NCBI GenBank assembly: GCA_031553915.1
Contig: JAVBKT010000002.1
Location: 148,109-212,108 of the forward strand
Direction: 5' to 3'
Length of the DNA: 64,000 nt
Source of the DNA: Bacillota bacterium
Lineage (GTDB): Bacteria; Bacillota; Dehalobacteriia; UBA4068
Shown here: piece after piece, positions 1 through 64,000 of the stretch
Layout: every line of letters starts with the position of its first letter
Numbering within the stretch: the first letter of the stretch is position 1
The notes under the pieces: model-generated
Seen by the model: the letters and a program-made list of their open reading frames with translations, nothing else
Told to the model about the DNA's origin: nothing
Database searches by the model: none
Program-made: the position numbers and the translations under genes

Positions 1-156
1 ATCCATAACCTCACCCATATGCGTTTTGAACTGCTGATGCACCTGCTCGGTTGAAGATTCCTGCGTGGCATAGTGATACAGCGCGCCCAGAGTTTTGGCG
101 GTTAAAAGAACATCTTCCATATATTCTCTATCTTGCATATTATTAACCTCAGTCAT
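1..156 (-). CDS. CotF-like spore coat protein (YraF/YhcQ-like, Coat_F domain). It is partial: the N-terminal part lies in the window and the 3' end runs off the window start.
   Basis: Minus-strand translation from ATG at 154-156 gives MTEVNNMQDREYMEDVLLTAKTLGALYHYATQESSTEQVHQQFKTHMGEVMD. This matches the Coat_F pattern (DxxxExxxxKxxxxxYxxAxxE). RBS GGAGGAG at 162-168 overlaps the stop of the upstream gene. Confidence 0.5.
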   Translation of the reverse strand, partial: MTEVNNMQDREYMEDVLLTAKTLGALYHYATQESSTEQVHQQFKTHMGEVMD

Positions 157-168
157 TTTTTCTCCTCC

Positions 169-357
169 TTAGCCATTAAGTTCATTCATCAGACAAGAGA
201 ACCGTTTTTGATGCTCTTTTGCCAACTGAGAAAGCATATTTTGCAACTGAGCATCGCCTATTTTGGCCGCATAATCATTGCACTTAATCTGCAATTGCTG
301 CTCCATGCCCATAGAATCCTCCAGATACATTAATTCCTTTGGGGTCATTGTCATCGT
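169..357 (-). CDS. CotF/YraD-like small spore coat protein (Coat_F domain), 62 aa
   Basis: ORF-track protein contains MTMTPKELMYLEDSMGMEQQLQIKCNDYAAKIGDAQLQNMLSQLAKEHQKRF, resembling YraD-type Coat_F proteins. Start moved to ATG at 355-357, which follows AAAGGAGGAAGAACG. It is translationally coupled to the downstream CotF-like gene. Confidence 0.55.
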   Translation of the reverse strand, partial: TMTMTPKELMYLEDSMGMEQQLQIKCNDYAAKIGDAQLQNMLSQLAKEHQKRFSCLMNELNG

Positions 358-546
358 TCTTCCTCCTTTAATATCTTTTTTCATAAGCTGCTTTCTTAGT
401 ATCAACCAAATTTTGTTTGCTATACACTAATCAAAAATAAATATACGACAATGTTTATTTATAAATAATTTTGTTTAATACTTGCAATTTACTAGTGAAA
501 TCAGCTATAATTAATTTTAATAAATACTCGCGATCAGGAGATCATT

Positions 547-1050
547 ATGGAAGCTAATTTCATAATCAGAAATGCAACTATAAATGACTTGCCGGCGATT
601 ACGGACATCTATAACCAGGCGATTGCTGCCGGTCAGTGCACCTGCGATATGGATATCCTGAACGTTGACGACAGACTTCCCTGGTTTTATGCCCATGATG
701 CAAGAACGCCGATTTTTGTTGGTGAGCAAGATGGCAAGGTTATTGCTTATGCATATATTTCACCATACCGCGCCGGCCGCAAGGCTGTTGTTGATGTTTG
801 CGAACTGAGCTATTATGTCGATTTCCATCATCATCGCCAGGGTCTTGGCAGCAAGCTGGTATATCACTGCCTGGCTGCGGCCAAAGAGAATAATTATAGC
901 CATATGATGGCCATTCTGCTCAGCTGCAATAAGGCCAGTATTTCGGTACTGGAAAAAATAGGCTTTCAGCTGTGGGGCTCCCTGCCGGATATTGCCAAAT
1001 TTTACAACGAAGAACGCTATAGCCATTTATATTACGGCTACAAGCTTTAA
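547..1050 (+). CDS. GNAT family N-acetyltransferase (phosphinothricin-acetyltransferase-like)
   Basis: 167 aa protein with GNAT-type motifs (VGEQDGKVIAYAYISPYRAGRKAV...HRQGLGSKLV). RBS CAGGAGA precedes the ATG. Confidence 0.75.
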   Translation: MEANFIIRNATINDLPAITDIYNQAIAAGQCTCDMDILNVDDRLPWFYAHDARTPIFVGEQDGKVIAYAYISPYRAGRKAVVDVCELSYYVDFHHHRQGLGSKLVYHCLAAAKENNYSHMMAILLSCNKASISVLEKIGFQLWGSLPDIAKFYNEERYSHLYYGYKL

Positions 1051-1057
1051 CAATAAA

Positions 1058-1088
1058 TAAAAACCGGATATTTATATCCGGTTTTTAT
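1058..1088. terminator. Rho-independent terminator, probably bidirectional
   Basis: Hairpin CCGGATATTTATATCCGG flanked by an A-run on the 5' side and a T-run on the 3' side. It sits between convergent genes. Confidence 0.6.
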
Positions 1089-1132
1089 TTGCAGATTTAT
1101 TCATTAACACTACCCAATTGGGTGGATTTTTA

Positions 1133-2353
1133 TTATACGCGGCCTCTGGTCAAATCCAGTCTGACATAATCAGGAAGGCCATCCTTCATAGGCACAGCAA
1201 CCTCTCCCTGAATCAGTGGGCGCACATAGTTGATAAATTCCTCGGTGACATAATTGCCTTCTTTATTGATCCACTCCCGCGGCACCTTCTGTTCATTATT
1301 TGCCACCTTATCCAGGGCAATCTCCCCATAAACGCATTGATAGGGATTATTGCCCGCACGCTCCAGAGTAACCATAACACCGCTTTTGCCCTCCAGGGCA
1401 TAGCGCACGGCATTGGCGCCGACGGTATAGGCCTCGTCAGCATCAGTTTTGGAGGCAAAATGCATGGCTGCTCTTTGGGTGGTTCCAAGAGTATTGCAGC
1501 GGGCAGCAATGCCAATTTTATGCTCCACTAAATCTTTTAAGGCAATACCCACACCGGAAAGCTGTTTGTGGCCAAAAGCATCTACGCTGCCGGAGGTAAA
1601 GCAATAATCGCCATCCGCGTCACGCAAGCCCTCTGAGACTACCACATAGCAATAGCCCTGCTGCTGATAGATTTTTTCCACATCCGCCAAAAATTTATCC
1701 TGCGAAAAGGCAATTTCCGGCAAATAAATCAAATGCGGCGCCTCATTGGCAAAGCGGCGGGAAAGCGCAGCTGCCCCGGTCAGCCAACCGGCATCGCGGC
1801 CCATGGCCTCAAGAATTGTCACCTTGTTCTTGGTAGAAACACTTTCCAGGTCAATACCTGTCTCGCGCACTGTGGCGGCAATATATTTAGCAGCGGAACC
1901 AAAGCCGGGCGAATGATCGATAAAGGGCAAATCATTATCAATTGTCTTGGGCACGCCAATCACCCTCATCTCCCAGCCGGCGCTCTGTGCTGCCTGCCAC
2001 ATTTTATGGGCAGTATCCATACTGTCATTGCCGCCATTATAAAAGAAATAGCGGATATTATGTTTTTTCATAATATCAATCAAGCGCCCATGATCTTCTT
2101 CCTGCACTTTATAGCGGCAGGAGAAAATACCCGCGCCGGGAGTATGGCGCAAGGCGGCAATAGCAGCGGGGTCTTGGGCCTTCAAATCAACGATGTTTTC
2201 ATCCAGAATACCCTTAACGCCGCTGATACCGGCATAAATCGTGCCAAAACCCGCTTCATTGAACCAGGTCTCCACCACTCCGCAAACACTGTTATTGATA
2301 ACCGCGGAAGGGCCGCCGCTTTGGGCAACAAGAGCATTTCCATGCAAAGACAT
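1133..2353 (-). CDS. pfp: Pyrophosphate-dependent 6-phosphofructokinase (PPi-PFK)
   Basis: 406 aa protein with phosphofructokinase signatures (GGPSAVINNSVCGVV, MGRDAGW, PKTIDNDL). Its length is typical of PPi-PFK. Confidence 0.85.
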   Translation of the reverse strand: MSLHGNALVAQSGGPSAVINNSVCGVVETWFNEAGFGTIYAGISGVKGILDENIVDLKAQDPAAIAALRHTPGAGIFSCRYKVQEEDHGRLIDIMKKHNIRYFFYNGGNDSMDTAHKMWQAAQSAGWEMRVIGVPKTIDNDLPFIDHSPGFGSAAKYIAATVRETGIDLESVSTKNKVTILEAMGRDAGWLTGAAALSRRFANEAPHLIYLPEIAFSQDKFLADVEKIYQQQGYCYVVVSEGLRDADGDYCFTSGSVDAFGHKQLSGVGIALKDLVEHKIGIAARCNTLGTTQRAAMHFASKTDADEAYTVGANAVRYALEGKSGVMVTLERAGNNPYQCVYGEIALDKVANNEQKVPREWINKEGNYVTEEFINYVRPLIQGEVAVPMKDGLPDYVRLDLTRGRV

Positions 2354-2383
2354 AAGCTTATCTCCTTAGCTTGTGATATTGTT

Positions 2384-2887
2384 TTAGCATTTCTCCGGTT
2401 CTTCTATCTGGCCTTCATCAATTACGCTAATACTCTTGATTTTCTGCTCGCTTTTTGGCTTGTCATGCGCGTCTGTCGCAGTAGCGGCAATTTCATCCAC
2501 AACATCCATGCCGTTGATCACCTTGCCAAAAGCAGCGTATTGGCCGTCGAGGAAAAAGCCATTTTGATGCATGATAAAAAACTGGCTGCCAGCGCTGTTG
2601 GGGTTGCCGGCGCGGGCCATCGAGATCACCCCGCGCTGATGCTGCAGTTGATTATTGACGCCATTCTCTTTGAATTCGCCTTTGATGCTATAGCCGGGGC
2701 CGCCCATGCCAGTGCCGTCCGGACAGCCGCCCTGAATCATAAAACCGCTGATCACCCGGTGGAAAATTAAACCGTCATAATAACCTTTGCCGGCAAGAGA
2801 CAAAAAATTCTTTACCGTGTTGGGTGCATGGTCAGCATAAAGCTCAATTTCAATTTTTTTACCGTTTTCCATTTCAATAATTATCAT
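2384..2887 (-). CDS. ppiB: Peptidyl-prolyl cis-trans isomerase, cyclophilin type
   Basis: 167 aa protein with FHRVISGFMIQGGCP and MARAGNPNSAGSQFFI cyclophilin motifs. Confidence 0.9.
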   Translation of the reverse strand: MIIIEMENGKKIEIELYADHAPNTVKNFLSLAGKGYYDGLIFHRVISGFMIQGGCPDGTGMGGPGYSIKGEFKENGVNNQLQHQRGVISMARAGNPNSAGSQFFIMHQNGFFLDGQYAAFGKVINGMDVVDEIAATATDAHDKPKSEQKIKSISVIDEGQIEEPEKC

Positions 2888-2916
2888 ATTTTTCTCCTTG
2901 TTTTTATTTTTTATCT

Positions 2917-3717
2917 TTATATTCCTTGATATAATGAATTATTAAGCACAAATAATAATATGATCACCAGACTATTCCATGCCATATGGGCAATGGCATT
3001 AACCCAAAGATTACGGTATTTATCATAAAGCCAGGTGAAGCCTAAGCCACCGATAAAGATAGGCAAAAAGGTCCAGATGTTCATATGCGCTAAACTAAAA
3101 GCAGCGGCACAGAGGATAATTGCTATTGGCCGTTTAAAATAATGCAATAGTGACGGATAGAGGAAGGCCCGAAATAGCATTTCTTCAGCCACTGGCGCGG
3201 CAAAACAAATGAGCAATACCAGCATGATAATTTCCACGCTGCTGGTAGTCTGACCAAAAAGATTGACCACCGTTTGGCTAGAGGCAATTTTGCCGGGAGC
3301 CAGCAGATCAACAATAATCGCTCCCATGGTATTCATCAGATAAAAAAGTATGCCAAGCGGGATAGCAACAAGCGCTATCTTCACGGGCGGCTTTGTCAAA
3401 CCCAAAGCCCGGGGCTGGTGTTTAAGAGCAATACAGGCGATCAGTATCGGCAAAATAATCCAAATGCTGTCCTGCACCAGCATACCAATAATCTGCATTG
3501 GCACCTCTTGCATTCCGGTCAAATACAAGAGGCTGGCCAAGGAACTGACAAAAATGCCGCAAAAATACACTGCCAGCGGTATCCACAGCGGCCAAATCCG
3601 CGGCTGATAGGACGGCAAAAAATCATCCGGCCGCCACTCTTCCCTCTGTTCAATTGCCGAGTCCTGTAGATTTTCGCTTTGTTTTGGCTGATTTGTTTCT
3701 TCCATACCCAATATCAT
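2917..3717 (-). CDS. CPBP family intramembrane metalloprotease (CAAX protease / Abi-like)
   Basis: Polytopic membrane protein with the EExxxR motif (VAEEMLFRAFLY) and FSLAHM, typical of Rce1/CPBP proteases. No clear RBS, so the start is uncertain. Confidence 0.7.
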   Translation of the reverse strand: MILGMEETNQPKQSENLQDSAIEQREEWRPDDFLPSYQPRIWPLWIPLAVYFCGIFVSSLASLLYLTGMQEVPMQIIGMLVQDSIWIILPILIACIALKHQPRALGLTKPPVKIALVAIPLGILFYLMNTMGAIIVDLLAPGKIASSQTVVNLFGQTTSSVEIIMLVLLICFAAPVAEEMLFRAFLYPSLLHYFKRPIAIILCAAAFSLAHMNIWTFLPIFIGGLGFTWLYDKYRNLWVNAIAHMAWNSLVIILLFVLNNSLYQGI

Positions 3718-3830
3718 ACCATATTTGCGCCTAACTGGCCAGATAAAAATAGTCCGTAATTTTTAAATATCCTCTTGACTCTCCCCCTGGCGGAGATTGT
3801 AGACTGAGTACATGAAAGGAGATCTGCACT

Positions 3831-4655
3831 ATGTTTCGCATCGGAGAATTTTCCAAAATGAGCCTGACTACGATCAAAACCCTCCATTATTATGATGAGG
3901 TAGGACTGCTCAAACCTGCTCATATTGACCCCTTTACCGGATACCGCTTTTATACTACAGAACAGCTTATTCTTCTGCACAAAATCCAATCATTTCGCCA
4001 AATTGGCCTGTCTATTGATGAGATCCGGCAATTAATTTCCGGTATTGCTGCTGACTTTATCATGCAAAAAAGAAAGAGCGAGCTGCTTGGGGAAATCTCC
4101 GCTAAACAAGAGCAACTCTCCCGGATTGAATTTATTCTATCTGGAAAAGAGGAGGATTATTTTATGAACTATGAAGCTACCATCAAGGATTTACCCGAGT
4201 ATATTGTCTATTCAAAACGTTTGGTGGCACCGAGCTATGCGGATTACCTCACCATCATCCCTGCTATTGGCCAAGCGGTTGCTGCAAAATATCCGGATCT
4301 TAAATGCACTGCGCCGGAATATTGTTGCGTCGTCTATCTGGAACCCGAATATAAAGAAAAGGACATTCATATCGAGTTTTTTGAAGCTGTTGAACAGATG
4401 AAAGAAAATTTTGATGATATCGTTTTTAAGAAGCTGCCCCAGACAACCGTTGTTTCGGTATTGCATAGAGGCCCTTATCAACAAGCAAAAGGCCCAAGCC
4501 TGTCTGACGCTTACCTTTTCCTCGCCAAATGGATAGAAGATAATGGTTACACAATTACCGGCCACCCCCGGGAAAGCTATATCGACGGTATTTGGAACAA
4601 AGATAATGCAGAAGATTGGCTGACCGAGGTGCAATTCCCCATCAGCAAGATATAA
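3831..4655 (+). CDS. MerR family transcriptional regulator with C-terminal GyrI-like effector-binding domain (BmrR/Mta-like)
   Basis: N-terminal MerR HTH (FRIGEFSKMSLTTIKTLHYYDEVGLLKP...GYRFY), a coiled-coil linker, and a C-terminal ~150 aa GyrI-like domain. Confidence 0.85.
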   Translation: MFRIGEFSKMSLTTIKTLHYYDEVGLLKPAHIDPFTGYRFYTTEQLILLHKIQSFRQIGLSIDEIRQLISGIAADFIMQKRKSELLGEISAKQEQLSRIEFILSGKEEDYFMNYEATIKDLPEYIVYSKRLVAPSYADYLTIIPAIGQAVAAKYPDLKCTAPEYCCVVYLEPEYKEKDIHIEFFEAVEQMKENFDDIVFKKLPQTTVVSVLHRGPYQQAKGPSLSDAYLFLAKWIEDNGYTITGHPRESYIDGIWNKDNAEDWLTEVQFPISKI

Positions 4656-4684
4656 AAAAGAAGCCCAAAAGGGCTTCTTTTTTA
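4654..4684. terminator. Rho-independent terminator (bidirectional) between MerR gene and typA
   Basis: Hairpin AAGAAGCCC-AAAA-GGGCTTCTT followed by TTTTT, with an A-run on the other side. Confidence 0.6.
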
Positions 4685-4686
4685 AA

Positions 4687-6513
4687 CTATTTTTCTCTGC
4701 TAGAAACGCGCAGCCGCTCTGTTCTGCTTAAAATCTTTTTGCGTAAGCGTAAGTTCTTCGGGGTGATTTCCAGCAGCTCATCATCTGCCATAAACTCCAA
4801 GCACTGCTCCAGCGACAGTTCTCGCGGCGGCACCAGACGCAGCGCGTCATCAGAGCCGGAGGCGCGGACATTGCTCAGCTGTTTCTTCTTGCAGACGTTA
4901 ACGGAAATATCCTCATTTTTGGGGCTGACGCCAACTATCATCCCTTCATAAACTTTTACGCCGGGGTTAATAAACAGCTGGCCCCTTTCCTGCGCTTTGA
5001 ACAAGCCATAGGTCACAGCTACACCGTTTTCCCAGGCCACCAGCGAACCGCTTTCGCGTTTGGTGATTTTCCCCTGGAACTCCTGATATTCAGCAAAAAC
5101 AGAGCCCATAATGCCCTCGCCGCAGGTATCAGTCAAAAACTCATTGCGATAGCCAAACAGACCGCGCGCCGGAATCAGATATTCCGCTTTCATCCTTTTC
5201 CCGGATGGCATCATATCCAAAAGCTGGCCTTTGCGCCGACCCATTTTATCAGCGACAAAGCGGAAACTATCTTCCGGCACATCAACATGCAGCCTTTCCA
5301 TTGGTTCATAAATTTTGCCGTCAATTTCCTTAAACAAGGCCTTGGGCGGTGAGACAGCAAACTCATAGCCCTCGCGGCGCATCGTTTCAATCAAAATTGC
5401 CAGATGCATCTCCCCGCGGCCCAGCACACGAAAAGCCTCTGTGCTGTCTGTTTCCAGTACCCGTAGAGACACATCCTTGAGCAGTTCGCGGAACAGCCTG
5501 TCACGCAGCTGGCGGGAGGTCACATATTCGCCTTCCTGTCCGGCAAAGGGGCTGTCATTGACGGAGAAAGTCATTTCTACCGTTGGCTCACCCACCTGGA
5601 CAAAAGCAATCGGCTCAATATTATCAGTATCGCAGACCGTGTCGCCGATATTAATATCCTCAATGCCGCTAAAGCAAACAATATCCCCGGCCAGGCCTTC
5701 TTCAACCGGAACCCTGTTTAAGCCCTCGATGGCAAAGAGGTTGTTGATCTTGCCCTGATACGGCTGTTTATCGTCATAATAATTGGTGACCATCACTTGT
5801 TGGGCAGCTTTAATTGAGCCCCGGTCTACCCGTCCAATGCCGATTCTGCCAACAAAGCTATTATAGTCAACAGAAGACACCAGCAATTGCAAAGATGAGT
5901 CAGCGTCAGCGATCGGCGCGGGAATATGCTTAACAATCGTATCAAAAAGCGGGTTGAGATCGCTTGGCTCATCATCCGGCTCCACAGAAGAAAGCCCGCG
6001 TTTTGCTGAACAATAAATAATCGGGCTGTTTAGCTGATCCTCTCCGGCATTAAGCTCTTCCAAAAGCTCAATAGTCTCCAGGGCTACATCCAGCGGGCGC
6101 GCCTCCGGGCGGTCTATTTTATTGACGACAATAATCACCTTGTGATTCATCTCCAAAGCCTTTTGCAGCACAAATCTGGTCTGAGGCATCGGCCCCTCAA
6201 AAGCGTCAACCAGCAGCAGCACGCCATTGACCATTTTCAAAATGCGCTCCACCTCACCGGAAAAATCAGCATGGCCGGGGGTGTCGACAATATTAATTTT
6301 CATCCCGTCACGAAAAACCGCGGTGTTCTTGGCCAGAATGGTGATGCCTTTTTCACGTTCCAAATCATTATTGTCCATCACCCGCTCTTCTACTGCCTGA
6401 TGGCTGCGAAAAGCGCCGCTTTGCTTGAGCATTTGGTCGACTAAAGTCGTTTTACCATGATCAACATGGGCAATAATGGCGATATTACGAATATTAGATA
6501 TTTCTTGTAACAT
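4687..6513 (-). CDS. typA: Translational GTPase TypA/BipA
   Basis: 608 aa protein. N-terminus is [20 protein letters not shown] with GTPase G1-G4 motifs and EF-G-like domain organisation. Confidence 0.95.
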
Positions 6514-6567
6514 AATTCTCCTTCAAATTAATACAAATAAGCGAACAATTAATTATTATAGCACTAC

Positions 6568-7749
6568 TTGGCCTTAATAGCAAGGATTAGCTATTGGCAG
6601 TTCTTTTTTGCGGCAAAGATGAATAGCTTGCCATATAGACTAAATCTTTGGGGTTGCCAGGTGGCCAATAATTCTTTAACAAAAACTTTCACCTTTGCCG
6701 GAGCTGTTTTGGCCTACATGATTGGCTCCGGCTTTGCTACAGGGCAAGAGCTGCTGCAATACTATGTGCCCTATGGCTGGCAGAGTGTTTTTGTTGGCAT
6801 AATTTTAGCGGCGATGCTTATTTATGCCAATAAGGCCTTTGCGATAGCCGGGCATTATTATCATCTTGAGCGCGGCAGCGATGTCTTCCGCTTTTATTGT
6901 GGGGAAACTTTTGGCAAGTTTTTTGATTGGTTCACTGTACTTTTTTGTTTTCTGGTCTTTATCGTAATGATTGCCGGCGCCGGCTCTACCCTTGCTCAAC
7001 AATACCAGCTGCCGGTTTATAGCGGAGCTATCGCCATGGCTGCTATCTCTGCTTTTACGGTCAGCTGCGGTTTGAACTCCCTGGTGCGCATCATCGGCAA
7101 AATCGGGCCGATACTCGCCATTCTGGTTCTGTTCATCGCTATTGTTACCCTGATCAAATACGGCGCTAATATCCCCGCGGCGATAGAGCAAATAAACAAT
7201 CAGGAAATCACCCTTCTTCGCGCAGCCCCGCATTGGCTGCCGGCGGGCATTTCCAATGCCGGTTACAGCCTCTTGCTTTTGGCCGGCTTTATTGCGCAGC
7301 TGGCCAAAGAAAACCGCTTCCAAGAAGTGATGGCCGGGCAAAGCATTGGCATCACTGCCTATGCGCTGGTCAGTGTGGTGGTTGGCTTTGCTTTGACCGC
7401 GGCCATCAACACCATCGCCGGGAGCCAAATCCCTAATCTGCTGCTGGCTAACCAAATATCGCCCTTTTTGGCAGGCATTTTTGGCCTGGTGATTTTTGCT
7501 GCGGTGTTTACCACCGCCTGCCCGCTGCTGTGGACAGTCACCGCGCGGCTCAGTGATGAAAAGAGCCTGCGTTTTAAAATACTGCCCTTTGTCTTTGCCG
7601 CGGCCGCAGTCATCATTGCCCTTTATATCCCTTTTAATATACTGATCAGATACGTCTATGTAATAGGCGGTTATTGTGGTGCGGTGATGATGATTTTTAT
7701 TGTGGCAAAGATGCGTAAACTTACAAAGGATTATCGCCGTAAGCAGTAG
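6568..7749 (+). CDS. YkvI-family membrane protein (APC-superfamily-like). The start is ambiguous: the track uses TTG at 6568, and alternatives are ATG at 6619 or GTG at 6661.
   Basis: Contains FTFAGAVLAYMIGSGFATGQELLQYY, resembling the YkvI N-terminal motif (GAGFASGQE), followed by about 11 TM helices. Confidence 0.55.
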   Translation: MALIARISYWQFFFAAKMNSLPYRLNLWGCQVANNSLTKTFTFAGAVLAYMIGSGFATGQELLQYYVPYGWQSVFVGIILAAMLIYANKAFAIAGHYYHLERGSDVFRFYCGETFGKFFDWFTVLFCFLVFIVMIAGAGSTLAQQYQLPVYSGAIAMAAISAFTVSCGLNSLVRIIGKIGPILAILVLFIAIVTLIKYGANIPAAIEQINNQEITLLRAAPHWLPAGISNAGYSLLLLAGFIAQLAKENRFQEVMAGQSIGITAYALVSVVVGFALTAAINTIAGSQIPNLLLANQISPFLAGIFGLVIFAAVFTTACPLLWTVTARLSDEKSLRFKILPFVFAAAAVIIALYIPFNILIRYVYVIGGYCGAVMMIFIVAKMRKLTKDYRRKQ

Positions 7750-7820
7750 AATATCTAAGCATAAAGCAATATTTTAATTGCGGATATATAGCTTATTATC
7801 TACCTAAAAGGAGGTACCTT

Positions 7821-8756
7821 ATGCCACTTGTTACCAGCAAAGAAATGTTTGACAAGGCCTATGCGGGCGGCTATGCCATCGGCGCCTTTAATGTCAATGA
7901 TATGGAAATCATCCAGGGCATCACCATGGCAGCGGCGGAAACCAAAGCGCCGCTTATTCTCCAGGTGAGCGCCGGAGCGCGCAAATATGCCAGCCATACT
8001 TATCTGATGAAATTGGTCGAGGCTGCCATTATTGAAACAGATTTGCCGATCTGCCTTCATCTTGATCATGGGGACACCTTTGAGCTATGCAAATCTTGCG
8101 TTGACGGCGGTTTTACCTCGGTGATGATCGACGGCTCTCACCACAGCTATGAGGATAATATCAAACTTACGCGGCAAGTGGTTGAATACGCTCATGCCCA
8201 TGGCGTAGTGGTCGAGGGTGAGCTGGGCCGTTTGGCCGGCGTTGAAGATGATGTTAATGTCTCCGAGGAGGATTCTTCCTATACCCGCCCGGAAGAGGTT
8301 GAAGACTTTGTCGGCCGCACCGGCGTAGATTCCCTGGCCATTGCCATTGGCACCAGCCACGGCGCTTTTAAATTTAAACCCGGGACAAAACCGCAGCTGC
8401 GTTTTGATATTCTGACAGAGGTGGAAAAACGTCTGCCTAATTTCCCTATCGTTCTTCATGGCGCCTCTTCAGTGATGCCGGAATACGTCAAAATGATTAA
8501 TGCCAATGGCGGCAATATGCCGGATGCGATCGGCGTGCCCGAAGATATGCTGCGGCAAGCCGCACAAATGGCTGTGTGCAAAATCAATATTGATTCTGAC
8601 CTGCGCCTGGCCATGACCGGGACAGTGCGCGAATATCTTAACACTCACGCAGACCATTTTGATCCGCGCCAATATTTGGGTCCGGCGCGGGAGAATATTA
8701 AAGAGATGGTCAAGCACAAAATCATTAATGTCCTCGGCTGCGATAATAAAGCCTAG
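7821..8756 (+). CDS. fba: Fructose-bisphosphate aldolase class II
   Basis: 311 aa protein with GGYAIGAFNVNDME, HLDHG and SHGAFKF motifs. RBS AAAGGAGGT precedes the ATG. Confidence 0.95.
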   Translation: MPLVTSKEMFDKAYAGGYAIGAFNVNDMEIIQGITMAAAETKAPLILQVSAGARKYASHTYLMKLVEAAIIETDLPICLHLDHGDTFELCKSCVDGGFTSVMIDGSHHSYEDNIKLTRQVVEYAHAHGVVVEGELGRLAGVEDDVNVSEEDSSYTRPEEVEDFVGRTGVDSLAIAIGTSHGAFKFKPGTKPQLRFDILTEVEKRLPNFPIVLHGASSVMPEYVKMINANGGNMPDAIGVPEDMLRQAAQMAVCKINIDSDLRLAMTGTVREYLNTHADHFDPRQYLGPARENIKEMVKHKIINVLGCDNKA

Positions 8757-8838
8757 AGAATCAATAGTAAATATTTAGCAAAGCACAGAGGGTCAAGAAA
8801 CGAGCGAGACCAGGCAATTGCGCTGCGGATCGGACAAT

Positions 8839-8873
8839 TAAAAGAGACAGCTGATTAGGCTGTCTCTTTTGGT
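8839..8873. terminator. Bidirectional rho-independent terminator between fba and the feo operon
   Basis: Hairpin AAAGAGACAGC-TGATTAG-GCTGTCTCTTT, with A-rich sequence on the 5' side and a T-run on the 3' side. Confidence 0.6.
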
Positions 8874-8891
8874 TTATCATACTTTGATTAC

Positions 8892-9083
8892 CTATTGCTT
8901 TTCTGCGGGGCTCTGGCCATGGCATATGGAGGAGCCAGAACAACATCCGCAGTCGCTTCCGCAGCTGCAGGTAGTTCCTTTTTTGCGGTCGCGCACAATT
9001 TTTCTGATAACCAAAGCTAGGATAGCAATAAGAATAAGACTGATAATAATTGTTGCCAGGTTATTTATGATAAATTCTAACAT
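8892..9083 (-). CDS. FeoB-associated Cys-rich membrane protein (FeoC-like, 63 aa)
   Basis: One TM helix followed by GTTCSCGSDCGCCSGSSIC. RBS GAGGTG with 6 nt spacing. Lies immediately downstream of feoB. Confidence 0.7.
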   Translation of the reverse strand: MLEFIINNLATIIISLILIAILALVIRKIVRDRKKGTTCSCGSDCGCCSGSSICHGQSPAEKQ

Positions 9084-9103
9084 CTAAACCACCTCATTGC
9101 TGT

Positions 9104-11242
9104 TTATGCTTTATTTGCTGTTTTTATCATACCACTGCTATTAGTATTCCGTCTAGCCATTAAATAAACAATTAGAGCCACCAGGATTATCGCTGCCACA
9201 GTGCCGATGCCGAAAGCGCCGCCAGTGAACAAAGAACCAATCTGGAAGATAATCAAGGCAATTACATAGGCGAAAACGGTTTGATAGCCAACCGCGAACC
9301 AGGTCCATTTGGCGCTGTTCATCTCACGTCTGGTAGCGCCGATAGCGGCAAAGCATGGGGCGCACAGCAGGTTGAAGACAAGGAAGGCAAAGGCAGCCAT
9401 TCCGGAAAAATCAGCGGCCATCATGCTCCAAAATTCCATGCCGTCTTCAGCAACTTCAGCAAAGCCATAGAGAATACCCATGGTAGCAACAACGGTCTCT
9501 TTGGCAATCAGCCCGGTGAAAGTGGCCACTGTGGCCTGCCAGGTGCCAAAGCCAAGCGGTACGAAAATAAAGGCAATCGCTGTACCAATTACCGCCAGCA
9601 AACCATCGTTAATATCTTCCACCATCATAAACTGGCCGTCAACAAAGCCAAAGCTCATCAGGAACCAGATCAGAATAGAAGAAAGCAAAATGATGGTACC
9701 GGCGCGTTTGATGAAAGACCAGCCGCGTTCCCACATGCTGAGCAGCACTCTGCTGACCCGGGGCATATGATAGGCAGGCAGCTCCATGACAAAAGGAGCA
9801 GGCTCACCCTTGAACATCTTGGTTTTTTTCAAGATAATACCGGAAACGATAATCGCAGCGATGCCGATGAAATAGGCGCTTGTCGCTACCCACCAGGAAC
9901 CATCGAACAGGGCGCCGGCAATCAAAGCAATAATCGGCAGCTTGGCGCCGCAAGGCATGAAAATAGTCGTAATAACAGTCATGCGGCGGTCGCGCTCGTT
10001 TTCAATAGTACGGGTAGCCATAATGCCGGGAACAGCACAACCGGTAGAAATTAACATCGGGATAAAGGATTTGCCGGAAAGACCAAAGCGGCGGAAAATG
10101 CGGTCCATGATAAAGGCCACGCGCGCCATATAACCGCAGCCCTCCAGGAAGGCCAGGAAGATGAACAAAATCAACATCTGCGGCACAAAACCAAGCACAG
10201 CGCCGACGCCGGCGATAATACCGTCGACAACCAGCCCGGATAACCACGGCGCAGCATTGACGCTTTCCAGCCAGCCGCTAACCGCGGGAGGGATAATCTC
10301 GCCAAACAGGACATCATTGGTCCAACCGGTCACCCAATCACCCACGGTGGTGATGGAAACATAATAAACAAGAGCCATCACTGCGGCAAAAATCGGCAGA
10401 GCCAACCAACGGTTGGTGACAATGCGGTCAATTTTATCCGAGCGGCTCATCAGATCTTTACTCTTTTTTTGATAACTGTCTTTTATAATAGAAGTAATAT
10501 ATGTATAGCGTTCATTGGTAATGATGCTCTCGGCATCATCATCCATTTCTTGTTCAACTTTGGCAATTATGGCCTCATTTGCATTATTGAGCGGCATCTG
10601 GGCAATAATTTTTTCATCACGCTCAAAAAGCTTAACCGCATAGAATCTTTTGAAATTATCAGCCACTGATGCAGGAAGACTGCTTTCTAGCTCAGCCAGA
10701 GCAGCTTCTACACTTGGACCAAATTTATGCTGCGGGGCTTTGCCTGTTGTTGCAGCCAAGGCAATGGCAGCGTCAGCTGCGGCAGCAATGCCGGTGCCTT
10801 TTAAGGCGGAAATCTCCACCACCTGACAGCCAAGAGCATCAGACAGCTTATGGGTATCAATGCTATCCCCTGCTTTGTGTACTATGTCCATCATATTGAC
10901 TGCAACCAGTACCGGGATGCCCAGCTCCAATAATTGCGTAGTTAAGTAGAGGTTTCTCTCCAAATTACTGCCGTCAACAATATTGACAATCACATCCGGG
11001 TTTTCGGTCAATAAATAATTTCTGCTGACAACTTCTTCCAATGTATATGGAGACAGCGAATAAATACCGGGAAGGTCGATCAGTCTTGCGTCTTTATGAC
11101 CTTTGATTTTACCCTCTTTTTTTTCAACGGTAACGCCGGGCCAGTTGCCTACATACTGGTTGGCGCCGGTCAAAGCATTAAAAAGTGTAGTTTTACCACT
11201 ATTCGGATTGCCCGCTAAGGCAATATTAATTGACATTGTCAT
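9104..11242 (-). CDS. feoB: Ferrous iron transport protein B
   Basis: 712 aa protein. N-terminal G-domain (IALAGNPNSGKTTLFNALTG) followed by polytopic permease domains. Confidence 0.95.
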   Translation of the reverse strand: MTMSINIALAGNPNSGKTTLFNALTGANQYVGNWPGVTVEKKEGKIKGHKDARLIDLPGIYSLSPYTLEEVVSRNYLLTENPDVIVNIVDGSNLERNLYLTTQLLELGIPVLVAVNMMDIVHKAGDSIDTHKLSDALGCQVVEISALKGTGIAAAADAAIALAATTGKAPQHKFGPSVEAALAELESSLPASVADNFKRFYAVKLFERDEKIIAQMPLNNANEAIIAKVEQEMDDDAESIITNERYTYITSIIKDSYQKKSKDLMSRSDKIDRIVTNRWLALPIFAAVMALVYYVSITTVGDWVTGWTNDVLFGEIIPPAVSGWLESVNAAPWLSGLVVDGIIAGVGAVLGFVPQMLILFIFLAFLEGCGYMARVAFIMDRIFRRFGLSGKSFIPMLISTGCAVPGIMATRTIENERDRRMTVITTIFMPCGAKLPIIALIAGALFDGSWWVATSAYFIGIAAIIVSGIILKKTKMFKGEPAPFVMELPAYHMPRVSRVLLSMWERGWSFIKRAGTIILLSSILIWFLMSFGFVDGQFMMVEDINDGLLAVIGTAIAFIFVPLGFGTWQATVATFTGLIAKETVVATMGILYGFAEVAEDGMEFWSMMAADFSGMAAFAFLVFNLLCAPCFAAIGATRREMNSAKWTWFAVGYQTVFAYVIALIIFQIGSLFTGGAFGIGTVAAIILVALIVYLMARRNTNSSGMIKTANKA

Positions 11243-11323
11243 ATCCTCCTCATTAGTTAGAAAGAACTAACTATCTTTCAAAAAAATATATGGCTTGCGC
11301 CAAAAATGTTTTGATATTATGTA

Positions 11324-11545
11324 TCAACTGATCTCAATCATCTCAGCGTCGGCTTTGCGCAAGGATAACTCATAACCCCTGACATTAATCTCAACCGGGT
11401 CGCCAAGAGGCGCTACCTTGCGTACAAATATCTGCACGCCTTTAGTGATACCCATATCCATAATACGGCGCTTAATGGCACCCTCACCATGGAGCTTCAC
11501 TACGGTTACTGTTGAGCCAACAGCAACATCCTTTAATGTTTGCAT
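11324..11545 (-). CDS. feoA: Ferrous iron transport protein A
   Basis: 73 aa FeoA/SH3-like protein (LKDVAVGSTVTVVKL...RRIMDMGITKG...GDPVEINVRGYELSLRK). Confidence 0.85.
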   Translation of the reverse strand: MQTLKDVAVGSTVTVVKLHGEGAIKRRIMDMGITKGVQIFVRKVAPLGDPVEINVRGYELSLRKADAEMIEIS

Positions 11546-11560
11546 GACTTCTTTGCTCCT

Positions 11561-11770
11561 TTAAACCATAATTTTATTGGCCATCTCTTGGCTAATCGCT
11601 ATCCTGGAATCTTTAACATTGACAATAACATTGCCGCAGCTTTTGGAAACCAAAGTAACATCACTTCCGACCACAAAACCAAGTGATGTCAAAAAATGGC
11701 GAATATCATCTTTGCCGCCAACTTTTTTTATTGATTTTTTTTCTCCGGTTTGTGCCATTGGCAAAGGCAT
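11561..11770 (-). CDS. feoA: Ferrous iron transport protein A (second FeoA paralog), 69 aa
   Basis: FeoA-like (GEKKSIKKVGGKDDIRHFLTSLGFVVGSDVTLVSK...GNVIVNVKDSRIAI). Start moved to the ATG preceded by AGGAGTGATAAT. The track ORF runs upstream from a TTG with no RBS. Confidence 0.7.
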   Translation of the reverse strand: MPLPMAQTGEKKSIKKVGGKDDIRHFLTSLGFVVGSDVTLVSKSCGNVIVNVKDSRIAISQEMANKIMV

Positions 11771-11812
11771 ATTATCACTCCTATTCGCTCTGGATAACTG
11801 CACATTCCAAAA

Positions 11813-11900
11813 GTTAGCCTTTTCTAACCAAATATATGTTAGCATAAGCTAACTTTTTTGTCAAGAGCTTTTTGCAATTTTCATTTTGTATGTTATAATT
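11813..11900. promoter_or_regulatory. Divergent promoter region carrying two GTTAG(C)...(G)CTAAC palindromes, likely metalloregulator operators
   Basis: Perfect 16 bp palindrome GTTAGCATAAGCTAAC at 11838-11853 fills the 17 bp spacer of a minus-strand promoter (TTGACA-17-TAACAT) reading into feoA. A second inverted repeat GTTAG-N6-CTAAC lies at 11814-11829. The plus-strand promoter TTGCAA(11873-11878)-16-TATAAT(11895-11900) reads into the DtxR-family gene. Confidence 0.45.
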
Positions 11901-11934
11901 TATAAAATAGTTATTTTCTGACAAAGGAGCATTG

Positions 11935-12312
11935 ATGGTTATGGAAATATATAAATCTGCAGAAGACTACCTAGAGACTATTTTAGACCTCACCAAACGC
12001 AATGGTTCTGTACGCTCAATTGATATTGCCAATGAGCGTGGTTTTTCTAAACCAAGCGTTAGCGTAGCAATGAAAAACCTGCGCCAAAACGGCTATATCT
12101 CAGTTGACGCAGATGGCTTAATCACTCTTGAGCCACAGGGCTTAGCCATTGCCAAAAAGATCTACGAACGGCATGTCGTCCTCAGAAATTGGCTCATTTC
12201 TCTGGGGGTTGACGCTAAGGTTGCGGCCGAGGACGCCTGCCTGATTGAGCATGATCTTAGTGCGGAAAGCTTTGAAGCTATCCGCGATTTTGTGACAAAA
12301 AACCCTAGCTGA
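11935..12312 (+). CDS. DtxR/MntR family metal-dependent transcriptional regulator
   Basis: About 125 aa. Winged HTH (DYLETILDLTKRNGSVRSIDIANERGFSKPSVSVAMKNL) and metal-binding/dimerisation region. RBS AAAGGAG lies 5 nt upstream of ATG 11935. The track start is TTG at 11932. Confidence 0.85.
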   Translation: MVMEIYKSAEDYLETILDLTKRNGSVRSIDIANERGFSKPSVSVAMKNLRQNGYISVDADGLITLEPQGLAIAKKIYERHVVLRNWLISLGVDAKVAAEDACLIEHDLSAESFEAIRDFVTKNPS

Positions 12313-12347
12313 TATACAATACTTTTTATTTTTGGGGGATATTTATT

Positions 12348-13307
12348 ATGCAAAAAGTCTTGTTATGCATTGTGCTGCTACTGCTCGTCCTTAGCCTCTG
12401 CCTTGCCGCTTGCAGCGATAACAATGAAAACGCCATCACCCGCCTTACCATAGCCACCGGGTCTCCTTCCGGCGTTTATTATCCTTATGCCGGCGCCATG
12501 CAAAAAGTTATTGAAGCAAACCATGATAATATTAAAATTGTTATTAATGCCACCGGCGCCTCCGCTGAAAACATCCACCTGATTGCAGCAGGCCATGCTC
12601 AGCTGGCTATTGTACAAAACGATGTTATGGACTATGCCTATCATGCTACCAATACCTGGACCGAAGAAGCAGTCACCGGTTTCATGACCTTGATGACCCT
12701 ATACCCGGAATCCTGCCAGCTGATTGTGCCGGCTGATTCTGATATTTATTCAGTAGAAGACCTGGAAGGCAAACGTGTCTCTACCGGCGCTATTGGCTCT
12801 GGGGTGGAGGCCAATGCTACACAAATCCTGGAGGCGTATGGCTTAAGCGTTTCTGATATCACACAACGCAACCTTAGCTTTAGCGCCTCTGCGGAAGCAA
12901 TGAAGGACCGCACCCTTGATGCAGCCTTTATTACCTCAAGCACGCCCAATACCGCTATTACTGATTTGCAAACTGTCCGCGGCTTAAGATTTATCAGCCT
13001 CGATGATGATAAAATTGACGCTTTGATCGCAGCCTATCCTTTTTATACCAAAGTTACTCTGACTGACGCGGATTATAGCTTCATCAGCGAGCCGGCCAAT
13101 ACCGTGGCAGTACGGGCAACCTTGATTTGCACTCCGTCGCTTTCTGACGATGTTGCCTACAATATCGTCAAGACTATCATCGAGAATAAAGATACCATTG
13201 CTCATGCCAACGCCGCGTTTATAAATATTAACGACGCTGTTCAAGGCACGAGTATTGATTTTCATCCCGGCGCGCTTAAATATTTCCAGGAGCAGGGTGT
13301 TCTATAG
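12348..13307 (+). CDS. TAXI-family TRAP-transporter solute-binding lipoprotein
   Basis: Signal peptide with lipobox LAAC. Matches the TAXI family (LTIATGSPSGVYYPYAGAM..., ATGASAENIHLIAAGHAQLAIVQNDV, EGKRVSTGAIGSGVEANATQILEAYGL). Confidence 0.8.
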   Translation: MQKVLLCIVLLLLVLSLCLAACSDNNENAITRLTIATGSPSGVYYPYAGAMQKVIEANHDNIKIVINATGASAENIHLIAAGHAQLAIVQNDVMDYAYHATNTWTEEAVTGFMTLMTLYPESCQLIVPADSDIYSVEDLEGKRVSTGAIGSGVEANATQILEAYGLSVSDITQRNLSFSASAEAMKDRTLDAAFITSSTPNTAITDLQTVRGLRFISLDDDKIDALIAAYPFYTKVTLTDADYSFISEPANTVAVRATLICTPSLSDDVAYNIVKTIIENKDTIAHANAAFININDAVQGTSIDFHPGALKYFQEQGVL

Positions 13308-13316
13308 TTTAGGCAG

Positions 13317-13868
13317 ATGACTACAGCTATCAATAACAGCAAAACAAAAAAATACAACCACAAGCGGATTACAGTTATGGTACTCTGCCTTGTGGTTGTA
13401 TTTTTGTTTAGCCTTATTCTTCTCATCAAAGATCAATATTTGCTGATCACGGATAGTGATAGTGGCAAAATCCTTTTTTGCGAAAAAGCAGCGGATGAAG
13501 AAACCTTCAGCATTGCTTTTGTGCATTCTGTGAATAAAAGCTTGGTGGAAGACGTTTATCTCATCCGGGATGGCTCGATTATGCTCAGCTCGTCCTTTTT
13601 TACCGCCTTTGGCGCGGGCATGCCCACTGCTGCGGGAGCAGATCAAACCTTTTGCACAGATGACGGGATGATGCATATTTCCGGCTATGATTGGCCGCTG
13701 GAAGACTTGCGCTATAGTGTAGGGCGCAACGCAAACCATACTCTAAAGCTGCGAGATCAAACCATTCCCCTGAATACTCTGGCTGAACCAGGCACATCCG
13801 TTAGCTTCAGCCTACGCGAATATCCATCGCTTTTTTCGCTTTTGCATTTGCGACCACATAGAATATAA
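13317..13868 (+). CDS. DUF1850-like membrane-anchored protein of the kind usually found beside TAXI TRAP systems
   Basis: 183 aa. N-terminal TM helix, then a soluble domain. Starts 10 nt after the TAXI gene stop. The DUF1850 assignment comes from recall of family features, not a search. Confidence 0.55.
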   Translation: MTTAINNSKTKKYNHKRITVMVLCLVVVFLFSLILLIKDQYLLITDSDSGKILFCEKAADEETFSIAFVHSVNKSLVEDVYLIRDGSIMLSSSFFTAFGAGMPTAAGADQTFCTDDGMMHISGYDWPLEDLRYSVGRNANHTLKLRDQTIPLNTLAEPGTSVSFSLREYPSLFSLLHLRPHRI

Positions 13869-13886
13869 ATTCCCAAAATGGTTTGC

Positions 13887-14432
13887 CTAGGATTCTTTAT
13901 TCGACATCAAGGTAATACCGACAGTCATATTGCTGATACCGATGATGACAAGGTACAGGGCAGCGATGGTTCCGGCGCTTAGGTAGGATATCATCGGGTT
14001 GAAGATCAGCATTATACCTAAGAAGAGACCCAGGATATTGACAATCAGTGACAACCAGTAAGCGGCAGTGCCGGAAATCATACGCGTGAGGCTGAGATTG
14101 GCAAGGCCGGAGATACATCTTGACAAGAACCAGATAGGAAAGAGGATAGTGACCACTAGCGTCCCTGCTGCGATATTGCACACTAGCAGAATACCGGCGA
14201 TGATGCTCAGAATACCGGCAATTATAGACAGGGCCGGCCCCATGCCTGTTCGTTTTTCTATCCGCGCATAGAAGACGATTTCCACAATACCGCTAAGGAT
14301 GGCGATGATTCCGAATGCGACCACCAGCGTTTCCAGGGCAGCCGACGGCCTCGCCACGCCATAGACACCAAATACGATCATGAGAATACCTAAAATCAGT
14401 ACGATTACGCCAACAACTTTTTTGTTTTTCAT
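13887..14432 (-). CDS. HdeD-family (DUF308) membrane protein
   Basis: 181 aa with six TM helices in repeated GIIAILSGIVEI / SIIAGILSIIAGILL units typical of DUF308/HdeD. Confidence 0.6.
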   Translation of the reverse strand: MKNKKVVGVIVLILGILMIVFGVYGVARPSAALETLVVAFGIIAILSGIVEIVFYARIEKRTGMGPALSIIAGILSIIAGILLVCNIAAGTLVVTILFPIWFLSRCISGLANLSLTRMISGTAAYWLSLIVNILGLFLGIMLIFNPMISYLSAGTIAALYLVIIGISNMTVGITLMSNKES

Positions 14433-14468
14433 TTTTATGCTCCTCTCAATTTTAAGTTTGTTTCTGCA

Positions 14469-16478
14469 CTATTGCTTCAGCAGTTCCATAAACTCCTCAC
14501 CGGTGATATTCTCTTTTTCCAGCAGATAAGCTGATATTTTTTCCAGAGCGTTCTCGTTTTTCTGCAACAGGTCAATGGCGTTCTGCTGGCATTCGGCCAG
14601 AATTTTTCGCACCTCCTCATCAATAGCCGCTCCAGTCTGCTCAGAACAATTCGACACATTCCGTCCATCCAGATATTGGTTTTGCGTACTCTCCAGCCCC
14701 ATCGGGCCAAAAGTATCGCTCATGCCGTACTGGGCCACCATGCCCCGGGCCAGCTTTGTCGCGCGCTCAATGTCATTGGAGGCGCCGGTGGTGACCTCGC
14801 CAAACTTGAGGATTTCCGCCGCGCGGCCGCCAAGCAAGGTGCTGATCTGCGCCAGGATTTCGCTTTTGGTCATCAGGTAGCGTTCTTCTTCCGGCATATT
14901 CATCGTATAGCCGAGACTACCCATGGTGCGCGGCACAATCGTAATTTTCTGCACAGGCTGGCTATTGGTCTGCAAGGCGCTGACCAGAGCATGTCCCACC
15001 TCATGATAAGCCACCATATTGCGTTCCTTGGGATTCATCACCCGGTCTTTCTTTTCTTTACCGGCGATCACAACCTCCACCGCTTCCATGAGGTCCTTTT
15101 GCTGCACTTCATTGCGGTTGTCCTTGACTGCCAGCAGCGCCGCCTCGTTTATCATATTGGCGAGATCAGCGCCAGTGGCGCCGCTGGTCGCGAGAGCAAT
15201 ATCGTGCAGTTTCACGTCCTCACCCAGCTTCACCTTGGCGCCGTGTACCTGTAGGATGGCTTCCCTGCCAGGCAGGTCTGGTTTTTCCACGATAATGCGG
15301 CGGTCAAAACGTCCGGGACGCAGGAGAGCCTTATCCAGTACCTCCGGGCGGTTGGTGGCAGCCAGTACAATGATGCCTGTACCGCTGCCAAAGCCGTCCA
15401 TCTCACCTAAAAGCTGATTGAGCGTCTGCTCCCGTTCGTCATTTGAGCTGAGTTGATTATCCCTGCTCTTGCCGATGGCGTCGATTTCATCAATGAAGAT
15501 GATACAGGGAGCATTTTTCTTCGCCTGCTCGAACAAATCCCGCACACGGGAAGCGCCGACGCCGACAAACATCTCCACAAACTCGCTGCCGGAAATAGAA
15601 TAAAACGGAACTCCTGCCTCCCCGGCAAAAGCCTTGGCCAGCAGTGTTTTACCTGTTCCCGGAGGGCCGACGAGCAAAGCGCCCTTGGGCTGTTTCGCTC
15701 CGATTTCCTGGTACCGCTCAGGATTGTGCAGGAAATCCACCATTTCCATCAGGCTTTCCTTGGCCTCATCCTGTCCGGCAACATCAGTAAATCTTACGCC
15801 GGTGTTTTTTTCCAGGTTATACTCTTTGGCCTTGCTCTTGCCTGCGCCGAAAATACTGCCCATGCCCCCGCCTGCGCCAGCGCCGCCTTCGCCCATTTTG
15901 TTCATGGCCCGGCGAATGAAAAAAGTGTAGATCAGATACATCAAAAGTATCGGGAGTATCCACAGCAAAATGAAATTCATCAGTGGCGAGGAATTGGTGC
16001 TGCTATAAACCTTGTAGAAAGCCACCCCATTTTCGTCCAGCCTCGCTACCAGGTCAGGGTCTTCTACGCGCACAGCGATGTAATTGTCTTCTGCCTTGGG
16101 CTCCGGCTGCAACTCTTCGTCCCGTCCCTCGGGATAGAGTATCGTTTCCACTTCCGCCATATCCGCATCCTTGGACAATGCAAACTGAAGCTGGTCGTCG
16201 CTGAGCTCCACCTGACTTACGTTGCCGCTATCCACCAGGTGCATAAACTGACTGTACTCAACCTGCACGGCAGAATCCGATGCCCTGTTTAAAATAAAAA
16301 TATTAAACAAACAGGTGATCAAGAACATCACCATCATAATGTTAAAAATATTGGAGCCGCGCGGAGTTTTTTGCCCCTGTGAATCTGCATCTCCGGACGG
16401 CTGCCCTGATGCACCTTTGTCAGTGTTCGGGTTCATCTGCTGTGGCTGGTTGTCCTTTTTTTCTTTATTGTTTTCCAT
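14469..16478 (-). CDS. ftsH: ATP-dependent zinc metalloprotease FtsH
   Basis: 669 aa. AAA+ Walker A ([19 protein letters not shown]), second region of homology, HEVGHAL zinc motif, and an N-terminal TM anchor. Confidence 0.95.
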
Positions 16479-16788
16479 TCTTCTTGTCCTCCTTTATATT
16501 TTCCCCATCCAGCGGCTGGCCGCAGTGTTTGCAATAGCTGCTGTCGGATGCATTATGCGCCATACATTGCGGGCATTCGATTTCGCTGTTCACAACTGCC
16601 AGCGCCTTTTTGATTTTGATGATTTGATCCACCAGATTGTTGATTGCCCGCTGTTCACTGTCGGCTATTTCCAAAAGCTCTTTGCCCATCCGGCAATATC
16701 GCTCCTGTAAGTCGACTTCCAAGCGCGTGAGCGTTTCTTCAATCCGGGATGTCTCTTCGCTCCTGAGCTCTTCGTTTGAGGGATCCAT
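16465..16788 (-). CDS. Coiled-coil protein with a C-terminal C4 zinc ribbon. It is translationally coupled to ftsH by a 14 bp overlap.
   Basis: 107 aa. Acidic coiled-coil N-terminus, then CPQC...(13 aa)...CKHC. Its stop overlaps the ftsH start codon region. Confidence 0.5.
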   Translation of the reverse strand: MDPSNEELRSEETSRIEETLTRLEVDLQERYCRMGKELLEIADSEQRAINNLVDQIIKIKKALAVVNSEIECPQCMAHNASDSSYCKHCGQPLDGENIKEDKKNGKQ

Positions 16789-17008
16789 TTGGCTATCACC
16801 TGCCTGTTTTATTTCTGTGTCTTTATCTTAGGACAAGACAGTAATGAAAACCACCTGCAAAAAAGGCAAAGTGTCAGTTAGCGGACACAAAAAAAAATAT
16901 GTCCGTTAAAACCACTAAAATCATTGGTTATTGAACAGACATCACAAGAATGATACAATATATTTTATATAGTGTGCGTTTTCTACACAAAACGGGAGGA
17001 ATGATTAG

Positions 17009-17572
17009 ATGGCTGAAATAAAGCAGGATTTACGCGTCAAAAAAACACAGCAGGCATTGGTCACTTCCCTGATCACGCTGCTCAAGAGCCAGCCTTTCCC
17101 CAAGATCACCGTGAATGACATTTGTACTGAGGCCATGATAAGCCGCAGCGCTTTCTATGCCAATTTTGAGGATAAATACGCGCTGCTGCGTTTTTCCATG
17201 GTCATTTTTAAGCAGCGCCTGGTTGAGCAATCAGAGGGGCTGCCTTTTCGGGAGCGCATCCGTAGCGTGTTGGAAAATATGCAAAGAGATGCTAAAATAC
17301 TCAGAAACGTCCTCCTCACAGAACTGGATATGGAACTGATGAAAATGGTTTCCGATTCCTTTCTGGGGGATATGCAGCGCCTGTTTGAGCTCCGTGCCGA
17401 AGATTTGCCGCCGCTGCCCGGTCCTTTTGAGATTGTTTCTATTTATTTTTCCTCAGCCATTACCAACGCCATTATGTTTTGGATATTGAATAGCTCCATC
17501 TGTTCGCTGGATGAGATGGTAGATTGTCTGATAAAGCTGCTGCCATCTGAGTTGTTTGACCAGTATGTGTAA
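17009..17572 (+). CDS. TetR/AcrR family transcriptional regulator
   Basis: 187 aa. N-terminal TetR HTH (KITVNDICTEAMISRSAFYANFEDKYALL). Confidence 0.85.
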   Translation: MAEIKQDLRVKKTQQALVTSLITLLKSQPFPKITVNDICTEAMISRSAFYANFEDKYALLRFSMVIFKQRLVEQSEGLPFRERIRSVLENMQRDAKILRNVLLTELDMELMKMVSDSFLGDMQRLFELRAEDLPPLPGPFEIVSIYFSSAITNAIMFWILNSSICSLDEMVDCLIKLLPSELFDQYV

Positions 17573-17604
17573 TTAATTATATTCATACTGAAAACGTCTA
17601 CAAA

Positions 17605-17657
17605 ACAAAAAGCAAGTTCAAAACATCAAACTCGATGTTTTGAACTTGCTTTTTTTG
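17605..17657. terminator. Long bidirectional rho-independent terminator
   Basis: About 19 bp stem AGCAAGTTCAAAACATC / GATGTTTTGAACTTGCT followed by TTTTTTT, with an A-rich 5' flank. Confidence 0.6.
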
Positions 17658-17728
17658 TCCAAAGGAATAGCTGCACTGTAAACCATGTCCTAAAAGATGC
17701 CCCCTATTTAATCCGCATTTTCTGCCCA

Positions 17729-18223
17729 TCAGTCTTTTTTGGCGGCGGCCTTTTTCTTCTGATAAACCATCTCGGCAATACCATAATAAATAGGAATAGT
17801 AAGAAAAATCAACCAGGCAAACCCCCAACCAATATCGGTAAAAATAAAGATAAAAAACAATATAGTCGCAACAACAGGATAAGGAAACAAAAACATACCG
17901 CCCTTGCGTTTTCTTTCATACCTTCGATCAATTGGTATGCACTCTGACGCATAGTCATCAGCGGTATTCTTAGTCTCTTCCCGTTTTGTCTCTTCCCTTT
18001 TTGTCTCCTCCTTTTCTTCTGTTGATATCAAGAGAAGTTCATCCAAAGAAATTTGGTATAACTCAGCAAGGGCAATCAGATTATCCGTATCCGGAGAGGA
18101 TTCCGCCCGCTCCCATTTTGAAACAGCTTGACGGCTGATGCCTAATCTTTCTGCCAGCTCTTCTTGAGAAAGCCCTCTTTCTTTGCGCAGGTTGACTAAT
18201 TTATTGGCAATTTCAATGTTCAT
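17729..18223 (-). CDS. XRE-family HTH regulator with a C-terminal membrane anchor
   Basis: N-terminal HTH_XRE (LRKERGLSQEELAERLGISRQAVSKWERAES), a linker with tandem EETKREETKREETK, and a C-terminal two-TM-helix segment. Confidence 0.75.
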   Translation of the reverse strand: MNIEIANKLVNLRKERGLSQEELAERLGISRQAVSKWERAESSPDTDNLIALAELYQISLDELLLISTEEKEETKREETKREETKNTADDYASECIPIDRRYERKRKGGMFLFPYPVVATILFFIFIFTDIGWGFAWLIFLTIPIYYGIAEMVYQKKKAAAKKD

Positions 18224-18309
18224 TTTATCAGGCTCCTAACGATTTGATAGAACCATTATAACTGTAGCGCTGCGGTTGCATCTAGCAAATCTGCTTTGTA
18301 AATGTGCAA

Positions 18310-18489
18310 CTATTGGTTGCAAAAGCCAAATTCATGCCATAAAGCAGCTTTATCGCTAAAGGCATTATAATCATCATACCACACAATATCACCACTGTCA
18401 TCTGCCCGCTGCACCGCATTGCCACGGCTGGCTAAAGGTATTCCTTGCTGCCCGTGTTGCCTCCATGCTGCGCGGATTTTTTGTATCAT
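18310..18489 (-). CDS. Possible small protein-coding gene (59 aa) that is not in the ORF track
   Basis: Minus-strand ORF MIQKIRAAWRQHGQQGIPLASRGNAVQRADDSGDIVWYDDYNAFSDKAALWHEFGFCNQ. It is preceded by GGGAGGG with 7 nt spacing. No recognisable family. Confidence 0.25.
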   Translation of the reverse strand: MIQKIRAAWRQHGQQGIPLASRGNAVQRADDSGDIVWYDDYNAFSDKAALWHEFGFCNQ

Positions 18490-18594
18490 CTCTTAACCCT
18501 CCCAAGGCTTCACTGATAGACACTAATATTCCTGTTGCCGCATAAAATAGTATAAGAGCTATTATTACGCCTGGTCCATACGGAGGTATCTACA

Positions 18595-19413
18595 ATGCAT
18601 CTAAATAATAATTGCCATAGTGGGAAAAACCTTCACTGCTGCCAACAGCCCTGCTGTGCGGTTTTTCCGCCTTGTCCATCAGTCCCCAACACCTTTAGCG
18701 TGATCTACAACCCCAATGGCGGTATTGGTGGCGGTGCGGATTTCAATTTAATCTCCGGCTCATCCTATACAATAAAGCTGCCTGAAAGCACCGGGGTATC
18801 GCGTCCCGGTTCCCCCTTTTTGGGATGGAATACCCTGCCTGATGGCAATGGTACAGCCTATTCGCCCGGTCAGATTATTACCATCACCGGAAATTTGACC
18901 CTCTACGCGCAGTGGCTGCAAATTCCGGAGCAAACCGTATCAATAACTTATAATGCCAACGGAGGTACCGGCAGCGGTGCGGTTGATTCTAATGTGCCTT
19001 TGGGCGAAGAATATACGGTTAAGCGGCCGACAGATGTAGATATCTCACGCCAAGGCTTCACCTTTATCACTTGGAGTACCGCAGCTGACGGCAGCGGCGA
19101 TAACTATGCCCCGGGTCAGGTTATTGTACCAACAGCAGACATGACCCTCTATGCACAGTGGGAGGCGCAGCCAATACCAGCAGTGATCACCTATAATGCC
19201 AACGGAGGAACCGGCGGCTCTGCTGATTCTGCCGTGGTCAATGAGGAATATACCTTCAAAAGACCGGCGGACGCCAATGTATCACGCCAGAGTGCGTCCT
19301 TTATCACCTGGAGTACCGTAGCAGACGGCAGCGGCACAAACTATGCTCCAGGCGAGGTTATTACTGTCAGCGGTGATCTCACGGTATATGCTATCTGGCA
19401 GATTGATCAATAA
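18595..19413 (+). CDS. Protein with a Cys-rich N-terminus and three tandem Flg_new (Listeria-Bacteroides repeat) domains
   Basis: 272 aa. N-terminal MHLNNNCHSGKNLHCCQQPCCAVFPPCP with no signal peptide. Three ~80 aa repeats follow, each of the form ITYNANGGTG...YT.K.P...SR.G..FI.W.T..DGSG.NYAPG..I.....LTLYAQW. RBS GGAGGT with 8 nt spacing. Confidence 0.8.
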   Translation: MHLNNNCHSGKNLHCCQQPCCAVFPPCPSVPNTFSVIYNPNGGIGGGADFNLISGSSYTIKLPESTGVSRPGSPFLGWNTLPDGNGTAYSPGQIITITGNLTLYAQWLQIPEQTVSITYNANGGTGSGAVDSNVPLGEEYTVKRPTDVDISRQGFTFITWSTAADGSGDNYAPGQVIVPTADMTLYAQWEAQPIPAVITYNANGGTGGSADSAVVNEEYTFKRPADANVSRQSASFITWSTVADGSGTNYAPGEVITVSGDLTVYAIWQIDQ

Positions 19414-19446
19414 CCAGCATTATTAAACCTGATACCAGAAAGATAT

Positions 19447-19480
19447 AACCCCTTGAGATTAAAGCCTCAAGGGGTTGGCT
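19447..19480. terminator. Hairpin terminator between the convergent Flg_new gene and histidine kinase gene
   Basis: Inverted repeat AACCCCTTGAG-N8-CTCAAGGGGTT. The flanking U-runs are weak. Confidence 0.4.
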
Positions 19481-19542
19481 ATAAGTAAAATTATAAAATT
19501 TGCCAAAGAGCGCAAAAACAATCCTGTTCTAATCTGAGCATT

Positions 19543-21783
19543 TTAGTCTTTGCTGGTATAGTGCTTGATCATGCCCATAGCCCGGTCAAGCTCAAACGGT
19601 TTACCAAGATGGTCGTTCATGCCGGCAGCCAGGCAACGCTCAACATCCTCTTTGAAGACATTTGCTGTCATCGCCACAATAGGGATTCTTTGTGCCTGCG
19701 GATGCGGCAGGCTGCGGATGATCCGCGTTGCCTCCAGGCCGTCCATCCCTGGCATTTGAATGTCCATCATAATGATCTGATATGTATCCGGATTCTCCTC
19801 AAACATGGCTACCGCCTCATTACCGTCGCAAGCAATATCAATGTGGATGCCGGTACCCTCCAGCAAGGCGAGCAATATCTGTTGGTTGATCTCAATATCC
19901 TCTGCCAGCAGCATATTTATATTAGAAAAATCCGGTATTGTTTCGTCTGTCTCTTCCTGCGGCGGGTTCGCTGCCTCGTCCGTAGGACTTGTTTCTTTTG
20001 CTTCCGCCAGGCCCAGGCATATCTCGATGAAGAACTCAGAGCCTTGCCCGGGCTCGGATTCTACCCACATCCGGCCTCCCATTTCTTCTACCAGGCTTTT
20101 TGCTATAGGCAAGCCCAGGCCGGTGCCGCCAAATTTTCTGGCGATGCTGCCGTCCGCCTGCTCAAAAGCATTGAAGATACGGGTTATTTGCTCCTTGTCG
20201 ATGCCAATGCCGTTATCAGAAACCGAAATCCTCAGGCGGGCCTTACCATCTACGGCTTCAACCTGATCCGCCTTAATCTGCACGCTGCCTCCCTCGGCGG
20301 TAAATTTTATCGCATTGGACAAAAGATTAGTAAGCACCTGCGATACCCTGAGCTCATCGCCGATATAATCCGTCTCCAGGTTCTCCCCAAAGATAATATC
20401 AAAGCGGATATTTTTCTTTTCAGCAGCCGTGATAATAAGCCCCTTAACATTGTCCAGCATTTGCTCAAAGTTGAAAAGCCCATGTTCCAGATTGATTTTA
20501 CCGGATTCAATTTTTGATATATCCAGGATATCGTTGATAATTTCCAGCAGCTGCTCTGACGAGGATTCAATGCTCCGGAGACATTGAGCCGTCTTTTCCG
20601 GGCTGTCAGTAGTAAGCCCTATATAGGTCATGCCAATGATGGCATTCATCGGCGTGCGTATTTCATGACTCATATTGGAGAGGAAATTGGTCTTGGCCCT
20701 GTTGGCTTCCTCAGCCTCTTCCTTGGCCCTAAGCAGGTTTGCCTCTGCCTCCAGCCTGTTGAAAAACGAGGCGTATACGCCTGTCAACAAAATGGCAAGC
20801 TGAATATCGCTATCCGACCAAGCAGATGAGCCGGCATGAATAAACTCAATAACACCCCAAAATTTGTTCTCGGTGTATACCGGCACAGAGAGCTTTGTGG
20901 TTTCCGCCTGCCGGGATTCATCAAAGGTCAGTTTTTCTATCTGGAATTTGTCATAATAATATTTCCCCGCCTTAAAACTAATCGGTATTTCCGGTGAACG
21001 GCTCAGCTGCCCGCCATGCCATTCATACCTGGGCAACAGGCTCTGCCCCTCCTCATCAACCTCCCAAAAGACAAGCCGGTCACAGCTCAGAAAGGAGGCT
21101 GTCAAATCCATTGATTGGCGTATCATATCCTCATCGTTTTGCAGATTAAGAAACATCTGGGATATTTCTGCAAACGTTTCATTTTTGGCTGTCAGCTCTT
21201 TTAGCACATTTTTGGTGGTTTCATGGCCTCTGCGCAGCGCGCCGATAATATAAACGGACAGTATTGACATCGCAGTCAGGGTAAGCGTCAGCGCCACCAA
21301 GAGGTCGGTGAATTTGGCCAGCTCGTTGCCATGCGGTACAATCAATTCCGGATGCAAATACTGCAAAAAGCAAACTGCGATAAGTATAAGGATATTGCCT
21401 GCTATCAGCAGATTGCGGGTTTTATTTTCAAAAGCGACCGAGATGATAAAAATACCGATGACGGAAAACATCAGCGCTGTGCCGTCATATCCGGCTGTCT
21501 GTGTAAAGAGGAAAGGGATATAGATAAAGGTTACCAAAATCACGATCGGTCTGAAAAAGATAAGCTGCAGTCTGTTCGGAAAAAACAAAAACAAGGTCAT
21601 CACGCCAATAAATACCCATTGAAAGACAATGCCCATGAGCCCCTTTTGCAGAAGGGTGTTAGTGATAGCGGACAGTATGGATATAAAATAGGCAATGATG
21701 ACAAAAATCATCGTGATCCGATATTCCATTGACTGGGACGTATTAAAAGATTTTTTCTTTATGTGGTCAATAATTTTCTTCAT
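19543..21783 (-). CDS. Hybrid sensor histidine kinase/response regulator with a 7TM sensor, GAF-like domain, HisKA, HATPase_c and REC
   Basis: Start moved to [10 protein letters not shown], where the ATG at 21781-21783 follows GGGAGGGGGGG. Seven or more TM helices, then a GAF-like segment, the H-box [14 protein letters not shown], the ATPase region NAIKFT...DNGIGI...GGTGLGL, and a C-terminal REC ([11 protein letters not shown]...[11 protein letters not shown]). Confidence 0.85.
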
Positions 21784-22001
21784 AATACCCCCCTCCCTGA
21801 GTCTATCGCCACGGTAATTATTGTAAGCTGATAATAATTTACCATATTGAGCCGTACTTTTCAATAAAATATCTAAAATTGTTCTTACTTCAAAAAAGAG
21901 AATGTCCGGATAGGACACTAAAATCCCATACGAACATTCCGATAAGCAACACTAGGATTATCTCTTTTAGCAGGGAATCATCGGCCCACACTGCGCTCTA
22001 C

Positions 22002-22547
22002 TTAGAGTGCAGTGCCTTTTTTCGGGACAAATAAATTTGACATATCCACGCCTTCTAATTCAAGCAATTTTATCTTCATGGAGATACCACCGGCAAACCC
22101 GGTCAAGCTGCCATTGGAACCCACCACCCGGTGACAAGGGACAATGATAGAGATTGGATTGTGTCCGACAGCTCCGCCTACTGCCTGGCTGGACATGCTT
22201 TTCCTGCCCATTTTCTCCGCCATCTTTTTGGCAATGCTGCCATAGGTAATCACTTCGCCATAAGGGATTTCACGCAGGATACTCCATACCCCTTGACGAA
22301 ACTGACCGCCAATGGGAGCCAGTGGCAATTCGAAAATGTCGGGGTTTTCGCCCGCAAAATATCTGTCCAGCCATTTTTTGGTCGTCTCAAATAGCGAGAT
22401 ATCATTCTTCTCTGTAATTGCTTCTGATATGGTGTCTCCGTGATATTTTTGTCCCTCAGTCCACAGGCCGACAAGGTTTTGACCGTCATTGTCACAGGCC
22501 AGAGTAATAAGGCCTAGCGGCGACGGGTAGGTTGTCTGATAATACAT
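22002..22547 (-). CDS. ogt: Methylated-DNA--protein-cysteine methyltransferase
   Basis: 181 aa from MYYQTTYPSP. Active site IVPCHRVV. RBS AGGAGGAAAG. Start lies 12 nt after the ada-alkA stop. Confidence 0.85.
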   Translation of the reverse strand: MYYQTTYPSPLGLITLACDNDGQNLVGLWTEGQKYHGDTISEAITEKNDISLFETTKKWLDRYFAGENPDIFELPLAPIGGQFRQGVWSILREIPYGEVITYGSIAKKMAEKMGRKSMSSQAVGGAVGHNPISIIVPCHRVVGSNGSLTGFAGGISMKIKLLELEGVDMSNLFVPKKGTAL

Positions 22548-22558
22548 TTTCTTTCCTC

Positions 22559-24016
22559 CTATAATGTGTTCCACAGATTGATGGTGGCATAGCTGCGCCA
22601 AGGCCGCCACGCTTCCGCCATCGCCAATAACTCTTTTGCTGAATAATTGGGGAGCGCCTTTTTCACACCGGCATCTGTTTCCAAAAAAGCATCCGGCCAT
22701 TCCATTGTCCGCATCGCAATATACTGCGCCGTCCAGTTGCCAATGCCACGAATGGACTTCAGCTTTTTCATTTCCTCCTCCGGGTCAGCGGGTAATTCAA
22801 GATTAATATTGCCCTGCTGAAGCGCCAGCGCCAGTTCATAAATCGTTTTAGCCCGCGCTGCGATCACACCCAAGGAGCCAAGGTCATTTTCAATTGAGCC
22901 GGACAAAGCAAGAATATCTTGGGGTAAGGGAAAAAGATGCGTTAAGCCTTCAATCCCGGTTTGAATCGGCGTGCCAAATCTATCAATCACCCGGGCCGCT
23001 AATGTACTGGCCGCTTTTACGGTGATTTGTTGGCCAAGCACTGCCCGTACGGCCATTTCAAAAGCGTTGAAACAACCCGGTAAGCGGGTGCCCAGCACAG
23101 ATAAACCCGGGCGCAGCTCATTCATAGAAGAAAGCGCATCATACACTGTGTACGGAGCGCAGTGCAAATCAAACAAATGCCGCACCTTTGCCAACACCTG
23201 TGGCAATACCGGTAGCAGTGTTTCGCTCACTGTAACATTTAGGGCGTTTTTTTGTCTGTTGTGGCTTACCCTCAGCCAACCGCGTATTTGTTTTCCTTCT
23301 GCAGTTGCTAATTGCACTGTACGCATATATGCGCCGTTTTCCACTACCTCAATTCCGCTAAGGGCTCGTCCAGCCAGAAAACAAAGCATCTCCTCCCACC
23401 GATATGGCGGTCGATAACCTAAAGCCAGGGTAATATCACCATGCTGCTTTATTTCTGCATTTTTTTTCCGCAGAGCCGTTGGCGAAAGCTTGTAGTGCTC
23501 TTTAAACAGGTCGTTGAAACGACGCAAACTACCAAACCCGGCTGCCATTGCCACATCCAGTACTGACAAGGCTGTATCTGTAAGCAGATTTTTAGCCAGG
23601 AGCAGCCTGCATGTTTGTAAATATTGCACCGGCGATACATGATATTCTGCTGCGAACACCCGCCGTAAATGCCGGTCAGTACAGCCAAGCCGTCCGGCCA
23701 GCTCAGCCAAATTCTGCCCGCTGCCACAGTTTTGCTCCAGCATTCTCGCTGCCCGATATGCCAGATCGGTGGTAGCGTCGGTAATAGAAGTGCCCGGCGC
23801 CAGCTCTGGGCGGCACAAAAGACAAGGACGGTATCCGGCTTGTTCCGCTTCGGCAGCGCTACGATAAAAAGTGCAGTTTTCAGCTTTGGGCTGCTTGGCC
23901 CGGCACACTGGGCGGCAATAGATGCCTGTTGATGATATCGCCACAAAGAAACGCCCGTCAAAGCGCGCGTCTTTTGCTTTGAATGCCGCATATAATCCAA
24001 GATCATTCTCTGACAT
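22559..24016 (-). CDS. Bifunctional Ada N-domain/AraC regulator fused to DNA-3-methyladenine glycosylase II (AdaA-AlkA fusion)
   Basis: 485 aa. Ada_Zn_binding Cys cluster (YCRPVCRAK...PCLLC), AraC-type HTH, then the AlkA N-domain and HhH-GPD glycosylase region. Confidence 0.85.
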   Translation of the reverse strand: MSENDLGLYAAFKAKDARFDGRFFVAISSTGIYCRPVCRAKQPKAENCTFYRSAAEAEQAGYRPCLLCRPELAPGTSITDATTDLAYRAARMLEQNCGSGQNLAELAGRLGCTDRHLRRVFAAEYHVSPVQYLQTCRLLLAKNLLTDTALSVLDVAMAAGFGSLRRFNDLFKEHYKLSPTALRKKNAEIKQHGDITLALGYRPPYRWEEMLCFLAGRALSGIEVVENGAYMRTVQLATAEGKQIRGWLRVSHNRQKNALNVTVSETLLPVLPQVLAKVRHLFDLHCAPYTVYDALSSMNELRPGLSVLGTRLPGCFNAFEMAVRAVLGQQITVKAASTLAARVIDRFGTPIQTGIEGLTHLFPLPQDILALSGSIENDLGSLGVIAARAKTIYELALALQQGNINLELPADPEEEMKKLKSIRGIGNWTAQYIAMRTMEWPDAFLETDAGVKKALPNYSAKELLAMAEAWRPWRSYATINLWNTL

Positions 24017-24214
24017 CTTTGCACCTCCTTACTCAGATGCGACTCAATTAAGCGCCTTTGGCGCCGGGTGCTCCCGGGCAGCCGTTAAGAGTCTTTGATT
24101 TCGTCAATAAGTGAGGCTATTATATCATTGCCACTTACATAATGCCAGCTGTTTTCGGACATGGTTTTTTCTTATTAAACGACATTTGCTCAGCCTTTTG
24201 CTAACAAAAGCTGA

Positions 24215-24826
24215 TTACTTGGCTATGTTTTTTATGAATTCAATAAAGCCGAGCTTGAAAAAATTATAGTTATTTTCAATATAGTCATCCGGATAAGCTT
24301 CTAATGCGGTTAAAACCTCTTTTGTAAATTCCAGATATGCTGTTCCATTTGCGGTGATTAAATTGCCATCCCTGACAGCTTGTTCGTTTTGATAATCGTT
24401 TTGACCATAATAGTTTTCTTGCGCTGCTTCCATTAAACCATCAAGAGTATTGCTTGTGTGCTTTTTACCGTTCAGCAAACCATTCATTCCCAGAAAAACG
24501 GTAGCGTCGCATATTGCTCCAACAATCTTGCCATCTGAAAAAGCCTGTTTCAGTAAAGGAATGATTTTCTTTGCTTTTTCCGTCCGCCAAGTATTGCCTC
24601 CTATTAGGATAAGCCCAGAGTAATCACTAGGACAATCCTCAATAGAATAATCGGGCAGCACAGTGAAGCCGCCAATAGATGTTATAGGATTTTTACTGAC
24701 AGATATAGTTTTGACTTCATAAGGAGATTGTTTATCCTCTATTCTACCCTGCAATGCAGCTGCTAAAAAAGGATATTCATAATCTGCAAACTCCTCTAAT
24801 ATGACGAAAAGCACTTGTTTTTTCAT
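24215..24826 (-). CDS. DJ-1/PfpI family protein
   Basis: 203 aa. DJ-1/PfpI fold motifs (LILIGGNTW, GKIVGAICDATVFL). Confidence 0.7.
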   Translation of the reverse strand: MKKQVLFVILEEFADYEYPFLAAALQGRIEDKQSPYEVKTISVSKNPITSIGGFTVLPDYSIEDCPSDYSGLILIGGNTWRTEKAKKIIPLLKQAFSDGKIVGAICDATVFLGMNGLLNGKKHTSNTLDGLMEAAQENYYGQNDYQNEQAVRDGNLITANGTAYLEFTKEVLTALEAYPDDYIENNYNFFKLGFIEFIKNIAK

Positions 24827-24922
24827 TGCTCAATTCACCTTTCTCTACTTGATCGTTCCCGCCTAGTGTTACTGCGTTAATCTTTTTATCTAATTTAGTT
24901 TAGTTTAAAAGATGAACAACCG

Positions 24923-25759
24923 CTAATTAGAATATAGTTCATTCAACTGCTCTTTTGTGTCAACAAGGTGCTGCCCACCCATAACAATGAAGATTTTATC
25001 ATACAAATCCTTCTTCTCTTGTATAAGTTCAATCAGCCATATATTTCTGAAATTATAAACATCATTGTATATAGGATAAAGAACGCCGCCTTCCCTATTG
25101 AAAACATAATTCACCTTTTTGATATCAACATCTCGCCAGTTATCGGCATTCACAGGCTCCGGCAAAAAGGCATTAACCGTGTTTAGGATATCCTCTAGTG
25201 TCTCGCCTTGATAATTCAATCCGTTGTCTTTTAGATATTGTGTTTCGCTAAGCAAATACTCATCAAAATCCCACTGGGAATTATCAGGCGCCCATTGTTG
25301 CGAAGATATTTGCCGAATTAGATACATGGCCAGAATCTCCCCTGGGGCATATTTGGATTGCAGATATTCTATTTGCTTGTCAAAGGGCGGCTCAATATCT
25401 TCCACCGCGATGCCATTCTGTTTTGCAAGATATGTTGCGAAGGCGGATTCGCCCGCGTAAATCGCGCTATCCCGGTCACCCTCAAAGGTATCAAAGCCGC
25501 CTTCAACCAGGACCAAATCCGGGTTAAATTCTGTGAGTGCATTTTCTATCCGCTGGAACATAGGGGCGTTCGGGTCATTCGAGTGACGGACATCGAACCA
25601 ATATAGCTCTTTTTTGTCAGCGACAAGATAAAGGTCGTTCCCGCCAAAAATATCATATAACTTACTCTTACCGGATGAAGTGAACAAAAAATAGTACACT
25701 GTACCAGCCAGTAAAACAATTGCGGCGCATATGAGTATCAAAATCCGTTTCTTTTTCAT
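24923..25759 (-). CDS. Membrane-anchored hypothetical protein, possibly TraB/GumN family
   Basis: 278 aa. N-terminal TM helix. LYLVADKKELYWFDVRHSND and the C-terminal VMGGQHLVD resemble the TraB/GumN GxxH motif. The family call is tentative. Confidence 0.35.
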   Translation of the reverse strand: MKKKRILILICAAIVLLAGTVYYFLFTSSGKSKLYDIFGGNDLYLVADKKELYWFDVRHSNDPNAPMFQRIENALTEFNPDLVLVEGGFDTFEGDRDSAIYAGESAFATYLAKQNGIAVEDIEPPFDKQIEYLQSKYAPGEILAMYLIRQISSQQWAPDNSQWDFDEYLLSETQYLKDNGLNYQGETLEDILNTVNAFLPEPVNADNWRDVDIKKVNYVFNREGGVLYPIYNDVYNFRNIWLIELIQEKKDLYDKIFIVMGGQHLVDTKEQLNELYSN

Positions 25760-25839
25760 TTTTCCTCCAACTGCTTCGTTAACCTTTTCCGCCTATTGCT
25801 AATTATATCATAAGTGGCAAGCTCTCGGACGAGCGGTTT

Positions 25840-26199
25840 ATGATGGTTACAAAGCGATATGACGATGAACAGCTTGCCCTAAAAAAGAAAATCTCCGCCA
25901 CACAAGCGGAGATTGACGCAGAGGAAAAGCACAAGCACAGTGCCGCCAGTTTTCTGCGGACGGTAAAAAGATACACTGACATACAGGAGCTTACGCCGCT
26001 GATCCTCAATGAGCTTGTGGAAAAAATCGTTGTCCATCAAGCGCAGGGAGTGGGCAAGAACAGAACGCAGGAGCTTGAAATCCACTACAATTTCATCGGC
26101 AAACTTGACACGCCGGAGGTTGCTTGTCTCCCGCAAAGCATTACAGTTGACACCCGGCAAGGTGTGGCTGTTGAGTATATCACACGCAAGGCCGGATAA
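25840..26199 (+). pseudogene. C-terminal fragment (coiled coil + DUF4368) of a large serine recombinase, a remnant of an integrative element
   Basis: The 119 aa ORF matches the conserved large-serine-recombinase C-terminus (RYTDIQELTPLILNELVEKIVVHQAQGVGKNRTQELEIHYNFIG). There is no catalytic or recombinase domain upstream. The reading frame begins right after an in-frame stop. Confidence 0.55.
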
Positions 26200-26270
26200 A
26201 ACGAAAATAGGAGCAACCTTTCGGTTACTCCTATCTACGGAATGTTCAGTGTCCTTATGAACATTCGACA

Positions 26271-26357
26271 TGGTGCGGGTGACAGGACTTGAACCTGCAC
26301 AGAGCAATCTCCACTAGAACCTGAATCTAGCGCGTCTGCCAATTCCGCCACACCCGC
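26271..26357 (-). tRNA. tRNA-Leu (anticodon CAG)
   Basis: The reverse complement gives GCGGGTGTGGCGGAATTGGCAGACGCGCTAGATTCAGGTTCTAGTGGAGATTGCTCTGTGCAGGTTCAAGTCCTGTCACCCGCACCA. Features are a 7 bp acceptor stem, anticodon loop TTCAGGT, a long variable arm, a GTTCAAGTCC T-loop, and an encoded CCA. Confidence 0.85.
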
Positions 26358-26440
26358 AGGGCAATGTGGCAAATAACCACGTTGATTAATATACCACATC
26401 GAAAACAAAAAAGCAAGCAAAATCAATACTTAAACGCAAA

Positions 26441-27097
26441 TCATTGCGCCTGATCTATCTCTTCTTCACCCTCAGCATTTTCATTGACGTCGCCAGCTTC
26501 CTCATTAGCTTTGGCTGCCTCTTCCGCTGCTGCTGCCTCGCGCCGATCCCGCATCAGCTGCAAATATTCGTCCTCAGTCATGGTGATGGTAAACGAATTT
26601 ATCATTTCGGCAATACTGTCACTATATTGGCTATAAATATCCTCAGCAGAGACAACCACCATATAGTGGCGTATGGTAATAAAAGGCTGGTAGGCATAAA
26701 TATCTACTGCTATCTTTTTGCCTTCTTTATCTGTGCCGGTGAGCCAAACCCAAAAATATTTGGTGCCATTATTATCCTCAACCACCTTGTAATTATTGAA
26801 CAGCTCTTCGCCAAGCTTGACTGTAAACTGATCTTTAATTTCCCGCATCGAATAATAATCAATACCACCCAGCTCTGTGGTAATGGAAAAGGCTATATCA
26901 GCATCCGGTGCAACAAAGGAAACCTGCTCCGGGCTGTTCTTGGTTTGCTGCCAACCAATCGGTACCATTAAATCATAACCATTCTCGCTGCTATATAGCT
27001 CTGTGGGTAAATCAATACTCTCTTTACCCAAATCAATACTACAACCGCCAAGCACCATAATTGCTATCAATAATAAAGCCGTTAACGTTTTTTTCAT
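26441..27097 (-). CDS. Hypothetical lipoprotein with an acidic C-terminal tail
   Basis: Signal peptide with lipobox LGGCS. No recognisable domain. Acidic EEAAKANEEAGD... C-terminus. Confidence 0.55.
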   Translation of the reverse strand: MKKTLTALLLIAIMVLGGCSIDLGKESIDLPTELYSSENGYDLMVPIGWQQTKNSPEQVSFVAPDADIAFSITTELGGIDYYSMREIKDQFTVKLGEELFNNYKVVEDNNGTKYFWVWLTGTDKEGKKIAVDIYAYQPFITIRHYMVVVSAEDIYSQYSDSIAEMINSFTITMTEDEYLQLMRDRREAAAAEEAAKANEEAGDVNENAEGEEEIDQAQ

Positions 27098-27139
27098 CGG
27101 GAAATAGTTCTCCTTGTTTTGGATAATTTATTTGGCCAA

Positions 27140-27619
27140 TTAATAGCCCTTATGCGTCAAATAGGCATCCAGCATTTCCATTGCCTTGTCAATAGTTTGC
27201 TCGCGGACTTGAGCGCGGTCGCCGTTAAAGAAATTCTTGCTTAAAATGACATTATCTTTATCGGCCAAAGCCACAAAAACCAGGCCCACCAGTTTGTCTT
27301 CTGTGGCGCCGCCAGGCCCGGCAATGCCGGTAGTGGCCAGGGCAATTTCATTGCCCGAAACCTGCAAAGCGCCGCTCGCCATAAATCCGGCAGTCTCTTT
27401 GCTGACTGCGCCATAGCGGTCGAGAATCTCCTCCGGCACTCCCAAAACCTTGGTTTTGGTATCATTGCCATAGCAGACAAAACCCCAGCCAAAAACATCA
27501 GATGCGCCGGGAACATCAGTAAAAGCCCCGGCCAGTAAGCCTCCGGTGCAGGATTCGGCAATGGCAATATGCCAGCTGGCTTTTCTCAGGCGGTCAATTA
27601 ATCCCGCTACCTCTCTCAT
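27140..27619 (-). CDS. pncC: CinA C-terminal domain protein / nicotinamide-nucleotide amidohydrolase PncC (stand-alone)
   Basis: 159 aa. IAIAESCTGGLLAGAFTDVPGAS and ATTGIAGPGG motifs of the CinA-C family. Confidence 0.85.
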   Translation of the reverse strand: MREVAGLIDRLRKASWHIAIAESCTGGLLAGAFTDVPGASDVFGWGFVCYGNDTKTKVLGVPEEILDRYGAVSKETAGFMASGALQVSGNEIALATTGIAGPGGATEDKLVGLVFVALADKDNVILSKNFFNGDRAQVREQTIDKAMEMLDAYLTHKGY

Positions 27620-28155
27620 GCTATATACGCTCTCCCTTTACGCAGATAATCAAACCCTGACCATAGTGTAAGCGCTACCGCAATAATTATGACTATCCAG
27701 CACAAAATATTATAAAACGGCTGCGGCCAAAAAGCCAGGGAATTCAGCAGCAACATAATAACCATAATCATCTGAAAAAGGGTTTTCAGCTTGCCCCATT
27801 TAGAGGCTGCGATAACCTCCCCTTTTTCTACGGCAATCATCCTCATGCCATCAACAATAAAATCACGGCACAGCACCACAATCAACACCCAGGCTGGCAA
27901 GCGCCCCATGGTCACCAGGCAAATCATCGCCACACAGACCAGCATCTTATCTGCCAGAGGGTCAGCAAATTTGCCAAAATTAGTAATCAGTCCCCTGCCG
28001 CGGGCGATATTGCCATCAACCGCGTCGGTAATTGCCGCAATGAAAAAGACGATAGCGCCAAAGATATCTCCGTGGGGAATCGGCGCCAGCACCAAGATGG
28101 CAAAGATCGGTATGAGCGCTATTCTGGCAAGAGTTATTTTATTGGGTAAATTCAT
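27616..28155 (-). CDS. pgsA: CDP-diacylglycerol--glycerol-3-phosphate 3-phosphatidyltransferase
   Basis: 179 aa. CDP-alcohol phosphatidyltransferase motif DAVDGNIARGRGLITNFGKFADPLADK. Confidence 0.9.
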   Translation of the reverse strand: MNLPNKITLARIALIPIFAILVLAPIPHGDIFGAIVFFIAAITDAVDGNIARGRGLITNFGKFADPLADKMLVCVAMICLVTMGRLPAWVLIVVLCRDFIVDGMRMIAVEKGEVIAASKWGKLKTLFQMIMVIMLLLNSLAFWPQPFYNILCWIVIIIAVALTLWSGFDYLRKGRAYIA

Positions 28156-29474
28156 ATCTGTTCTCCGATCAGGTCATATACTTCATGATCAATAATCCTA
28201 ACCTGTACCATATCGCCGATACTGGCGGTCTTAGAATAAAAATAAATCATCCCGTCAACATCCGGGGCCTGAAACTCACTGCGTCCGGCTAACCAGCCCT
28301 CGCCATAAAGCTCCGCCGCAGCATCGGTAACTATCATTGATAACTCTCGGCCGATATAGCCGGCCAGTTTGTCTTCGCTGATCCTGGCTGCCAGCTGCAT
28401 CAAGGCATCAAACCGCTCCTGCTTGATATGTTCTGCCACCTGATCCGGCATCTCCGCGGCCAGAGTATCCTCTTCCTGATAATAGGGGAAGGCTCCCACC
28501 CAGTCGAACTGAGCCTCAGTCATGAAATCAAGCAAAGCGGCAAAATCTGGCTCGCTCTCCCCCGGAAAGCCAACCATTAAGGTGGTGCGCAGCGCAATGT
28601 CCGGCATCGCTGTTCTTAATTTGCCGATGGTAGCGAGAATGCCTGCCTGGGTGTCGGGGCGGTTCATCGCCGCCAGAATATGATCCACACCGTGCTGCAC
28701 CGGCATATCCAGATAGTGGCAGATATTTTTGGCTTTGGCCATCACTTTGATTAGACGATCATCAATACCGTCAGGATAAGCGTAGAGCAAACGTATCATC
28801 ACAAAGGGCAGCTGCGAAAGTTTTTCCAGTAATTCCGCTAAAGCCGGCTGCCCGTAAATATCTCTGCCATAATATGTAGTGTCCTGGGCCAGCAGTACCA
28901 CTTCTTTGACCCCGTTTTGCGCCAGCACTTGCGCCTCTGCGATGATGTCTTCAATTGAGCGGCTGTGATAGGCTCCCCGCAGCTGCGGGATCAGGCAAAA
29001 GGTGCAGCAATTATCACAGCCCTCCGCTATTTTCACATAGGCGCTATCGCCAATGGTCGTAAAATCACGTTGCAGATAAATATTACGCTCTTCCGGCGGG
29101 GCAATATCTCTGGCCAGATGCAGTTTTTCGCTGATCAGCGCGCCGATCTCTTGGTAGCGCCCCACGCCCATCAAGCCGTCGATTTCCGGCATGGATTCTG
29201 CCATCTGCTGCTCGTATTTCTCCGCCATGCAGCCCACCGCCAGCAATAGCTGGCACTGGCCCGTTTGTTTATACTCGGCTAGTTGCAGAATCGTTTCAAT
29301 ACTCTCCATCTTGGCGGATTCGATAAACCCGCAGGTGTTGACAATTATCACTTCAGCAATATCCGGCTGATCGACAATCAGAAATTTCTCTTTTTTCAGC
29401 ACCCCGCACATCAGCTCGCTGTCCACTAAATTTTTAGAACAGCCCAGAGAATACAGATATACTTTTACTGTCAT
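28152..29474 (-). CDS. rimO: Ribosomal protein S12 methylthiotransferase
   Basis: 440 aa. MTTase N-domain (VYLYSLGCSKNLVDSE), radical-SAM CxxxCxxC (GCDNCCTFC), and a TRAM domain. Confidence 0.9.
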   Translation of the reverse strand: MTVKVYLYSLGCSKNLVDSELMCGVLKKEKFLIVDQPDIAEVIIVNTCGFIESAKMESIETILQLAEYKQTGQCQLLLAVGCMAEKYEQQMAESMPEIDGLMGVGRYQEIGALISEKLHLARDIAPPEERNIYLQRDFTTIGDSAYVKIAEGCDNCCTFCLIPQLRGAYHSRSIEDIIAEAQVLAQNGVKEVVLLAQDTTYYGRDIYGQPALAELLEKLSQLPFVMIRLLYAYPDGIDDRLIKVMAKAKNICHYLDMPVQHGVDHILAAMNRPDTQAGILATIGKLRTAMPDIALRTTLMVGFPGESEPDFAALLDFMTEAQFDWVGAFPYYQEEDTLAAEMPDQVAEHIKQERFDALMQLAARISEDKLAGYIGRELSMIVTDAAAELYGEGWLAGRSEFQAPDVDGMIYFYSKTASIGDMVQVRIIDHEVYDLIGEQI

Positions 29475-29498
29475 ATAATTATCCTTTGGCCTTAACGT

Positions 29499-31889
29499 TT
29501 ATCCGTATTTTTCTTCAAAATCGCCGATGTCCAGCAAAACTTCGCGCGGTTTGCTGCCGTTGGGCCCGCCGACCACGCCTTCACTCTCCAGCATATCCAT
29601 AATGCGGGCCGCCCGTGGGTTGCCGATAGACAAGCGGCGCTGCAAAAAGCTGGTAGAGGCCTGTCCGGTATTGATAATCAACATGCCCGCTTCATAGAAA
29701 AGGTCATCCAAATCATCCAGGGGGCTGCCATTGGTAACTCCGCTCACAGCAGCTGCTACCGCATGCTCGGAGAAGGCAGGCATCGCCTGCTCTGCACAAT
29801 ATTCGGTCAGGCGGGCCACATCCCGCTCGCCGATAAAGGTGCCTTGAATGCGGATCGGTTTGCTGTTGCCTACCGGGTCAAAAAGCATATCTCCTTTGCC
29901 CAGCAGCTTTTCGGCGCCGCCGGTATCAAGAATAGTGCGGCTATCCACCGGAGAGCTGACAGTAAAAGCAATGCGCGAGGGGATATTGGCCTTGATCAGG
30001 CCGGTAATCACATCCACAGACGGCCGCTGCGTAGCCACCACCAGATGAATGCCTGCGGCGCGGGCCAACTGGGCAATGCGGCAGATACTGTCTTCGACAT
30101 CATGCCTGGCCACCATCATCAAATCAGCCAATTCATCGATAATCACCACCACCTTGGGCAGCGGATCATCAAGCTTGATCAGGTTATAGCCGGCAATATC
30201 CTTAACCCCCGCACCGGCAAACAAGGTATAGCGGGTTTCCATCTCATTGACCACCCACTTCAGCGCATTGGACGCCTTTTTGCTGTCAGTAATCACTGGA
30301 GCGATCAAATGCGGCAAATTGACATAAGCGGTAAGCTCTACCTTTTTGGGGTCAATCAGCATCAATTTCACTTCATCCGGGGTGGCTTTATAAAGAATAG
30401 AGCAGATAATCGTGTTGACGCAAATACTTTTACCGCTGCCGGTAGTACCGGCAATCAGCAGATGCGGCATCTTGGTTAAATCAGCCACCACGCATTCGCC
30501 GCCGATATTTTTGCCCAAGGCCACGCTCAGCTTGCTTTCTGCTTTTTGAAAGTTTTCATTTTCTATCATTTCCCGGAAATAGACAACATCCACTTCCTGG
30601 CGGGCCACCTCAATGCCAATCGCGCTTTTGCCCGGAATCGGCGCTTCAATGCGCACTGACTGCGCTGCCAAAGATAAGGCAATATCATCAGACAAGCTGG
30701 TAATGCGGGCCACCTTTACGCCCGGCGCAGGTTGCAGCTCATAGCGGGTCACAGCCGGACCGGCTACCACCTGGGTAACCGTTGCCTTAACGCCGAAGTT
30801 AGCCAAAGTTGTTTCCAAAACGCCAATCTTATCGGTGATCAGCTTGTTCAAACGTGGATTTCTGACCTTAATCCCGGATTCAATCAAATCTATCGGAGGG
30901 AGCCGGTATTCTTTGGTGGAATGCTCCAGCGGCGCAAACATGTCATCGCTGGCATCCTCGGGCTTATCTTCTATGCTATTCCCTGATGGAGCGGCAGAAC
31001 GTGCGCCAGCAACGCCTGCTTTGATATCACTTTTGATCTGTTCGTTTTCTCCCTCATCGTTATCACTAAGCGTTGTGGGATCCAGCCCGGTAATGCTGGG
31101 CATGAAATCACGCACAAAGGGTGTTTCCGGCGGCGGGATATAGCTGCTCATCGGCTCCGGCTCCGTGATCAGCGGCGGGTCGTCCGGCGTGATGATCAGC
31201 GGTTTCTTTCTTGTCTTTGGCTCAGACATTTCAATAGTCTGCGGCCGGTTTTGTTCCGAATTATCAAAATTCAGCACTGCTTTGAGACGCATAAACCCTT
31301 TGCCGATAGCAGCAAAAACCTGCTTAAGCGAGGTTTGGAAGGCCAAAAGCAAACCAATAATTAACAGAGCCACCAAGACTACAACCGCACCTATATGGCC
31401 GATTGTTTTCAGCAAAGCAAAATCAAGCAGAGCGCCCAGCAAACCGCCGCCAACCCCGCTTGTTGCGACATTTATGTATTCCTTAAAAGGCAAAAGCTCA
31501 TGAGAAAGGTGCAAAAAACCCAGTATCGCTACAAACATGATGCTCAGCCCAAATAAGCGGCCTTTATTATTACGCTGATTGCGTCCGGCGCAAATCAGCA
31601 CGCCAAATATGCCAAGAAAGATTGGCAGAGAAATAGCGCCGCTGCCGGCGAGGAAACGCAAGCATTTAATAAAAAACAGGCTTACTACGCCAAAGGCATT
31701 GATTTCCGGCTCATTGACATCTGGGGCCAGGATAAAGTTAAGCAGCAGCAATACTGCTGCGGCAATCACAATAATACCGACAATCTCTTTATTGCGCACA
31801 ATATCCTGCTCATTTTGGACGCTATGAGAACGGCTGCCGCTCTTTTTGGGCGCAGCGCGTTTTGGCGTAGATTTCTTCTTGGCTGGCAT
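29499..31889 (-). CDS. ftsK: DNA translocase FtsK/SpoIIIE
   Basis: 796 aa. N-terminal TM helices, linker, motor domain (HLLIAGTTGSGKS, VVIIDELADLMM), and a C-terminal gamma domain. Confidence 0.9.
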   Translation of the reverse strand: MPAKKKSTPKRAAPKKSGSRSHSVQNEQDIVRNKEIVGIIVIAAAVLLLLNFILAPDVNEPEINAFGVVSLFFIKCLRFLAGSGAISLPIFLGIFGVLICAGRNQRNNKGRLFGLSIMFVAILGFLHLSHELLPFKEYINVATSGVGGGLLGALLDFALLKTIGHIGAVVVLVALLIIGLLLAFQTSLKQVFAAIGKGFMRLKAVLNFDNSEQNRPQTIEMSEPKTRKKPLIITPDDPPLITEPEPMSSYIPPPETPFVRDFMPSITGLDPTTLSDNDEGENEQIKSDIKAGVAGARSAAPSGNSIEDKPEDASDDMFAPLEHSTKEYRLPPIDLIESGIKVRNPRLNKLITDKIGVLETTLANFGVKATVTQVVAGPAVTRYELQPAPGVKVARITSLSDDIALSLAAQSVRIEAPIPGKSAIGIEVARQEVDVVYFREMIENENFQKAESKLSVALGKNIGGECVVADLTKMPHLLIAGTTGSGKSICVNTIICSILYKATPDEVKLMLIDPKKVELTAYVNLPHLIAPVITDSKKASNALKWVVNEMETRYTLFAGAGVKDIAGYNLIKLDDPLPKVVVIIDELADLMMVARHDVEDSICRIAQLARAAGIHLVVATQRPSVDVITGLIKANIPSRIAFTVSSPVDSRTILDTGGAEKLLGKGDMLFDPVGNSKPIRIQGTFIGERDVARLTEYCAEQAMPAFSEHAVAAAVSGVTNGSPLDDLDDLFYEAGMLIINTGQASTSFLQRRLSIGNPRAARIMDMLESEGVVGGPNGSKPREVLLDIGDFEEKYG

Positions 31890-31934
31890 AAAGTTACCTC
31901 TTTTGCAGTTTTGACTTAGTTTATTTCCATACGG

Positions 31935-32708
31935 CTAAACAAAAATCCTGCTTATCAATACTGCAACAGCCACAATCCACACATAAAACGAGAAGTATTT
32001 CATCGACTTATTCTCGAGCAAACGCAAAAATATCCTGATGGCAAAATAACCGGAGAGCGCGGCCACTGCTGCGCCGGCAAAATAAGTCCACTCAATAACC
32101 AAATCCCCGGTGTTGGCCCCGCCGATAATTTCTTTGAGGGCTGCGCCTAGAATAACAGGGATGGAGATCAGAAAAGAAAAGCGGGCAGCGTCTTTTCTGG
32201 TTAATCCGCAGAGCAGGGAGCCAAAAATGGTTGAGCCGCTGCGGGAAAGCCCGGGAGTAATTGCCACCCCTTGAAAAGCGCCAATAATCAGCGCATGGCC
32301 AAAGGACATATCCTCTACTGTCTTGGTGCCGCTAAAGCGGTCGCTGATAAACAGCAAAATACCGGTAACAAATAAGGCAATGGCGACGACGGTTAAAGAC
32401 TGGAACATGGCGCCAAATAAATCATCGAGGAAAAAGCCCATCAAAGCAGCTGGAATACAGCCGATAATGATCAGCCCGGTAAAACGCTGGAATGGGTGCA
32501 TCAGCAGAGCCTTAATATCCTTCCAGAAGGCAACAAAGACAGCGACCAAAGTACCTAGATGCACAAAAATGTCAAAAACAAGAACATCAGCAGTGATGCC
32601 AAAAAGGGATTGCGCTATCACCAAATGCCCGGATGAAGACACCGGCAAAAACTCGGTTAAGCCCTGAACCAGTCCTAAAATTATTGCTTCCCAAAAAGAA
32701 ATAGTCAT
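31935..32708 (-). CDS. uppP: Undecaprenyl-diphosphate phosphatase
   Basis: 257 aa from MTISFWEAIILGLVQGLTEFLPVSSSGHL, the BacA/UppP signature. The upstream TTG-initiated extension was rejected. Confidence 0.9.
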   Translation of the reverse strand: MTISFWEAIILGLVQGLTEFLPVSSSGHLVIAQSLFGITADVLVFDIFVHLGTLVAVFVAFWKDIKALLMHPFQRFTGLIIIGCIPAALMGFFLDDLFGAMFQSLTVVAIALFVTGILLFISDRFSGTKTVEDMSFGHALIIGAFQGVAITPGLSRSGSTIFGSLLCGLTRKDAARFSFLISIPVILGAALKEIIGGANTGDLVIEWTYFAGAAVAALSGYFAIRIFLRLLENKSMKYFSFYVWIVAVAVLISRIFV

Positions 32709-32769
32709 ATAAGAAATACTCCTCCCTTCACACTCAAATATTGTAGCGCAAAAGGAGGATAAAAACAAG

Positions 32770-32991
32770 TCATGCCTGTCCCTTAATATCGATCAAACTG
32801 CCGGGCGCAAAATTGCTTTTAAGATAATCAGCCGGGTCAGTAGAAAGCAGAGAAACGATTTCTGCCTCCCCCTGCTGATGGCTGCGAACGACCAGCCTAC
32901 AGCCCTGATATTCCACTATGCGCAAGGGCTCGGCAGCCGCATCAGTCTCTGTTGCGAAGATCACGCTTTCTGGTATGATGCTCCAAATCAC
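32770..32991 (-). CDS. ylzJ: YlzJ-like sporulation protein
   Basis: 73 aa. Lies just downstream of tepA and overlaps it, as in Bacillus. Family assignment rests on that context plus weak sequence recall. Confidence 0.55.
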
Positions 32992-33781
32992 GTCTTCTCG
33001 CCTCCTTTTGCGGCAAAGCTGATTTTTCTGTGACAGTTTCGCCCGGGTTCTCTTTAGCGCTAATTTGCTGCTTCAGATAGGCCAGAGCTTTATCCAGCCC
33101 GCCCACCTCATCTATCAGGCCGCAATCAACCGCGCCCTTGCCCACAACCACCGTGCCTACATCACGCGCCAGCTCTCCTGTTGTCATCATCATCCGCTTA
33201 AACTCACGCGTAGAGACATGAGAGTGCTCTGTGACAAATTTTATCACCCGGTCCTGCATCTTTTCCAGATAATCAAAAGACTGCTGCACCCCCACAACCA
33301 TGCCGGTGAGGCGGATCGGGTGAATGGTCATGGTGGCTGTTGAGGCGATAAAGCTGCGGTCAGCGGCAACAGCAATCGGGCCGCCAATACTATGGCCTCC
33401 GCCCAGCACCAAAGAAACTGTTGGCTTGCTCATGCTGGCAATAATTTCGGCAATAGCCAGGCCCGCCTCCACATCACCGCCGACAGTGTTTAAGATAACC
33501 ATCAGCCCTTTGATATCCGGACTCTGCTCCACTGCTACCAATTGCGGAATAATATGCTCATACTTGGTCGCCTTATTTTGGCTGGGCATCACCAGATGCC
33601 CTTCTACCTGGCCAATAATAGTGATAACATGAATATCGCTTATCATTTTCGGCAGCATTAATTCGCCATAATTTGCCAGAATATCCTCGGGATTGGCTTG
33701 TCCGGTATCATTTTCGTCATTTGGTTCATTATCCGGGGTCAGATCAGGATTAATTTCATTGCTAAAAACAGGTATATCCAT
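32942..33781 (-). CDS. tepA: ClpP-like translocation-enhancing protease TepA (YmfB)
   Basis: 279 aa ClpP/crotonase-like ([10 protein letters not shown]..., [33 protein letters not shown]). The acidic N-terminus and basic C-terminus overlap ylzJ by 50 nt. Confidence 0.75.
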
Positions 33782-33825
33782 AAAGAAAATGAGCCTCCTT
33801 TTGGCGGCTCATTTAAATTGCACCT

Positions 33826-35952
33826 TTAAATCTCGCAGATAACGGCCATGATCACCGGGCGGCGGCCGGTCCTTTCCACAACATAGCGGGAAAGAACGCT
33901 GCGCATTTGATTGCGCAAATCATGAAGATTACCATCAGCGAGCTTTTCAGGTGTACAAATTGCCACCACTTTTTCTTTCATCTCACTGATAATATGCTCA
34001 TATTCCTTCTCAAATATGAATCCACGCGAGTAAATCTCCGGCCCGGATAAAATGCGCGGTTTCTTTTGCTTGGTATAAATCATCGAAAGCACAATTACTC
34101 CGCTCTCCGAAAGCAGCCGTCTTTCTTTCAAGACCTTGCTGCCGACATCACCGACGCCCAGACCGTCAATCAAGACCCTGCCGCTGGTCACAGTGCCATT
34201 GACACGGCAGCGGCGGCGGGAAAGCTCCAAAACCTGGCCGTTTTCCAAAACCAGCGTATCTTCTGCCGGCATGCCCAATTGCTGAGCCAGCATCGCGTGC
34301 TTATAAAGCATTCTGTATTCACCATGCACCGGCATAAAGAACCGCGGTTTCACCATGTTAATCAGCATTTTCAGCTCTTCTTTGGAAGCATGTCCGGAAA
34401 CATGAATTTTCTCATTGCGTTCATGAATAACCGTGGCTCCCAAGCGGAACAGATTATCTACTGTTTTGGCTACAGTGCGCTCATTGCCCGGAATCGGCGT
34501 AGCGGAAATAACCACTGTATCGCCTGGCATAATCTGCACCTGATGATGGTCGTTGCCGGCCATCCTCGTCAGGCCGCTTAAGGGTTCGCCCTGTGAGCCG
34601 GTAGTGACCACAACCACTTTATCCGCGGGGAGATTATTTATTTGATCAATATCAATCACCAATCCGGGCGGTATATCCAAATAGCCTAAAGAGCCGGCTA
34701 CCGCCAGCATATTCTGCATACCGCGGCCAACAAAGGCTACCTGGCGCTCCGTTCGTTGGGCAGCCCAAAGAACCTGCTGCACCCGGTGTACATGTGAGGC
34801 GAAGCTGGTGACGATAATGCGGCCTTTGGCGGAATAAAATATCCGCTCAATGCTATAGCCGACAGTACGCTCGCTTTCGGAAAAGCCCTCTTTTTCGACA
34901 TTGGTGCTGTCAGAAAGCAGCAGCAAAACACCTTTTTCACCCAAGGCTGAAATGCGTCCAAAATCCATGAATTCACCGTCAATTGGCGACATGTCCATCT
35001 TAAAGTCAGATACCACCATAACGGTGCCAATAGGAGTATGGATTGCCATACCCATCGAATCAGGAATGCTATGCGTCAAACGGAAAAACTCTACCTTAAA
35101 AGGCCCGATATTCACTGTCTCGCGTGGTTTGACCTGCTGTAAATCCGCATCTATTCTGCCTTCGGTCAATTTGCCCTTCAGCAGGCCCAGGGTCAAGGTT
35201 GAGCCGTAAACCGGCGCTTTGATATCCTTTAACACATAGGGCAAAGCGCCGATATGGTCTTCGTGTCCATGCGTAATGCAAAAGGCCAGTACATTGTCTC
35301 TATTCTCTACCAAATAGCTGTAATCTGGAATAACCAGATCAATACCATACATCCCCTCTTCCGGAAAAGAGAGCCCGCCGTCGACGACGATAATATCTTC
35401 GCCATATTGGATTACCGTCATATTTTTGCCGATTTCGCCCAAACCGCCTAAAGGAATAACTTTCAGCTTATATTCCTGGCTGGATATCTTATTATTATTG
35501 ATCGTCTGGCGAAATTTTTCCGGTGCTGCGGCTAAAGGATTAGCAATAAAAAATTGCGAGGACGAAAACTGATCCTCTTCTTTATCATGGTTGATCAGTA
35601 CTTTTTTGGTTGGTTTACGTTTTTTTGCCGGCTTATCGCCGGTATCATTGTGCTTGGGCGCAACTCTCTTGGGGTTGCTTTGCGCCTGCGCGGGGGAAGA
35701 CGTTTGTTTTGGCTTGTCCTCACTGCGCGGAGCAGAAGATTTGTGGCGTTTGTACGGACGCACCTGCGCTTTGCTCTCCGGTTCAGCAGTCTTGGTGCTG
35801 CCCGGCTGCTCGGCCGTAGGCTTGTCCGCAACCAGCATTTTTTCAATGGCACGGTTAACCATCACGTCTACGCCTTTAATCTTTTCTTTTCTGCTAATAG
35901 TTATTTCGCTACTTCTCTCCTTTTTTGTAGAATTATTATTCTCGTCTGTCAT
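33826..35952 (-). CDS. rnj: Ribonuclease J with an unusual ~155 aa Lys/Pro/Ser-rich N-terminal extension
   Basis: 708 aa. Metallo-beta-lactamase/beta-CASP core starts at KLKVIPLGGLGEIGKNM and includes HGHEDHIGALP. It is preceded by a low-complexity basic region. RBS AGGAG lies 7 nt before the ATG at 35952. Confidence 0.9.
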   Translation of the reverse strand: MTDENNNSTKKERSSEITISRKEKIKGVDVMVNRAIEKMLVADKPTAEQPGSTKTAEPESKAQVRPYKRHKSSAPRSEDKPKQTSSPAQAQSNPKRVAPKHNDTGDKPAKKRKPTKKVLINHDKEEDQFSSSQFFIANPLAAAPEKFRQTINNNKISSQEYKLKVIPLGGLGEIGKNMTVIQYGEDIIVVDGGLSFPEEGMYGIDLVIPDYSYLVENRDNVLAFCITHGHEDHIGALPYVLKDIKAPVYGSTLTLGLLKGKLTEGRIDADLQQVKPRETVNIGPFKVEFFRLTHSIPDSMGMAIHTPIGTVMVVSDFKMDMSPIDGEFMDFGRISALGEKGVLLLLSDSTNVEKEGFSESERTVGYSIERIFYSAKGRIIVTSFASHVHRVQQVLWAAQRTERQVAFVGRGMQNMLAVAGSLGYLDIPPGLVIDIDQINNLPADKVVVVTTGSQGEPLSGLTRMAGNDHHQVQIMPGDTVVISATPIPGNERTVAKTVDNLFRLGATVIHERNEKIHVSGHASKEELKMLINMVKPRFFMPVHGEYRMLYKHAMLAQQLGMPAEDTLVLENGQVLELSRRRCRVNGTVTSGRVLIDGLGVGDVGSKVLKERRLLSESGVIVLSMIYTKQKKPRILSGPEIYSRGFIFEKEYEHIISEMKEKVVAICTPEKLADGNLHDLRNQMRSVLSRYVVERTGRRPVIMAVICEI

Positions 35953-36139
35953 AAAAATCTCCTATTCTTTTCTGTCCATTAGACACAAGCAAATTAGCAC
36001 TATGAAAGAATGCTCTTTCCAGTGCTTCTTGGTTTATGTAATAGCTCTGTTTTTATCTTCTTTTATAAATTCTTCCCTTTTTTCTAAAAGGTAAACTAAA
36101 CAATAATAAGCCATCCCTAATGGCTAAATAATAAATACC

Positions 36140-37021
36140 TTAAAGCAGGCCAATATCTTGCAACATTTGATCAAGTATTGCCGCGTGCTCGGCGCTAACC
36201 TTAGTTAAAGGCAGACGGCAAGGGCCGGCCGGTAAACCAACACGGTTCAAGCAATATTTAAGCGGTAAGGGGCTGCTGCAAATAAACAGCTTGCGAAACA
36301 CCTGGTAACTAGCCAAATGCAGCTCCATCGCACGTTCAGTATCTTTTTCTTCAAAAGCCGTGACCATTTCCTGGATGGCATCGCCGATCAAATGGCTGGC
36401 CACGCTGATCACACCGCAAGCGCCCAAAGAAAGCATCGGCAAGGTCAGGCTATCATCGCCGCAGTAAATCATAAACTGAGGATCATCTATCTGCAAGCGA
36501 ATCTGGCTCACCTGTTCCAGGTTGCCGGAGGCCTCTTTAACCGCCACAATATTGTCTATTTGCGAAAGAGAGGCTACTGTAGCCGGCTCCAGATTAACAC
36601 TGGTACGGCCGGGCACATTATACAAAATAACCGGCAAACTAACTGTTTGAGCGATAGCCTGATAATGGGCATAGAGACCGTCTTGCGGCGGTTTATTATA
36701 GTATGGGGTTACTGCCAGAATGGCGTCCACACCCATAGACTCGGCTTTTTTGGTCAGCTGGATGGATGAGGCTGTATCATAAGAAGAGGTACCGGCAATC
36801 AGCGCTGCTTTGCCTTTGGTCACCTCGCGGACAGCGGCAAATAGCTTGAGCTTTTCTTCATCAGTAAGCGTGGGGCTCTCGCCGGTTGTCCCGCTGACAA
36901 CCAGGGCGTCAGAGCCATGACTAAGAAGATAGGCTGCCAATTCCTGCGCCTGATCATAATTAATGCTGAGATCATCGTTAAAAGGTGTAGCCATTGCGGT
37001 GATAACTCTGCCAAAATCCAT
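36140..37021 (-). CDS. dapA: 4-hydroxy-tetrahydrodipicolinate synthase
   Basis: 293 aa. ITAMATPF, VSGTTGESPTLT, and the DapA active-site region. Confidence 0.9.
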   Translation of the reverse strand: MDFGRVITAMATPFNDDLSINYDQAQELAAYLLSHGSDALVVSGTTGESPTLTDEEKLKLFAAVREVTKGKAALIAGTSSYDTASSIQLTKKAESMGVDAILAVTPYYNKPPQDGLYAHYQAIAQTVSLPVILYNVPGRTSVNLEPATVASLSQIDNIVAVKEASGNLEQVSQIRLQIDDPQFMIYCGDDSLTLPMLSLGACGVISVASHLIGDAIQEMVTAFEEKDTERAMELHLASYQVFRKLFICSSPLPLKYCLNRVGLPAGPCRLPLTKVSAEHAAILDQMLQDIGLL

Positions 37022-37076
37022 TGTTTATGCTCCTTTCGGGCCCATGCATACCCATTAAGCTTGTCGGGTATTTTGT

Positions 37077-38090
37077 TTAGACAAGACCTTCTTTGATCAA
37101 AAGCTCAGCGATTTGAACGGTATTGGTTGCCGCGCCTTTTCTAATCTGGTCAGCAGCAATAAAAAGGGCCAAACCATTGCCTTCGCAAGAAATGTCCTTA
37201 CGAATACGCCCGACATAAACATCATCGGTATTACTGGAAAAAAGCGGCATCGGATATTTGCCGTTACCCGGATCATCAACCACAACCACGCCGGGAGCCT
37301 TGGCTAAAACAGCGCGGGCTTCGTCAGCGGAAAGCGGTTTTTCGGTTTCGATATTAATCGATTCACTATGGCTGCGGTATACCGGAACGCGAACAGCTGT
37401 AGCCGCAACCTTCAGGTTTGGATCATGGAACATTTTTTGTGTTTCCCAGGTCATTTTCATTTCTTCTTTATAATAGTCATCATCCTTCAAAACATCAATT
37501 TGCGGGATGACATTAAAGGCGATTTGATATTTAAAAACATCTACTGTAGCTGGTTTGCCTTCTACAATATCTTTGGTCTGCTGTTCCAGCTCAGCAATGC
37601 CCGGCAGGCCAATGCCAGAGACGGCCTGATAGGTGGAGACGACAATTCTTGTAATTTTTGCCGCATCATGAAGCGGCTTCAAGGCGGTAACCATGATAAT
37701 AGTAGAGCAATTGGGGTTGGCGATGATGCCTTTATGCCAACGCACATCTTCCGGATTAACCTCCGGCACAACGAGCGGCACATCATCATCATAGCGGTAG
37801 GTACTGCTGTTATCCACAACAATAGCGCCTGCTGCCACAGCAGCGGGGCCAAAGGTCTTGCTGGCGCTGCCGCCGGCAAAAAGGGCAATATCTATACCAT
37901 CAAAGCTATCAGCAGTGGTTTCGGCAACTGTATATTCTTGGCCCTGATAGGCAATTTTTTTACCGGCGGAACGCTCGGTAGCCAAAAGGCGCAACTCGCC
38001 TATCGGGAAATTACGCTCGGCCAAAATTTTCAACAGCTCATGCCCAACAGCGCCGCTGGCGCCAACGATAGCAATATTATAAGTCTTCAT
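37077..38090 (-). CDS. asd: Aspartate-semialdehyde dehydrogenase
   Basis: 337 aa. IAIVGASGAVG NAD-binding motif and catalytic NPNCSTI. Confidence 0.95.
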   Translation of the reverse strand: MKTYNIAIVGASGAVGHELLKILAERNFPIGELRLLATERSAGKKIAYQGQEYTVAETTADSFDGIDIALFAGGSASKTFGPAAVAAGAIVVDNSSTYRYDDDVPLVVPEVNPEDVRWHKGIIANPNCSTIIMVTALKPLHDAAKITRIVVSTYQAVSGIGLPGIAELEQQTKDIVEGKPATVDVFKYQIAFNVIPQIDVLKDDDYYKEEMKMTWETQKMFHDPNLKVAATAVRVPVYRSHSESINIETEKPLSADEARAVLAKAPGVVVVDDPGNGKYPMPLFSSNTDDVYVGRIRKDISCEGNGLALFIAADQIRKGAATNTVQIAELLIKEGLV

Positions 38091-38159
38091 CGAAATTCCC
38101 TCCGTTAGTATACTTGTAAAGCAACAATGACATACAAGTGTTAATTTACATTATACTAC

Positions 38160-38768
38160 CTATAACGGAGCTTGGCAAGTCAATATTGGCTGAATTTGTT
38201 GGCCACGTAAGGCGGCGGCCAAAGTTTGGGGAATCTGTTTCATATCCGCCATCAGCGAGTTTGGTTTGTTGGCCGGATTGTCCTGACCAAAAGGCACAAA
38301 ATAGCAATTTTTATAATTCATCAATGTGCCGAAATTTTTGGCATTAGCGGCTAAACCGTCATTGGTAGAAATGGCGATCACCAATGGCCGGGCATTACGC
38401 AAATGTGATTTTGCCGCCATAATCACCGGCGTATCAATAATAGCATTGGCCAGCTTGGAAATGCTATTGCCCGTGCAGGGCGCAATCAGCATAATGTCGC
38501 ATAAACCATTGGGGCCGATCGGCTCCGCTTTGGTAATGCTGTCAATGATGCTCTCCGCGCCGGAGGCTGCCAGTATGGCCTGCTGCCAGTGCTGGGCAGT
38601 GCCAAAACGCGTATCAGTATCGCGAACATGATCAGAAATAATCGGCACAATGTTAGCGCCCAAGCTTTTCAGATATTCCATTACGCTGATTGCTGCCGCT
38701 AAGGTACAAAAAGAGCCGGTCAGCGCAAAACCAATATTTTTTCCTTTGAAAATATCCTGTTCTGTCAT
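38160..38768 (-). CDS. dpaB: Dipicolinate synthase subunit B (flavoprotein, SpoVFB)
   Basis: 202 aa. Flavoprotein fold (GKNIGFALTGSFC), positioned after dpaA and before asd. Confidence 0.85.
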   Translation of the reverse strand: MTEQDIFKGKNIGFALTGSFCTLAAAISVMEYLKSLGANIVPIISDHVRDTDTRFGTAQHWQQAILAASGAESIIDSITKAEPIGPNGLCDIMLIAPCTGNSISKLANAIIDTPVIMAAKSHLRNARPLVIAISTNDGLAANAKNFGTLMNYKNCYFVPFGQDNPANKPNSLMADMKQIPQTLAAALRGQQIQPILTCQAPL

Positions 38769-39646
38769 TTTGCCCCTCCTTCCTCGCTCAATTCCTTAAT
38801 AAAACTGGGGTAAAAATCAGCCATAATCTGTCCGGCAAAAGCTGCCGCATACTTGCCCGGCATACCCCCGGCATGGATAGCTTTGATCCCTCTGCGCTCA
38901 GCAGCGACAAAATCCGTGCCTCCGGGATAAGCAGCCAGATCAATAATGGCCGTATCCCGATGCAAAAGGCCGATAATCACTTCATCCAGGAGCAGACTAG
39001 GCGCGGTATTAAAAATATAATCCGCCTCCCGCGCAGCTGCCACCAATTGCGGCCGTCCCACTACGCTATAGCCCATTTCCACCGCCTCCTGGCTGCGCTT
39101 TTGCCCGCGGTTGAGCACTGTAACATTCATGCCCAGGCCGTCCAGACGCCAAGCCAGCTCTTTGCCGATGCGGCCAAAGCCGATCAGCAAGGCTTTATGC
39201 CCCAGCAAAACACGGTCATCCAGGCTGATCGCTTCCGCTATCGCCCCTTCCGCAGTGGCAGCAGCGAGCGGTACGGCCATTCTGTCATCCTCTGTCAATT
39301 CATAAATATGGCAATGCTCCGCCTGAATGCGCAGCGTCATCGACGCTACCCCGCAAAGAATGGCTGTACCCGGAGCCAGAGCTTCAAAATCATCTTCACC
39401 CAAATAGACCGGGTGCAGGCATAAGCTAGATAAACGCCCGTCTTTGGCCAGCGGCGGCTGCGGCAAAATACAGATATCAGCAGCACTAAAGGCGGACTTA
39501 ATATCTGTTACTGTCCTGATCCCCTGCGGCAATAATTCACTGGGGCAGCCATAGGCCCAAACCTCATAACCAGCGTCCTGCAACGCTGTCATCACCGGTA
39601 TTTCCCGTTTATCCCCACCACAAAAAACTATCTTCCCCACAGCCAT
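38765..39646 (-). CDS. dpaA: Dipicolinate synthase subunit A (SpoVFA). The start is uncertain.
   Basis: Aligns with B. subtilis SpoVFA from MAVGKIVFCGGDKREIP. GGAGGG sits directly beside ATG 39646, so a GTG 6 nt downstream may be the true start. The track ORF extends to 39769 with no RBS. Confidence 0.8.
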   Translation of the reverse strand: MAVGKIVFCGGDKREIPVMTALQDAGYEVWAYGCPSELLPQGIRTVTDIKSAFSAADICILPQPPLAKDGRLSSLCLHPVYLGEDDFEALAPGTAILCGVASMTLRIQAEHCHIYELTEDDRMAVPLAAATAEGAIAEAISLDDRVLLGHKALLIGFGRIGKELAWRLDGLGMNVTVLNRGQKRSQEAVEMGYSVVGRPQLVAAAREADYIFNTAPSLLLDEVIIGLLHRDTAIIDLAAYPGGTDFVAAERRGIKAIHAGGMPGKYAAAFAGQIMADFYPSFIKELSEEGGAK

Positions 39647-39689
39647 CCCTCCTAACACATACCTCATAATATTCAAATAGTGATAATAG

Positions 39690-39750
39690 GTGCTTGGACA
39701 GCTGCGCCTTTTCCGCAAAAGAAAAGAACAGCATACTCGAGTTGAGCTGC
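39690..39750 (-). terminator. Probable terminator of hfq
   Basis: Minus-strand hairpin AAAAGAACAGCAGCTCAACTCGAGTATGCTGTTCTTTT followed by a CTTTT run. Coordinates are approximate. Confidence 0.45.
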
Positions 39751-39777
39751 TGTTCTTTTCCTCAATCAAAACTAATA

Positions 39778-40014
39778 TTAATCTTGATACGCCTCTAAAT
39801 TATGCAGATCCAGAGGCTCGGTCGGAATAATGGTACTAATTGCGTGCTTGAAAATCATCTCCTGGTCTTTGCCGCAGGCAACTATTACCGTAAAGCTATC
39901 AAAAGCTTCGACTATTCCTTTTAGTTGAAAACCATTGACGAGAAAAAAAGTGGCGGGTATCTTTTGCTTACGAATCGCATTGAGGTACAACTCCTGCAAA
40001 CCGGGTTGTTTCAT
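39778..40014 (-). CDS. hfq: RNA chaperone Hfq
   Basis: 78 aa from MKQPGLQELYLNAIRKQKIPATFFLVNGFQLKG (Sm fold). Start is the ATG at 40012-40014, 7 nt after GGAGG. It begins 2 nt after the miaA stop. Confidence 0.9.
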   Translation of the reverse strand: MKQPGLQELYLNAIRKQKIPATFFLVNGFQLKGIVEAFDSFTVIVACGKDQEMIFKHAISTIIPTEPLDLHNLEAYQD

Positions 40015-40016
40015 GC

Positions 40017-40967
40017 TCATACCTCCTCTAACATTTGGGCGATTCGGAATAAAACCGCACTTATCAACTCTCCCTCCTCAAGATATTGGGCAATATCAAA
40101 CCAGCAGATACGCTGGTCGCGCTTGAACCATGTCATTTGCCTTTTGGCAAAACGCCTGGTATCTCTTTTTAAATTCTTTATCGCTTCGTCCAGCGAGCAT
40201 TCCTGCTCCAGATAAGCGGCTATCTGCTTATAACCTAAGGCCTGCATCGATACGGCATCCCGCGAGAGCCCATTTTGCAGCAATCCCTGCACTTCTTCCG
40301 CCAGCCCTTGGTCCAGCATCCGCTCAATTCTGGCCTCTATCCGCGCATAGAGAAGATCCTTGTCAGCGGTAAGGCCAATCATGATCGGGTCATATTTAAC
40401 CGGCTGATTATCTTCGTGGAACTCGCTGGGAACACGGCCGCTGACCAGGCATATTTCCAGCGCCCTGATCAGGCGCCGACTGTCATTGGGGTGTATTTTA
40501 GCGGCGGTTACCGCATCCATTTCCTGCAGGCGCTGATGCATTTGCTCTCCGCCGTTGGCGGCAAATTCCTGTTGCAGCGCTTCCCGGACAGCAGGATCAA
40601 CATCTGTCAGCGGATCAAAATTATAGGGGAACACCAGCGAATTAATATAAAGACCAGTGCCGCCGCAGATCAGGGGTAATTTGTTCCGGTCAAAAATATC
40701 CTCAATGCACTGATCCGCCCGGTCATGAAAATCAGCTACGCTAAAAGCATAATCAGGCGGAACAATATCCAGCAGATGATGCGGAACCTGCTCCTGCTCA
40801 GCTGTGCTCGCTTTAGCGGTCCCGATATCCATGCCCCAATATACCTGCATTGAATCTGCGGAAATAATTTCGCAGTTGAATTTCTGCGCCACAGCCAAAG
40901 CTAAAGCAGTTTTGCCGGTGGCAGTAGGTCCTAAGATCACAATAATTTTTTTCTTATTGCCTGTCAT
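40017..40967 (-). CDS. miaA: tRNA dimethylallyltransferase
   Basis: 316 aa. P-loop GPTATGKT and SADSMQVY motifs. Confidence 0.95.
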   Translation of the reverse strand: MTGNKKKIIVILGPTATGKTALALAVAQKFNCEIISADSMQVYWGMDIGTAKASTAEQEQVPHHLLDIVPPDYAFSVADFHDRADQCIEDIFDRNKLPLICGGTGLYINSLVFPYNFDPLTDVDPAVREALQQEFAANGGEQMHQRLQEMDAVTAAKIHPNDSRRLIRALEICLVSGRVPSEFHEDNQPVKYDPIMIGLTADKDLLYARIEARIERMLDQGLAEEVQGLLQNGLSRDAVSMQALGYKQIAAYLEQECSLDEAIKNLKRDTRRFAKRQMTWFKRDQRICWFDIAQYLEEGELISAVLFRIAQMLEEV

Positions 40968-40985
40968 TGCTTATCCTCAATATTA

Positions 40986-42872
40986 TTATATGCTGCCGCG
41001 CAAAAAGCGTTTATAAATTTCCGCCCGGCTCAGTTTGATGGCCAAGGGACGCCCATGCGGGCAGGTAGATGAATTTTCGCAGTGGTCAAGATCAGCAAAA
41101 AGGACGCTGATATCGGTAATGGTCAAAAAACGGTTGGCTTTGATCGCCTGCTTGCAGGCTGCCATGAATAATTCGTCCTTACGCATGCGGGCGATATTGG
41201 CCGGGGCCTCCGCCAGTTCCGATAAAAAGAGGCGCAACAGCTGCTCCGGGTCATCGCCATCATACCAGATGGGCACCCCCCTGATCACAAAAGTATTTTC
41301 TCCGAAATGTTCAATGATAAAGCCTTGCTCACGCAAACCCAAAATCAAATCTGTCAGCTGCATTGCTTCCTGATAGGAAAGATCAAGCGATATCGGCACA
41401 GCTAAGCCGCTGCTGTCACCAAGGTGTTCTATAGACGCGGCGGCAATTTTTTCGTAAAGAATGCGCTCCGCTGCCGCGTGCTGGTCAATGATATAGAGAT
41501 ATTCTCCTTTAACCGCCACAATAAAGGTTCCGGCAAACTGGCCCAAGGGAGTCAGCTGGGAATAAACCAGTTGCTGATTGCCCTGCCCGTCATCAGCAAA
41601 CAATTGCTCCTGCGTGGATTGGTACTCGGGAATAAAACGATCCGTCGGTAGCTCTTGCTGGGTCTGATCCAGGTTATAGCTTTGTAAAGCCTGATAAATA
41701 TCTATGCCACGGTTAAGCGCTCCGCTTTCCCTGAGTGGCATCGCAGTCTCAGTTGCAAGGCCAGCGCTATAACTGCCTGCCGGCGCGGCAAAATTATCCC
41801 GCTGATCAACCAATTCGCCTGGCTCCCCCTGCTCTGGGGTAGACATTGCTACCTTTGCCTCTTTGGTGATAATTTCCGGCGCAGAGGCTCCACTTTTGCC
41901 TAGTGCAGCGCGGATTTGCTCAATCAGCTCCGCGCGGATTGCAGCAAAATTATCAAACTTAACCTCCAGCTTACCGGGATGCACATTCACATCAATTGCC
42001 CCCGGATCGAGCTGCAAAAAAATAAAAACAATCGCATAGCGGTGCTTGGGCATAAAATTGAAATATGCTTCATCCACGGCATGGCCCAGCTCGCGGCTGC
42101 GCACAAAACGGCCGTTGATGAAAAAATTATAATTATTGCGGTTAGCGCGGTTGAGCGCGGGCGGGCTGACAAAGCCCTGGCTAAAGGCTATCATCTGCTC
42201 TGCGACATTTTTGCCATAGGCCTCAAACAAAGCATGGCGGGCATTGCCCTTACCGCTGCTGTTAAATATAGTATGGCTGCCGTTAACCAAGCGGAAAGCA
42301 ATCTGCGGATAGGCCACAATATAGCGCGCCAGCAAATCGCTGATCAGGCCAATTTCCGTGCGCGGGGTTTTGAGAAACTTTTTCCGGGCCGGCGCATTAT
42401 AAAAGAGCCTGTCCACAATGACCGTTGTGCCGGCCTGCGCCGCGGCAATCTCAGGTATGCTGGGCTTACCGTCAATAATATTGAGACAATAGCCATTCTC
42501 GGCATTTTTTTGTTGAGAAATAATGCTCATCTGGCTGACCGAGGCAATGGAGGGCAGGGCCTCACCGCGGAAACCCAAGCTATGCAGCTGATGAAGATCA
42601 GCAGCTTGCGTGATTTTGCTGGTGGCATGACGCAAAACAGCCAGGCGCATCTCATCCGGGCTCATGCCATAGCCATTATCGCTAATCTGCATCTTTTCCA
42701 GATTTGCATCAAAAATACGCACGGAAATAGCCGTAGCTTCGGCGTCAATAGCGTTTTCGACCAGCTCTTTGATTACCGAAAAGGGCCGCTCCACAACCTC
42801 GCCCGCGGCGATTTGGTTGGCCGTATGCTGGTCGAGTATCTTAATTCTATTAGTTGTTTCTTCGCTATTCAT
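40986..42872 (-). CDS. mutL: DNA mismatch repair protein MutL
   Basis: 628 aa. GHKL ATPase N-domain (IAAGEVVERPFSVIKELVENAIDA) and a C-terminal dimerisation domain. Confidence 0.95.
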   Translation of the reverse strand: MNSEETTNRIKILDQHTANQIAAGEVVERPFSVIKELVENAIDAEATAISVRIFDANLEKMQISDNGYGMSPDEMRLAVLRHATSKITQAADLHQLHSLGFRGEALPSIASVSQMSIISQQKNAENGYCLNIIDGKPSIPEIAAAQAGTTVIVDRLFYNAPARKKFLKTPRTEIGLISDLLARYIVAYPQIAFRLVNGSHTIFNSSGKGNARHALFEAYGKNVAEQMIAFSQGFVSPPALNRANRNNYNFFINGRFVRSRELGHAVDEAYFNFMPKHRYAIVFIFLQLDPGAIDVNVHPGKLEVKFDNFAAIRAELIEQIRAALGKSGASAPEIITKEAKVAMSTPEQGEPGELVDQRDNFAAPAGSYSAGLATETAMPLRESGALNRGIDIYQALQSYNLDQTQQELPTDRFIPEYQSTQEQLFADDGQGNQQLVYSQLTPLGQFAGTFIVAVKGEYLYIIDQHAAAERILYEKIAAASIEHLGDSSGLAVPISLDLSYQEAMQLTDLILGLREQGFIIEHFGENTFVIRGVPIWYDGDDPEQLLRLFLSELAEAPANIARMRKDELFMAACKQAIKANRFLTITDISVLFADLDHCENSSTCPHGRPLAIKLSRAEIYKRFLRGSI

Positions 42873-45495
42873 TTTTCAGCTCTTTCTTCCACTCACTCAG
42901 CTGCAGCAAGGCGTCCAAAGGAGAAAGCGCGTCCAGATCAATATCGCGGATGGCAGTGATAATTTCATGCTCTTCCGCCTCCGGCATTTCGCCGAGAATA
43001 ATATCGGCAAAATTAAGCTGCTCGTTTCTTTCCAGCTTAGATGCAATATGCTTTTCCGCCTCCAGCTGCGCTAATATCTCTTTGGCGCGGCGGATAACCT
43101 CTTTGGGCAGACCAGCCAGCTGAGCGACAGCAATACCATAGCTTCTGTCTGTGCCGCCTTCAATAATTTTGCGCAAAAAGACAATCCTCTGCCCTTTTTC
43201 TTTGACTGAATTAGAAAAATTCTTCACCATTGGAAAACTATCGGCCAGCAGTGTCAGCTCGTGATAATGAGTAGCAAACAATGTTTTAGCCGCGCAATTA
43301 TCATTTAAAATAAATTCCGCCACTGCCCAGGCAATAGACAGCCCGTCATAAGTGGAGGTGCCGCGCCCGATCTCATCGAGGATAATCAGGCTGTCTTTGG
43401 TAGCGTGGCGCAGGATATTCGATGTCTCTGTCATCTCAACCATAAAAGTGCTCTGTCCGCCGGAGAGGTCGTCAGAGGCGCCGACGCGGGTAAAAATGCG
43501 GTCAACATAGCCAATCTGCGCCTTTTCCGCCGGCACAAAGCTTCCGATATGCGCCAGCAGCACAATCAGCGCCACCTGCCGCATATAAGTGCTCTTCCCT
43601 GCCATATTGGGGCCGGTAATCAACATCATCCGTAGATGGTTTTGGTCAAGGTGGGTGTCATTGGGAATATAGTTCTCCCGCTCGATGATTTTCTCAATTA
43701 CCGCATGACGGCCTTCGCGGATAATAATACTATTGCTATCATCAACCTGCGGCTTGCAATAATTATTAGCAATAGCCACGCTGGCCAAAGACTGCAATGC
43801 GTCCAGATAAGCGCATACCTCAGCCACGCTATTTATGCGCACAGCCGCAGCAGCTGTTTTGTCGCGCACCTCGCAAAAGTATTTATATTCCAAAGCGGAG
43901 AGCTTTTCGCCAGCACTCAGAATTCGTTCTTCCAGCTCTTTTAGCTCTTCGGTGATAAAACGCTCGGCATTAACCAAGGTCTGTTTGCGGATATAGCCCT
44001 CAGGCGCTTCGTCCGCTCTGCCTTTGCTGATCTCTATGTAATAGCCAAAGACCTTATTAAAGCCAACTTTGAGCGTTTTGATGCCGGTACGCTCGCGCTC
44101 TGCCGCTTCCAGCTCCAACAATGTCTGTTTTACTGACCCGGAAAGCTGTCTCAGCTCGTCCACCTCAGCATGATAGCCGGTTTTGATCACCCCACTATCC
44201 TTGGCGGAAAGCGGCGCATCACCTGCGATAGACTCTTCCAATAGCTGGCAGATATCCTCCAGCAGATCATGACAATCAATCATGCGCATAAACAAATCAC
44301 TGTCCAGCCGGCTTAGCAGGCTAAACAAATGCGGCTGAAGGGAGAGAGAGCTTTTAAGGGCCAGCAAATCACGCGGTCCGGCGCTGCCATAGCTAATCCG
44401 GGTAATGATTCGCTGCATATCATGCAGTTGCCTTAAAATGCTGCGCAAATCATCAAGCAGCAGCGGTTTGTTGGTCAGCTCTTCTACCGCGTTCAAGCGG
44501 GCATTGATTGCCGGCGCGGATAGCAGCGGGTTTTCCACCCAATCGCGCAGCATTCTGGCGCCCATCGGCGTCAGCGTATCATCAATCACCCATAGCAGCG
44601 AGCCTTTATACTTATTGCTGCGCATGGTTTGCGATAGCTCGAGATTACGTCTGGTAGCAGCGTCAATCAGCATATATTGGCTATTGTTGTAAATCGTAAT
44701 TTTATCTATGTATGAGAGTGAGCGCTTTTGCGTTAACAGCAAAAAGTCGAGAATCATCACCGAGGCGATAGCCACGGCCGGATGATCGCCAAAGCCCAGG
44801 CCATCAATAGAGGCTACCTTAAAATGTGAGCAAAGCAGCTCATTGGTATTGCGCCGCAGATAATTCATATCCTTGGCCGGGCTGATACAGCCGACAACCT
44901 CATTCTTTAAGCGCAGGGAAAACAGCTCATCATGACATAGCTCGTCCGGCAAGAGCAATTCTGCCGGATGAATACGCGCCAGCTCGTCGGCAAGCTTGTT
45001 TCGGATATCGCCGCCCTTAATTTCCGTGGCAAAAAATTTGCCGGTGGAAATATCAGTGTAGGCCAAGCCAAAACAAATCTCGCTTTTGCCCTTTTTCTCC
45101 AACCAGCAGGCAGCGAGATAATTATAGGCCTTGGCGGCAAGCATATTCTCTTCAACAACAGTGCCAGGAGTGATCACGCGTACAACATCGCGCTTGACCA
45201 TACCCTTGGCTGTTTTGGGGTCTTCCAGCTGCTCACAAATGGCAACCTTATAGCCCTTCTCAATCAGCCGCGCAATATAATTATCCGCGGCATGATGCGG
45301 TACGCCGCACATCGGTATTTTGGCTCCGCCACCGCCATCTCTGGCCGTCAGGACAATTGAAAGCTCGCGCGAGGCAGTATGGGCGTCATCGCCAAACATT
45401 TCATAAAAATCGCCCAAGCGGAAAAAGAGCAAACAATCACTGTATTGCTCTTTTAGCTCTTGATATTGCCGCATCATCGGTGTTACAATGGTCAA
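42865..45495 (-). CDS. mutS: DNA mismatch repair protein MutS
   Basis: 876 aa. N-terminal mismatch-binding domain (PMMRQYQELK...FYEMFGDDA) and Walker A GPNMAGKST. Confidence 0.95.
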   Translation of the reverse strand: MTIVTPMMRQYQELKEQYSDCLLFFRLGDFYEMFGDDAHTASRELSIVLTARDGGGGAKIPMCGVPHHAADNYIARLIEKGYKVAICEQLEDPKTAKGMVKRDVVRVITPGTVVEENMLAAKAYNYLAACWLEKKGKSEICFGLAYTDISTGKFFATEIKGGDIRNKLADELARIHPAELLLPDELCHDELFSLRLKNEVVGCISPAKDMNYLRRNTNELLCSHFKVASIDGLGFGDHPAVAIASVMILDFLLLTQKRSLSYIDKITIYNNSQYMLIDAATRRNLELSQTMRSNKYKGSLLWVIDDTLTPMGARMLRDWVENPLLSAPAINARLNAVEELTNKPLLLDDLRSILRQLHDMQRIITRISYGSAGPRDLLALKSSLSLQPHLFSLLSRLDSDLFMRMIDCHDLLEDICQLLEESIAGDAPLSAKDSGVIKTGYHAEVDELRQLSGSVKQTLLELEAAERERTGIKTLKVGFNKVFGYYIEISKGRADEAPEGYIRKQTLVNAERFITEELKELEERILSAGEKLSALEYKYFCEVRDKTAAAAVRINSVAEVCAYLDALQSLASVAIANNYCKPQVDDSNSIIIREGRHAVIEKIIERENYIPNDTHLDQNHLRMMLITGPNMAGKSTYMRQVALIVLLAHIGSFVPAEKAQIGYVDRIFTRVGASDDLSGGQSTFMVEMTETSNILRHATKDSLIILDEIGRGTSTYDGLSIAWAVAEFILNDNCAAKTLFATHYHELTLLADSFPMVKNFSNSVKEKGQRIVFLRKIIEGGTDRSYGIAVAQLAGLPKEVIRRAKEILAQLEAEKHIASKLERNEQLNFADIILGEMPEAEEHEIITAIRDIDLDALSPLDALLQLSEWKKELKNE

Positions 45496-45498
45496 GTA

Positions 45499-46152
45499 TC
45501 AGGCCTCCTGCTCTTCGAGGTTCTCCTTAAACTGCGTTGGCACATAGTCAGTCAAAACAATGGTGCCCTCAGAAATCATCGCCAGCTTCAGCGGCGTTAA
45601 GCCGGCGTCAGGGGGAACAGTCGCCACATGTTCGCCAATGCGCAGCTGCTGGGCTTGCATATTATAGACGAGAATATAGGCCGCCTCATCACCTTCGGCG
45701 CCCGCATGCAGTACGCCGCGGCAGCAGCCCATAACCACAATATTGCCGGTAGCGATAATCTCTCCGCCCGGGTTAATATCACCCATGACCACAGCATTGC
45801 CGCGCACAGAAAGCCTTTGTCCGCTTCTGACGCTTTTGGTTACCAGCAAACTGTTGCCGCCTGCTGTTTGATAAATCATCTCCGCCTTTTCATCGCTTTG
45901 CACGATATGCGGAATAGCCTTGCCGGGTTTGATATGATATTTCTTCAGAATTCCTTGGATGATTGCCATTTCTTCTTCAGAAAACTGATTGGGCATGTCA
46001 ATAATATAATCAGCATTGATAAAGAAATCACCACTGCTCAGCAGCTTTTCTTCCAATGATGCACAAACCTGGCCAAAACCAGCCTGCTCGGTATCAAAAT
46101 AAAAAACCAGTCCTTGTGGTGTGCCTTTGATATTGACAATGTTTTGATTCAT
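45499..46152 (-). CDS. minC: Septum site-determining protein MinC. It is stand-alone here: no minD or minE is adjacent.
   Basis: 217 aa. The C-terminal beta-helix region (VRSGQRLSVRGNAVVMGDINPGGEIIATGNIVVMGCCRGVLHAG) aligns with B. subtilis MinC. Confidence 0.75.
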   Translation of the reverse strand: MNQNIVNIKGTPQGLVFYFDTEQAGFGQVCASLEEKLLSSGDFFINADYIIDMPNQFSEEEMAIIQGILKKYHIKPGKAIPHIVQSDEKAEMIYQTAGGNSLLVTKSVRSGQRLSVRGNAVVMGDINPGGEIIATGNIVVMGCCRGVLHAGAEGDEAAYILVYNMQAQQLRIGEHVATVPPDAGLTPLKLAMISEGTIVLTDYVPTQFKENLEEQEA

Positions 46153-46264
46153 TTATGGAGCCTCCAATTGAATATTATCTATATAATATATTATGCTGCA
46201 TTTAACTATAATAGTTTCGCCTAAAACGACTATTTTTCCTGCCGTATTTTGGGAGTAAAACTTT

Positions 46265-46999
46265 ATGAGACATGGTTTTGATGAAATCTACAAAAGAATG
46301 AAAAAAGCGATTATCGCTCATGCGATGATTAGTGATACCAGTTCTATTATGGTCGGGCTTTCCGGAGGTAAAGACAGCCTGACTTTGCTCTATGCGCTGA
46401 AACAATTTCTGGCTATCTCAAAACACAAATACAGCTTGGCGGCCGGGCATGTCTCGCTTGGCTTCCCCGGTGATGATATAACCCTGATGCAGGAGTTTTG
46501 CCAAGATTTGCAGGTGCCTTTTTATTGGACAAAAACAGAAATCGGCGCTATCGTTTTTGACCACCGCAAGGAAAGCAATCCCTGCTCGCTGTGCGCGAAA
46601 ATGCGCCGGGGCGCCCTAAACAGCCTCGCTAAAGAGAACGGCTTTGCCAAAATAGCTTTGGCGCATCACCTGGACGATGTGACGGAAACCCTGCTCTTGA
46701 ACCTCTTTTATGAAGGCCGCATTGCCAGCTTTAAGCCTGTCACCTATCTCGACCGTATGGATTTAACTGTGATCCGTCCCTTTGTCTATGTGCCGGAAGA
46801 GCAAATCAGCTATTTTGCCAGAAAAGAAAATCTGCCAATCAGCCGCAGCAATTGTCCGCAAAACTGTCTGGGCAAAAGGCAGGAGATGAAAGAAATTGTC
46901 GCCGCAATCGAAAAAATGGCGCCGATGGGCAAAGACAGAGCCACCGGCGCGCTTGATCGTATGTTTGACAGTGATTGGGATGGCAAAAGAGCTAAATAG
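46265..46999 (+). CDS. PP-loop ATPase of the TtcA / tRNA 2-thiocytidine biosynthesis family
   Basis: 244 aa. PP-loop SGGKDS and conserved Cys residues (CSLCAKMRRG, NCPQNC). Confidence 0.7.
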   Translation: MRHGFDEIYKRMKKAIIAHAMISDTSSIMVGLSGGKDSLTLLYALKQFLAISKHKYSLAAGHVSLGFPGDDITLMQEFCQDLQVPFYWTKTEIGAIVFDHRKESNPCSLCAKMRRGALNSLAKENGFAKIALAHHLDDVTETLLLNLFYEGRIASFKPVTYLDRMDLTVIRPFVYVPEEQISYFARKENLPISRSNCPQNCLGKRQEMKEIVAAIEKMAPMGKDRATGALDRMFDSDWDGKRAK

Positions 47000-47001
47000 C
47001 T

Positions 47002-47631
47002 TTAGCGTAAATTATTTTTTACCCCTTTATAAATGAGCTCAGCCTTCATCGTGCTGTCAAAAATCATTTCATCTGCCGCATAGTTGATCTTTTCCGCATA
47101 TTCGCGGTCTTGCATCAATTTTGTATTGACATAAACATTGAGCGCCGCCGCTTCCAGGGCAGCCTTGCAGACAGTAGCTCCGCAGCCGGCATCGCTGATC
47201 ATCAGCTGCGAGCCTTTGTCGGCAAATTCAGCGATAATATCAATCGCTTCACAGCTGAGCTGCATAATTTGCAGCGGCACCGCTACCGCATCTTTCAGGC
47301 ATTGTTCCATCACCACTGCTTTGGCGGCTTTTTCTTCTTCCGTATCAGCGGGCAGGCCATAGGCTTTGGCTAGTGGCCCAAAAACCCGGGCATCCTCTTC
47401 CACCAAAAACAGCAGCTCTTTTTCCAGCTCTGCGGAGCGTGTTTTCAGGGCAACTATCGCCTCTTCGACATAGGCGTATTTTTTTTTGCCTAGAGTATAG
47501 CTGCCCACCATATCGCCGAGGGCAATACCAAGGGCCGCCACCAGGGCCGCTGCGCCGCCACCGCCGGGATAGGGCTGTTTAGCCGCCAGAGCCTCGACAA
47601 ACTCCCTGCAAGATAAATCACTAATCGCCAT
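47002..47631 (-). CDS. Formiminotransferase-cyclodeaminase C-terminal (FTCD_C) family protein / methenyl-THF cyclohydrolase-like
   Basis: 209 aa. LSCREFVEALAAKQPYPGGGGAAALVAALGIALGDMVGSYTLGKKKY matches the FTCD_C family signature. It is 12 nt downstream of the ligase gene on the same strand. Confidence 0.75.
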   Translation of the reverse strand: MAISDLSCREFVEALAAKQPYPGGGGAAALVAALGIALGDMVGSYTLGKKKYAYVEEAIVALKTRSAELEKELLFLVEEDARVFGPLAKAYGLPADTEEEKAAKAVVMEQCLKDAVAVPLQIMQLSCEAIDIIAEFADKGSQLMISDAGCGATVCKAALEAAALNVYVNTKLMQDREYAEKINYAADEMIFDSTMKAELIYKGVKNNLR

Positions 47632-47643
47632 TTTTATATCCTC

Positions 47644-49275
47644 TTATTTAGATGTTTGCTGAGCGACAATTGCCACTGCGTTATATTTTTCCCGCAGCTT
47701 GGGTTTTTCGATTTTACCGGTTGGGTTGCGTGGAACTTGGTCAAAAACAATTTCCCGCGGGCGTTTATAGCGGGGCAAAGCAGTGCAAAATTCTTCGATT
47801 TCAGCAATGCTGCAATCTGCGCCATCCTTCAATTCGATAATCGCCATCGTGATTTCACCCAGGCGTTTATCTGCCTTACCAATAACCGCTACGTCTTTAA
47901 TTTTATTATTAGTACGCAGAAAATCCTCAATTTGCACCGGATAAATATTCTCGCCGCCAGTGATAATGACGTCTTTTTTGCGGTCAACCAAAAAGATAAA
48001 ACCATCTTCATCAACCATCGCCATATCACCGGTGCGCAACCAGCCGTCGCACAAAACAGCGGCAGTCGCTTCCGGGTCTTTGTAATAGCAGGTCATCAGG
48101 CCCGGGCCTTTGACAATCAGCTCACCGACCTGTCCCTGCGGCACATCTGCAAACGCTGTGTCTACCACGCGCGCCTGCCAGCCATAGCCGGCAACGCCGA
48201 TGGCGCCGACCTTATGGATATTTTCCACGCCCAAATGCACGCAGCCAGGGCCAATGGATTCGCTCAGGCCATAGTTGGTATCATATTGATGCTGCGGGAA
48301 ATGCTCTTTCCAGCGGCGGATCAGGCTGGGCGGCACCGGCTGCGCGCCAATATGCATCAGGCGCCAATGCGAAAGATCATACTCTTCCAGCTTCACTTCT
48401 CCGCTGTCGATAGCGTCCAGAATATCCTGCGCCCAGGGAACCAGCAGCCAGACAATTGAGCACTGCTCCAGGGAAACTGTCTCCAAAATCCACTTGGGGC
48501 TGACGCCGCGCAAGAGTACCGATTTGCAGCCCACCAACAGGCTGCCGAACCAATGCATTTTGGCGCCGGTATGATATAGCGGCGGGATGCAGAGGAAACA
48601 GTCCTCTTTTGTTTGCCCGTGATGCTTCTGTTCGCACAAAACAGCATGCATCAGGCTTTGATGATTATGCAAAATCGCCTTGGGAAAACCGGTGGTGCCG
48701 GAAGAAAAATAGATCGCGGCATCATCTTCATCCGTTAAGGTAATGTTCGGTTTTTTGCTGCGGCAATATGAGATATATTCATAGTAGCTCAAAGCATATT
48801 CCGGGCAGGTAGCGCCCACATAGAATATCTTCTTAATACCCGGGATCTTATCCTTGATGCAGCTAATCCGCTGCTCAAACTCCGGCCCAAAGATCAGCAT
48901 ACTGGCATCAGAAAGATCCAAACAATAATCAATTTCATCTGCGGAATAACGATAGTTCAGCGGCACTGCCAGCGCCCCTGTTTTCAAAATGCCAAAATAA
49001 ATCGGCAGCCATTCCAAACAGTTCATCAGCAAAATTGCAACCTTGTCACCCTTTTTCACTCCCTGCGATAGCAGGAGATTAGCAAAACGGTTGGCGCGGC
49101 AATCAAAATCCTCCCAGCTGATTTCGCGGCGATAGGGGTTTTCATCCTCTGTTTCTACCAGAGCGTATTCCTTCCATATTTCGTCTTGCGGACGCTGTTC
49201 CGGGTTGATTTCCACCAAAGCCACATCTTCCGCGAAAAGCTCGCTGTTCTTCTCCAAAAATTCTGTAATCGGCAT
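47644..49275 (-). CDS. AMP-dependent synthetase/ligase (acyl- or aryl-CoA ligase-like), regulated by a T-box
   Basis: 543 aa from MPITEFLEK. AMP-binding motif SSGTTGFPKAI and C-terminal TGDMAMVDEDGFIFLVDRKKDVIITGGENIYP. Start is the ATG at 49273-49275, 7 nt after AAAGGAG. Confidence 0.85.
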   Translation of the reverse strand: MPITEFLEKNSELFAEDVALVEINPEQRPQDEIWKEYALVETEDENPYRREISWEDFDCRANRFANLLLSQGVKKGDKVAILLMNCLEWLPIYFGILKTGALAVPLNYRYSADEIDYCLDLSDASMLIFGPEFEQRISCIKDKIPGIKKIFYVGATCPEYALSYYEYISYCRSKKPNITLTDEDDAAIYFSSGTTGFPKAILHNHQSLMHAVLCEQKHHGQTKEDCFLCIPPLYHTGAKMHWFGSLLVGCKSVLLRGVSPKWILETVSLEQCSIVWLLVPWAQDILDAIDSGEVKLEEYDLSHWRLMHIGAQPVPPSLIRRWKEHFPQHQYDTNYGLSESIGPGCVHLGVENIHKVGAIGVAGYGWQARVVDTAFADVPQGQVGELIVKGPGLMTCYYKDPEATAAVLCDGWLRTGDMAMVDEDGFIFLVDRKKDVIITGGENIYPVQIEDFLRTNNKIKDVAVIGKADKRLGEITMAIIELKDGADCSIAEIEEFCTALPRYKRPREIVFDQVPRNPTGKIEKPKLREKYNAVAIVAQQTSK

Positions 49276-49364
49276 TTCCATACTCCTTTCGATAACTACC
49301 ATTTTACCATCAGTTTTCCGTGCTACCGTGTCCGGCGGCAAACAGCCGGTGACTACTGCCGCTA

Positions 49365-49640
49365 TTTATAAACAAAAAAAACTCCCACCCCATCCAAGGG
49401 GCGAGAGACATCCCGCGGTACCACCCAAGGTTCACGATGAAGCTCATACCTCACCGCCTTAGCAAGTCAAAACCTTCTTGACTCATGCGTGATAACGGAC
49501 GCAACACGTCGCAGCCCACATTAAGCAGTGTTTGTTTGCTGCGCAGCTCCGAAGATGTATTCACCACTTGTTCCCATGCGCCTCTCAGCAGCCGGCAGCT
49601 CTCTGTCTGGTACCTCAAATGATTACTTGTTCTTCATCAT
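49365..49640 (-). promoter_or_regulatory. T-box riboswitch leader with a probable Tyr (UAC) specifier
   Basis: On the minus strand, Stem I opens with GGCGAUGAUGAAGAACAAGUA, which resembles the glyQS leader. The upper helix AUCAUUUG pairs with CAAGUGGU. The 3' side of the specifier loop is GAA-UAC-A, followed by UCUUC pairing with GAAGA. The conserved T-box sequence AACCUUGGGUGGUACCGCGGGA follows, then a terminator hairpin and U8. A candidate promoter TTGACA-17-TAGCAT lies around 49675-49703. Confidence 0.75.
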
Positions 49641-49763
49641 CGCCTTTTGATATGTTGATATAAGCCACTTCTGGCTCAGTTTGAATGCTATCATAACCTT
49701 TTTTGTTTGTCAAGCATCTGGGGCAAAATAAAACCCCCTTTCTACCTGGAGCATAGAAAACTT

Positions 49764-50564
49764 CTATTTGTACTGCTCAGTAAAAATTTCGTCATTGTAC
49801 CATTCGTCAAAACGTAGTGATTTAAACGGTTGGCGGATGCTGATTGCCTGATTCGGGCATTGATAAATACATCTCATGCATAAACCGCAGCGCCACTTAA
49901 AATGAACAGCTTTTCCCTTTTCTTCAATGTTGCAATTCGGGCAGTTCTTAACGCATTTGCAGCAGTGGCTGCAACCGCTATCGGCATAGAAAAACTTGCC
50001 TAAAAGAGGGGCGCCAAGCCATTCAGTTTTCCCAAGAATGCGCAGAAATCTGGCAGCAAAGCTTGTTTTCAGCTGATGCGCGGTAAGATGAGTTATTTCT
50101 TTGGCAATATCCGGGATATCCCTGTCAATTTTTCCTAATATCAGGCGTACCCTCGGTTCATCATATTTCACAATAAAATTAGACGGCATTTCCAAAAGCC
50201 GATTATAAAAAACCGCATACCCCTTATTGCCCAGCCGCTTAATAAGCGTATCAGAGGAAGCAAAATTAACTACGCTTTCTTCGCCCATGGTGCCGATAAT
50301 AAATGTATCTAGCCTACTTAAAACCGGCAGTTGCTTAACAAAATTCACCACAATTTTAGGCGCGTTAAAAGCGTGGACAGGGTAAGCTATTCCCAACAAG
50401 TCAAATTGGGATAAATCAAGCTGGCTTATTTGGGCGTTTTCTATGCTTAAACAATCTACCGTAAACTGGGCTTTTTCAAATTCATTAATCAGCCTATTAA
50501 CCACATATTTGGTCATCCCTGTTCCAGAGAAGAAGCATAAACAGATTTTTTTCATTACTGTCAC
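49764..50564 (-). CDS. EFR1-family ferredoxin (flavodoxin-like domain + 2x[4Fe-4S])
   Basis: 266 aa. N-terminal flavodoxin-like region (ICLCFFSGTGMTKYV) and a C-terminal region with CxxCxxCxxxCP clusters. Confidence 0.55.
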   Translation of the reverse strand: MTVMKKICLCFFSGTGMTKYVVNRLINEFEKAQFTVDCLSIENAQISQLDLSQFDLLGIAYPVHAFNAPKIVVNFVKQLPVLSRLDTFIIGTMGEESVVNFASSDTLIKRLGNKGYAVFYNRLLEMPSNFIVKYDEPRVRLILGKIDRDIPDIAKEITHLTAHQLKTSFAARFLRILGKTEWLGAPLLGKFFYADSGCSHCCKCVKNCPNCNIEEKGKAVHFKWRCGLCMRCIYQCPNQAISIRQPFKSLRFDEWYNDEIFTEQYK

Positions 50565-50609
50565 CTACAAACACAATATACGTCCCTTTTATTAAGTATA
50601 ATATTAATC

Positions 50610-50653
50610 CGCCAAATAAACAAGCAGAGGAGCACTAATCAATGCTCCTCTGC
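50610..50653 (-). terminator. rpsO terminator
   Basis: Minus-strand hairpin GCAGAGGAGCA-TTGATTAG-TGCTCCTCTGC followed by TTGTTTATTTGG. Confidence 0.55.
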
Positions 50654-50702
50654 TAAGCTTAACCTATTATACCACCCTCATAGCGAAGGGGCTTTGTCTA
50701 AA

Positions 50703-50966
50703 CTATCGGCGCAAGCCAAGGCTGGTAATGATATTGCGGTAGCGGTCGATGTCTTTTTTCTTCAGATAATTCAAAAGAGAACGACGGCGGCCAACCATTT
50801 TCAGCAAACCACGGCGGCTATGAAAGTCTTTTTTGTGAATCTTCAAATGCTCGGTAAGATGAGCAATCTGATGACTCAAAACAGCAATCTGGACTTCCGG
50901 AGAACCGGTATCGCCTTCGTGCACGGCATATTTTTCGATAATTTCTTTTTTAATAGCTGTATCCAT
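50703..50966 (-). CDS. rpsO: 30S ribosomal protein S15
   Basis: 87 aa. Highly conserved S15 sequence ([51 protein letters not shown]). Confidence 0.95.
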
Positions 50967-51072
50967 TGCTTTTCCTCCTTATCAAAAATTTAGTCTACTT
51001 GCCCCAAACCAAGATTGCGTTGGAGTTTCGCCAATCATAGTAAAGGGTGACAACAAAAGTTATTCTACCATA

Positions 51073-52896
51073 TCATATCCGCTTTGGCAAGTGTTTATTT
51101 GCCGCAACATGGGCCAAAAATTCCCGCGCCTTGACAGAGTCTTGCTTCATTTGCGCCTTTAATTGCTCAAAGTCTTTGAACTTTTGCTCCGGCCGCAAAT
51201 ATTGTCCCAGCCAAGTTCTGATCTTTTGACCATAAAGGTCAAGGTCAATGTCAAACAAATGCGCCTCGATCAGCGGCCTGGTAATGCCGCCAACTGTCGG
51301 CTTGACACCAAAATTAACCACACCGTCATAAGTTTGGCCATTATGCTCTATTTTGGCAGCATAAACGCCGTTTCGCGGCACTGCCTGATTTTGCTCCGGG
51401 TAAAAATTAGCTGTCGGATAGCCAAAGGTATGCCCGAGCTGATTGCCATAAACAACTTCTCCCTCCAGGGCAAACCAATAGCCAAGCATCTCATTGACCG
51501 CCGCTAAATCACCGGCCAGCAAATGCTTACGGATATTTGAGGAGCTGATGACGCCAAAAGCAGACTCAACCTCATCAACAATAGTCACATCAATATTATA
51601 CTCACCGCACAATTGGCGCAAAAGCGCAGCATCGCCTATGCCGCCTTCAGCAAAGGTAAAGTTGTAGCCGACAATCAGATGATTGGCTTTAAGCTTCTCG
51701 ACAATAATCTCCCGCACAAAGTTCTCAGGGCTAATATTCATCAGCTCCGGAGTAAACTCCATGGGCACGACCTTATCAATCGCAAAATAGTCTACCAGCA
51801 AAGAGAGCTTAAGCTTTTCTCCGGTCAAAAGCTGCGGCGCATCGCCTTTGATCAAAGTCAGAGGATGCGGATCAAAGGTCAAAATTTCACTTTTGCTGCC
51901 CAGGCTTTTCTTCATAGCAGCCAGCTGTTCGAAAAGAGCCCGGTGCCCTAAATGCAGCCCATCAAAATTGCCGATGGCAATAGCAATATCATCATAAGCG
52001 TCAATCAATACTTTTTCCATTTTGATCACTCTGTTTTCCGCCTTGTGGCTGATTCGTCCCATAGCCAGCAGGCGCTTATCCTCAGCCACCACCCGTACTG
52101 CGCTCGCGGGCGGCAAAGCTCCCTGATAAGGCAAATCATGTCCATGACTGATTGCTGAAATGCTTTTATCGCTGACCGTGACTGCCGGGATAAAATCGAT
52201 TACTTCATTTACCGGCAAGATAAAGCTCATATCTCCCTCAGCTATAAGCTGCTGGATTTGCTCCAGAGTATAACTGTCGGCAATGGCAAAATCCCCTGTT
52301 TTGCTGCGCTGCAAGGCGCAGAGATGTGCCGGTAAACCAAGGGCCTGCCCAATATCAAAGGCCAAAGAGCGAATATAGGTCCCTGTGCCGCAATCAATTT
52401 CGATATCTGCATAGGCCAACTCCCCGGGAGAAAAGCATTGCAAACGGATAGCATATATCTCCACTCTTCTCGGGGCCAAATCAAGCTGTTCGCCTTGGCG
52501 GGCCAGCTTATACAGGGGGATGCCCCCCTTTTTTATCGCCGAAACCATCGGCGGAATCTGCTCGATCTCACCGCAAAAAGCAGGCAAAATCTCTATCAAT
52601 TTGGCCTCTGTAAGAGAGCTGGCATCAGCTTGGGCGAGAATCTCCCCGGCCGCATCATAAGTGCTGGTGGCAATGCCAAAGCAAATTCTGCCGGCATACG
52701 TTTTTGTCTGCCCCATGACCAAGGTGCTCAAGCGGGTGGCTTTGCCCAGGCAGATGGGCAAAACTCCGGTAGCGTCAGGATCGAGCGTACCGCAATGGCC
52801 GGCCTTAACATGCAAAAGCCGCTTGATAGCGGCTACGGCAGTTTGCGAGGTTATTCCCTGCCCTTTATTAAGGTTAATGAATCCATCAAAACTCAT
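51073..52896 (-). CDS. In-frame fusion of tRNA pseudouridine(55) synthase TruB with bifunctional riboflavin kinase/FMN adenylyltransferase RibF
   Basis: One 607 aa ORF. Residues ~1-295 are TruB (GHCGTLDPDATGVLPICLGKATRL, ending in the ...RVIKMEKVL C-terminal motif). The frame then continues without a stop into RibF (AIGNFDGLHLGHRALF FAD-synthetase region, then the riboflavin kinase C-domain). The junction is at about 52011-52020. Confidence 0.8.
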   Translation of the reverse strand: MSFDGFINLNKGQGITSQTAVAAIKRLLHVKAGHCGTLDPDATGVLPICLGKATRLSTLVMGQTKTYAGRICFGIATSTYDAAGEILAQADASSLTEAKLIEILPAFCGEIEQIPPMVSAIKKGGIPLYKLARQGEQLDLAPRRVEIYAIRLQCFSPGELAYADIEIDCGTGTYIRSLAFDIGQALGLPAHLCALQRSKTGDFAIADSYTLEQIQQLIAEGDMSFILPVNEVIDFIPAVTVSDKSISAISHGHDLPYQGALPPASAVRVVAEDKRLLAMGRISHKAENRVIKMEKVLIDAYDDIAIAIGNFDGLHLGHRALFEQLAAMKKSLGSKSEILTFDPHPLTLIKGDAPQLLTGEKLKLSLLVDYFAIDKVVPMEFTPELMNISPENFVREIIVEKLKANHLIVGYNFTFAEGGIGDAALLRQLCGEYNIDVTIVDEVESAFGVISSSNIRKHLLAGDLAAVNEMLGYWFALEGEVVYGNQLGHTFGYPTANFYPEQNQAVPRNGVYAAKIEHNGQTYDGVVNFGVKPTVGGITRPLIEAHLFDIDLDLYGQKIRTWLGQYLRPEQKFKDFEQLKAQMKQDSVKAREFLAHVAANKHLPKRI

Positions 52897-53855
52897 TGAT
52901 TAATCATTTCCTTTGCCGCATCCAGTACTTTTGTCAGCGCCACAGGCAGCGGCTCATATATCCGCACTCCGGAGGCTAATTCATGACCGCCGCCGCCCAG
53001 AGACCGCGCCAGTGCATTGGCGCTGGTGCCGCGGCGTGAGCGCAGGCTCACTTTGACCAAATCATCCTGCTCCTCAAACAAAATACCCAGCTGCACGCCT
53101 TGCGGGTACAGCGTATAGTTGACCACACCGTTAACATCTTCTCTGCTCGCGCCCAGGTTTTCCATTGTTTGCCGGTCAAAAACAACATAGCAAATTTTAC
53201 CATCCTCAAGCAGTGTCATATTATTGCAGCAATGGCCCTTCAAGCGCAAATTAGCCATAGTGCTTTGCTCAAAGACCTGCATGGTGATGGTCTCAAGATC
53301 AACCAAAGGCAGCATCCTGGCTGCCTGCGACAAGGCTCTGCTGGTGGTATTAGGGAAACGAAAGCCGCCGGTATCAGCCACCATGCCGGTATAAAGACAA
53401 GTTGCGGCGTCGCTAGATAGCTCAATACCCGCCTGCTCAATGATAGCGCCGATAATCTCAGTAGTGGCGCAGGCCTGCTGCTCGAGAATAATATGTTCGC
53501 CATCAAAATGATCGCCCAAGTGATGATCAACACAAAAGACCCGCTTGCCGGGCAAATAAGGCTCCAGCCAAAAACCGGTTCGGTGCAGGCCACGGCAATC
53601 AAGAATCAAAACAGCCTGCACATCGATTGAGATTTGCTCCGGGCGAACCATTTGCTCAATCCCGGGTAAAAAGGTCAAATTCAGCGGCGGGGCATCCGGC
53701 CCAACCAGCTGCCAATTTTTGCTTGCCCCGTCAAAAGCGTGGTAAACCGCGAACATGGAGCCAAGACAATCGCCGTCCGGCTGTTCGTGGCCGCAGATTA
53801 AAAGGTTTTTCTGCGTTGTTAGAAACTCTATCATTTTTTGATAGTCAGGGTTCAT
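52893..53855 (-). CDS. nrnA: Bifunctional oligoribonuclease / pAp phosphatase NrnA (DHH-DHHA1)
   Basis: 320 aa. DHH motifs (ICGHEQPDGDCLGS, VFCVDHH) and DHHA1 GGGH. Confidence 0.85.
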   Translation of the reverse strand: MNPDYQKMIEFLTTQKNLLICGHEQPDGDCLGSMFAVYHAFDGASKNWQLVGPDAPPLNLTFLPGIEQMVRPEQISIDVQAVLILDCRGLHRTGFWLEPYLPGKRVFCVDHHLGDHFDGEHIILEQQACATTEIIGAIIEQAGIELSSDAATCLYTGMVADTGGFRFPNTTSRALSQAARMLPLVDLETITMQVFEQSTMANLRLKGHCCNNMTLLEDGKICYVVFDRQTMENLGASREDVNGVVNYTLYPQGVQLGILFEEQDDLVKVSLRSRRGTSANALARSLGGGGHELASGVRIYEPLPVALTKVLDAAKEMINQ

Positions 53856-53864
53856 ACGGATGCC

Positions 53865-54263
53865 TTACTTTCTATAAACATCTTCATCAAAAGGACTCCT
53901 GTTGGCCGCCGCTTTTTGATCCTGGTCAATCTGCTTATTCACCTTGCTGATCATGTTCACGCCATAAGCGATCGATTGATCGACATGAAAATATAGCTCG
54001 GGGATAATGCGTGTTTTCAGGCGTTTGCCCAGTTCACGGCGGACATATCCCTTCGCGCTTTCCAGGGCTTTAGCCACCCCTACTTGATCAGCATCCGCCA
54101 AAAGGGGGCTGACATAGATATGCGCGGAACAACCGTCCGGCGCAATATTGATCGCCACAACGGAAACCATGCCCAGACGTGGGTCTTTGATTTCTCTGTC
54201 CAAGATGGCGGCCAGCTCTTTTTTCAGCTCTCCCGCCAGTCTTTGCACTCGATAATTTGCCAT
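53865..54263 (-). CDS. rbfA: Ribosome-binding factor A
   Basis: 132 aa. KH-like RbfA fold. Positioned between infB and nrnA. Confidence 0.9.
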   Translation of the reverse strand: MANYRVQRLAGELKKELAAILDREIKDPRLGMVSVVAINIAPDGCSAHIYVSPLLADADQVGVAKALESAKGYVRRELGKRLKTRIIPELYFHVDQSIAYGVNMISKVNKQIDQDQKAAANRSPFDEDVYRK

Positions 54264-54279
54264 AACAACCTCTGTCTAT

Positions 54280-57078
54280 TTATAACTCTCTGGCGATTTC
54301 TTCTTTCTCATAAACTTCTAATTCATCGCCTTCTTTAATATCGTGAAAACTCTCCAGACTGATACCGCATTCATAGCCCTGGAGAACCTCCTTGGCATCA
54401 TCCTTGAAGCGGCGCAAGCTCGACACCTGATCATCAGCAATAACAACGCCGTCGCGAATAACCCGCACCAAAGCATTACGCACCACCTTGCCATTGGTCA
54501 CATAAGAGCCGGCTACCATGCCGATTTTCGGAACCTTGATCACCTGTCTGATCTCCACATGGCCGATAATATTCTCTTTTACCTCAGGGGCTAAGAGGCC
54601 GCCCATCGCTTTTTTAATATCTTCTATCGCGTCATAGATAACGCGGTAAAGCCTGAGATCAACATCAGCGAGCTCAGCAGCGGCACGCGCAGCCGGCGGC
54701 GCAATAATATTAAAGCCGATAATAATAGCATTGGAGGCTGAGGCCAGCATAACGTCGCTCTCTGACACTGCGCCAACTCCTGAATGAATAATATTAACCT
54801 TAACTTCATCAGTGTTCAGCTTGAGTAGGCTGCTGATCAAGGCCTCACTGGAACCCTGAACATCAGTTTTGACCACCAGGTTCAGCTCTTTAATCTCGCC
54901 TTCGGCAATCTGTTCAAAAAGATTATCCAGGCTGATTTTAGCGGCCTTATGCAATTCTTCCTCGCGTTTTTTGATCCCTTGCTTGGCAGCGACCATGCGC
55001 GCGTCTTTTTCATCTTTGACCGTAACAAATATTTCCCCGGCCGGCGGAACTTCCGAGAAACCTAAAACCTCTACCGGCATAGATGGGGTGGCCTTTTTAA
55101 CCTTGCGGCCTTTGTTATCATGCATGGCGCGCACCTTGCCAAAAACAGCTCCGGCCAAAATATTATCACCGGCGTGCAGCGTACCCTTTTGTACCAATAA
55201 GGTTGCCACCGGGCCGCGGTTCTTATCCAGCTTGGCCTCGATAACCGCGCCGCGGGCCTGACGGTCATAATTTGCCTTCAGTTCCGCCACTTCCGCCACC
55301 AGCAGCACCATTTCCAGCAGGCCGTCCAGGTTCAGCCTGGCCTTGGCGGAAACCTCAACCATAATTGTCTCGCCGCCCCATTCTTCTGTCAAAAGGCCAT
55401 GTTCAGTCAATTCCTGCTTAACCCGGCTGGAGTCAGCAGCCGGCTTATCAATCTTGTTGATCGCGATAATAATCGGCACACCAGCTGCCTTGGAATGGTT
55501 GATCGCCTCAATTGTTTGCGGCATCACGCCATCGTCAGCGGCAACGACGATGATGGCAATATCCGTCATATTGGCGCCGCGGGCGCGCATCGCAGTAAAA
55601 GCCTCATGGCCGGGCGTATCAAGGAAGGTGATTTTCTTGCCATTGATTTCCACCTGATAAGCGCCGATATGCTGGGTAATGCCGCCAGCCTCGCCGGAGA
55701 CAACATTAGCGTCACGGATAGCATCAAGCAAAGATGTTTTACCATGATCAACATGACCCATGATCGTGACCACTGGAGGACGGTCCCTCATATCACTTTC
55801 ATTGTCAATAATATCTTCCATGATTTCAGCGGCACGGTCTGCTTTGACCTCGACAGTCACACTAAATTCATCAGCCAAAAGAATAGCTGTTTCAGCGTCA
55901 AGCTCTTGGTTAATGGTGGCCATAATACCCATATTAAACAGCCTTTTGATCACTTCTCCGGCTGTTTTGCCCATGGTTTTAGCCAGTTCGCCCAGTACAA
56001 CTGTTTCGCCAATGGTAATTTTCTTTGGCGTGACCGGCGGCATCACAGCTTTCATATCGCGCTTATTATTTTTGCCGCCTTTATAGGATTTGCCTTTGCC
56101 ATACTTATTAGAGCGGTTATAATTTCCTTCTTCGCGCTCGTAAACCAAGTCTTTAACGAAAACTTTTTTGTTTTTATTGCCAGGAGGGGTTGTTCTCTTA
56201 TTTTCCGGAGTAAACCCGGTTCCGCCTTCTGTAGCTGGTTTCTTGCCCTTAGCCACTTTGGATCTATCATCCTGACTATGACCTCTATCACCTTGGGCTT
56301 TGTCATCAAAAGGCTTGCCACCCTGCTGCGGCCTATTGCCTTGTGGGGGTCTATTGCCTTGCTGAGGTCTGTCGCCCTGAGGCCGATTGCCCTGCTGAGG
56401 CCTATTACCCTGTTGTGGTCTATTGCCTTGTTGGGGTCTATTGCCCTGCTGAGGTCTGTCGCCCTGGGGCTTATCTCTAAATTTGCTTTTATCCTCTGCC
56501 GGTTTTTGCGCTTCCGGCGTTTTTTGTGGAGACCGCGTCTCTTTGGCCGCTTGTTCCGCTTTTGGCTGCGCAGCTGCAGAGGGTTGACCAGTAGCTGGCT
56601 CTTCCGCAGCCTTTGCCGCAGTTTTTGTGTTGTCGTGAGGAATTTGGGGTTGGCTTTCTCCGGCGGGCGCAACAGGCTGCTTCGGCTCAGCTATTTCTGT
56701 AGCCGGCTGCTCTTTTTGTTGCGGCTGCTCTTGCTCGGGCGCGGCCTCTTTGGGCGCCTGATCTTTTTTAGCTGCATCCGTCACCGCAGCGGCTTCAATA
56801 GCCGGCAGCTCTTCTGTTGATTGAGCTTCCTGCTCTTTTTCCACTACTGCTTTGGGAATACGCTTCACCTTTGGCACAAAAGAATCACCAGCAGCAGCGC
56901 CGCCCATTGCTGAGGCTGGAAGAGAATTGCGCAGCAGATCAGCATCTTTTTCGCTGATCGAGCTCATATGAGTTTTTGCTTCTATCCCCATTTTATTGAG
57001 CTTGCGGATAATCTCCTTGCTCTCAACAGATAATTCTTTTGCCAATTCATAAATTTTAATTTTTGCCAAACCCACCAC
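54280..57078 (-). CDS. infB: Translation initiation factor IF-2, with a repetitive Gln/Gly/Asn/Arg/Pro-rich N-terminal region
   Basis: 932 aa. G-domain ([14 protein letters not shown]) plus C-terminal domains. The N-terminal region has (QQGNRP)n repeats. Confidence 0.95.
56280..56470. repeat. Tandem ~15-18 bp imperfect repeats encoding (P)QQGNRP units inside infB
   Basis: Repeated CCTATTGCCTTG / CTGAGGTCTGTCGCCCTG-like units are visible in the DNA. The protein shows [44 protein letters not shown]. Confidence 0.6.
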
Positions 57079-57102
57079 TCCTTACAGTTCAGATAAAATA
57101 TT

Positions 57103-57429
57103 TCATATTTCTTCTCTGACTTTTTTAATAGCCTGCGCAAAGCCTGTATCAAGAACAGCTACTGCTCCACGCCTGCTTTTACCGACAATGAGACCTAAAT
57201 CAATTTTGTTTGGCCATTGAAGAATAGTTATGCCTTGTTCCTCTGCGGCAAAGCTCAATTCCTCTTTCAGCTTAACAGCTATATCATCAGCCAATACCAG
57301 CAACTCTACTTTGTTTCTCTTTAAAGCCTCTTTCACCATATTGTCGCCGGCAGCAATCTTTCCTGCTTTTTGGGCTATGCCCAGATAACCGGCAATTCTT
57401 GAGCTTTGCTGCTTAGTCAGATCGTCCAC
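57103..57429 (-). CDS. ylxQ: L7Ae-family ribosomal-protein-like YlxQ
   Basis: 108 aa L7Ae/L30e fold, between ylxR and infB. Confidence 0.8.
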   Translation of the reverse strand: MDDLTKQQSSRIAGYLGIAQKAGKIAAGDNMVKEALKRNKVELLVLADDIAVKLKEELSFAAEEQGITILQWPNKIDLGLIVGKSRRGAVAVLDTGFAQAIKKVREEI

Positions 57430-57685
57430 TTTGCATCAACCTTTCTTCGATCTGCTCCCACAACTCGTCGCTTAGCTTAACTTTGAGTGAGCGGTCAAAA
57501 GACCGCTGCTTCTTGCCTTTTTTCAAACACTCCGGATCATTACAGATATAGGCGCCGCGGCCAGGCTGTTTCCCTGTCTCATCAATCAGCACTTGCCCTT
57601 CCTTGTTCCGTACCAAACGCAATAATTCCGCCTTTGGCTTAACTTTGCGGCAAACAGCGCATATCCGCTCCGGTTGTTTCTTCAT
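57413..57685 (-). CDS. ylxR: YlxR/RnpM (DUF448) RNA-binding protein
   Basis: 90 aa. RICAVCRKVKPKAELLRLVR...GRGAYIC motif. Located between nusA and ylxQ. Confidence 0.8.
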   Translation of the reverse strand: MKKQPERICAVCRKVKPKAELLRLVRNKEGQVLIDETGKQPGRGAYICNDPECLKKGKKQRSFDRSLKVKLSDELWEQIEERLMQSGRSD

Positions 57686-58869
57686 TAATCCTCTTGCTCC
57701 TCCGCCTGCTCTGTCTTATCATCTATCGTGTCTTCTGTTTCCGGCTCTGCGGCTACATCTGCTTGTTCATCATATTCATCCTCAGCAGAGCTATAATATT
57801 CTTCACCATTATCCTCGCTATCATGCGCTTCCAGCTCTTCCATTTGGCTCTCGCTCTTAATGTCGATTTTCCATCCGGTTAAGCGGGCTGCCAGGCGCGC
57901 GTTTTGGCCTTCTTTGCCAATGGCCAGAGACAGCTGGAAATCCGGCACCACCACGCGGGTGAATTTATCGTCTTCATCGATTTCCACAGAAATAGCTTTA
58001 GCCGGGGAAAGAGCATTGCTGACATAAATAGCCGGGTTTTCGTCCCAGCGGATAATCTCAATTTTTTCGCCATCCAGCTCGTTCACAATAGCCTGGACAC
58101 GCATACCCTTGGCGCCGACACAAGCGCCCACCGGATCAACATTGGAATTATTGCTGCAAACCGCAATTTTGGAACGCCAGCCTGGCTCGCGCACTACGGA
58201 TTTGATCTCGACAGTGCCGTCCTGAATCTCCGGAACCTCCCGTTCAAAGAGGCATTTGAGTAACCCGGGATGCGTACGGGAAACCAAAATCTGCGGCCCT
58301 TTGGTGGTCTTGCGTACTTCCAGAACATACACTTTCAGCCGATTGCCCTGGCGGTAATTCTCACGGGGAATTTGTTCAGATGGGGCAAGCAAACCTTCGC
58401 TTTTGCCCAGGTCAATAAAAACATTTTTGCCCTCAACCCGCAAAACAGTGGCCGAAATAATATCATCTTTTTTAGTAGAATATTTATCATAAACCATATT
58501 GCGTTCGGCCTCACGAATACGCTGAACTACAACATGTTTAGCTGTCTGGGCAGCAATACGGCCAAAGCTGCGCGGCGTTACCTCTGATTCGAAAATGTCG
58601 CCAATCTCGAATTCTTCATCATACTCCTGCGCCTCTGCCAAGGACATTTCCATCGTGGGGTCAAGGACTTCCTCAACAACTTCTTTGCGGTAAATAACGT
58701 GGATTTCACCACTATTACGGTTAATTTCGACGCGTACATTTTGGGAAGAGCCATAATTTTTCTTATAGGCTGAGATCAATGCCGCCTCAATGGCCTCGAT
58801 TAAAACATCCATCTCAATGCCACGTTCTTTTTCTAAATCTTTGAGTGCCTCAATGAATTCAATATTCAT
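57685..58869 (-). CDS. nusA: Transcription termination/antitermination factor NusA
   Basis: 394 aa. NusA N-domain, S1 and two KH domains, and an acidic C-terminal tail. Confidence 0.95.
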
Positions 58870-58927
58870 TTTTCTTGCTCCTTATTAAGTTTTCTTTCTT
58901 CAGGTTTTTTCAGCTTTATTTGTCGCA

Positions 58928-59413
58928 CTAAAAATCCGCCAGCAAATGGGCCTTAGCCACTTCACTCAAGTCAAAAGTGAGCTCTACGCCATCCTGGTCC
59001 AGCAGTAAACCGCCTTCGCTGAGGCCAAGTAAAACTCCCTGAAATTCCTTTTTCCCCTCTTTGGGCGAATAAAGGCGTACCATAATTTTCTGCCCGGCAT
59101 AACGTGCAAAATCCTCTTCCCTTTTCAAGGGACGCTCTAAGCCGGGAGAGCTTACTTCCAGATAATAGCTTTGCGGAATAGGATCAGCAATATCCAGGGC
59201 TGCGCTAACTTTTTCGCTGAGCTTTTCGCAAAGCTCATGATCAACCGGGATCTCCCGGTCAATAAATATCCGCAAATACCAAGAGCCTGCTTCGCGGACA
59301 TATTCGACATCAATAAGCTCGGCGCCGCAATCAGCAGCGAGGGGCTCGATCAGTTGCCAAAGATCTTTTTCAATTTTATTATAGTCTACCACAAAACCTT
59401 TTTTCTTGACCAT
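58928..59413 (-). CDS. rimP: Ribosome maturation factor RimP
   Basis: 161 aa. The RimP pattern (YLRIFIDRE, LEVSSPGLERPL) lies upstream of nusA. Confidence 0.9.
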   Translation of the reverse strand: MVKKKGFVVDYNKIEKDLWQLIEPLAADCGAELIDVEYVREAGSWYLRIFIDREIPVDHELCEKLSEKVSAALDIADPIPQSYYLEVSSPGLERPLKREEDFARYAGQKIMVRLYSPKEGKKEFQGVLLGLSEGGLLLDQDGVELTFDLSEVAKAHLLADF

Positions 59414-59594
59414 ATTCCTCTGTCCTAAAAATAATCATAACTGCTTTTTTCAAAAGAAAAAGTGGGAATAATCCCCACTTTCGCTCAAGCAACAATTCAA
59501 CATCCTGTATTTTACCATATAAATCTCTAAAAAGCAAGTAAAAAAACACCAGTAAAACTTACTCTTTTAATATAAATAATTTTTAAATTGCTTG

Positions 59595-60956
59595 CTACTC
59601 TTCAATTAAGCCTAAACTACAGGCGGAACGGCGGTACATTAGGGCCTGCCAGGTTAAGGGGCCAACAGCGCCGGTAATTGTTTGGCCCTCCTGCGCCTGC
59701 AACTGACGGATAGCCTCGGCGGTTGGCTCATCATAAACGCCTGTCACCTCCACTGCCGGCAATGTCCCTTCATACTGAGCAATAACATTAATCGCCTCTT
59801 GGATATGCCGCACCGATTCGCTGGCTTCGCCCAGGGTAATATAATGCCCTGGATACACTCTCCCCAACTGCGCTTGAAAATTCTCCGGCAGCCCGGAGAC
59901 TATTTGTTCATAAATATCTACCAAGGTAAGCCAAGTTGTCCGGTCTACCACCCCGGTGACAGGTAAACCCTGCCGCTCCTGAAAAGCGCGTACAGCCAAG
60001 GCAGTAGGCGCGTCATAGTTGCCGGTAATTTCCAAAAAGGGTAACTCTGTGACAAAGCTGCCCAAAAAGGACAAATAGTATTGCAGAGCTCTGATGATTT
60101 GGCCGGTCATCCCTTCATGCAGCTCTTCGGGATATAGTCTTTCTGCTTCGGCGATGGATAGCCCTTCGCTGACCAGCTCGCAAAGACCTTTTACCGCCAG
60201 ATAACGCCTTTTAATCGCATACCAGGTAGCCCGGTCAACAATACCTGTTTGCGGCAAATTGAAAATTTGCTGGAAGGCCCGCACCGCCTCCTCTGTAGAA
60301 ACGTCAAACACCCCGTTAGTCTCATCAATATGCGGAATAGCCGGAAAATTGACGCCGATACGGTTGAGCTGCTGTTGAATAGTGCGCACCTCTTCTACCA
60401 GGTCTCCACGTTCCAGGGGAAAGCCGGGATAAGAGGGAATAATGTCTGCAACCGGGGCGTCAACTACTCTTTCTATATTATCCCCATAATAATAGCGCAA
60501 AATTTCCATATCTGTCAGTCCCTGCTCAGCCAAAGGCACTGTTCCCCATTGCGACAAACCATCGCATATGGTGGTGGTACCGTTGCAATAGGCTGTAAAA
60601 AAAGGAGCAATGCTGCCTTCCTGGACAATATAATCATTGAACAGCTCATCAATCAGCGCCGAAATATTGGCAAAAATTTCACGGTTTGGGTCATAGGATT
60701 GATCAAACTGCGTTATTGAGGTTATATCAAAATCATAGCCCTGGGTAGGATACCATTCATTATAAACCCGGTTCAGGGCAAAAGTAACCTGAGCGAGAAT
60801 ATTGGCGCGCAGCGCAGCCTCCGGCCAGGTTGGATATACTTCCCCTGAGGCGACATTTTTTATATAATCGATAAAAGGAACGGTAACGTTTTCTGCCTCT
60901 TGGTCAGGCGCGCCTAAATGAACCGTAATCGAAGTGGGAATTACCGGATAAGCCAT
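59595..60956 (-). CDS. SpoIID/LytB-domain protein with three C-terminal peptidoglycan-binding (PG_binding_1) repeats
   Basis: 453 aa. The N-terminal region FIDYIKNVASGEVYPTWPEAALRANILAQVTFALNRV resembles the SpoIID/LytB core. Three PG_binding_1-like repeats follow (TG.YD..T..A.R.FQ...L..TG.V...TW..L). No N-terminal signal peptide is evident. Confidence 0.55.
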   Translation of the reverse strand: MAYPVIPTSITVHLGAPDQEAENVTVPFIDYIKNVASGEVYPTWPEAALRANILAQVTFALNRVYNEWYPTQGYDFDITSITQFDQSYDPNREIFANISALIDELFNDYIVQEGSIAPFFTAYCNGTTTICDGLSQWGTVPLAEQGLTDMEILRYYYGDNIERVVDAPVADIIPSYPGFPLERGDLVEEVRTIQQQLNRIGVNFPAIPHIDETNGVFDVSTEEAVRAFQQIFNLPQTGIVDRATWYAIKRRYLAVKGLCELVSEGLSIAEAERLYPEELHEGMTGQIIRALQYYLSFLGSFVTELPFLEITGNYDAPTALAVRAFQERQGLPVTGVVDRTTWLTLVDIYEQIVSGLPENFQAQLGRVYPGHYITLGEASESVRHIQEAINVIAQYEGTLPAVEVTGVYDEPTAEAIRQLQAQEGQTITGAVGPLTWQALMYRRSACSLGLIEE

Positions 60957-61011
60957 TATATCTCCTCTCTTATTACACTAGCAGGCTAACAAATATCGCC
61001 GCCATAGCCAT

Positions 61012-61398
61012 TTATAGCTGGTTGCTAAAATTATTGAGCGGAGACATTTCATGTATGGTGGTGATAGTATCAAAAACCGGCACGGTCGCATAACCATCAA
61101 GAAAGCCGCTGCGGCTAATAAACAGATCATAGATGATTCCGGCATAGGGGACTAAAGCCGGTGACAGCGAAAATTCTTTGGCTAAAGCAGGTAAACCTAA
61201 AAATTCAGAAATGCCATTGGCATCTGTATGTGACTCCGCCATTTTATAGCTGACGCCGTCAATTATTTTGCTCACTATTACATGCGCGCCTTCAATTGGC
61301 TTAGCCCCGCCTTGGATAATCAGATGCACTTTTATATTACCGCGGCCCTGATTCTGCTGCAAAAAATCAAGGAAAGCCTGGTCTTGATACATTTCCAT
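61012..61398 (-). CDS. Hypothetical protein, possibly with a carboxypeptidase-regulatory-like beta-sandwich domain
   Basis: 128 aa. VHLIIQGGAKPIEGAHVIVSKIIDGVSYKMAESHTDANGIS resembles a CarboxypepD_reg-type segment. The call is weak. Confidence 0.35.
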   Translation of the reverse strand: MEMYQDQAFLDFLQQNQGRGNIKVHLIIQGGAKPIEGAHVIVSKIIDGVSYKMAESHTDANGISEFLGLPALAKEFSLSPALVPYAGIIYDLFISRSGFLDGYATVPVFDTITTIHEMSPLNNFSNQL

Positions 61399-61582
61399 AA
61401 TTAGCCCTCTTTATACTTTGTTTATTTATAATACTCAAAATATGTATGTAAGCGGGTTAAATATACCTAAATAGAGAAAGAATAAAAAAGGAAAACCTGC
61501 TTTTAAAATATAATATAAATATTATGGTTAATTATGATAAGGTCACTTGATAGTTTGATAGGTTTATGAAGGAGGCACAAAA

Positions 61583-62854
61583 ATGCTAACCGCGATCACT
61601 GGCGTTAACTGGGGCGATGAAGGCAAAGGCCGCATGGTGGATCTGCTGGCAGAGCATCAGGATATTGTGGTACGTTATCAAGGCGGCAATAATGCCGGAC
61701 ACACTGTCGTCAACCAACATGGCAAGGTTATTCTTAATTTACTGCCGTCCGGTATTCTGCGTGAAAATGTTGTCAATATTTTAGGAAACGGCATGGCTAT
61801 TGATTTAGCGCATTTACAAGGAGAGATGGCCCGTGTGCGCGAAATCGGCATAAAAATTTCTCCGGCAAACTTAAAGATCAGCGATAAGGCGATTATCTGT
61901 ATGCCGTATCATGTTGCCCAGGACTGCTTGGAGGAAGAGCGCCTGGAGGATGCCAAATACGGTTCTACCCGGCGCGGTATCAGTCCGGTTTATGGCGATA
62001 AATATATGAAAAAGGCGCTGCGTATGGGCGATTTATTGCACCCCGAATATCTGCGGCAGCGTTTAAGCGGTATTATGGAGTGGAAAAATCTCACCCTCGA
62101 AAAGGTTTATGGCAGCTCCCCCTATACCCTTGAAGATATGCTAGAGTGGCTGGACGAAAACGGCAGCCCCATTCTTGAATATATTTGCGATACCGGCGCT
62201 TTTTTGCGCGAAGCAGCCAGCTCCGGCAAAAGGATTATGTTTGAGGCGCAGTTGGGCGCTTTGCGTGACATCGATTTCGGCATCTACCCCTATACCAGCA
62301 GCAGCTCCACTATTGCCGCGTACGCTCCGGTGGGCGCAGGCGTTCCGGGGCTGACCCTGGACAATGTTATCGGCGTGATCAAGGCCTATTCCTCCTGTGT
62401 CGGCGAGGGTCCCTTCACTGCGGAAATGTTTGGCGAAGAGGCGGAACTGCTGCGTGCCGCCGGCAATGAATACGGCGCTGCTACCGGGCGTCCCCGCCGG
62501 GTCGGCGGCTTCGACGTGGTGGCCTCGCGCTATGGCGTGACCATGCAAGGCGCAGCCGAGCTAGCAATAACCAAGCTGGATGTTTTGTCTTATCTGGAGC
62601 AAATCCCCGTAGTAGTGGCCTATGATGTGGCCGGTAAACGGCTCTCTGACTTCCCTCTTGGTAAAGATCTGGAAATTGCCCAGCCGGTTATCCGCTATCT
62701 GCCGGGCTGGAAATGCGATATCAGCGGCTGCCGCAGCTTTGACGCTTTGCCAAAAGAGGCTCAGGACTATGTTAAATTTATCGAAAAAGAAATGGCTTGC
62801 CCGCTCACCTATATTTCTGTCGGGGCGGAACGCGAAGCTATCATTATACCTTAG
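61583..62854 (+). CDS. purA: Adenylosuccinate synthetase
   Basis: 423 aa. GVNWGDEGKGRMVD P-loop and GGNNAGHTV motif. RBS GAAGGAGG precedes the ATG. Confidence 0.95.
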   Translation: MLTAITGVNWGDEGKGRMVDLLAEHQDIVVRYQGGNNAGHTVVNQHGKVILNLLPSGILRENVVNILGNGMAIDLAHLQGEMARVREIGIKISPANLKISDKAIICMPYHVAQDCLEEERLEDAKYGSTRRGISPVYGDKYMKKALRMGDLLHPEYLRQRLSGIMEWKNLTLEKVYGSSPYTLEDMLEWLDENGSPILEYICDTGAFLREAASSGKRIMFEAQLGALRDIDFGIYPYTSSSSTIAAYAPVGAGVPGLTLDNVIGVIKAYSSCVGEGPFTAEMFGEEAELLRAAGNEYGAATGRPRRVGGFDVVASRYGVTMQGAAELAITKLDVLSYLEQIPVVVAYDVAGKRLSDFPLGKDLEIAQPVIRYLPGWKCDISGCRSFDALPKEAQDYVKFIEKEMACPLTYISVGAEREAIIIP

Positions 62855-62873
62855 CCGTAAACAAATACTAATT

Positions 62874-62916
62874 AAAAAAACAGAACACCTTTTGGTAAAG
62901 GCTGTTCTGTTTTTTA
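62874..62916 (+). terminator. purA rho-independent terminator
   Basis: Hairpin AACAGAACACC-TTTTGGTAAAGG-CTGTTCTGTT followed by TTTTT. Confidence 0.6.
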
Positions 62917-62928
62917 GAGGAGAGGCCC

Positions 62929-63804
62929 GTGACCATAATTTCAAATTATGCAGCGATAGATATTGGCTCTAACACTGTGCAGCTGATGCTGGCGCAAACA
63001 CAAAACCAGCGCATCATCACCAGCAGCAATCATATTATTACCACTCGCCTGGGGCAAACAGACAGCAATAAAAACCTCAGCACAGAGGCCATATCAGCTA
63101 CGGCGGAAGCAGTGGCAAATTTTTGCGAAGAGGCAAAAGAAGCAGATGTGCAAAAAATACGTATTATTGCCACCTCAGCAGTGCGTGATGCCGGTAATAA
63201 ACAAGCTCTGCTCAAGGCCATTGCCGCCAAAACTGCCGTGCCCATTGAGATTCTCTCCGGCGAGGAAGAAGCGCTGATGTCCTATCGCGGCGCCAGAGCC
63301 AGCCTCAATTTTCCCCTGGGTACGCCGGTGCTTGATGTTGGCGGCTCTTCCACTGAGCTGATTTATCAACTGAGCGACAAAGAGGTTTTTTGCACCAGCG
63401 CTGATATCGGCGCAGTACGCATGTATACAAACAACTGGAGTCGAGACTATTTGCAGCAGCTGATTGCCGAGTCTTTTTCCACTAAGAACAACAGCTATTT
63501 TGCCGTTGGCATCGGCGGAACCATTACTGCTATCGCTGGTGTGGTCCTGGGGCTCTTCGCCTTTGAGCGGGAGACTATTGAAGGCTCCTCGCTTTATTTG
63601 CCTCACCTTGAGCAGCTTTTAGCAGAAATCCAGCCGCTGTCGCTGGAGGCGCGGCACGCTTATTCGCCGCTGCTAGCGCAAAGGGCTGAAATCATTGAAC
63701 CGGGGCTGCTGATTTGGCTCAGTTTGATGGAAAGGCTCAATTTACGAAAAATTCTTGTTTGCGGCGGCGGAATCCTAGACGGAGCCATAGTTGATATGTT
63801 ATAA
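62929..63804 (+). CDS. Ppx/GppA family phosphatase (exopolyphosphatase-like)
   Basis: 291 aa. N-terminal AAIDIGSNTVQLMLA and LDVGGSSTEL actin-fold motifs of the Ppx/GppA family. Confidence 0.85.
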   Translation: MTIISNYAAIDIGSNTVQLMLAQTQNQRIITSSNHIITTRLGQTDSNKNLSTEAISATAEAVANFCEEAKEADVQKIRIIATSAVRDAGNKQALLKAIAAKTAVPIEILSGEEEALMSYRGARASLNFPLGTPVLDVGGSSTELIYQLSDKEVFCTSADIGAVRMYTNNWSRDYLQQLIAESFSTKNNSYFAVGIGGTITAIAGVVLGLFAFERETIEGSSLYLPHLEQLLAEIQPLSLEARHAYSPLLAQRAEIIEPGLLIWLSLMERLNLRKILVCGGGILDGAIVDML

Positions 63805-63853
63805 TCAGCAAAATTGGTGTAAAATATAACATATATCTTACTTAAGGTGCATT

Positions 63854-64000
63854 ATGGATTTTGTCAAGGCAAAAATTATGCTCAACCAAAAAATAGCGGG
63901 CAAAGACGGTTTTTATCGTCTGCTGTTTGCCGCGCCGCAAATTGCGGCAGTTGCCCGCTCCGGCCAATTTCTGATGATTCCCCCTTCGACAAATGACTAC
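63854..64000 (+). CDS. PyrK-like FAD/NAD-binding oxidoreductase subunit (dihydroorotate dehydrogenase electron-transfer subunit family). Partial: it runs off the window end.
   Basis: N-terminus MDFVKAKIMLNQKIAGKDGFYRLLFAAPQIAAVARSGQFLMI matches the PyrK/NfnA-type N-terminal pattern (I..N..IA...Y.L......PGQF..I). RBS AAGGTG. Confidence 0.45.
   Translation, partial: MDFVKAKIMLNQKIAGKDGFYRLLFAAPQIAAVARSGQFLMIPPSTNDY

Follow-up and report, generated by a model that had tools for sequence, protein, structure and literature searches.

Conserved GTTAG-N6-CTAAC elements at a feoA-feoA-feoB locus of Bacillota as predicted operators of a divergent DtxR/MntR-type regulator

Gene Content of the feo Locus

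The window, meaning the whole 64-kb stretch of DNA analysed, carries a feo locus whose minus strand encodes, in order, feoA, feoA, feoB and a Cys-rich FeoB-associated gene, with a DtxR/MntR-family regulator encoded divergently on the plus strand; these gene calls of the first-pass annotation (FeoA, FeoA, FeoB, FeoB_associated and a DtxR/MntR-type regulator) are confirmed by Pfam. The products of feoA1 (11561..11770, minus strand) and feoA2 (11324..11545, minus strand) are 69 aa and 73 aa long and match Pfam FeoA at E = 1.4e-15 and E = 1.3e-20, respectively. The feoB gene (9104..11242, minus strand) encodes 712 aa when read from ATG 11242, contains the Pfam domains FeoB_N, Gate and FeoB_C, and scores 565.7 bits against TIGR00437 (cutoff 315.65); judged from the sequence, ATG 11236, 8 nt past AGGAGG, is the more likely start. 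A FeoB with N-terminal GTPase, Gate and FeoB_C domains accompanied by FeoA places the locus among Feo systems (Pfam, TIGR00437); the substrate specificity of the transporter is a prediction from sequence. The last gene of the operon (8892..9083, minus strand) encodes a 63 aa FeoB-associated Cys-rich membrane protein (PF12669, E = 1.2e-13). The regulator gene (11935..12312, plus strand) encodes a 125 aa two-domain DtxR/MntR-family metalloregulator (Pfam Fe_dep_repress and Fe_dep_repr_C); its true start is probably ATG 11941, which would give a protein of 123 aa.

Promoters and Operators

The feo promoter is predicted on the minus strand from a -35 hexamer TTGACA at 11859..11864 (TGTCAA, invariant in alignment A2 of feo-linked loci) and an extended -10 element at 11836..11844, TGCTAACAT (TGn + TAACAT), which belongs to a conserved TATATGTTAGCA block; TTGACA (11864-11859) and TAACAT (11841-11836) are separated by a 17-bp spacer. 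This promoter had been proposed in the first-pass annotation and stands, with an upstream TG also present. Two predicted operators, to which no strand is assigned, overlie or follow it: O1 (11838..11853, GTTAGCATAAGCTAAC) at about -24 to -9, and O2 (11813..11828, GTTAGCCTTTTCTAAC) at about +1 to +16 of the predicted feo transcript. They lie 25 bp apart start to start with a 9-bp gap, in keeping with the earlier account of a palindrome at 11838-11853 and a second GTTAG-N6-CTAAC repeat about 10 bp further toward feoA, and the regulator ORF begins 81 bp from the palindrome, in agreement with the earlier estimate of about 80 bp. O1 had also been described as a perfect palindromic 16-mer that exactly fills the promoter spacer; the 6-bp arms do match perfectly, whereas the self-complementarity of the central ATAA is only partial, so that 14 of the 16 positions fit, and the element extends over 12 of the 17 spacer bp and, in the -10 hexamer, over 4 of 6 bp. 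The right half of O1 forms the TAAC of the -10 hexamer, and its GCA forms the TG of the extended -10.

Exact GTTAG-N6-CTAAC occurs three times in the window, each time at the feo locus, compared to 0.065 copies expected from base composition and none in 30 shuffles of the window. Copies with one mismatch are absent from the rest of the 64 kb, and the nine copies with two mismatches fall under the chance level of about 30. The Fur box (7-1-7 TGATAATNATTATCA) has no match with three or fewer mismatches in 11771-11934, which agrees with the earlier proposal of a DtxR-type regulator rather than Fur; the nearest Fur-box-like sequence (11312-11326, 3 mismatches) is at the feoA2 stop codon. Rfam scans of the whole window at the gathering threshold and of 11100-12000 at E <= 1 give no match in the feo region, and a known RNA element is therefore considered absent there.

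A promoter-like site for the regulator (11872..11899, plus strand; TTGCAA, 16-bp spacer, TATAAT, upstream TG) lies back to back with the feo promoter, and the centre of O1 is about 60 bp upstream of the predicted regulator start. Autoregulation had been raised as a possibility; this promoter overlaps no operator in the window, and from its sequence autoregulation is not evident here. The intergenic part that holds the regulator promoter shows no conservation between loci; in some other genomes sites do overlap the regulator promoter.

The Third Operator and a Terminator-like Element

The search for further copies of the motif within the 64-kb window yields one more exact GTTAG-N6-CTAAC, which the first-pass annotation lacks. 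This predicted operator, O3 (11256..11271, no strand; GTTAGAAAGAACTAAC, feo strand GTTAGTTCTTTCTAAC), occupies the feoA2-feoB spacer directly upstream of the feoB ribosome-binding site, a position conserved in 14 loci; the distance from O1 to O3 ranges from 536 to 813 bp across loci. O3 is preceded by a weak terminator-like element (11280..11302, minus strand) made up of a hairpin TGGC-GCAA-GCCA (11302-11291), TATA and a T7 run (11286-11280) that ends 8 nt ahead of the operator. A hairpin and T-run ending 8-10 nt before O3 are found in 11 of the 14 loci, at 13 nt in one more, and two loci are without a T4 run; the hairpin is usually much stronger in the other loci than in the window. An internal feoB promoter at O3 was rejected as a general explanation: a -35-like hexamer lies upstream only in loci L079 and L046, there is no acceptable conserved -10, and in the window the start would land in or after the ribosome-binding site.

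A hairpin and T-run placed 8-12 nt before GTTAG-N6-CTAAC recur in three contexts, namely the feoA2-feoB spacer, the leaders of DUF2325/DUF3793-flavodoxin operons and the region downstream of feoC; this recurrence suggests roadblock-assisted termination. It is tentatively proposed, as a possibility that is more doubtful than probable, that the repressor doubles as a metal-dependent roadblock which makes weak intrinsic terminators conditional. A dimer bound at the operator would halt polymerase with the active site positioned over the U-tract, and termination would be efficient with plentiful iron and leaky when iron is scarce. If true, this arrangement would set the FeoA:FeoB ratio and provide a second layer of iron control; if functional, an operator just past a terminator would be an unusual way to tie termination to a DNA-binding repressor. 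The literature searched gave no direct precedent for natural operator-after-terminator devices.

Conservation and Predicted Regulon

Conservation was assessed in a footprint set of 13 diverged feo-linked loci, whose FeoA1 is 54-65% identical to that of the window and which include an extremely abundant gut species (P0050, >1000 contigs). A block of about 65 bp is the sole conserved intergenic part, the remainder being unalignable; it holds both sites 25 bp apart, TTGACA and the extended -10 TGnTAACAT, with the consensus [A/G]GTTAG-N6-CTAACC-N3-TATAT-GTTAGCA-N4-CTAAC-N4/5-TTGTCAAG. O1 is kept in 12 of the 13 loci, the O2 core is invariant in all 13, and the 25-bp spacing is retained in 10 pairs. 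Loss of the palindrome upstream of feo in relatives had been named as an outcome that would speak against the operator proposal; the opposite is found, with conservation in 13 diverged loci. The O1-O2 spacing is 25 bp in the clade of the window and 24, 28, 30 or 36 bp elsewhere; as both the O1-O2 and the O1-O3 distances vary, no argument from helical phasing between operators is possible.

The motif is strongly enriched around the genes in question: the 464 kb around regulator homologues hold 43 exact sites where 0.43 would be expected, and the 870 kb around feoB genes, which were sampled independently, hold 76 where 0.52 would be expected. The distinct sites number 118, and 113 of them are found at most 200 bp upstream of feoA, feoB, DUF2325, DUF3793, regulator or FeoB_associated genes, a list biased to regulator and feoB neighbourhoods because the loci were sampled around those genes. 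Related genomes also carry the motif ahead of DUF2325-DUF3793-flavodoxin operons and of FeoB-associated genes that stand alone, a distribution pointing to an iron-sparing regulon; homologues of DUF2325, DUF3793 and flavodoxin are absent from the 64-kb window. The first two genes of the DUF2325-DUF3793-flavodoxin operon have no known function. Neither a DtxR-feo regulon in Clostridia nor an association of DUF2325 with flavodoxin had a direct precedent in the literature searched.

The Regulator and Its Metal Site

The regulator matches PF01325, the N-terminal winged-helix DNA-binding domain, over residues 7-58 (38.8 bits, cutoff 26) and PF02742, the helical metal-binding/dimerisation domain, over residues 67-121 (45.2 bits, cutoff 27); an SH3/FeoA-like C-terminal domain is lacking, as the protein has no FeoA hit and ends at residue 125, after the dimerisation domain. 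The closest regulators (70% or less) are found in Lachnospiraceae and Oscillospiraceae MAGs. The recognition helix, SKPSVS[VI]AMKN, is nearly invariant in 82 homologues and keeps the base-contacting Ser and Pro (S38, P40); where IdeR has Gln43, in contact with the first C of the repeat, these proteins have Val/Ile, and that base is unconserved in the motif. Metal ligands are predicted at D11, E14, H80, C102, E105 and H106, with C102, E105 and H106 invariant among homologues. The position of DtxR Met10 is Asp in the window regulator, Asn in most homologues and Met in one (L061); an Asp/Asn at this position is typical of MntR-type metal sites, and the Cys at position 102 corresponds to the sulfur ligand of IdeR-type sites, which has been tied to selectivity for Fe2+. 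This hybrid Asp/Asn-Cys site bears on Fe versus Mn selectivity in the DtxR family.

DtxR/IdeR of Actinobacteria recognizes a classical 19-bp box (TTAGGTTAGGCTAACCTAA), in which each IdeR subunit reads one CCTAA repeat and one dimer takes repeats 1 and 3, equivalent to TTAG-N6-CTAA; IdeR is also able to bind single-dimer half sites. The first-pass annotation had likened the half-sites to DtxR/IdeR boxes, and the likeness extends to the TTAG/CTAA core and to the intra-dimer spacing TTAG-N6-CTAA. The regulator further shares with DtxR/IdeR a winged-helix domain joined to a metal-binding/dimerisation domain, the Cys-Glu-His of the primary site, the DNA-contacting Ser and Pro and, by prediction, the logic of a metal-loaded repressor over the -10 of iron-uptake genes. 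It differs by the change of M10 to Asp/Asn and of Gln43 to Val/Ile, by missing E83 and H98 of the ancillary site, and by the lack of an SH3/FeoA-like domain. Whereas the IdeR box contains four interleaved CCTAA repeats and takes two dimers offset by 5 bp, the sites here are 16 bp long, carry two CCTAA-like repeats and are arranged as several separate sites 24-36 bp apart; one dimer per site is predicted because each site has two repeats, equal to IdeR repeats 1 and 3.

In sequence the regulator is nearer to MntR than to DtxR/IdeR: MntR 2h09 is the best match among solved structures (E = 5e-16) and MntR is the top NCBIfam hit, with scores below cutoff for the MntR equivalogs NF008273 (89.7 versus 153) and NF003025 (63.3 versus 138) as well as for the DtxR equivalog NF053665 (22.3 bits, cutoff 290). 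Like MntR of Bacillus subtilis and E. coli, a two-domain Mn2+ sensor, these are two-domain proteins of about 125-155 aa that conserve five of the six positions of the binuclear site (D/N, E, H, E, H, from the MntR set Asp8, Glu11, His77, Glu99, Glu102, His103); unlike MntR, they have the invariant Cys in place of Glu99, and the predicted targets are feo and flavodoxin operons rather than mntH/mntABC.

The same architecture may serve another metal if the regulator senses Mn2+, or both metals, and FeoB imports manganese, as for PgMntR and FeoB2 of Porphyromonas gingivalis. PgMntR is the sole characterized protein known to have a D/C/E/H ligand set (D19, C108, E111, H112) identical to the D/N-C-E-H set seen here; it is activated by Mn, binds the promoter of a FeoB-type Mn transporter, is released from DNA by Fe2+, and has two fused C-terminal FeoA domains that are essential for function (PMC4805248). 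The likeness comprises the hybrid D-C-E-H metal site, a link to FeoA domains and a FeoB-family transporter as target, and the difference is that the present regulator has no fused FeoA, two FeoA proteins being encoded separately and divergently. As a weaker speculation, free-standing FeoA may supply in trans the SH3/FeoA-like domain that the regulator is missing. The structural and HMM matches to MntR, the MntR-type Asp/Asn at the M10 position and the name "DtxR family Mn-dependent transcriptional regulator" given to the protein by some sources also favor manganese, and Mn2+ is kept as a candidate effector because of the identical ligand set of PgMntR. Manganese sensing is nevertheless considered unlikely: the motif lies upstream of operons for flavodoxin, whose use is a classic response that spares iron; among the 118 sites, sampled around regulators and feoB, there is no gene for an NRAMP or Mn ABC transporter (mntH, mntABC); C102 is the ligand tied to Fe2+ selectivity; the scores are well under the MntR equivalog cutoffs; and a homologous operon, feoAABC of Faecalibacterium duncaniae, is repressed by ferrous sulfate (PMC10781979).

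In F. duncaniae A2-165, Fe2+ represses feoAABC and a flavodoxin gene is induced together with the operon, in a study that names neither regulator nor operator (PMC10781979). The gene order feoA-feoA-feoB-small Cys-rich gene is shared with the window, and the motif family is present in Faecalibacterium-type loci: those matching both qPCR primers of PMC10781979 have two exact sites upstream of a DUF3793 gene adjoining feoA1, and the feoA1 promoter reads TTGACA-N6-GTTAG-N6-TAAACT, in which O1 has one intact half-site only. Unlike the window, these loci are without O3 and have no adjacent homologue of the regulator; a second, divergent 148-aa DtxR-like gene lies downstream of feoC. By qPCR, feoB of Roseburia is induced at low as well as high iron, a pattern that is uninformative here. 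Fe2+ is the probable effector metal; iron is favored over other metals because the predicted regulon comprises feo and flavodoxin operons and the L061 homologue has Met at the M10 position, and also because of the Fe2+ repression of F. duncaniae feoAABC with co-induction of flavodoxin and the presence of the motif in Faecalibacterium-type loci.

Proposed Mechanism and Alternative Explanations

It is considered probable from the sequence comparisons that a dimer of the divergent regulator uses the three GTTAG-N6-CTAAC elements as operators and represses feo in a metal-dependent way; the binding protein, the sensed metal and the transcription start positions are inferred rather than observed. 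A dimer loaded with metal, most probably Fe2+, would cover the spacer and -10 element at O1 and block binding of RNA polymerase, and a second dimer at O2 would block open-complex formation or promoter escape; with both sites occupied, feoA-feoA-feoB and the FeoB-associated gene would be off. When metal is scarce the apo-protein would depart and the operon would be expressed. O3, after the hairpin and T-run and before feoB, may act as an extra metal-dependent brake on feoB, by roadblock or by looping to O1/O2.

The palindromes might instead serve a transcription factor encoded elsewhere, the adjacent DtxR-like gene regulating something else. No site lies within 3 kb of about 55 of the 80 regulator homologues, so that protein and motif are linked through their co-location at the other loci and through family resemblance, and the second DtxR-like gene of Faecalibacterium-type loci provides more than one candidate binder in some genomes. 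This explanation is improbable, as the half-site and its spacing follow the DtxR/IdeR pattern, a Fur-like box is absent from the intergenic region, and 13 loci share the divergent pairing of regulator and feo together with the sites. In other loci, where feo is not next to the regulator gene, sites are found immediately upstream of that gene (L055, L057, L061, L062, L073, L078), and the near-invariant recognition helix is consistent with one common motif.

Slightly less probable still is that the elements work chiefly at the RNA level, as stem-loops of the feo mRNA that serve as a 5'-end stabilizer, an attenuator or a translational element. O2 and O3 are predicted to be transcribed; O1, upstream of the predicted start, is equally conserved. 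Across related sites sequence variation is confined to the 6-nt centre, the 5-bp arms being invariant, a signature of a DNA palindrome and the opposite of usual RNA hairpins. Extended arms were rejected as evidence for RNA structure, since flank complementarity is at background for most sites; a small tail of nine sites has at least 4 extra pairs (1.7 expected), with self-complementary arms that differ in sequence. In RNA, the CTAAT variant common at O3 would keep its pairing through G-U, but a 5-bp A/U-rich stem is marginally stable and Rfam families give no match; the O3 spacer of the window could pair with the feoB Shine-Dalgarno sequence, a pairing not kept in other loci. Finally, chance inverted repeats in an AT-rich promoter, to which a longer palindrome pattern with at most two mismatches (5 seen, 2.3 expected, alone not significant) would lend some color, are hardly credible given three exact copies in one locus and are refuted by the conservation of position, spacing and sequence across many genomes.

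Significance

The inverted repeats upstream of feo are real and strongly conserved, and from sequence they are most likely binding sites for the neighbouring DtxR/MntR-type repressor. The metal switch is of an ordinary kind, yet undescribed for these common gut Clostridia, and its third site is oddly placed. In the dominant butyrate producers among gut Clostridia (relatives of Eubacterium rectale, Roseburia, Blautia and Faecalibacterium), the control of iron is essentially uncharacterized; the result offers a regulator that can be tested, GTTAG-N6-CTAAC as a precisely defined operator, and a small predicted regulon consisting of feo, FeoB-associated Cys-rich genes and the DUF2325-DUF3793-flavodoxin operon, which may be of use as a readout of iron status from gut metatranscriptomes.

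Putative operators and predicted promoters of the feo locus

The feo operon lies on the minus strand and, by Pfam, encodes FeoA twice (feoA1, 11561-11770; feoA2, 11324-11545), FeoB (9104-11242) and a FeoB-associated Cys-rich membrane protein (8892-9083); the divergent regulator gene (11935-12312, plus strand) encodes a 125 aa protein with Fe_dep_repress and Fe_dep_repr_C domains and no other domain. Pfam agrees with all gene calls of the first-pass annotation, feoA-feoA-feoB with a divergent DtxR/MntR-family regulator. The longest ORFs probably overcall two starts; based on homologue N-termini and ribosome-binding-site spacing, the true starts are probably ATG 11941 (regulator) and ATG 11236 (feoB). 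Genes for a TAXI/NMT1_3-type solute-binding protein and a DUF1850 protein (12348-13868) begin 36 bp past the regulator stop codon; because this neighbourhood is common only to an identical Logan contig (L081), the other loci being without it, they probably have no part in the metal system. Rfam matches in the window are limited to a T-box leader (49394-49649, minus strand, 101 bits) and one tRNA gene (26274-26357, minus strand).

Inspection of the sequence between feoA1 and the regulator gene gives two putative operators, O1 (GTTAGCATAAGCTAAC, 11838-11853) and, nearer feoA as had been described, O2 (GTTAGCCTTTTCTAAC, 11813-11828), 25 bp from O1 start to start. A pattern search over the 64-kb window adds O3, an exact GTTAG-N6-CTAAC between feoA2 and feoB (11256-11271) that is absent from the first-pass annotation, and no target outside the feo locus. 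These three are the only exact copies in the window (G+C 47.7%), against 0.065 expected from base composition and 0 in 30 shuffles; copies with one mismatch are absent from the window, and the nine with two mismatches fall below the chance expectation of approximately 30, so the window is considered to hold three sites and no further target. A palindrome overlapping the feoA2 stop codon, TTGATA-cataa-TATCAA (11311-11327), is the locus's closest approach to a Fur-type 7-1-7 box (3 mismatches); other loci do not have it.

The minus-strand promoter proposed to read into feo is recovered by a consensus scan, with TTGACA at 11864-11859, a 17-bp spacer, TAACAT at 11841-11836 and an upstream TG. O1 had been considered a perfect 16 bp palindrome exactly filling this spacer; instead it is an inverted repeat of the form 6-N4-6, symmetric at 14 of its 16 positions, and overlaps 12 bp of the spacer and 4 bp of the -10 hexamer (approximately -24 to -9, predicted). 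Taking the start as approximately 7 nt past the -10, O2 would span about +1 to +16, judged from consensus and conservation. The regulator promoter from the same scan (TTGCAA-16-TATAAT with TG, 11872-11899, plus strand) stands back to back with the feo promoter and is overlapped by no site; the O1 centre lies approximately 60 bp upstream of its predicted start, and the regulator-side half of the intergenic region is unconserved in a 13-region alignment. The autoregulation suggested earlier is not indicated in the window, however sites overlap the regulator -10 or leader in some other loci (L057, L061); because of this difference, autoregulation is predicted to be lineage-dependent.

Conservation of the sites

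A homologue-alignment scan of species-representative genomes gave 80 regulator loci. All loci with the divergent regulator/feoA-feoA-feoB arrangement (L007, L015, L017, L030, L038, L043, L046, L048, L063, L076, L079) have both sites at the promoter and, before feoB, a third one, as does L082, a locus from a very abundant gut species reached through protein P0050. The palindrome is kept upstream of feo in these relatives together with the promoter elements; 13 aligned intergenic regions contain a single conserved block, [A/G]GTTAG-N6-CTAACC-N3-TATAT-GTTAGCA-N4-CTAAC-N4/5-TTGTCAAG, in which the GTTAG/CTAAC cores and TGTCAA are invariant or near-invariant, while the remainder is unalignable. On the feo strand the block is TTGACA-17-TAACAT with TGn before the -10; this extended -10 takes its TG from the conserved GCA of O1, and the O1 right half-site gives the TAAC of the hexamer. 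As FeoA1 of the divergent-type loci is only 54-65% identical to the window FeoA1, the block is considered a genuine phylogenetic footprint.

The regulator loci (464 kb) contain 43 exact sites, compared to 0.43 expected, and ten site pairs spaced exactly 25 bp. An independent sample of 120 metagenome stretches carrying feoB of several gut Clostridia, found by probing with the forward feoB qPCR primer from work on Faecalibacterium duncaniae (PMC10781979), contains 76 exact sites in 870 kb (0.52 expected); its feo promoters read TTGACA-N5/6-GTTAG-N6-(C)TAA.., followed by a strong palindrome 24-36 bp on.

Predicted DNA recognition

According to IdeR crystal structures, every subunit contacts a single CCTAA repeat in the 19-bp box, repeats 1 and 3 belonging to one dimer; a designed half site is likewise bound by a lone IdeR dimer. 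In the IdeR box TTAGGTTAGGCTAACCTAA these two repeats form TTAG-N6-CTAA, identical in core and spacing to the window motif, which substantiates the likeness to DtxR/IdeR half-sites noted previously. The thymine-contacting Ser and Pro of IdeR are kept in the window regulator (S38, P40); in the window branch Val/Ile takes the place of Gln43, whose contact is with the first C of the repeat, a base that is unconserved in the motif. The recognition helix SKPSVS[VI]AMKN is near-invariant in 82 homologues whether feo is adjacent or not, which suggests one DNA specificity common to the regulator homologues; approximately 55 of the 80 regulator loci have no nearby sites, and in those genomes the targets may lie elsewhere. 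Across sites the arms are invariant, the 6-bp centre is unconstrained and complementarity of the flanks stays at background, with longer self-complementary arms only in a small tail; such a pattern marks a DNA palindrome bound by protein, not an RNA stem.

The third site

The feoA2-feoB spacer has a conserved order on the feo strand: stop codon, GC-rich hairpin (its sequence differing locus to locus), T-run, operator (GTTAG-N6-CTAA[T/C]), ribosome-binding site and feoB. In 11 of 14 loci the T-run (at least 4 T) stops 8-10 nt short of O3, and in one 13 nt short; two loci have no such run. In the window a weak hairpin, TGGC-GCAA-GCCA (11302-11291, feo strand), is followed by TATA-T7, hairpin and T-run together spanning 11280-11302, and then by 8 nt and O3. 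A hairpin and T-run ending 8-12 nt before a site are found in three contexts (the window, L015, L038, L048, L079, L082, L011, L021, L094 and others): the feoA2-feoB spacer; DUF2325 and DUF3793 leaders, preceding the second site; and Faecalibacterium-type loci, where the feoC terminator is followed by a site. Over all sites, the nearest T5+ run upstream of GTTAG peaks sharply at 8-12 nt (68 of 111 cases); a hairpin precedes 41 of 63 T-runs at this distance compared to 141 of 600 control T-runs from the same loci, and median folding energies are -9.9 and -3.75 kcal/mol respectively, with related sequences inflating the underlying counts.

Protein roadblocks halt RNA polymerase approximately 12-16 nt short of the obstacle, so a repressor dimer bound at O3 would keep the enzyme stalled over the U-tract. 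It is hypothesized that termination at O3 is roadblock-conditioned, a leaky terminator before the site turning efficient only with repressor bound; a literature search found no natural precedent for roadblock termination with the operator after the terminator. An equally simple explanation would be that the DNA between O3 and O1/O2 (536-813 bp) is looped. An internal feoB promoter at O3 was rejected, since no -35 or -10 is conserved and its start in the window would land in or past the ribosome-binding site.

The O3 spacer and next C (UCUUUCU, 11259-11265) could base-pair with AGGAGGA (11244-11250), the Shine-Dalgarno of feoB, a window-specific pairing not found in orthologous spacers; the 88-nt spacer at O3 folds at -19.4 kcal/mol (z = -3.2).

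Predicted regulon and effector metal

All fetched DNA together has 118 distinct exact sites, and 113 of them are found no more than 200 bp upstream of feoA, feoB, DUF2325, DUF3793, the regulator or the FeoB-associated gene; this apparent regulon is biased by sampling around regulators and feoB genes. A DUF2325-DUF3793-flavodoxin operon with one or two sites at and downstream of its promoter is found in L004, L011, L021, L046, L048 (3557-4987), L061 and L065, and has no homologue in the window; its two DUF proteins, whose function is unknown, seem to share a metal regulon with feo. In L062 (2703-2855) and L073 (2701-2871) a FeoB-associated Cys-rich membrane protein gene stands alone, divergent from the regulator, with one exact site located after the promoter and before the start codon.

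Replacing ferredoxin by flavodoxin is a classical way of sparing iron. In F. duncaniae A2-165 ferrous sulfate switches off feoAABC, and a flavodoxin gene is co-induced with the operon; no regulator is named (PMC10781979). Loci matching both feoB primers of that study (GC 0.56-0.61) have a DUF3793 gene directly before feoA1, preceded by a TTGACA-17-TAAGAT promoter and then two exact sites; their feoA1 promoter is TTGACA-N6-GTTAG-N6-TAAACT.

The predicted ligands (D11, E14, H80, C102, E105, H106) form an MntR-type set with an IdeR-type cysteine; the D11 position is Asn in most homologues and Met in one, L061 (3001-3375), where Met at the DtxR Met10 position (SAEMYLE) gives the full Met/Cys/Glu/His set. 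A review links the sulfur ligands M10 and C102 to a presumed preference for Fe2+; MntR has Asp/Asn and Glu there. Activation by Mn2+ would fit a ligand set that is MntR-type apart from the cysteine, and would match PgMntR of Porphyromonas gingivalis, which is the sole characterised protein sharing the D-C-E-H set, is activated by Mn2+, dissociates from DNA with Fe2+, and regulates a manganese transporter of the FeoB type (PMC4805248); however, the flavodoxin operons among motif carriers and the ferrous sulfate response of feoAABC oppose this. Weighing the latter points against the ligand set and PgMntR, Fe2+ is the probable effector and Mn2+ an unlikely one.

Placement of the regulator

Against solved structures the regulator is closest to MntR proteins (E. 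coli 2h09, E = 5e-16), with DtxR/IdeR behind. It scores 89.7 for the curated NCBIfam MntR equivalog (cutoff 153) and 22 for DtxR (cutoff 290); being far under every such cutoff, it is considered a two-domain branch of its own within the superfamily. Members of this branch are very numerous, as 8000 of 8000 scored candidates were significant and some clusters occur on at least 1000 gut-metagenome contigs; the closest homologues, at no more than 70% identity, are from Lachnospiraceae and Oscillospiraceae genomes. Public records assign two contigs with a Clostridia-type regulator to 'Escherichia coli' (L056) and to 'uncultured Bacteroides sp.' (L076, a contig that has the feo locus too), probably through MAG mis-binning. 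A second divergent DtxR-like gene (147-148 aa) adjoins the feo operon or regulator in L094 (4691-5405, Faecalibacterium-type) and L057 (2360-2803); that of L094 has the helix TKPSVVRIMNLL and, upstream, the feoC terminator, 12 nt and GTTAGCTTTGGATAAC.

The regulator differs from MntR in having Cys at the Glu99 position and in scoring under the MntR cutoffs, and no Mn transporters were seen among targets of the motif in loci sampled around regulators and feoB. It differs from the DtxR/IdeR subfamily in having no SH3/FeoA domain, Met10 or ancillary site, in scoring under the equivalog cutoff, and in a putative operator unlike the four-repeat box. Its control of iron uptake is predicted to work in the manner of DtxR/IdeR. 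Literature on Clostridia yielded no description of the regulator, the GTTAG-N6-CTAAC motif or the regulon, and judging by sequence features the protein is best classed as a previously undescribed branch of the DtxR/MntR superfamily that has two domains and operators predicted to take one dimer each.

What the first reader, a model, noticed from the sequence alone, without database searches (positions are those of the whole stretch)
18490..19413. Triple Flg_new-repeat protein with no signal peptide and a Cys-rich N-terminus, behind a sigmaK-like promoter; a candidate spore coat or exosporium component
Flg_new (Listeria-Bacteroides) repeats normally occur in secreted surface proteins. This 272 aa protein has no signal peptide. 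It starts instead with a cysteine cluster (CHSGKNLHCCQQPCCAVFPPCP), reminiscent of cysteine-rich coat and exosporium proteins. Upstream, ...GACAC-N17-CATAAAATA (about 18545-18570) fits the mother-cell sigmaK consensus AC-N16/17-CATAnnnTA. The organism carries spore genes, including CotF homologues in this window. The three repeats are only about 60% identical to each other, so they are diverged copies rather than a recent duplication.
Basis: partly seen in the sequence, partly recalled or inferred. Interest (0 to 1): 0.5.

Follow-up and report, generated by a model that had tools for sequence, protein, structure and literature searches.

The report
Likely spore-surface Flg_new repeat protein
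A small protein made of three "surface-adhesin stalk" repeats has no export signal. It carries a cysteine-rich head and sits behind a promoter of the type used late in spore formation, and both features recur in its relatives, so it is probably a previously unrecognised family of proteins fixed to the outside of bacterial spores.

Summary
ORF 18595-19413 (+) encodes 272 aa: a disordered N-terminus with 6 Cys in residues 7-27, then three Flg_new/InlB-B-repeat beta-grasp domains. There is no signal peptide, TM segment, lipobox or LPXTG, and an in-frame stop rules out an N-terminal extension. AC-N17-CATAAAATA lies at 18522-18549, 45 nt upstream of the ATG.

Within the window this motif is no more frequent than chance (4 found, about 2.4 expected). 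The comparative evidence is what counts. The closest relatives form a distinct subfamily in Clostridia: 200-583 aa, no signal peptide, Cys/Pro-rich N-terminus, 2 to about 7 repeats. Of 11 assessable loci, 6 carry the strict sigmaK motif and 9 a relaxed one, 27-46 nt upstream of the start. Among control ORFs the rates are 0.5% and 1% (Fisher p about 1e-10 and 1e-15). No generic signal-peptide-bearing or viral Flg_new gene carries it. Flanking promoter sequence and gene neighbourhoods are not conserved.

The window encodes sporulation genes (dpaA/dpaB, ylzJ, Coat_F). Best reading: the protein is made in the mother cell and deposited on the spore surface, with a disulfide-forming N-terminal anchor analogous to Ena/L-BclA connectors. 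Localisation is inferred, not shown. No paper in the searched library links Flg_new to spores. Rated a new variant of a known kind, of moderate interest.

The parts
18519..18523 (+). -35 region GACAC; the AC at 18522-18523 is the sigmaK-type -35 element
   Evidence: Aligned family promoters share (G/A)nAC(A/C) at this spacing.
18541..18549 (+). -10 element CATAAAATA (matches CATAnnnTA), 17 nt downstream of the AC and 45 nt upstream of the ATG
   Evidence: CATAnnnT is conserved 27-46 nt upstream of the start in 9 of 11 family loci, against 11 of 1116 control ORFs.
18582..18586 (+). Ribosome-binding site GGAGG, 8 nt before the ATG
   Evidence: Read.
18595..19413 (+). Coding sequence, 272 aa, 28.6 kDa, pI 4.3; the stop codon is included
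   Evidence: An identical protein (P0001) is on record from an NCBI 356-kb contig and a Logan assembly.
18595..18690 (+). Residues 1-32: Cys/Pro-rich N-terminal segment predicted to be disordered (6 Cys, 5 Pro; CC at 15-16 and 20-21). Proposed disulfide anchor or connector.
   Evidence: AlphaFold2 pLDDT is below 50 for residues 1-18 and about 60 for 21-30. An equivalent Cys/Pro-rich segment is present in relatives.
18691..18918 (+). Flg_new repeat 1 (residues 33-108)
   Evidence: pLDDT above 90.
18934..19164 (+). Flg_new repeat 2 (residues 114-190)
19177..19401 (+). Flg_new repeat 3 (residues 195-269)
19446..19477 (.). 12-bp GC-rich hairpin between the convergent Flg_new gene and the histidine-kinase gene. 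It is a likely shared terminator, which would make the gene monocistronic.
   Evidence: terminator-like on the - strand. (-22 kcal/mol, z -3.6). There is no clear U-tail on the + strand.

Best explanation
**What it is.** The gene encodes a member of a previously undescribed subfamily of small Flg_new (InlB B-repeat) proteins of endospore-forming Clostridia.

**Proposed mechanism.**
1. The gene is transcribed late in sporulation in the mother cell, from a sigmaK-type promoter.
2. Spore coat and exosporium assemble from the mother-cell cytoplasm, so the protein needs no signal peptide.
3. It is laid down on the outer surface of the developing spore (coat, exosporium or an appendage).
4. The disordered Cys/Pro-rich N-terminal 30 residues act as an anchor or connector. 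They form intermolecular disulfides with Cys-rich surface-layer proteins or with each other.
5. The three beta-grasp Flg_new domains project outward as a short beads-on-a-string fibril (a stalk or adhesin).

**Shown:** the architecture, the absence of export signals, the promoter motif and its conservation across the subfamily, and the sporulation genes in the host.

**Inferred:** sigmaK dependence, spore-surface location, disulfide anchoring and any adhesive role.
For: **1. Architecture.**
- Three Flg_new domains.
- AlphaFold2 mean pLDDT 88, with three beta-grasp domains and a disordered N-terminus.
- Foldseek matches the InlB B-repeat 2y5p (TM 0.72 on the target) and tandem ubiquitin-like chains.

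**2. No Sec or Tat signal, lipobox, sortase motif or TM segment**, and the ORF cannot be extended upstream.

**3. The best full-length sequence relatives share the design.** P0003, P0004, P0006, P0007, P0012, P0013, P0015, P0064, the L002 protein and P0282 all have a Cys/Pro-rich N-terminus (4-12 Cys in the first 60 residues; the 70%-identical P0002 retains 3) directly before repeat 1, and no hydrophobic leader. By contrast, about 60 of the 79 generic Flg_new loci from genomes encode proteins of about 470-2900 aa with a clear hydrophobic leader; most of the rest are cut by a contig end or have an uncertain start.

**4. Promoter.**
- Strict AC-N16/17-CATAnnnTA is found in 6 of 11 family loci, and the relaxed CATAnnnT form in 9 of 11. 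The 3' end always lies 27-46 nt upstream of the start.
- Among 1116 control ORFs from the same sequences the counts are 6 and 11 (Fisher p 1.5e-10 and 1.2e-15).
- The strict motif occurs in none of 79 generic genomic Flg_new genes. The relaxed motif occurs in none of the Flg_new ORFs in 79 viral loci.
- Outside the two elements the promoters are only about 30% identical and the neighbouring genes differ. Conservation is therefore specific to the elements.

**5. SigmaK rather than sigmaE or sigmaG.** The -35 is AC, not ATA. PMC3789822 states that sigmaE and sigmaK share the -10 and differ in ATA versus AC at -35. No sigma-70-like promoter lies on the + strand upstream.

**6. The host is an endospore former.** It encodes dpaA (the exact protein is on record and its relatives are named dipicolinate synthase subunit A), a dpaB-like flavoprotein, ylzJ and a tepA-like ClpP, and Coat_F.

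**7. Precedent.** Ena1A/B, Ena3A and L-BclA are proteins of spore appendages. They carry short flexible N-terminal connectors with CC motifs that make intermolecular disulfides (PMC11362473; bioRxiv 10.1101/2025.02.11.637640). The Cys-rich CdeC and CdeM build the C. difficile exosporium (PMC6101409). In C. difficile, sigmaK controls cotA, cotE, bclA1-3 and dpaA (PMC3789822).

**8. The Cys-rich module also occurs at the C-terminus** of signal-peptide-less Flg_new proteins (P0046, P0281). One such operon has the relaxed motif. This fits a portable anchoring module.
Against: - There is no expression or localisation data of any kind.
- Within this window the motif is not enriched.
- The two recognisable late-sporulation loci in the window do not give a clean positive control. 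No strict motif lies directly upstream of the CotF pair. The strict motif near dpaA sits inside the hfq 3' end, separated from dpaA by a strong hairpin.
- The closest homologue, P0002 (70% identity), retains only 3 of the Cys and has lost both CC pairs, so a large cluster is not essential.
- Two family loci (L091, L002) lack even the relaxed motif. L002 has CATATGAAT.
- The family loci are not statistically independent in a strict sense, and several come from the same metagenome samples.
- A Cys-rich segment could instead bind metal.
- Flg_new has no defined biochemical function.
- Sporulation has not been verified for the cultured species that carry members (Diplocloster agilis, Clostridium sp. 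chh4-2).
Confidence: 0.6

Rival explanations
1. It is a vegetative cell-surface or secreted adhesin like other Flg_new proteins, exported by a non-classical route. The Cys-rich N-terminus would be an unrecognised export or attachment signal, and the promoter resemblance would be irrelevant.
For: Flg_new domains are overwhelmingly found in secreted, wall-anchored or lipoprotein surface proteins, and are treated as stalk domains of fibrillar adhesins (bioRxiv 10.1101/2021.12.07.471604). 66,333 cluster representatives match the profile, and the top hits are giant multi-repeat proteins.
Against: There is no hydrophobic or twin-arginine leader, no lipobox and no sortase motif. No secretion-system genes lie next to any family member. 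No sigma-70-type promoter lies on the coding strand. This reading does not explain why a mother-cell-type promoter is conserved in 9 of 11 loci.
Confidence: 0.1
2. It is made in the mother cell under sigmaK (or sigmaE) but is not a structural spore-surface component. It could be a soluble helper that binds a coat or exosporium glycan or protein during assembly, or a factor acting at mother-cell lysis. The Cys-rich end would be a metal-binding or redox-sensing element.
For: The promoter evidence is the same as for the main explanation. Cys/Pro-rich segments with CC and CxC spacing resemble metallothionein-like sequences as much as cross-linking hinges (read; own knowledge). P0002 keeps only 3 Cys.
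Against: Repetitive stalk domains with no catalytic or recognisable binding domain fit a structural or display role better. Cys-rich termini on either end of the protein parallel known spore-surface connectors (PMC11362473).
Confidence: 0.15
3. It is a prophage or phage-derived structural protein (a tail fibre or receptor-binding accessory). Such proteins also need no signal peptide because virions assemble in the cytoplasm.
For: Several signal-peptide-less Flg_new proteins among the hits have phage-like N-termini (for example P0036, P0049 and P0063). Viral contigs and phage records encode Flg_new repeats at 27-43% identity. The neighbour at 17729-18223 is an XRE/CI-like HTH protein.
Against: The only PHROG hit is weak (E 1e-4, a family of unknown function). 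No phage structural, lysis or integration genes lie near this gene or near any family member. None of the Flg_new ORFs in 79 viral loci has a Cys-rich terminus or the motif. GC content is only slightly above that of its surroundings.
Confidence: 0.05
4. The promoter match is a coincidence or reflects another sigma factor, and the protein is an ordinary cytoplasmic protein of unknown role.
For: The motif is short and degenerate. The window holds 4 matches against about 2.4 expected by chance.
Against: Position-specific recurrence in 9 of 11 homologous loci, against 1% of control ORFs, with unconserved flanks. The motif fits neither the sigmaG consensus (CATnnTA with a GnATR -35; own knowledge of the published consensus) nor sigma-70.
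Confidence: 0.05

Closest known systems
N-terminal connectors (Ntc) of Bacillus endospore-appendage proteins Ena1A/B and Ena3A, and of the tip fibrillum L-BclA
   Same: Both have a short, flexible N-terminal segment with CC motifs immediately before a folded domain. The Ena/L-BclA proteins are parts of spore appendages, and their connector cysteines form (or, for L-BclA, are proposed to form) intermolecular disulfides that tether the protein to a spore-borne structure (PMC11362473; bioRxiv 10.1101/2025.02.11.637640). Here CC pairs lie at residues 15-16 and 20-21, the segment is predicted to be disordered, and there is no signal peptide.
   Different: The passenger domain here is Flg_new beta-grasp repeats, not a DUF3992 jellyroll or collagen/C1q. 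The Cys segment is longer and proline-rich (CPPCP-like) in most relatives. No ena-like genes are adjacent. There is no sequence homology. The hosts are Clostridia rather than the B. cereus group.
Cysteine-rich exosporium and coat morphogenetic proteins (C. difficile CdeC and CdeM; Bacillus CotY/CotZ/ExsY)
   Same: These are mother-cell-made spore outer-layer proteins whose cysteines are thought to drive self-assembly and cross-linking (PMC6101409, PMC7677010).
   Different: In those proteins cysteines are spread through the whole sequence. Here all Cys lie in the first 27 residues and the rest is a Cys-free repeat array. No Pfam or NCBIfam similarity beyond Flg_new was found.
BclA-type exosporium nap glycoproteins
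   Same: The modular logic is the same: a short N-terminal targeting or anchoring segment plus an extended repetitive stalk displayed on the spore. Expression is sigmaK-dependent in C. difficile (PMC3789822).
   Different: There are no collagen-like GXX repeats and no C1q-like head. Read by eye, the N-terminus has no recognisable BclA-type exosporium leader motif. A different attachment chemistry is proposed (disulfide).
Conventional Flg_new / InlB B-repeat surface proteins (PF09479, TIGR02543)
   Same: The repeat domain and fold are the same.
   Different: Conventional members are generally large, with a signal peptide, wall-anchoring or lipoprotein signals, and additional functional domains. 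This subfamily is small, lacks a leader, has a Cys-rich head and sits behind a sporulation-type promoter.

Membership tests
Flg_new / Listeria-Bacteroides repeat (PF09479, TIGR02543) | HMM match above the curated threshold | tested here: met
   PF09479: 127 bits against a cutoff of 27, three stretches. TIGR02543: 41.7 bits against 20.95.
Flg_new / Listeria-Bacteroides repeat (PF09479, TIGR02543) | Beta-grasp fold of the InlB B-repeat | tested here: met
   AlphaFold2 domains have pLDDT above 90. Foldseek hits 2y5p (InlB B-repeat, TM 0.72 on the target, probability 1.0) and InlB 36-392 entries.
Flg_new / Listeria-Bacteroides repeat (PF09479, TIGR02543) | Usual context: secreted or surface-anchored protein with an N-terminal signal peptide (typical of the family, not definitional) | tested here: not met
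   No hydrophobic leader, Tat motif, lipobox or LPXTG. The ORF cannot be extended upstream.
SigmaK-dependent (late mother-cell) promoter | AC at -35, a 16-17 nt spacer, CATAnnnTA at -10, at a sensible distance from the start codon | tested here: met
   18522-18549, ending 45 nt upstream of the ATG. The consensus is as stated in PMC3789822.
SigmaK-dependent (late mother-cell) promoter | Motif conserved at the same position in orthologous or paralogous loci beyond background | tested here: met
   6 of 11 loci strict and 9 of 11 relaxed, against 6 and 11 of 1116 control ORFs. Flanking sequence is about 30% identical.
SigmaK-dependent (late mother-cell) promoter | Transcription depends on sigmaK and occurs in the mother cell | not testable with these tools
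   This needs RNA-seq or a reporter in a sporulating culture or a sigK mutant.
SigmaK-dependent (late mother-cell) promoter | The host is an endospore former with the late mother-cell programme | tested here: inconclusive
   dpaA, a dpaB-like gene, ylzJ, a tepA-like gene and Coat_F are present in the window. sigK itself is not in the window and the rest of the genome could not be fetched.
Ena/L-BclA-type N-terminal connector proteins | Short flexible N-terminal segment with a CC motif before the folded domain; no signal peptide | tested here: met
   CC at 15-16 and 20-21. pLDDT is below 50 for residues 1-18.
Ena/L-BclA-type N-terminal connector proteins | DUF3992 jellyroll subunit or collagen-like/C1q passenger; ena gene cluster | tested here: not met
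   Only Flg_new is detected. The neighbours are TetR, XRE-HTH, a hybrid histidine kinase, and Ada/AlkA and Ogt DNA-repair genes.
Ena/L-BclA-type N-terminal connector proteins | Connector cysteines form intermolecular disulfides with a spore-borne partner | not testable with these tools
   This needs biochemistry or cryo-EM.
Cys-rich exosporium/coat morphogenetic proteins (CdeC, CdeM, CotY/ExsY) | Sequence homology to those families | tested here: not met
   Pfam and NCBIfam hits other than Flg_new are all below their curated cutoffs or weak. phmmer against PDB sequences finds nothing.
Cys-rich exosporium/coat morphogenetic proteins (CdeC, CdeM, CotY/ExsY) | Location in the spore outer layers | not testable with these tools
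   No proteome or microscopy data are available.
Phage tail-fibre or receptor-binding proteins with Flg_new repeats | Phage family match and phage structural gene neighbourhood | tested here: not met
   Only phrog_4245 matches, at E 1e-4, function unknown. No phage genes occur in the contexts. No Flg_new ORF in 79 viral loci shows the Cys-rich end or the motif.

The most novel reading that the evidence does not exclude
The Cys/Pro-rich terminal segment may be a portable, disulfide-based 'spore-surface display tag' used by many uncultured gut and termite-gut Clostridia. It is N-terminal in this subfamily and C-terminal in relatives such as P0046 and P0281. It would fix leaderless Flg_new fibrils, and possibly other passengers such as a beta-helix domain, onto spores. 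That would define a new class of spore-surface adhesins relevant to the host-to-host transmission of anaerobic commensals.
Probability: 0.35. Interest if true: 0.7.

Novelty: new variant of a known kind. Interest (0 to 1): 0.52.

Why it matters
- **A gap in knowledge.** Spore outer layers of the abundant, mostly uncultured gut Clostridia are almost unknown, because few Bacillus or C. difficile coat proteins are conserved there.
- **A concrete candidate.** This is a conserved protein family that can be recognised from sequence: no leader, a Cys/Pro-rich head, Flg_new beads and a sigmaK-type promoter. It gives a specific candidate for what decorates these spores. It can be tested in cultured carriers (Diplocloster agilis, Clostridium sp. 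chh4-2).
- **A new role for the domain.** If confirmed, it would extend the Flg_new 'stalk' domain from vegetative adhesins to spores.
- **A wider principle.** It would also extend disulfide-tethered N-terminal connectors, so far known from B. cereus-group Ena/L-BclA proteins, to Clostridia.
- **Method.** Conservation of sporulation-sigma promoter motifs across homologous loci can flag spore proteins in metagenomes.

Tried and rejected
1. **Genome-contig scan with the family alignment.** It returned almost only large signal-peptide-bearing proteins. One extra family member (L002) was found, and the rest served as a control set.
2. **Profile search with the N-terminal 61-residue alignment A2.** It returned only 4 fragmentary proteins without the Cys head. 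No use.
3. **Exhaustive representative search with A1.** The top 150 hits were dominated by giant repeat proteins. It yielded only P0282 (same design, 583 aa) and P0281 (C-terminal Cys tail). The size of the subfamily could not be estimated.
4. **The listing of cluster members on window proteins.** I gave minus-strand coordinates that cut the wrong end, so 9 of 10 look-ups failed.
5. **DpaA search.** It confirmed dpaA. The nearest named relatives are only 'Firmicutes/Bacillota bacterium' MAGs (at most 55% identity), so the host is an uncultured Bacillota lineage.
6. **dpaA as an internal positive control for the motif.** Rejected as unclean. The strict motif at 39796-39822 lies in the hfq 3' end, with a 20-bp hairpin (-26 kcal/mol) between it and dpaA.
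7. **Phage origin.** Rejected.
8. **Forespore sigma (sigmaG/F) or sigma-70 promoter.** The consensus does not fit and no sigma-70-like site lies on the + strand.
9. **Lipoprotein, sortase or Tat routes.** No motifs.
10. **RiPP precursor reading of the Cys-rich head.** Not pursued, because no radical-SAM or lanthipeptide genes are adjacent in any locus.
11. **Literature searches for Flg_new with spores.** Nothing was found.
Full report
**What is there**

The ORF at 18595-19413 (+) starts with ATG, 8 nt after a GGAGG, and encodes 272 aa. An in-frame TAA at 18553-18555 with no start codon after it rules out a longer N-terminus. Pfam finds three Flg_new (PF09479) repeats (E 3.1e-37; 127 bits against a cutoff of 27), and NCBIfam finds TIGR02543. 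The repeats are 45%, 50% and 64% identical to one another at the protein level.

All six cysteines lie at residues 7, 15, 16, 20, 21 and 27, in MHLNNNCHSGKNLHCCQQPCCAVFPPCPSVPN. The repeat array has no Cys. The most hydrophobic 12-residue stretch of the first 45 residues scores 1.11, against about 1.9-3.6 in most Flg_new proteins that have signal peptides. The most hydrophobic 19-residue window of the whole protein scores 0.97. There is no twin-arginine motif, lipobox or LPXTG.

AlphaFold2 was run with the 10-sequence family alignment and gave mean pLDDT 88. The N-terminus is disordered (pLDDT below 50 for residues 1-18, about 60 for 21-30) and is followed by three confident beta-grasp domains. 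Foldseek matches the InlB B-repeat (2y5p, TM 0.72 on the target), InlB 36-392 and tandem ubiquitin-like chains. A 12-bp GC-rich hairpin at 19446-19477 separates the gene from the convergent hybrid histidine kinase. The upstream neighbour is a divergent 59-aa ORF with no family. The gene therefore appears to be monocistronic.

**The promoter motif**

GACAC (AC at 18522-18523), a 17-nt spacer and CATAAAATA (18541-18549) are present. On its own this is weak evidence. The window holds 4 strict matches on both strands, against about 2.4 expected from shuffles. No sigma-70-like promoter lies on the coding strand between 18200 and 18595.

**A distinct subfamily**

A search of 5.8 billion proteins found one identical protein (NCBI 356-kb contig and a Logan assembly) and a 70% identical one. 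Below these come relatives at 40-58% identity, and among the best full-length matches the design repeats:
- no hydrophobic leader;
- a Cys/Pro-rich N-terminus, for example CCPACSQCMPTCCCDPCRICRPCPPCPPEP in P0007 and CPCPCPRPCPPCPPCP in P0006;
- two to four Flg_new repeats starting 5-8 residues after the last Cys.

Named carriers are Diplocloster agilis (synonym Suonthocola fibrivorans; Lachnospiraceae), Clostridium sp. chh4-2 and a Christensenellaceae single-cell genome. A termite-gut Clostridia MAG carries a four-repeat member (L002). An exhaustive representative search added a 583-aa member with about seven repeats (P0282).

Two relatives carry the Cys-rich segment at the C-terminus instead. 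P0046 follows a beta-helix-like gene. P0281, at 1195 aa, fuses a beta-helix, Flg_new repeats and a tail with 14 Cys in its last 50 residues.

By contrast, about 60 of the 79 other Flg_new loci recovered from genomes encode proteins of about 470-2900 aa with a clear hydrophobic leader. Most of the rest are cut by a contig end or have an uncertain start.

**Conservation of the promoter**

I fetched the DNA around the family members. The neighbouring genes differ in every lineage, so no operon or island is conserved. Nevertheless the strict motif AC-N16/17-CATAnnnTA occurs with its 3' end 27-45 nt upstream of the start in 6 of 11 assessable loci. A relaxed form (CATAnnnT; three loci have CATAAAATG) occurs in 9 of 11.

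| Gene set | Strict motif | Relaxed motif |
|---|---|---|
| Family loci (11) | 6 | 9 |
| Control ORFs of at least 100 aa from the same sequences (1116) | 6 | 11 |
| Generic genomic Flg_new genes (79) | 0 | not counted |
| Flg_new ORFs in viral contig loci (79 loci) | not counted separately | 0 |

Fisher's exact test against the control ORFs gives p = 1.5e-10 (strict) and 1.2e-15 (relaxed).

When the promoters are anchored on the -10, they share (G/A)nAC(A/C) and CATAnnnT(A/G) and little else. Ungapped identity outside the two elements averages 30%. This is a phylogenetic footprint of the two promoter elements, not residual similarity.

According to PMC3789822, sigmaE and sigmaK promoters in C. 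difficile and B. subtilis share the -10 and differ at -35 (ATA for sigmaE, AC for sigmaK). The family has AC. Positions 5-6 of the -10 are not the CA typical of sigmaE, and the motif does not fit the sigmaG consensus (own knowledge of the published consensus sequences).

**Is the host a spore former?**

The window encodes:
- dpaA (38768-39640, -; DpaA_N domain). The exact protein is on record and its relatives are named dipicolinate synthase subunit A.
- An adjacent flavoprotein (a dpaB-like gene), ylzJ and a tepA-like ClpP.
- A Coat_F domain protein cut by the window edge (1-156, -).

The nearest named DpaA relatives are only 'Firmicutes/Bacillota bacterium' MAGs (at most 55% identity), so the host is an uncultured Bacillota lineage.

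Two caveats apply. The CotF pair has no strict motif upstream. The strict motif near dpaA (39796-39822) lies inside the hfq 3' end, upstream of a strong hairpin. The window therefore offers no clean internal positive control.

**Interpretation**

A leaderless protein under a late mother-cell promoter is what is expected of a coat, exosporium or appendage component, since these layers assemble from the mother-cell cytoplasm.

A disordered N-terminal segment with CC motifs in front of a folded domain is how Ena1A/B, Ena3A and L-BclA are disulfide-tethered, or are proposed to be, on B. cereus-group spores (PMC11362473; bioRxiv 10.1101/2025.02.11.637640). Cys-rich proteins also build the C. difficile exosporium (PMC6101409). 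Flg_new domains are regarded as stalk domains of fibrillar adhesins (bioRxiv 10.1101/2021.12.07.471604).

I therefore propose a disulfide-anchored three-bead fibril on the spore surface. The steps from promoter motif to sigmaK dependence, from leaderless to spore-deposited, and from Cys-rich to disulfide anchor are all inferences.

Points against:
- P0002, the closest homologue, keeps only three Cys.
- Two loci lack even the relaxed motif.
- The family loci are not fully independent.
- A metal-binding role for the head cannot be excluded.

**Rivals**
- Non-classical secretion to the vegetative surface. This does not explain the promoter, and no secretion genes are nearby.
- A mother-cell helper that is not part of the spore structure.
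- Phage origin. The PHROG hit is weak, the contexts are not phage-like, and no viral Flg_new ORF has the distinguishing features.
- A chance promoter match, which the cross-locus statistics contradict.

**Novelty**

Full-text searches found no paper that links Flg_new, the InlB B-repeat or TIGR02543 with spores. Database names for family members are only 'InlB B-repeat-containing protein' or 'hypothetical'. The principle (a mother-cell-made, Cys-tethered spore-surface protein) is known. The domain combination, the clostridial hosts and the family itself are new. I rate it a new variant of a known kind, of moderate interest, and testable in cultured carriers.

Noticed in passing
window 39796-39822 (-), with 39715-39760 and dpaA 38768-39640 (-): A second strict sigmaK-type motif (ACCGAGCCTCTGGATCTGCATAATTTA) lies inside the 3' end of an Hfq-like ORF (by its sequence), about 155 nt upstream of the dpaA GTG start. 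A 20-bp hairpin (-26 kcal/mol, z -4.8, U-rich tail) lies between them. Either this is a read-through arrangement for the dpaA-dpaB operon or the match is chance.
   Followed up: partly
window 1-405 (-): A Coat_F domain protein is cut by the window edge (1-156; PF07875, E 4e-8). It is preceded by a 61-aa ORF (about 172-354) with no family hit, reminiscent of the C. difficile CD0596-cotF arrangement. No strict sigmaK motif lies upstream.
   Followed up: partly
L094 1694-3574; P0281; P0046: Some leaderless Flg_new proteins carry the Cys-rich segment at the C-terminus. P0046 ends ...CCTCKPICCYPCCDYYESC.... P0281 has 14 Cys in its last 50 residues. Both are preceded by, or fused to, a beta-helix-like domain. 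The L094 operon has AC-N16-CATAAAATG 32 nt upstream of its first gene. This suggests a wider class of Cys-tagged leaderless proteins.
   Followed up: partly
L093 1-130 (P0013): The called start of P0013 is probably too far downstream. The reading frame stays open upstream and would add MCIHQHSGMCCRGPSYHCCPCCP to the N-terminus, making it as Cys-rich as the other members. The contig is too short to see its promoter.
   Followed up: partly
window 8892-9083 (-), next to 9104-11242 (-) and 11324-11845 (-): A 63-aa ORF ending in ...CSCGSDCGCCSGSSIC lies just downstream of a 712-aa ORF and two FeoA-like small ORFs. It looks like the known FeoB-associated Cys-rich small membrane protein (own knowledge; not scanned).
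   Followed up: no
window 18310-18489 (-) and 17729-18223 (-): The divergent upstream neighbours are a 59-aa ORF with no Pfam or PHROG family, which is also called as a gene on the Logan contig L001, and an XRE-type HTH protein whose C-terminal part is strongly hydrophobic by eye (possibly membrane-anchored). Their relation to the Flg_new gene is unknown.
   Followed up: no
L085 4432-5000: In Clostridium sp. chh4-2 the family gene follows a 176-aa ORF of unknown family by only 38 nt. The sigmaK-type -35 element lies inside the 3' end of that ORF, so it may be an internal promoter or the two genes may be co-transcribed.
   Followed up: no
P0036, P0043, P0049, P0063, P0072, P0084, P0090, P0107: Several other leaderless Flg_new proteins have conserved non-Cys N-terminal domains, for example MGHNASWKNP... 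and MATFSLNYSANGGSGAP.... These look like separate families and may be phage-related. None is close to this subfamily.
   Followed up: no

Follow-up and report, generated by a model that had tools for sequence, protein, structure and literature searches.

The Bacillus subtilis tyrS leader is the founding T-box (RF00230). It shares with the leader analyzed here a UAC specifier followed by a purine, regulation by transcription attenuation, a Stem I with K-turn, AGAGA bulge, and distal loop, an F-box, a 14-nt T-box sequence containing UGGU, and mutually exclusive antiterminator and terminator structures, the latter with a U-run. The two differ in what they control: the target in the window (the whole 64-kb stretch of DNA that was analyzed) is a FadD-like CoA ligase together with a folate enzyme rather than a gene for an aminoacyl-tRNA synthetase, for de novo biosynthesis, or for a transporter.

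For the ligase, the relevant described system is aryl-acid salvage, in which an arylacetate-CoA ligase acts with indolepyruvate:ferredoxin oxidoreductase (IOR, encoded by iorA and iorB) running in reverse. Salvage of this kind in rumen bacteria is traced to Allison (1965), as cited in PMC7356843, and the same pair of enzymes has been reported for methanogens (PMC6737245, PMC13285125); in Bacteroides, a biosynthetic direction has been proposed for IOR and arylacetate-CoA ligase (PMC13285125). The chemistry predicted for the window would be the same (conversion of the acid to a CoA thioester, then to a 2-oxo acid, and finally to an amino acid), and the likeness extends to the neighborhood in relatives, where the ligase occurs together with IorA, IorB, a PaaK-like ligase, and a monocarboxylate transporter. 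However, the known salvage ligases are of the PaaK type (about 435 aa, with AMP-binding_C_2), whereas the window ligase is FadD/4CL-like (543 aa, PF00501 plus PF13193) and is detached from iorAB. PaaK (TIGR02155) and the window ligase, as predicted, would both be AMP-forming ANL enzymes acting on arylacetates and encoded in the same IOR clusters, but the window ligase belongs to another ANL subfamily, is ∼110 residues longer, and ends in PF13193 rather than PF14535.

We propose, as the probable explanation of the locus (Table 1), that a tyrosine T-box induces a FadD-like 4-hydroxyphenylacetate-CoA ligase that feeds IorAB-dependent tyrosine salvage and that the FTCD_C gene is incidental.

Table 1. 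Positions (in the window) of the T-box leader, its elements, and the two genes downstream
Feature	Position	Strand	Basis
Promoter-like site TTGACA, 17-nt spacer, extended TG (TG-n-), TAGCAT	49685..49713	-	10/12 matches
T-box leader: Stem I, Stem II, IIA/B, Stem III, antiterminator	49394..49649	-	RF00230 full-length match
Specifier codon UAC (Tyr), GAA before, A after	49557..49559	-	3' half of Stem I specifier loop
Antiterminator with T-box bulge UGGUACC	49399..49426	-	Folded alone, -9.7 kcal/mol
Intrinsic terminator: 10-bp stem (7 G-C pairs), 49382-49407, plus U8, 49374-49381	49374..49407	-	Terminator scan
Class I adenylate-forming (ANL) ligase, 543 aa, FadD-like	47644..49275	-	PF00501 + PF13193
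FTCD_C protein, 209 aa, FchA-type cyclohydrolase/cyclodeaminase	47002..47631	-	PF04961

The match of the leader to the Rfam T-box model RF00230 scored 101.1 bits (gathering score, 93; E = 3.9e-21), spanned the full model (positions 1 to 219 of 219), and was the only cis-regulatory RNA match in the whole 64 kb. Stem I, as read from the sequence, starts with GGCGAUGAUGAAGAACAAGUA, and the AGAGA bulge and F-box CCGUUA are both readable. The elements GAUGA...GGAG, AAGUA...GAA-UAC-A, AGAGA, and GGCUGCUGAGAG agree with the RF00230 consensus in the alignment, and Stem I carries a GA/K-turn base, a specifier loop with an AGUA...GAA S-turn, the codon, the purine, the AG bulge, and the distal loop. The conserved T-box sequence GGGUGGUACCGCGG lies at 49413 to 49426. 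The UGGN bulge is contained in AACCUUGGGUGGUACCGCGG, and its UGGU (49420 to 49423) is the predicted pairing partner of the tRNA 3' end, A73-CCA; the discriminator base of tRNA-Tyr is A73. No tRNA-Tyr gene was found in the 64-kb window.

The terminator folded at −24.9 kcal/mol (z = −2.8), compared with the antiterminator value in Table 1, and CUCGCCC is common to the antiterminator 3' arm and the terminator 5' arm, so that the two structures are mutually exclusive. About 100 nt separate the terminator from the start of the ligase ORF. On the minus strand between 46000 and 50200, the site listed in Table 1 was the only promoter-like one, ∼35 nt upstream of Stem I. Judged by this anatomy, the leader is a genuine canonical transcription-attenuating T-box riboswitch, for which tRNA-dependent read-through would be expected. 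The T-box call of the preliminary description, whose coordinates were off by no more than about 10 nt, was borne out by the RF00230 score, the promoter-like site, the GGGUGGUACCGCGG box, and the terminator with U8, and the terminator/antiterminator alternatives that it had anticipated were recovered on folding.

The specifier loop, GAA-UAC-A, is closed by UGAAGA/UCUUCG. UAC occupies nt 2 to 4 of the specifier bulge, counted from its 3' end, with a 3' C, in agreement with the TBDB rule, which places the specifier at these positions (PMC7778990). The frames AUA, ACA, and AAU were rejected because UAC is the reading given by the alignment to the covariance model, by the layout GAA-NNN-purine, and by the TBDB rule alike. 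Ten distinct ligase-linked T-box leaders were found, nine with UAC (the window, L081/L082, L083/L084, L089, L002, L079, L003, L051, and L076) and one with UUC for Phe (L005); this sole variant differs at the middle base of the specifier only, which supports the UAC frame. The tyrosine specificity suggested earlier was thereby upheld by alignment, by position, and by recurrence.

In a neighbor-joining tree, the ligase-linked T-boxes fell into at least three separate groups. Compensatory changes at 22 of 35 consensus pairs across the 10 leaders indicate that the leaders are under selection. Most ligase orthologues (about 70 of 80 loci) lack a T-box: none turned up, even at E ≤ 1, at L001 (74% identity), which is the closest relative in GTDB, and the ligase-IorAB-PaaK cluster of Ruminiclostridium herbifermentans has none. 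A motif match at L061 (GGATGGAACCGCG) was rejected as a T-box because it sits inside coding sequence.

The first gene starts with ATG at 49275, preceded at 7 nt by AAGGAG. Its product matched PF00501 (AMP-binding, 234 bits) and PF13193 (AMP-binding_C, 42 bits), and the translation shows the ANL core motifs (SSGTTGxPK, YGxTE, TGD, the hinge, and the catalytic Lys of A10) as SSGTTGFPKA, YGLSES, RTGDMA, DRKKDVIITGGENIYP, and PTGKIEK; with an AMP-binding N-domain, a mobile C-domain, and these motifs, the protein belongs to the ANL superfamily. A 543-aa ANL ligase with SSGTTGFPKA, followed 12 nt on by FTCD_C, is the gene content that had been described at the outset. The score against the long-chain-fatty-acid-CoA ligase model PRK06187 was 412.7 bits, under the cutoff of 476. 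The best 25 of 108 NCBIfam matches all lay well under their cutoffs, no equivalog was passed, and no PaaK model (TIGR02155) was among these 25; at 543 aa and with PF13193, the protein does not have the PaaK-type architecture (about 430 aa, AMP-binding_C_2). The nearest solved structures were Mycobacterium tuberculosis FadD5 and FadD13, followed by feruloyl-CoA synthetase and 4-coumarate-CoA ligases, with full-length matches at E values of 2e-74 to 1e-49. These enzymes share the core motifs with the window ligase, a likeness at the family level only, and its context and regulation are related to aromatic amino acids rather than to lipids or phenylpropanoids. Source annotations of homologues read acyl-CoA ligase. 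Since we know of no characterized enzyme in this family and no NCBIfam equivalog cutoff was reached, the substrate was predicted entirely from genomic context, in which the protein is most likely a 4-hydroxyphenylacetate-CoA (arylacetate-CoA) ligase.

That context comes from relatives. Ligase orthologues (65 to 74% identity) adjoin iorA-iorB in 47 of 80 species genomes, and these clusters often include a monocarboxylate transporter and a PaaK-like ligase; the orthologue of the cultured R. herbifermentans likewise adjoins IorA/IorB. The neighboring IorA passed TIGR03336 (703.8, cutoff 650.9) and the neighboring IorB passed NF005325 (265.8, cutoff 230). Two loci, L051 and L076, have the gene order T-box(UAC)-monocarboxylate MFS transporter-ligase-IorA-IorB. 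The PaaK-like ligase of the IOR cluster has its own T-box in 22 loci, with the specifier UUC (Phe) in every one. A Tyr T-box on the FadD-like ligase and a Phe T-box on the PaaK-like ligase fit a split of substrates, with the Tyr-controlled ligase taking the hydroxylated acid. The linkage to iorA-iorB is absent in the window and its clade (stand-alone ligase with Tyr T-box): IorAB was never found within 4 to 8 kb in this clade, and tblastn detected no IorA, IorB, PaaK, SSF, or MFS homologue in the 64-kb window. The suggestion of a 4-hydroxyphenylacetate-CoA ligase, one of two offered in the preliminary description, is favored by this comparison, through the IorA/IorB adjacency and the two T-box(Tyr)-MFS-ligase-IorA-IorB loci.

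In the mechanism that we propose, the leader would sense uncharged tRNA-Tyr (anticodon GUA) through the UAC specifier. With ample tyrosine, the charged tRNA-Tyr would fail to stabilize the antiterminator, and the 10-bp terminator with U8 would halt RNA polymerase about 100 nt short of the ligase. Uncharged tRNA-Tyr would pair through its free ACCA end with UGGU of the T-box bulge, the antiterminator would form, and the polymerase would go on to transcribe the ligase and, in this genome, also FTCD_C. The FadD-like AMP-forming ligase would convert 4-hydroxyphenylacetate to its CoA thioester; IorAB, presumed to be encoded elsewhere in the genome, would reductively carboxylate the thioester to 4-hydroxyphenylpyruvate, and transamination would yield tyrosine. 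We infer the biosynthetic direction from induction by starvation and from the AMP-forming, effectively irreversible ligase.

T-box specifiers give a direct readout of the amino acid that a gene serves. Here, they label two uncharacterized ligases of an IOR cluster widespread in gut and rumen Clostridia, the FadD-like one with tyrosine and the PaaK-like one with phenylalanine; because T-boxes switch genes on in starvation, the cluster would convert aryl acids into amino acids. The question of whether phenylacetate-type metabolites are produced or consumed by bacterial IOR, raised in Bacteroides (PMC13285125), bears on host health (phenylacetate, 4-hydroxyphenylacetate, p-cresol precursors). The family provides enzymes that can be assayed and a cultured carrier, R. 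herbifermentans. A limited literature search found no paper describing a Tyr T-box-ligase regulon and none combining T-boxes with indolepyruvate, phenylacetate, CoA ligase, or ferredoxin oxidoreductase; Wels et al. (2008) do not mention such T-box targets. Precursor salvage by CoA activation would be a new target class in the T-box regulon.

The ligase may instead act on another tyrosine-linked aromatic acid (4-coumarate, 3-(4-hydroxyphenyl)propionate, 4-hydroxyphenyllactate, or 4-hydroxybenzoate) or be a broad arylacetate-CoA ligase that does not favor hydroxylated substrates, the T-box still being specific for tyrosine. Feruloyl-CoA synthetase and 4-coumarate-CoA ligases are among its structural neighbors (E values of 1e-59 to 1e-49), its clade has no adjacent IOR, and the Phe specifier at L005, on a ligase of the same family, suggests that specificity may be broader than 4-hydroxyphenylacetate. 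However, in 47 of the 80 loci, the gene is a direct neighbor of IorA/IorB, which take arylacetyl-CoAs as their CoA substrates; ammonia-lyase, enoate reductase, and lactate dehydratase genes do not recur next to its orthologues; and the Tyr/Phe division between FadD-like and PaaK-like ligases fits a partition of substrates. We regard another acid, or a broad arylacetate specificity, as unlikely.

The second gene raises a different question. PF04961, the family of the FchA/FTCD domain proteins (PDB 7vg4, 1tt9, and 1o5h), covers its product end to end (207 bits); the best PDB match was methenyl-THF cyclohydrolase 7vg4 (E = 7.5e-38), and the FchA model NF045657 gave 180.9 bits against a cutoff of 275. 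This score, under the cutoff, and its position, in this lineage, behind a Tyr T-box-controlled gene set the gene apart from fchA. The gap of 12 nt from the ligase stop contains a GAGGA ribosome-binding site, and no promoter of its own was detectable in the window; given the short gap and the lack of a detectable promoter, FTCD_C is probably tyrosine controlled as well. All close relatives that were sampled, five contigs in addition to the window, keep T-box, ligase, and FTCD_C together, with ligase-FTCD_C gaps of 7, 12, 48, and 158 nt. Such conservation, like the 12-nt promoterless gap in the window, would suit a true functional module, in which, under tyrosine starvation, aryl-acid activation is linked to a folate-dependent cyclohydrolase/cyclodeaminase step, and one paper notes that pABA has come up in discussions of the methanogen aryl-acid/IOR route; a module of this kind, for which no counterpart has been described, would connect the salvage of aromatic acids with one-carbon or pABA/folate metabolism. 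Against it, no FTCD_C, EFR1-ferredoxin, or TtcA homologue lies beside the ligase in any of the 80 genome loci, and these genes are not conserved partners of the ligase. In addition, FTCD_C orthologues (59 to 60% identity) adjoin folD or folC-fhs, a −22.5-kcal/mol hairpin with a U-run separates the two genes as a strong terminator at L083, and the T-box-ligase cassette occurs without FTCD_C at L089, L002, L079, and L003. A functional module is quite improbable on this evidence, and FTCD_C appears to be an ordinary folate enzyme of the FchA type and a lineage-specific functional passenger, though one probably cotranscribed in the window. This agrees with the initial impression that it had no obvious link to tyrosine. 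Of the three-part arrangement originally noted, the T-box-ligase pairing recurs (10 distinct leaders), but the FTCD_C part is confined to close relatives. A passenger role leaves the probable tyrosine control of FTCD_C unexplained.

An ordinary fatty-acid CoA ligase, with the T-box a relic or an incidental fusion unrelated to tyrosine, is already disfavored and highly improbable. It would account for PRK06187 (412.7 bits) and FadD5/FadD13 as best family matches, for the acyl-CoA ligase annotations, and for the many orthologues lacking a T-box. However, the PRK06187 score is below its cutoff, the ligase became associated with a T-box in at least three groups, with an aromatic specifier every time, compensatory changes indicate selection on the leaders, and IorAB adjacency recurs as described. 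Least credible, and likewise already disfavored, is the other early suggestion, an amino-acid-adenylating enzyme (a stand-alone A domain or amino-acid ligase) using tyrosine or a precursor: it gained nothing beyond ANL membership and a distant match to a gramicidin synthetase A domain (E = 5.8e-33), since carrier and condensation domains are absent from the ORF and nearby, every stronger match is an acyl- or aryl-CoA ligase, induction of a tyrosine-consuming enzyme by tyrosine starvation makes no regulatory sense, and the IorAB context indicates a CoA thioester product.

The leader upstream of the ligase gene is a textbook member of the T-box family. Two Rfam matches in the entire window reached the gathering score, a tRNA-Leu and a T-box leader (RF00230); the latter was full length, with a score of 101.1 bits (threshold, 93) and an E value of 3.9e-21. 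Every hallmark claimed in the preliminary description could be read (see table). CUCGCCC forms the 3' arm of the antiterminator and, equally, the 5' arm of the terminator, a 10-bp stem (7 GC) followed by U8. Energies upon folding in isolation were −24.9 kcal/mol for the terminator region and −9.7 kcal/mol for the antiterminator. A more stable terminator is the usual T-box asymmetry, which uncharged tRNA overcomes. From the near-consensus promoter to the end of the FTCD_C gene, a scan detected no further minus-strand promoter-like sites.

Features of the ligase leader, its surroundings, and the second T-box of related loci
Feature	Sequence or content	Position	Strand	Basis
T-box leader	RF00230	49394-49649	−	Rfam match
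Promoter	TTGACA-17 nt-TG-n-TAGCAT, near consensus	49685-49713	−	promoter scan
K-turn base	GAUGA...GGAG		−	strand read against RF00230 model alignment
Specifier-loop S-turn	AAGUA 5' side, GAA 3' side		−	RF00230 alignment
Specifier	UAC	49557-49559	−	Stem I fold
AGAGA bulge and distal loop			−	RF00230 alignment
F-box	CCGUUA		−	RF00230 alignment
T-box sequence	AACCUUGGGUGGUACCGCGG		−	RF00230 alignment
Ligase ORF start	ATG	49275	−	AAGGAG 7 nt before
One flank	convergent TtcA-like gene, then minC, mutS, mutL
Other flank	EFR1 ferredoxin gene, rpsO, truB-ribF fusion
Second T-box, loci	L022, L028, L031, L033, L039, L042, L045, L049, L052, L053, L056, L060, L064, L066-L070, L072, L073, L077, L078	about 8020-8320 in most loci

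The specifier had been read as UAC (Tyr). When Stem I was folded, GAAUACA made up the 3' side of the specifier loop, with UGAAGA/UCUUCG as the closing helix; counting back from its 3' end, UAC takes up nucleotides 2 to 4 of the bulge. This agrees both with the specifier position in TBDB (nucleotides 2 to 4 from the bulge 3' end) and with the preference for a 3'-C (PMC7778990). Across 10 aligned ligase-linked leaders, GAAU[A/U]C was invariant, and compensatory changes occurred at 22 of the 35 consensus pairs. The T-box bulge UGGU predicts an A73 discriminator on the cognate tRNA. A73 is compatible with tRNA-Tyr, a gene for which was not found within the 64-kb window.

The first gene downstream encodes, as described, a 543-aa AMP-binding ligase, an ANL enzyme with domains PF00501 and PF13193. 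It reached none of the NCBIfam equivalog cutoffs (best, PRK06187, 412.7 bits versus 476), and its closest solved structures were FadD5 and FadD13, followed by feruloyl-CoA synthetase and 4-coumarate-CoA ligases. Taken from the protein sequence, the assignment would be acyl- or aryl-CoA ligase and nothing finer. The family extends across Clostridia and some other anaerobes at 65 to 76% identity, a striking degree of conservation.

Comparison with loci from relatives (L numbers) demonstrated that the T-box–ligase pair recurs. The order rpsO-ligase-FTCD_C-TtcA-MinC-MutS-MutL is kept in close metagenome relatives (L081, L082, and the P0006 contig; 76% identity to the window ligase) and in another relative found via FTCD_C (L083/L084; FTCD_C 64% identical to that of the window), and a UAC T-box precedes the ligase in all four loci with DNA (L081 to L084; 111.4 and 101.9 bits). 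T-box(UAC) plus a stand-alone ligase was found in L089 (a Christensenellales-type relative), L002, L079, and L003. L051 and L076 have the order T-box(UAC)-MFS monocarboxylate transporter-ligase-IorA-IorB and L005 has T-box(UUC)-ligase-SSF transporter-IorA-IorB. The UUC leader of L005 shows that the ligase family is able to serve phenylalanine. In a neighbor-joining tree of the ligases, the stand-alone Tyr-T-box genes formed one clade, with L051/L076 and L005 outside it; the link between aromatic-amino-acid T-boxes and the ligase therefore arose, or persisted, in at least three groups. Most ligase orthologues lack a T-box. L001, whose ligase is the nearest to the window's among GTDB relatives (74% identity), lies inside the Tyr-T-box clade yet has none: the upstream gap is just 216 nt, and positions 3767-4001 gave no T-box signal (E ≤ 1). 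The riboswitch looks to have been lost there.

Of the 80 species genomes compared, 47 have the ligase orthologue directly next to genes for both subunits of indolepyruvate:ferredoxin oxidoreductase (IOR). The IorA gene (579 aa) passes the IOR alpha equivalog TIGR03336 (703.8 > 650.9), and the IorB gene (190 aa) passes the beta equivalog NF005325 (265.8 > 230). Frequent companions are a PaaK-like ligase and a Na+/solute symporter that is encoded divergently. A second T-box is present in 22 Fimenecus/Acutalibacteraceae-type loci, where it separates iorB from the gene for the PaaK-like phenylacetate-CoA ligase; its specifier is UUC (Phe) in 21/21 readable loci (the L072 leader runs off the locus end). 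Thus, the specifier pattern is Tyr with the FadD-like ligase and Phe with the PaaK-like ligase.

IOR interconverts arylpyruvates and arylacetyl-CoAs. Induction through a T-box occurs upon starvation, and an AMP-forming ligase pushes its reaction toward the thioester. On this basis, the pathway is read in the salvage direction: the ligase would convert 4-hydroxyphenylacetate to its CoA ester, which IOR, with reduced ferredoxin and CO2, would turn into 4-hydroxyphenylpyruvate, and this would in turn yield tyrosine. Salvage of 4-hydroxyphenylacetate to tyrosine is the coherent reading of the ligase's role, with the substrate assigned from context only, and the adjacency to IorAB and the L051/L076 operons support the 4-hydroxyphenylacetate-CoA ligase proposed previously. 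No IOR, PaaK, or transporter homologues were found in the 64-kb window, and IOR was never seen near the ligase in the window's own clade; therefore, transfer of function rests on L051/L076 and on the 65 to 70% identity that the ligase shares with orthologues linked to IOR. The same chemistry was recently proposed for Bacteroides IOR and arylacetate-CoA ligase (PMC13285125), conversion of aryl acids to amino acids is also reported for methanogens (PMC6737245, PMC13285125), and PMC7356843 cites Allison 1965 for phenylalanine made from phenylacetate in rumen bacteria.

Overall, the original observation was confirmed and its interpretation supported. The novelty appears to lie in what the T-box regulates, a CoA ligase that would salvage a precursor; among the papers searched, none tied T-boxes to IOR, phenylacetate, or CoA ligases, but the association may already have been tabulated. 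Also new, it appears, is the functional label that the T-box thereby gives to an uncharacterized ligase family of very wide distribution and to the direction in which the IOR pathway runs.

Cultured Ruminiclostridium herbifermentans (L088, CP061336) has the order ligase-IorA-IorB-PaaK-ACT. This cluster is without a T-box, and the 145-aa ACT-domain protein directly after the PaaK-like gene (12764-13201) may be an amino-acid-sensing regulator where the riboswitch is absent. At 684-784, the locus also has a subthreshold match (57.8 bits versus a gathering score of 65.2) to RF03531 inside a UvrD-helicase ORF; RF03531 is a C. difficile sRNA, itself described within a helicase gene.

The second gene, FTCD_C (209 aa), does begin 12 nt past the ligase stop, with GAGGA in front; its top solved match was methenyl-THF cyclohydrolase 7vg4. 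We concluded that it is a syntenic passenger because it lies near the ligase in 0/80 genome loci, because its orthologues (59 to 60% identity) adjoin folD (L085/L086) or folC-fhs (L087), the normal FchA gene context, because the ligase-FTCD_C gap varies within the window's lineage (7, 12, 48, or 158 nt), and because the L083 gap holds a perfect 19-bp hairpin (4869-4909; −22.5 kcal/mol, z = −7.3). Flanked by an A-run and a U-run, this hairpin resembles an intrinsic terminator that acts in both directions; the consensus scanner did not pick it up. The window FTCD_C is probably cotranscribed with the ligase and so incidentally under tyrosine control, the point that the passenger reading explains least.

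The genes flanking the pair are housekeeping genes. One 607-aa ORF (51073-52896, minus strand) joins TruB (tRNA pseudouridine synthase) to RibF (FAD synthetase and riboflavin kinase), and the fusion (607 to 608 aa) is also present in L081 to L084. Between rpsO and the T-box promoter (49764-50564, minus strand) lies an EFR1-family ferredoxin with a flavodoxin-like domain and 4Fe-4S (NF038196, 137 bits versus a cutoff of 75). This position is empty in L081 and holds a Na+/alanine symporter in L083; because EFR1 homologues occur in 0/80 ligase loci, it is a variable slot and not a ligase partner. FTCD_C (minus strand) and the TtcA-like PP-loop gene (plus strand) converge with stop codons 2 nt apart, and no terminator-like structure was found at this junction (46999-47002). 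At the same junction, L081 and L082 carry an additional 2-thiouracil desulfurase-like gene (PF04463).
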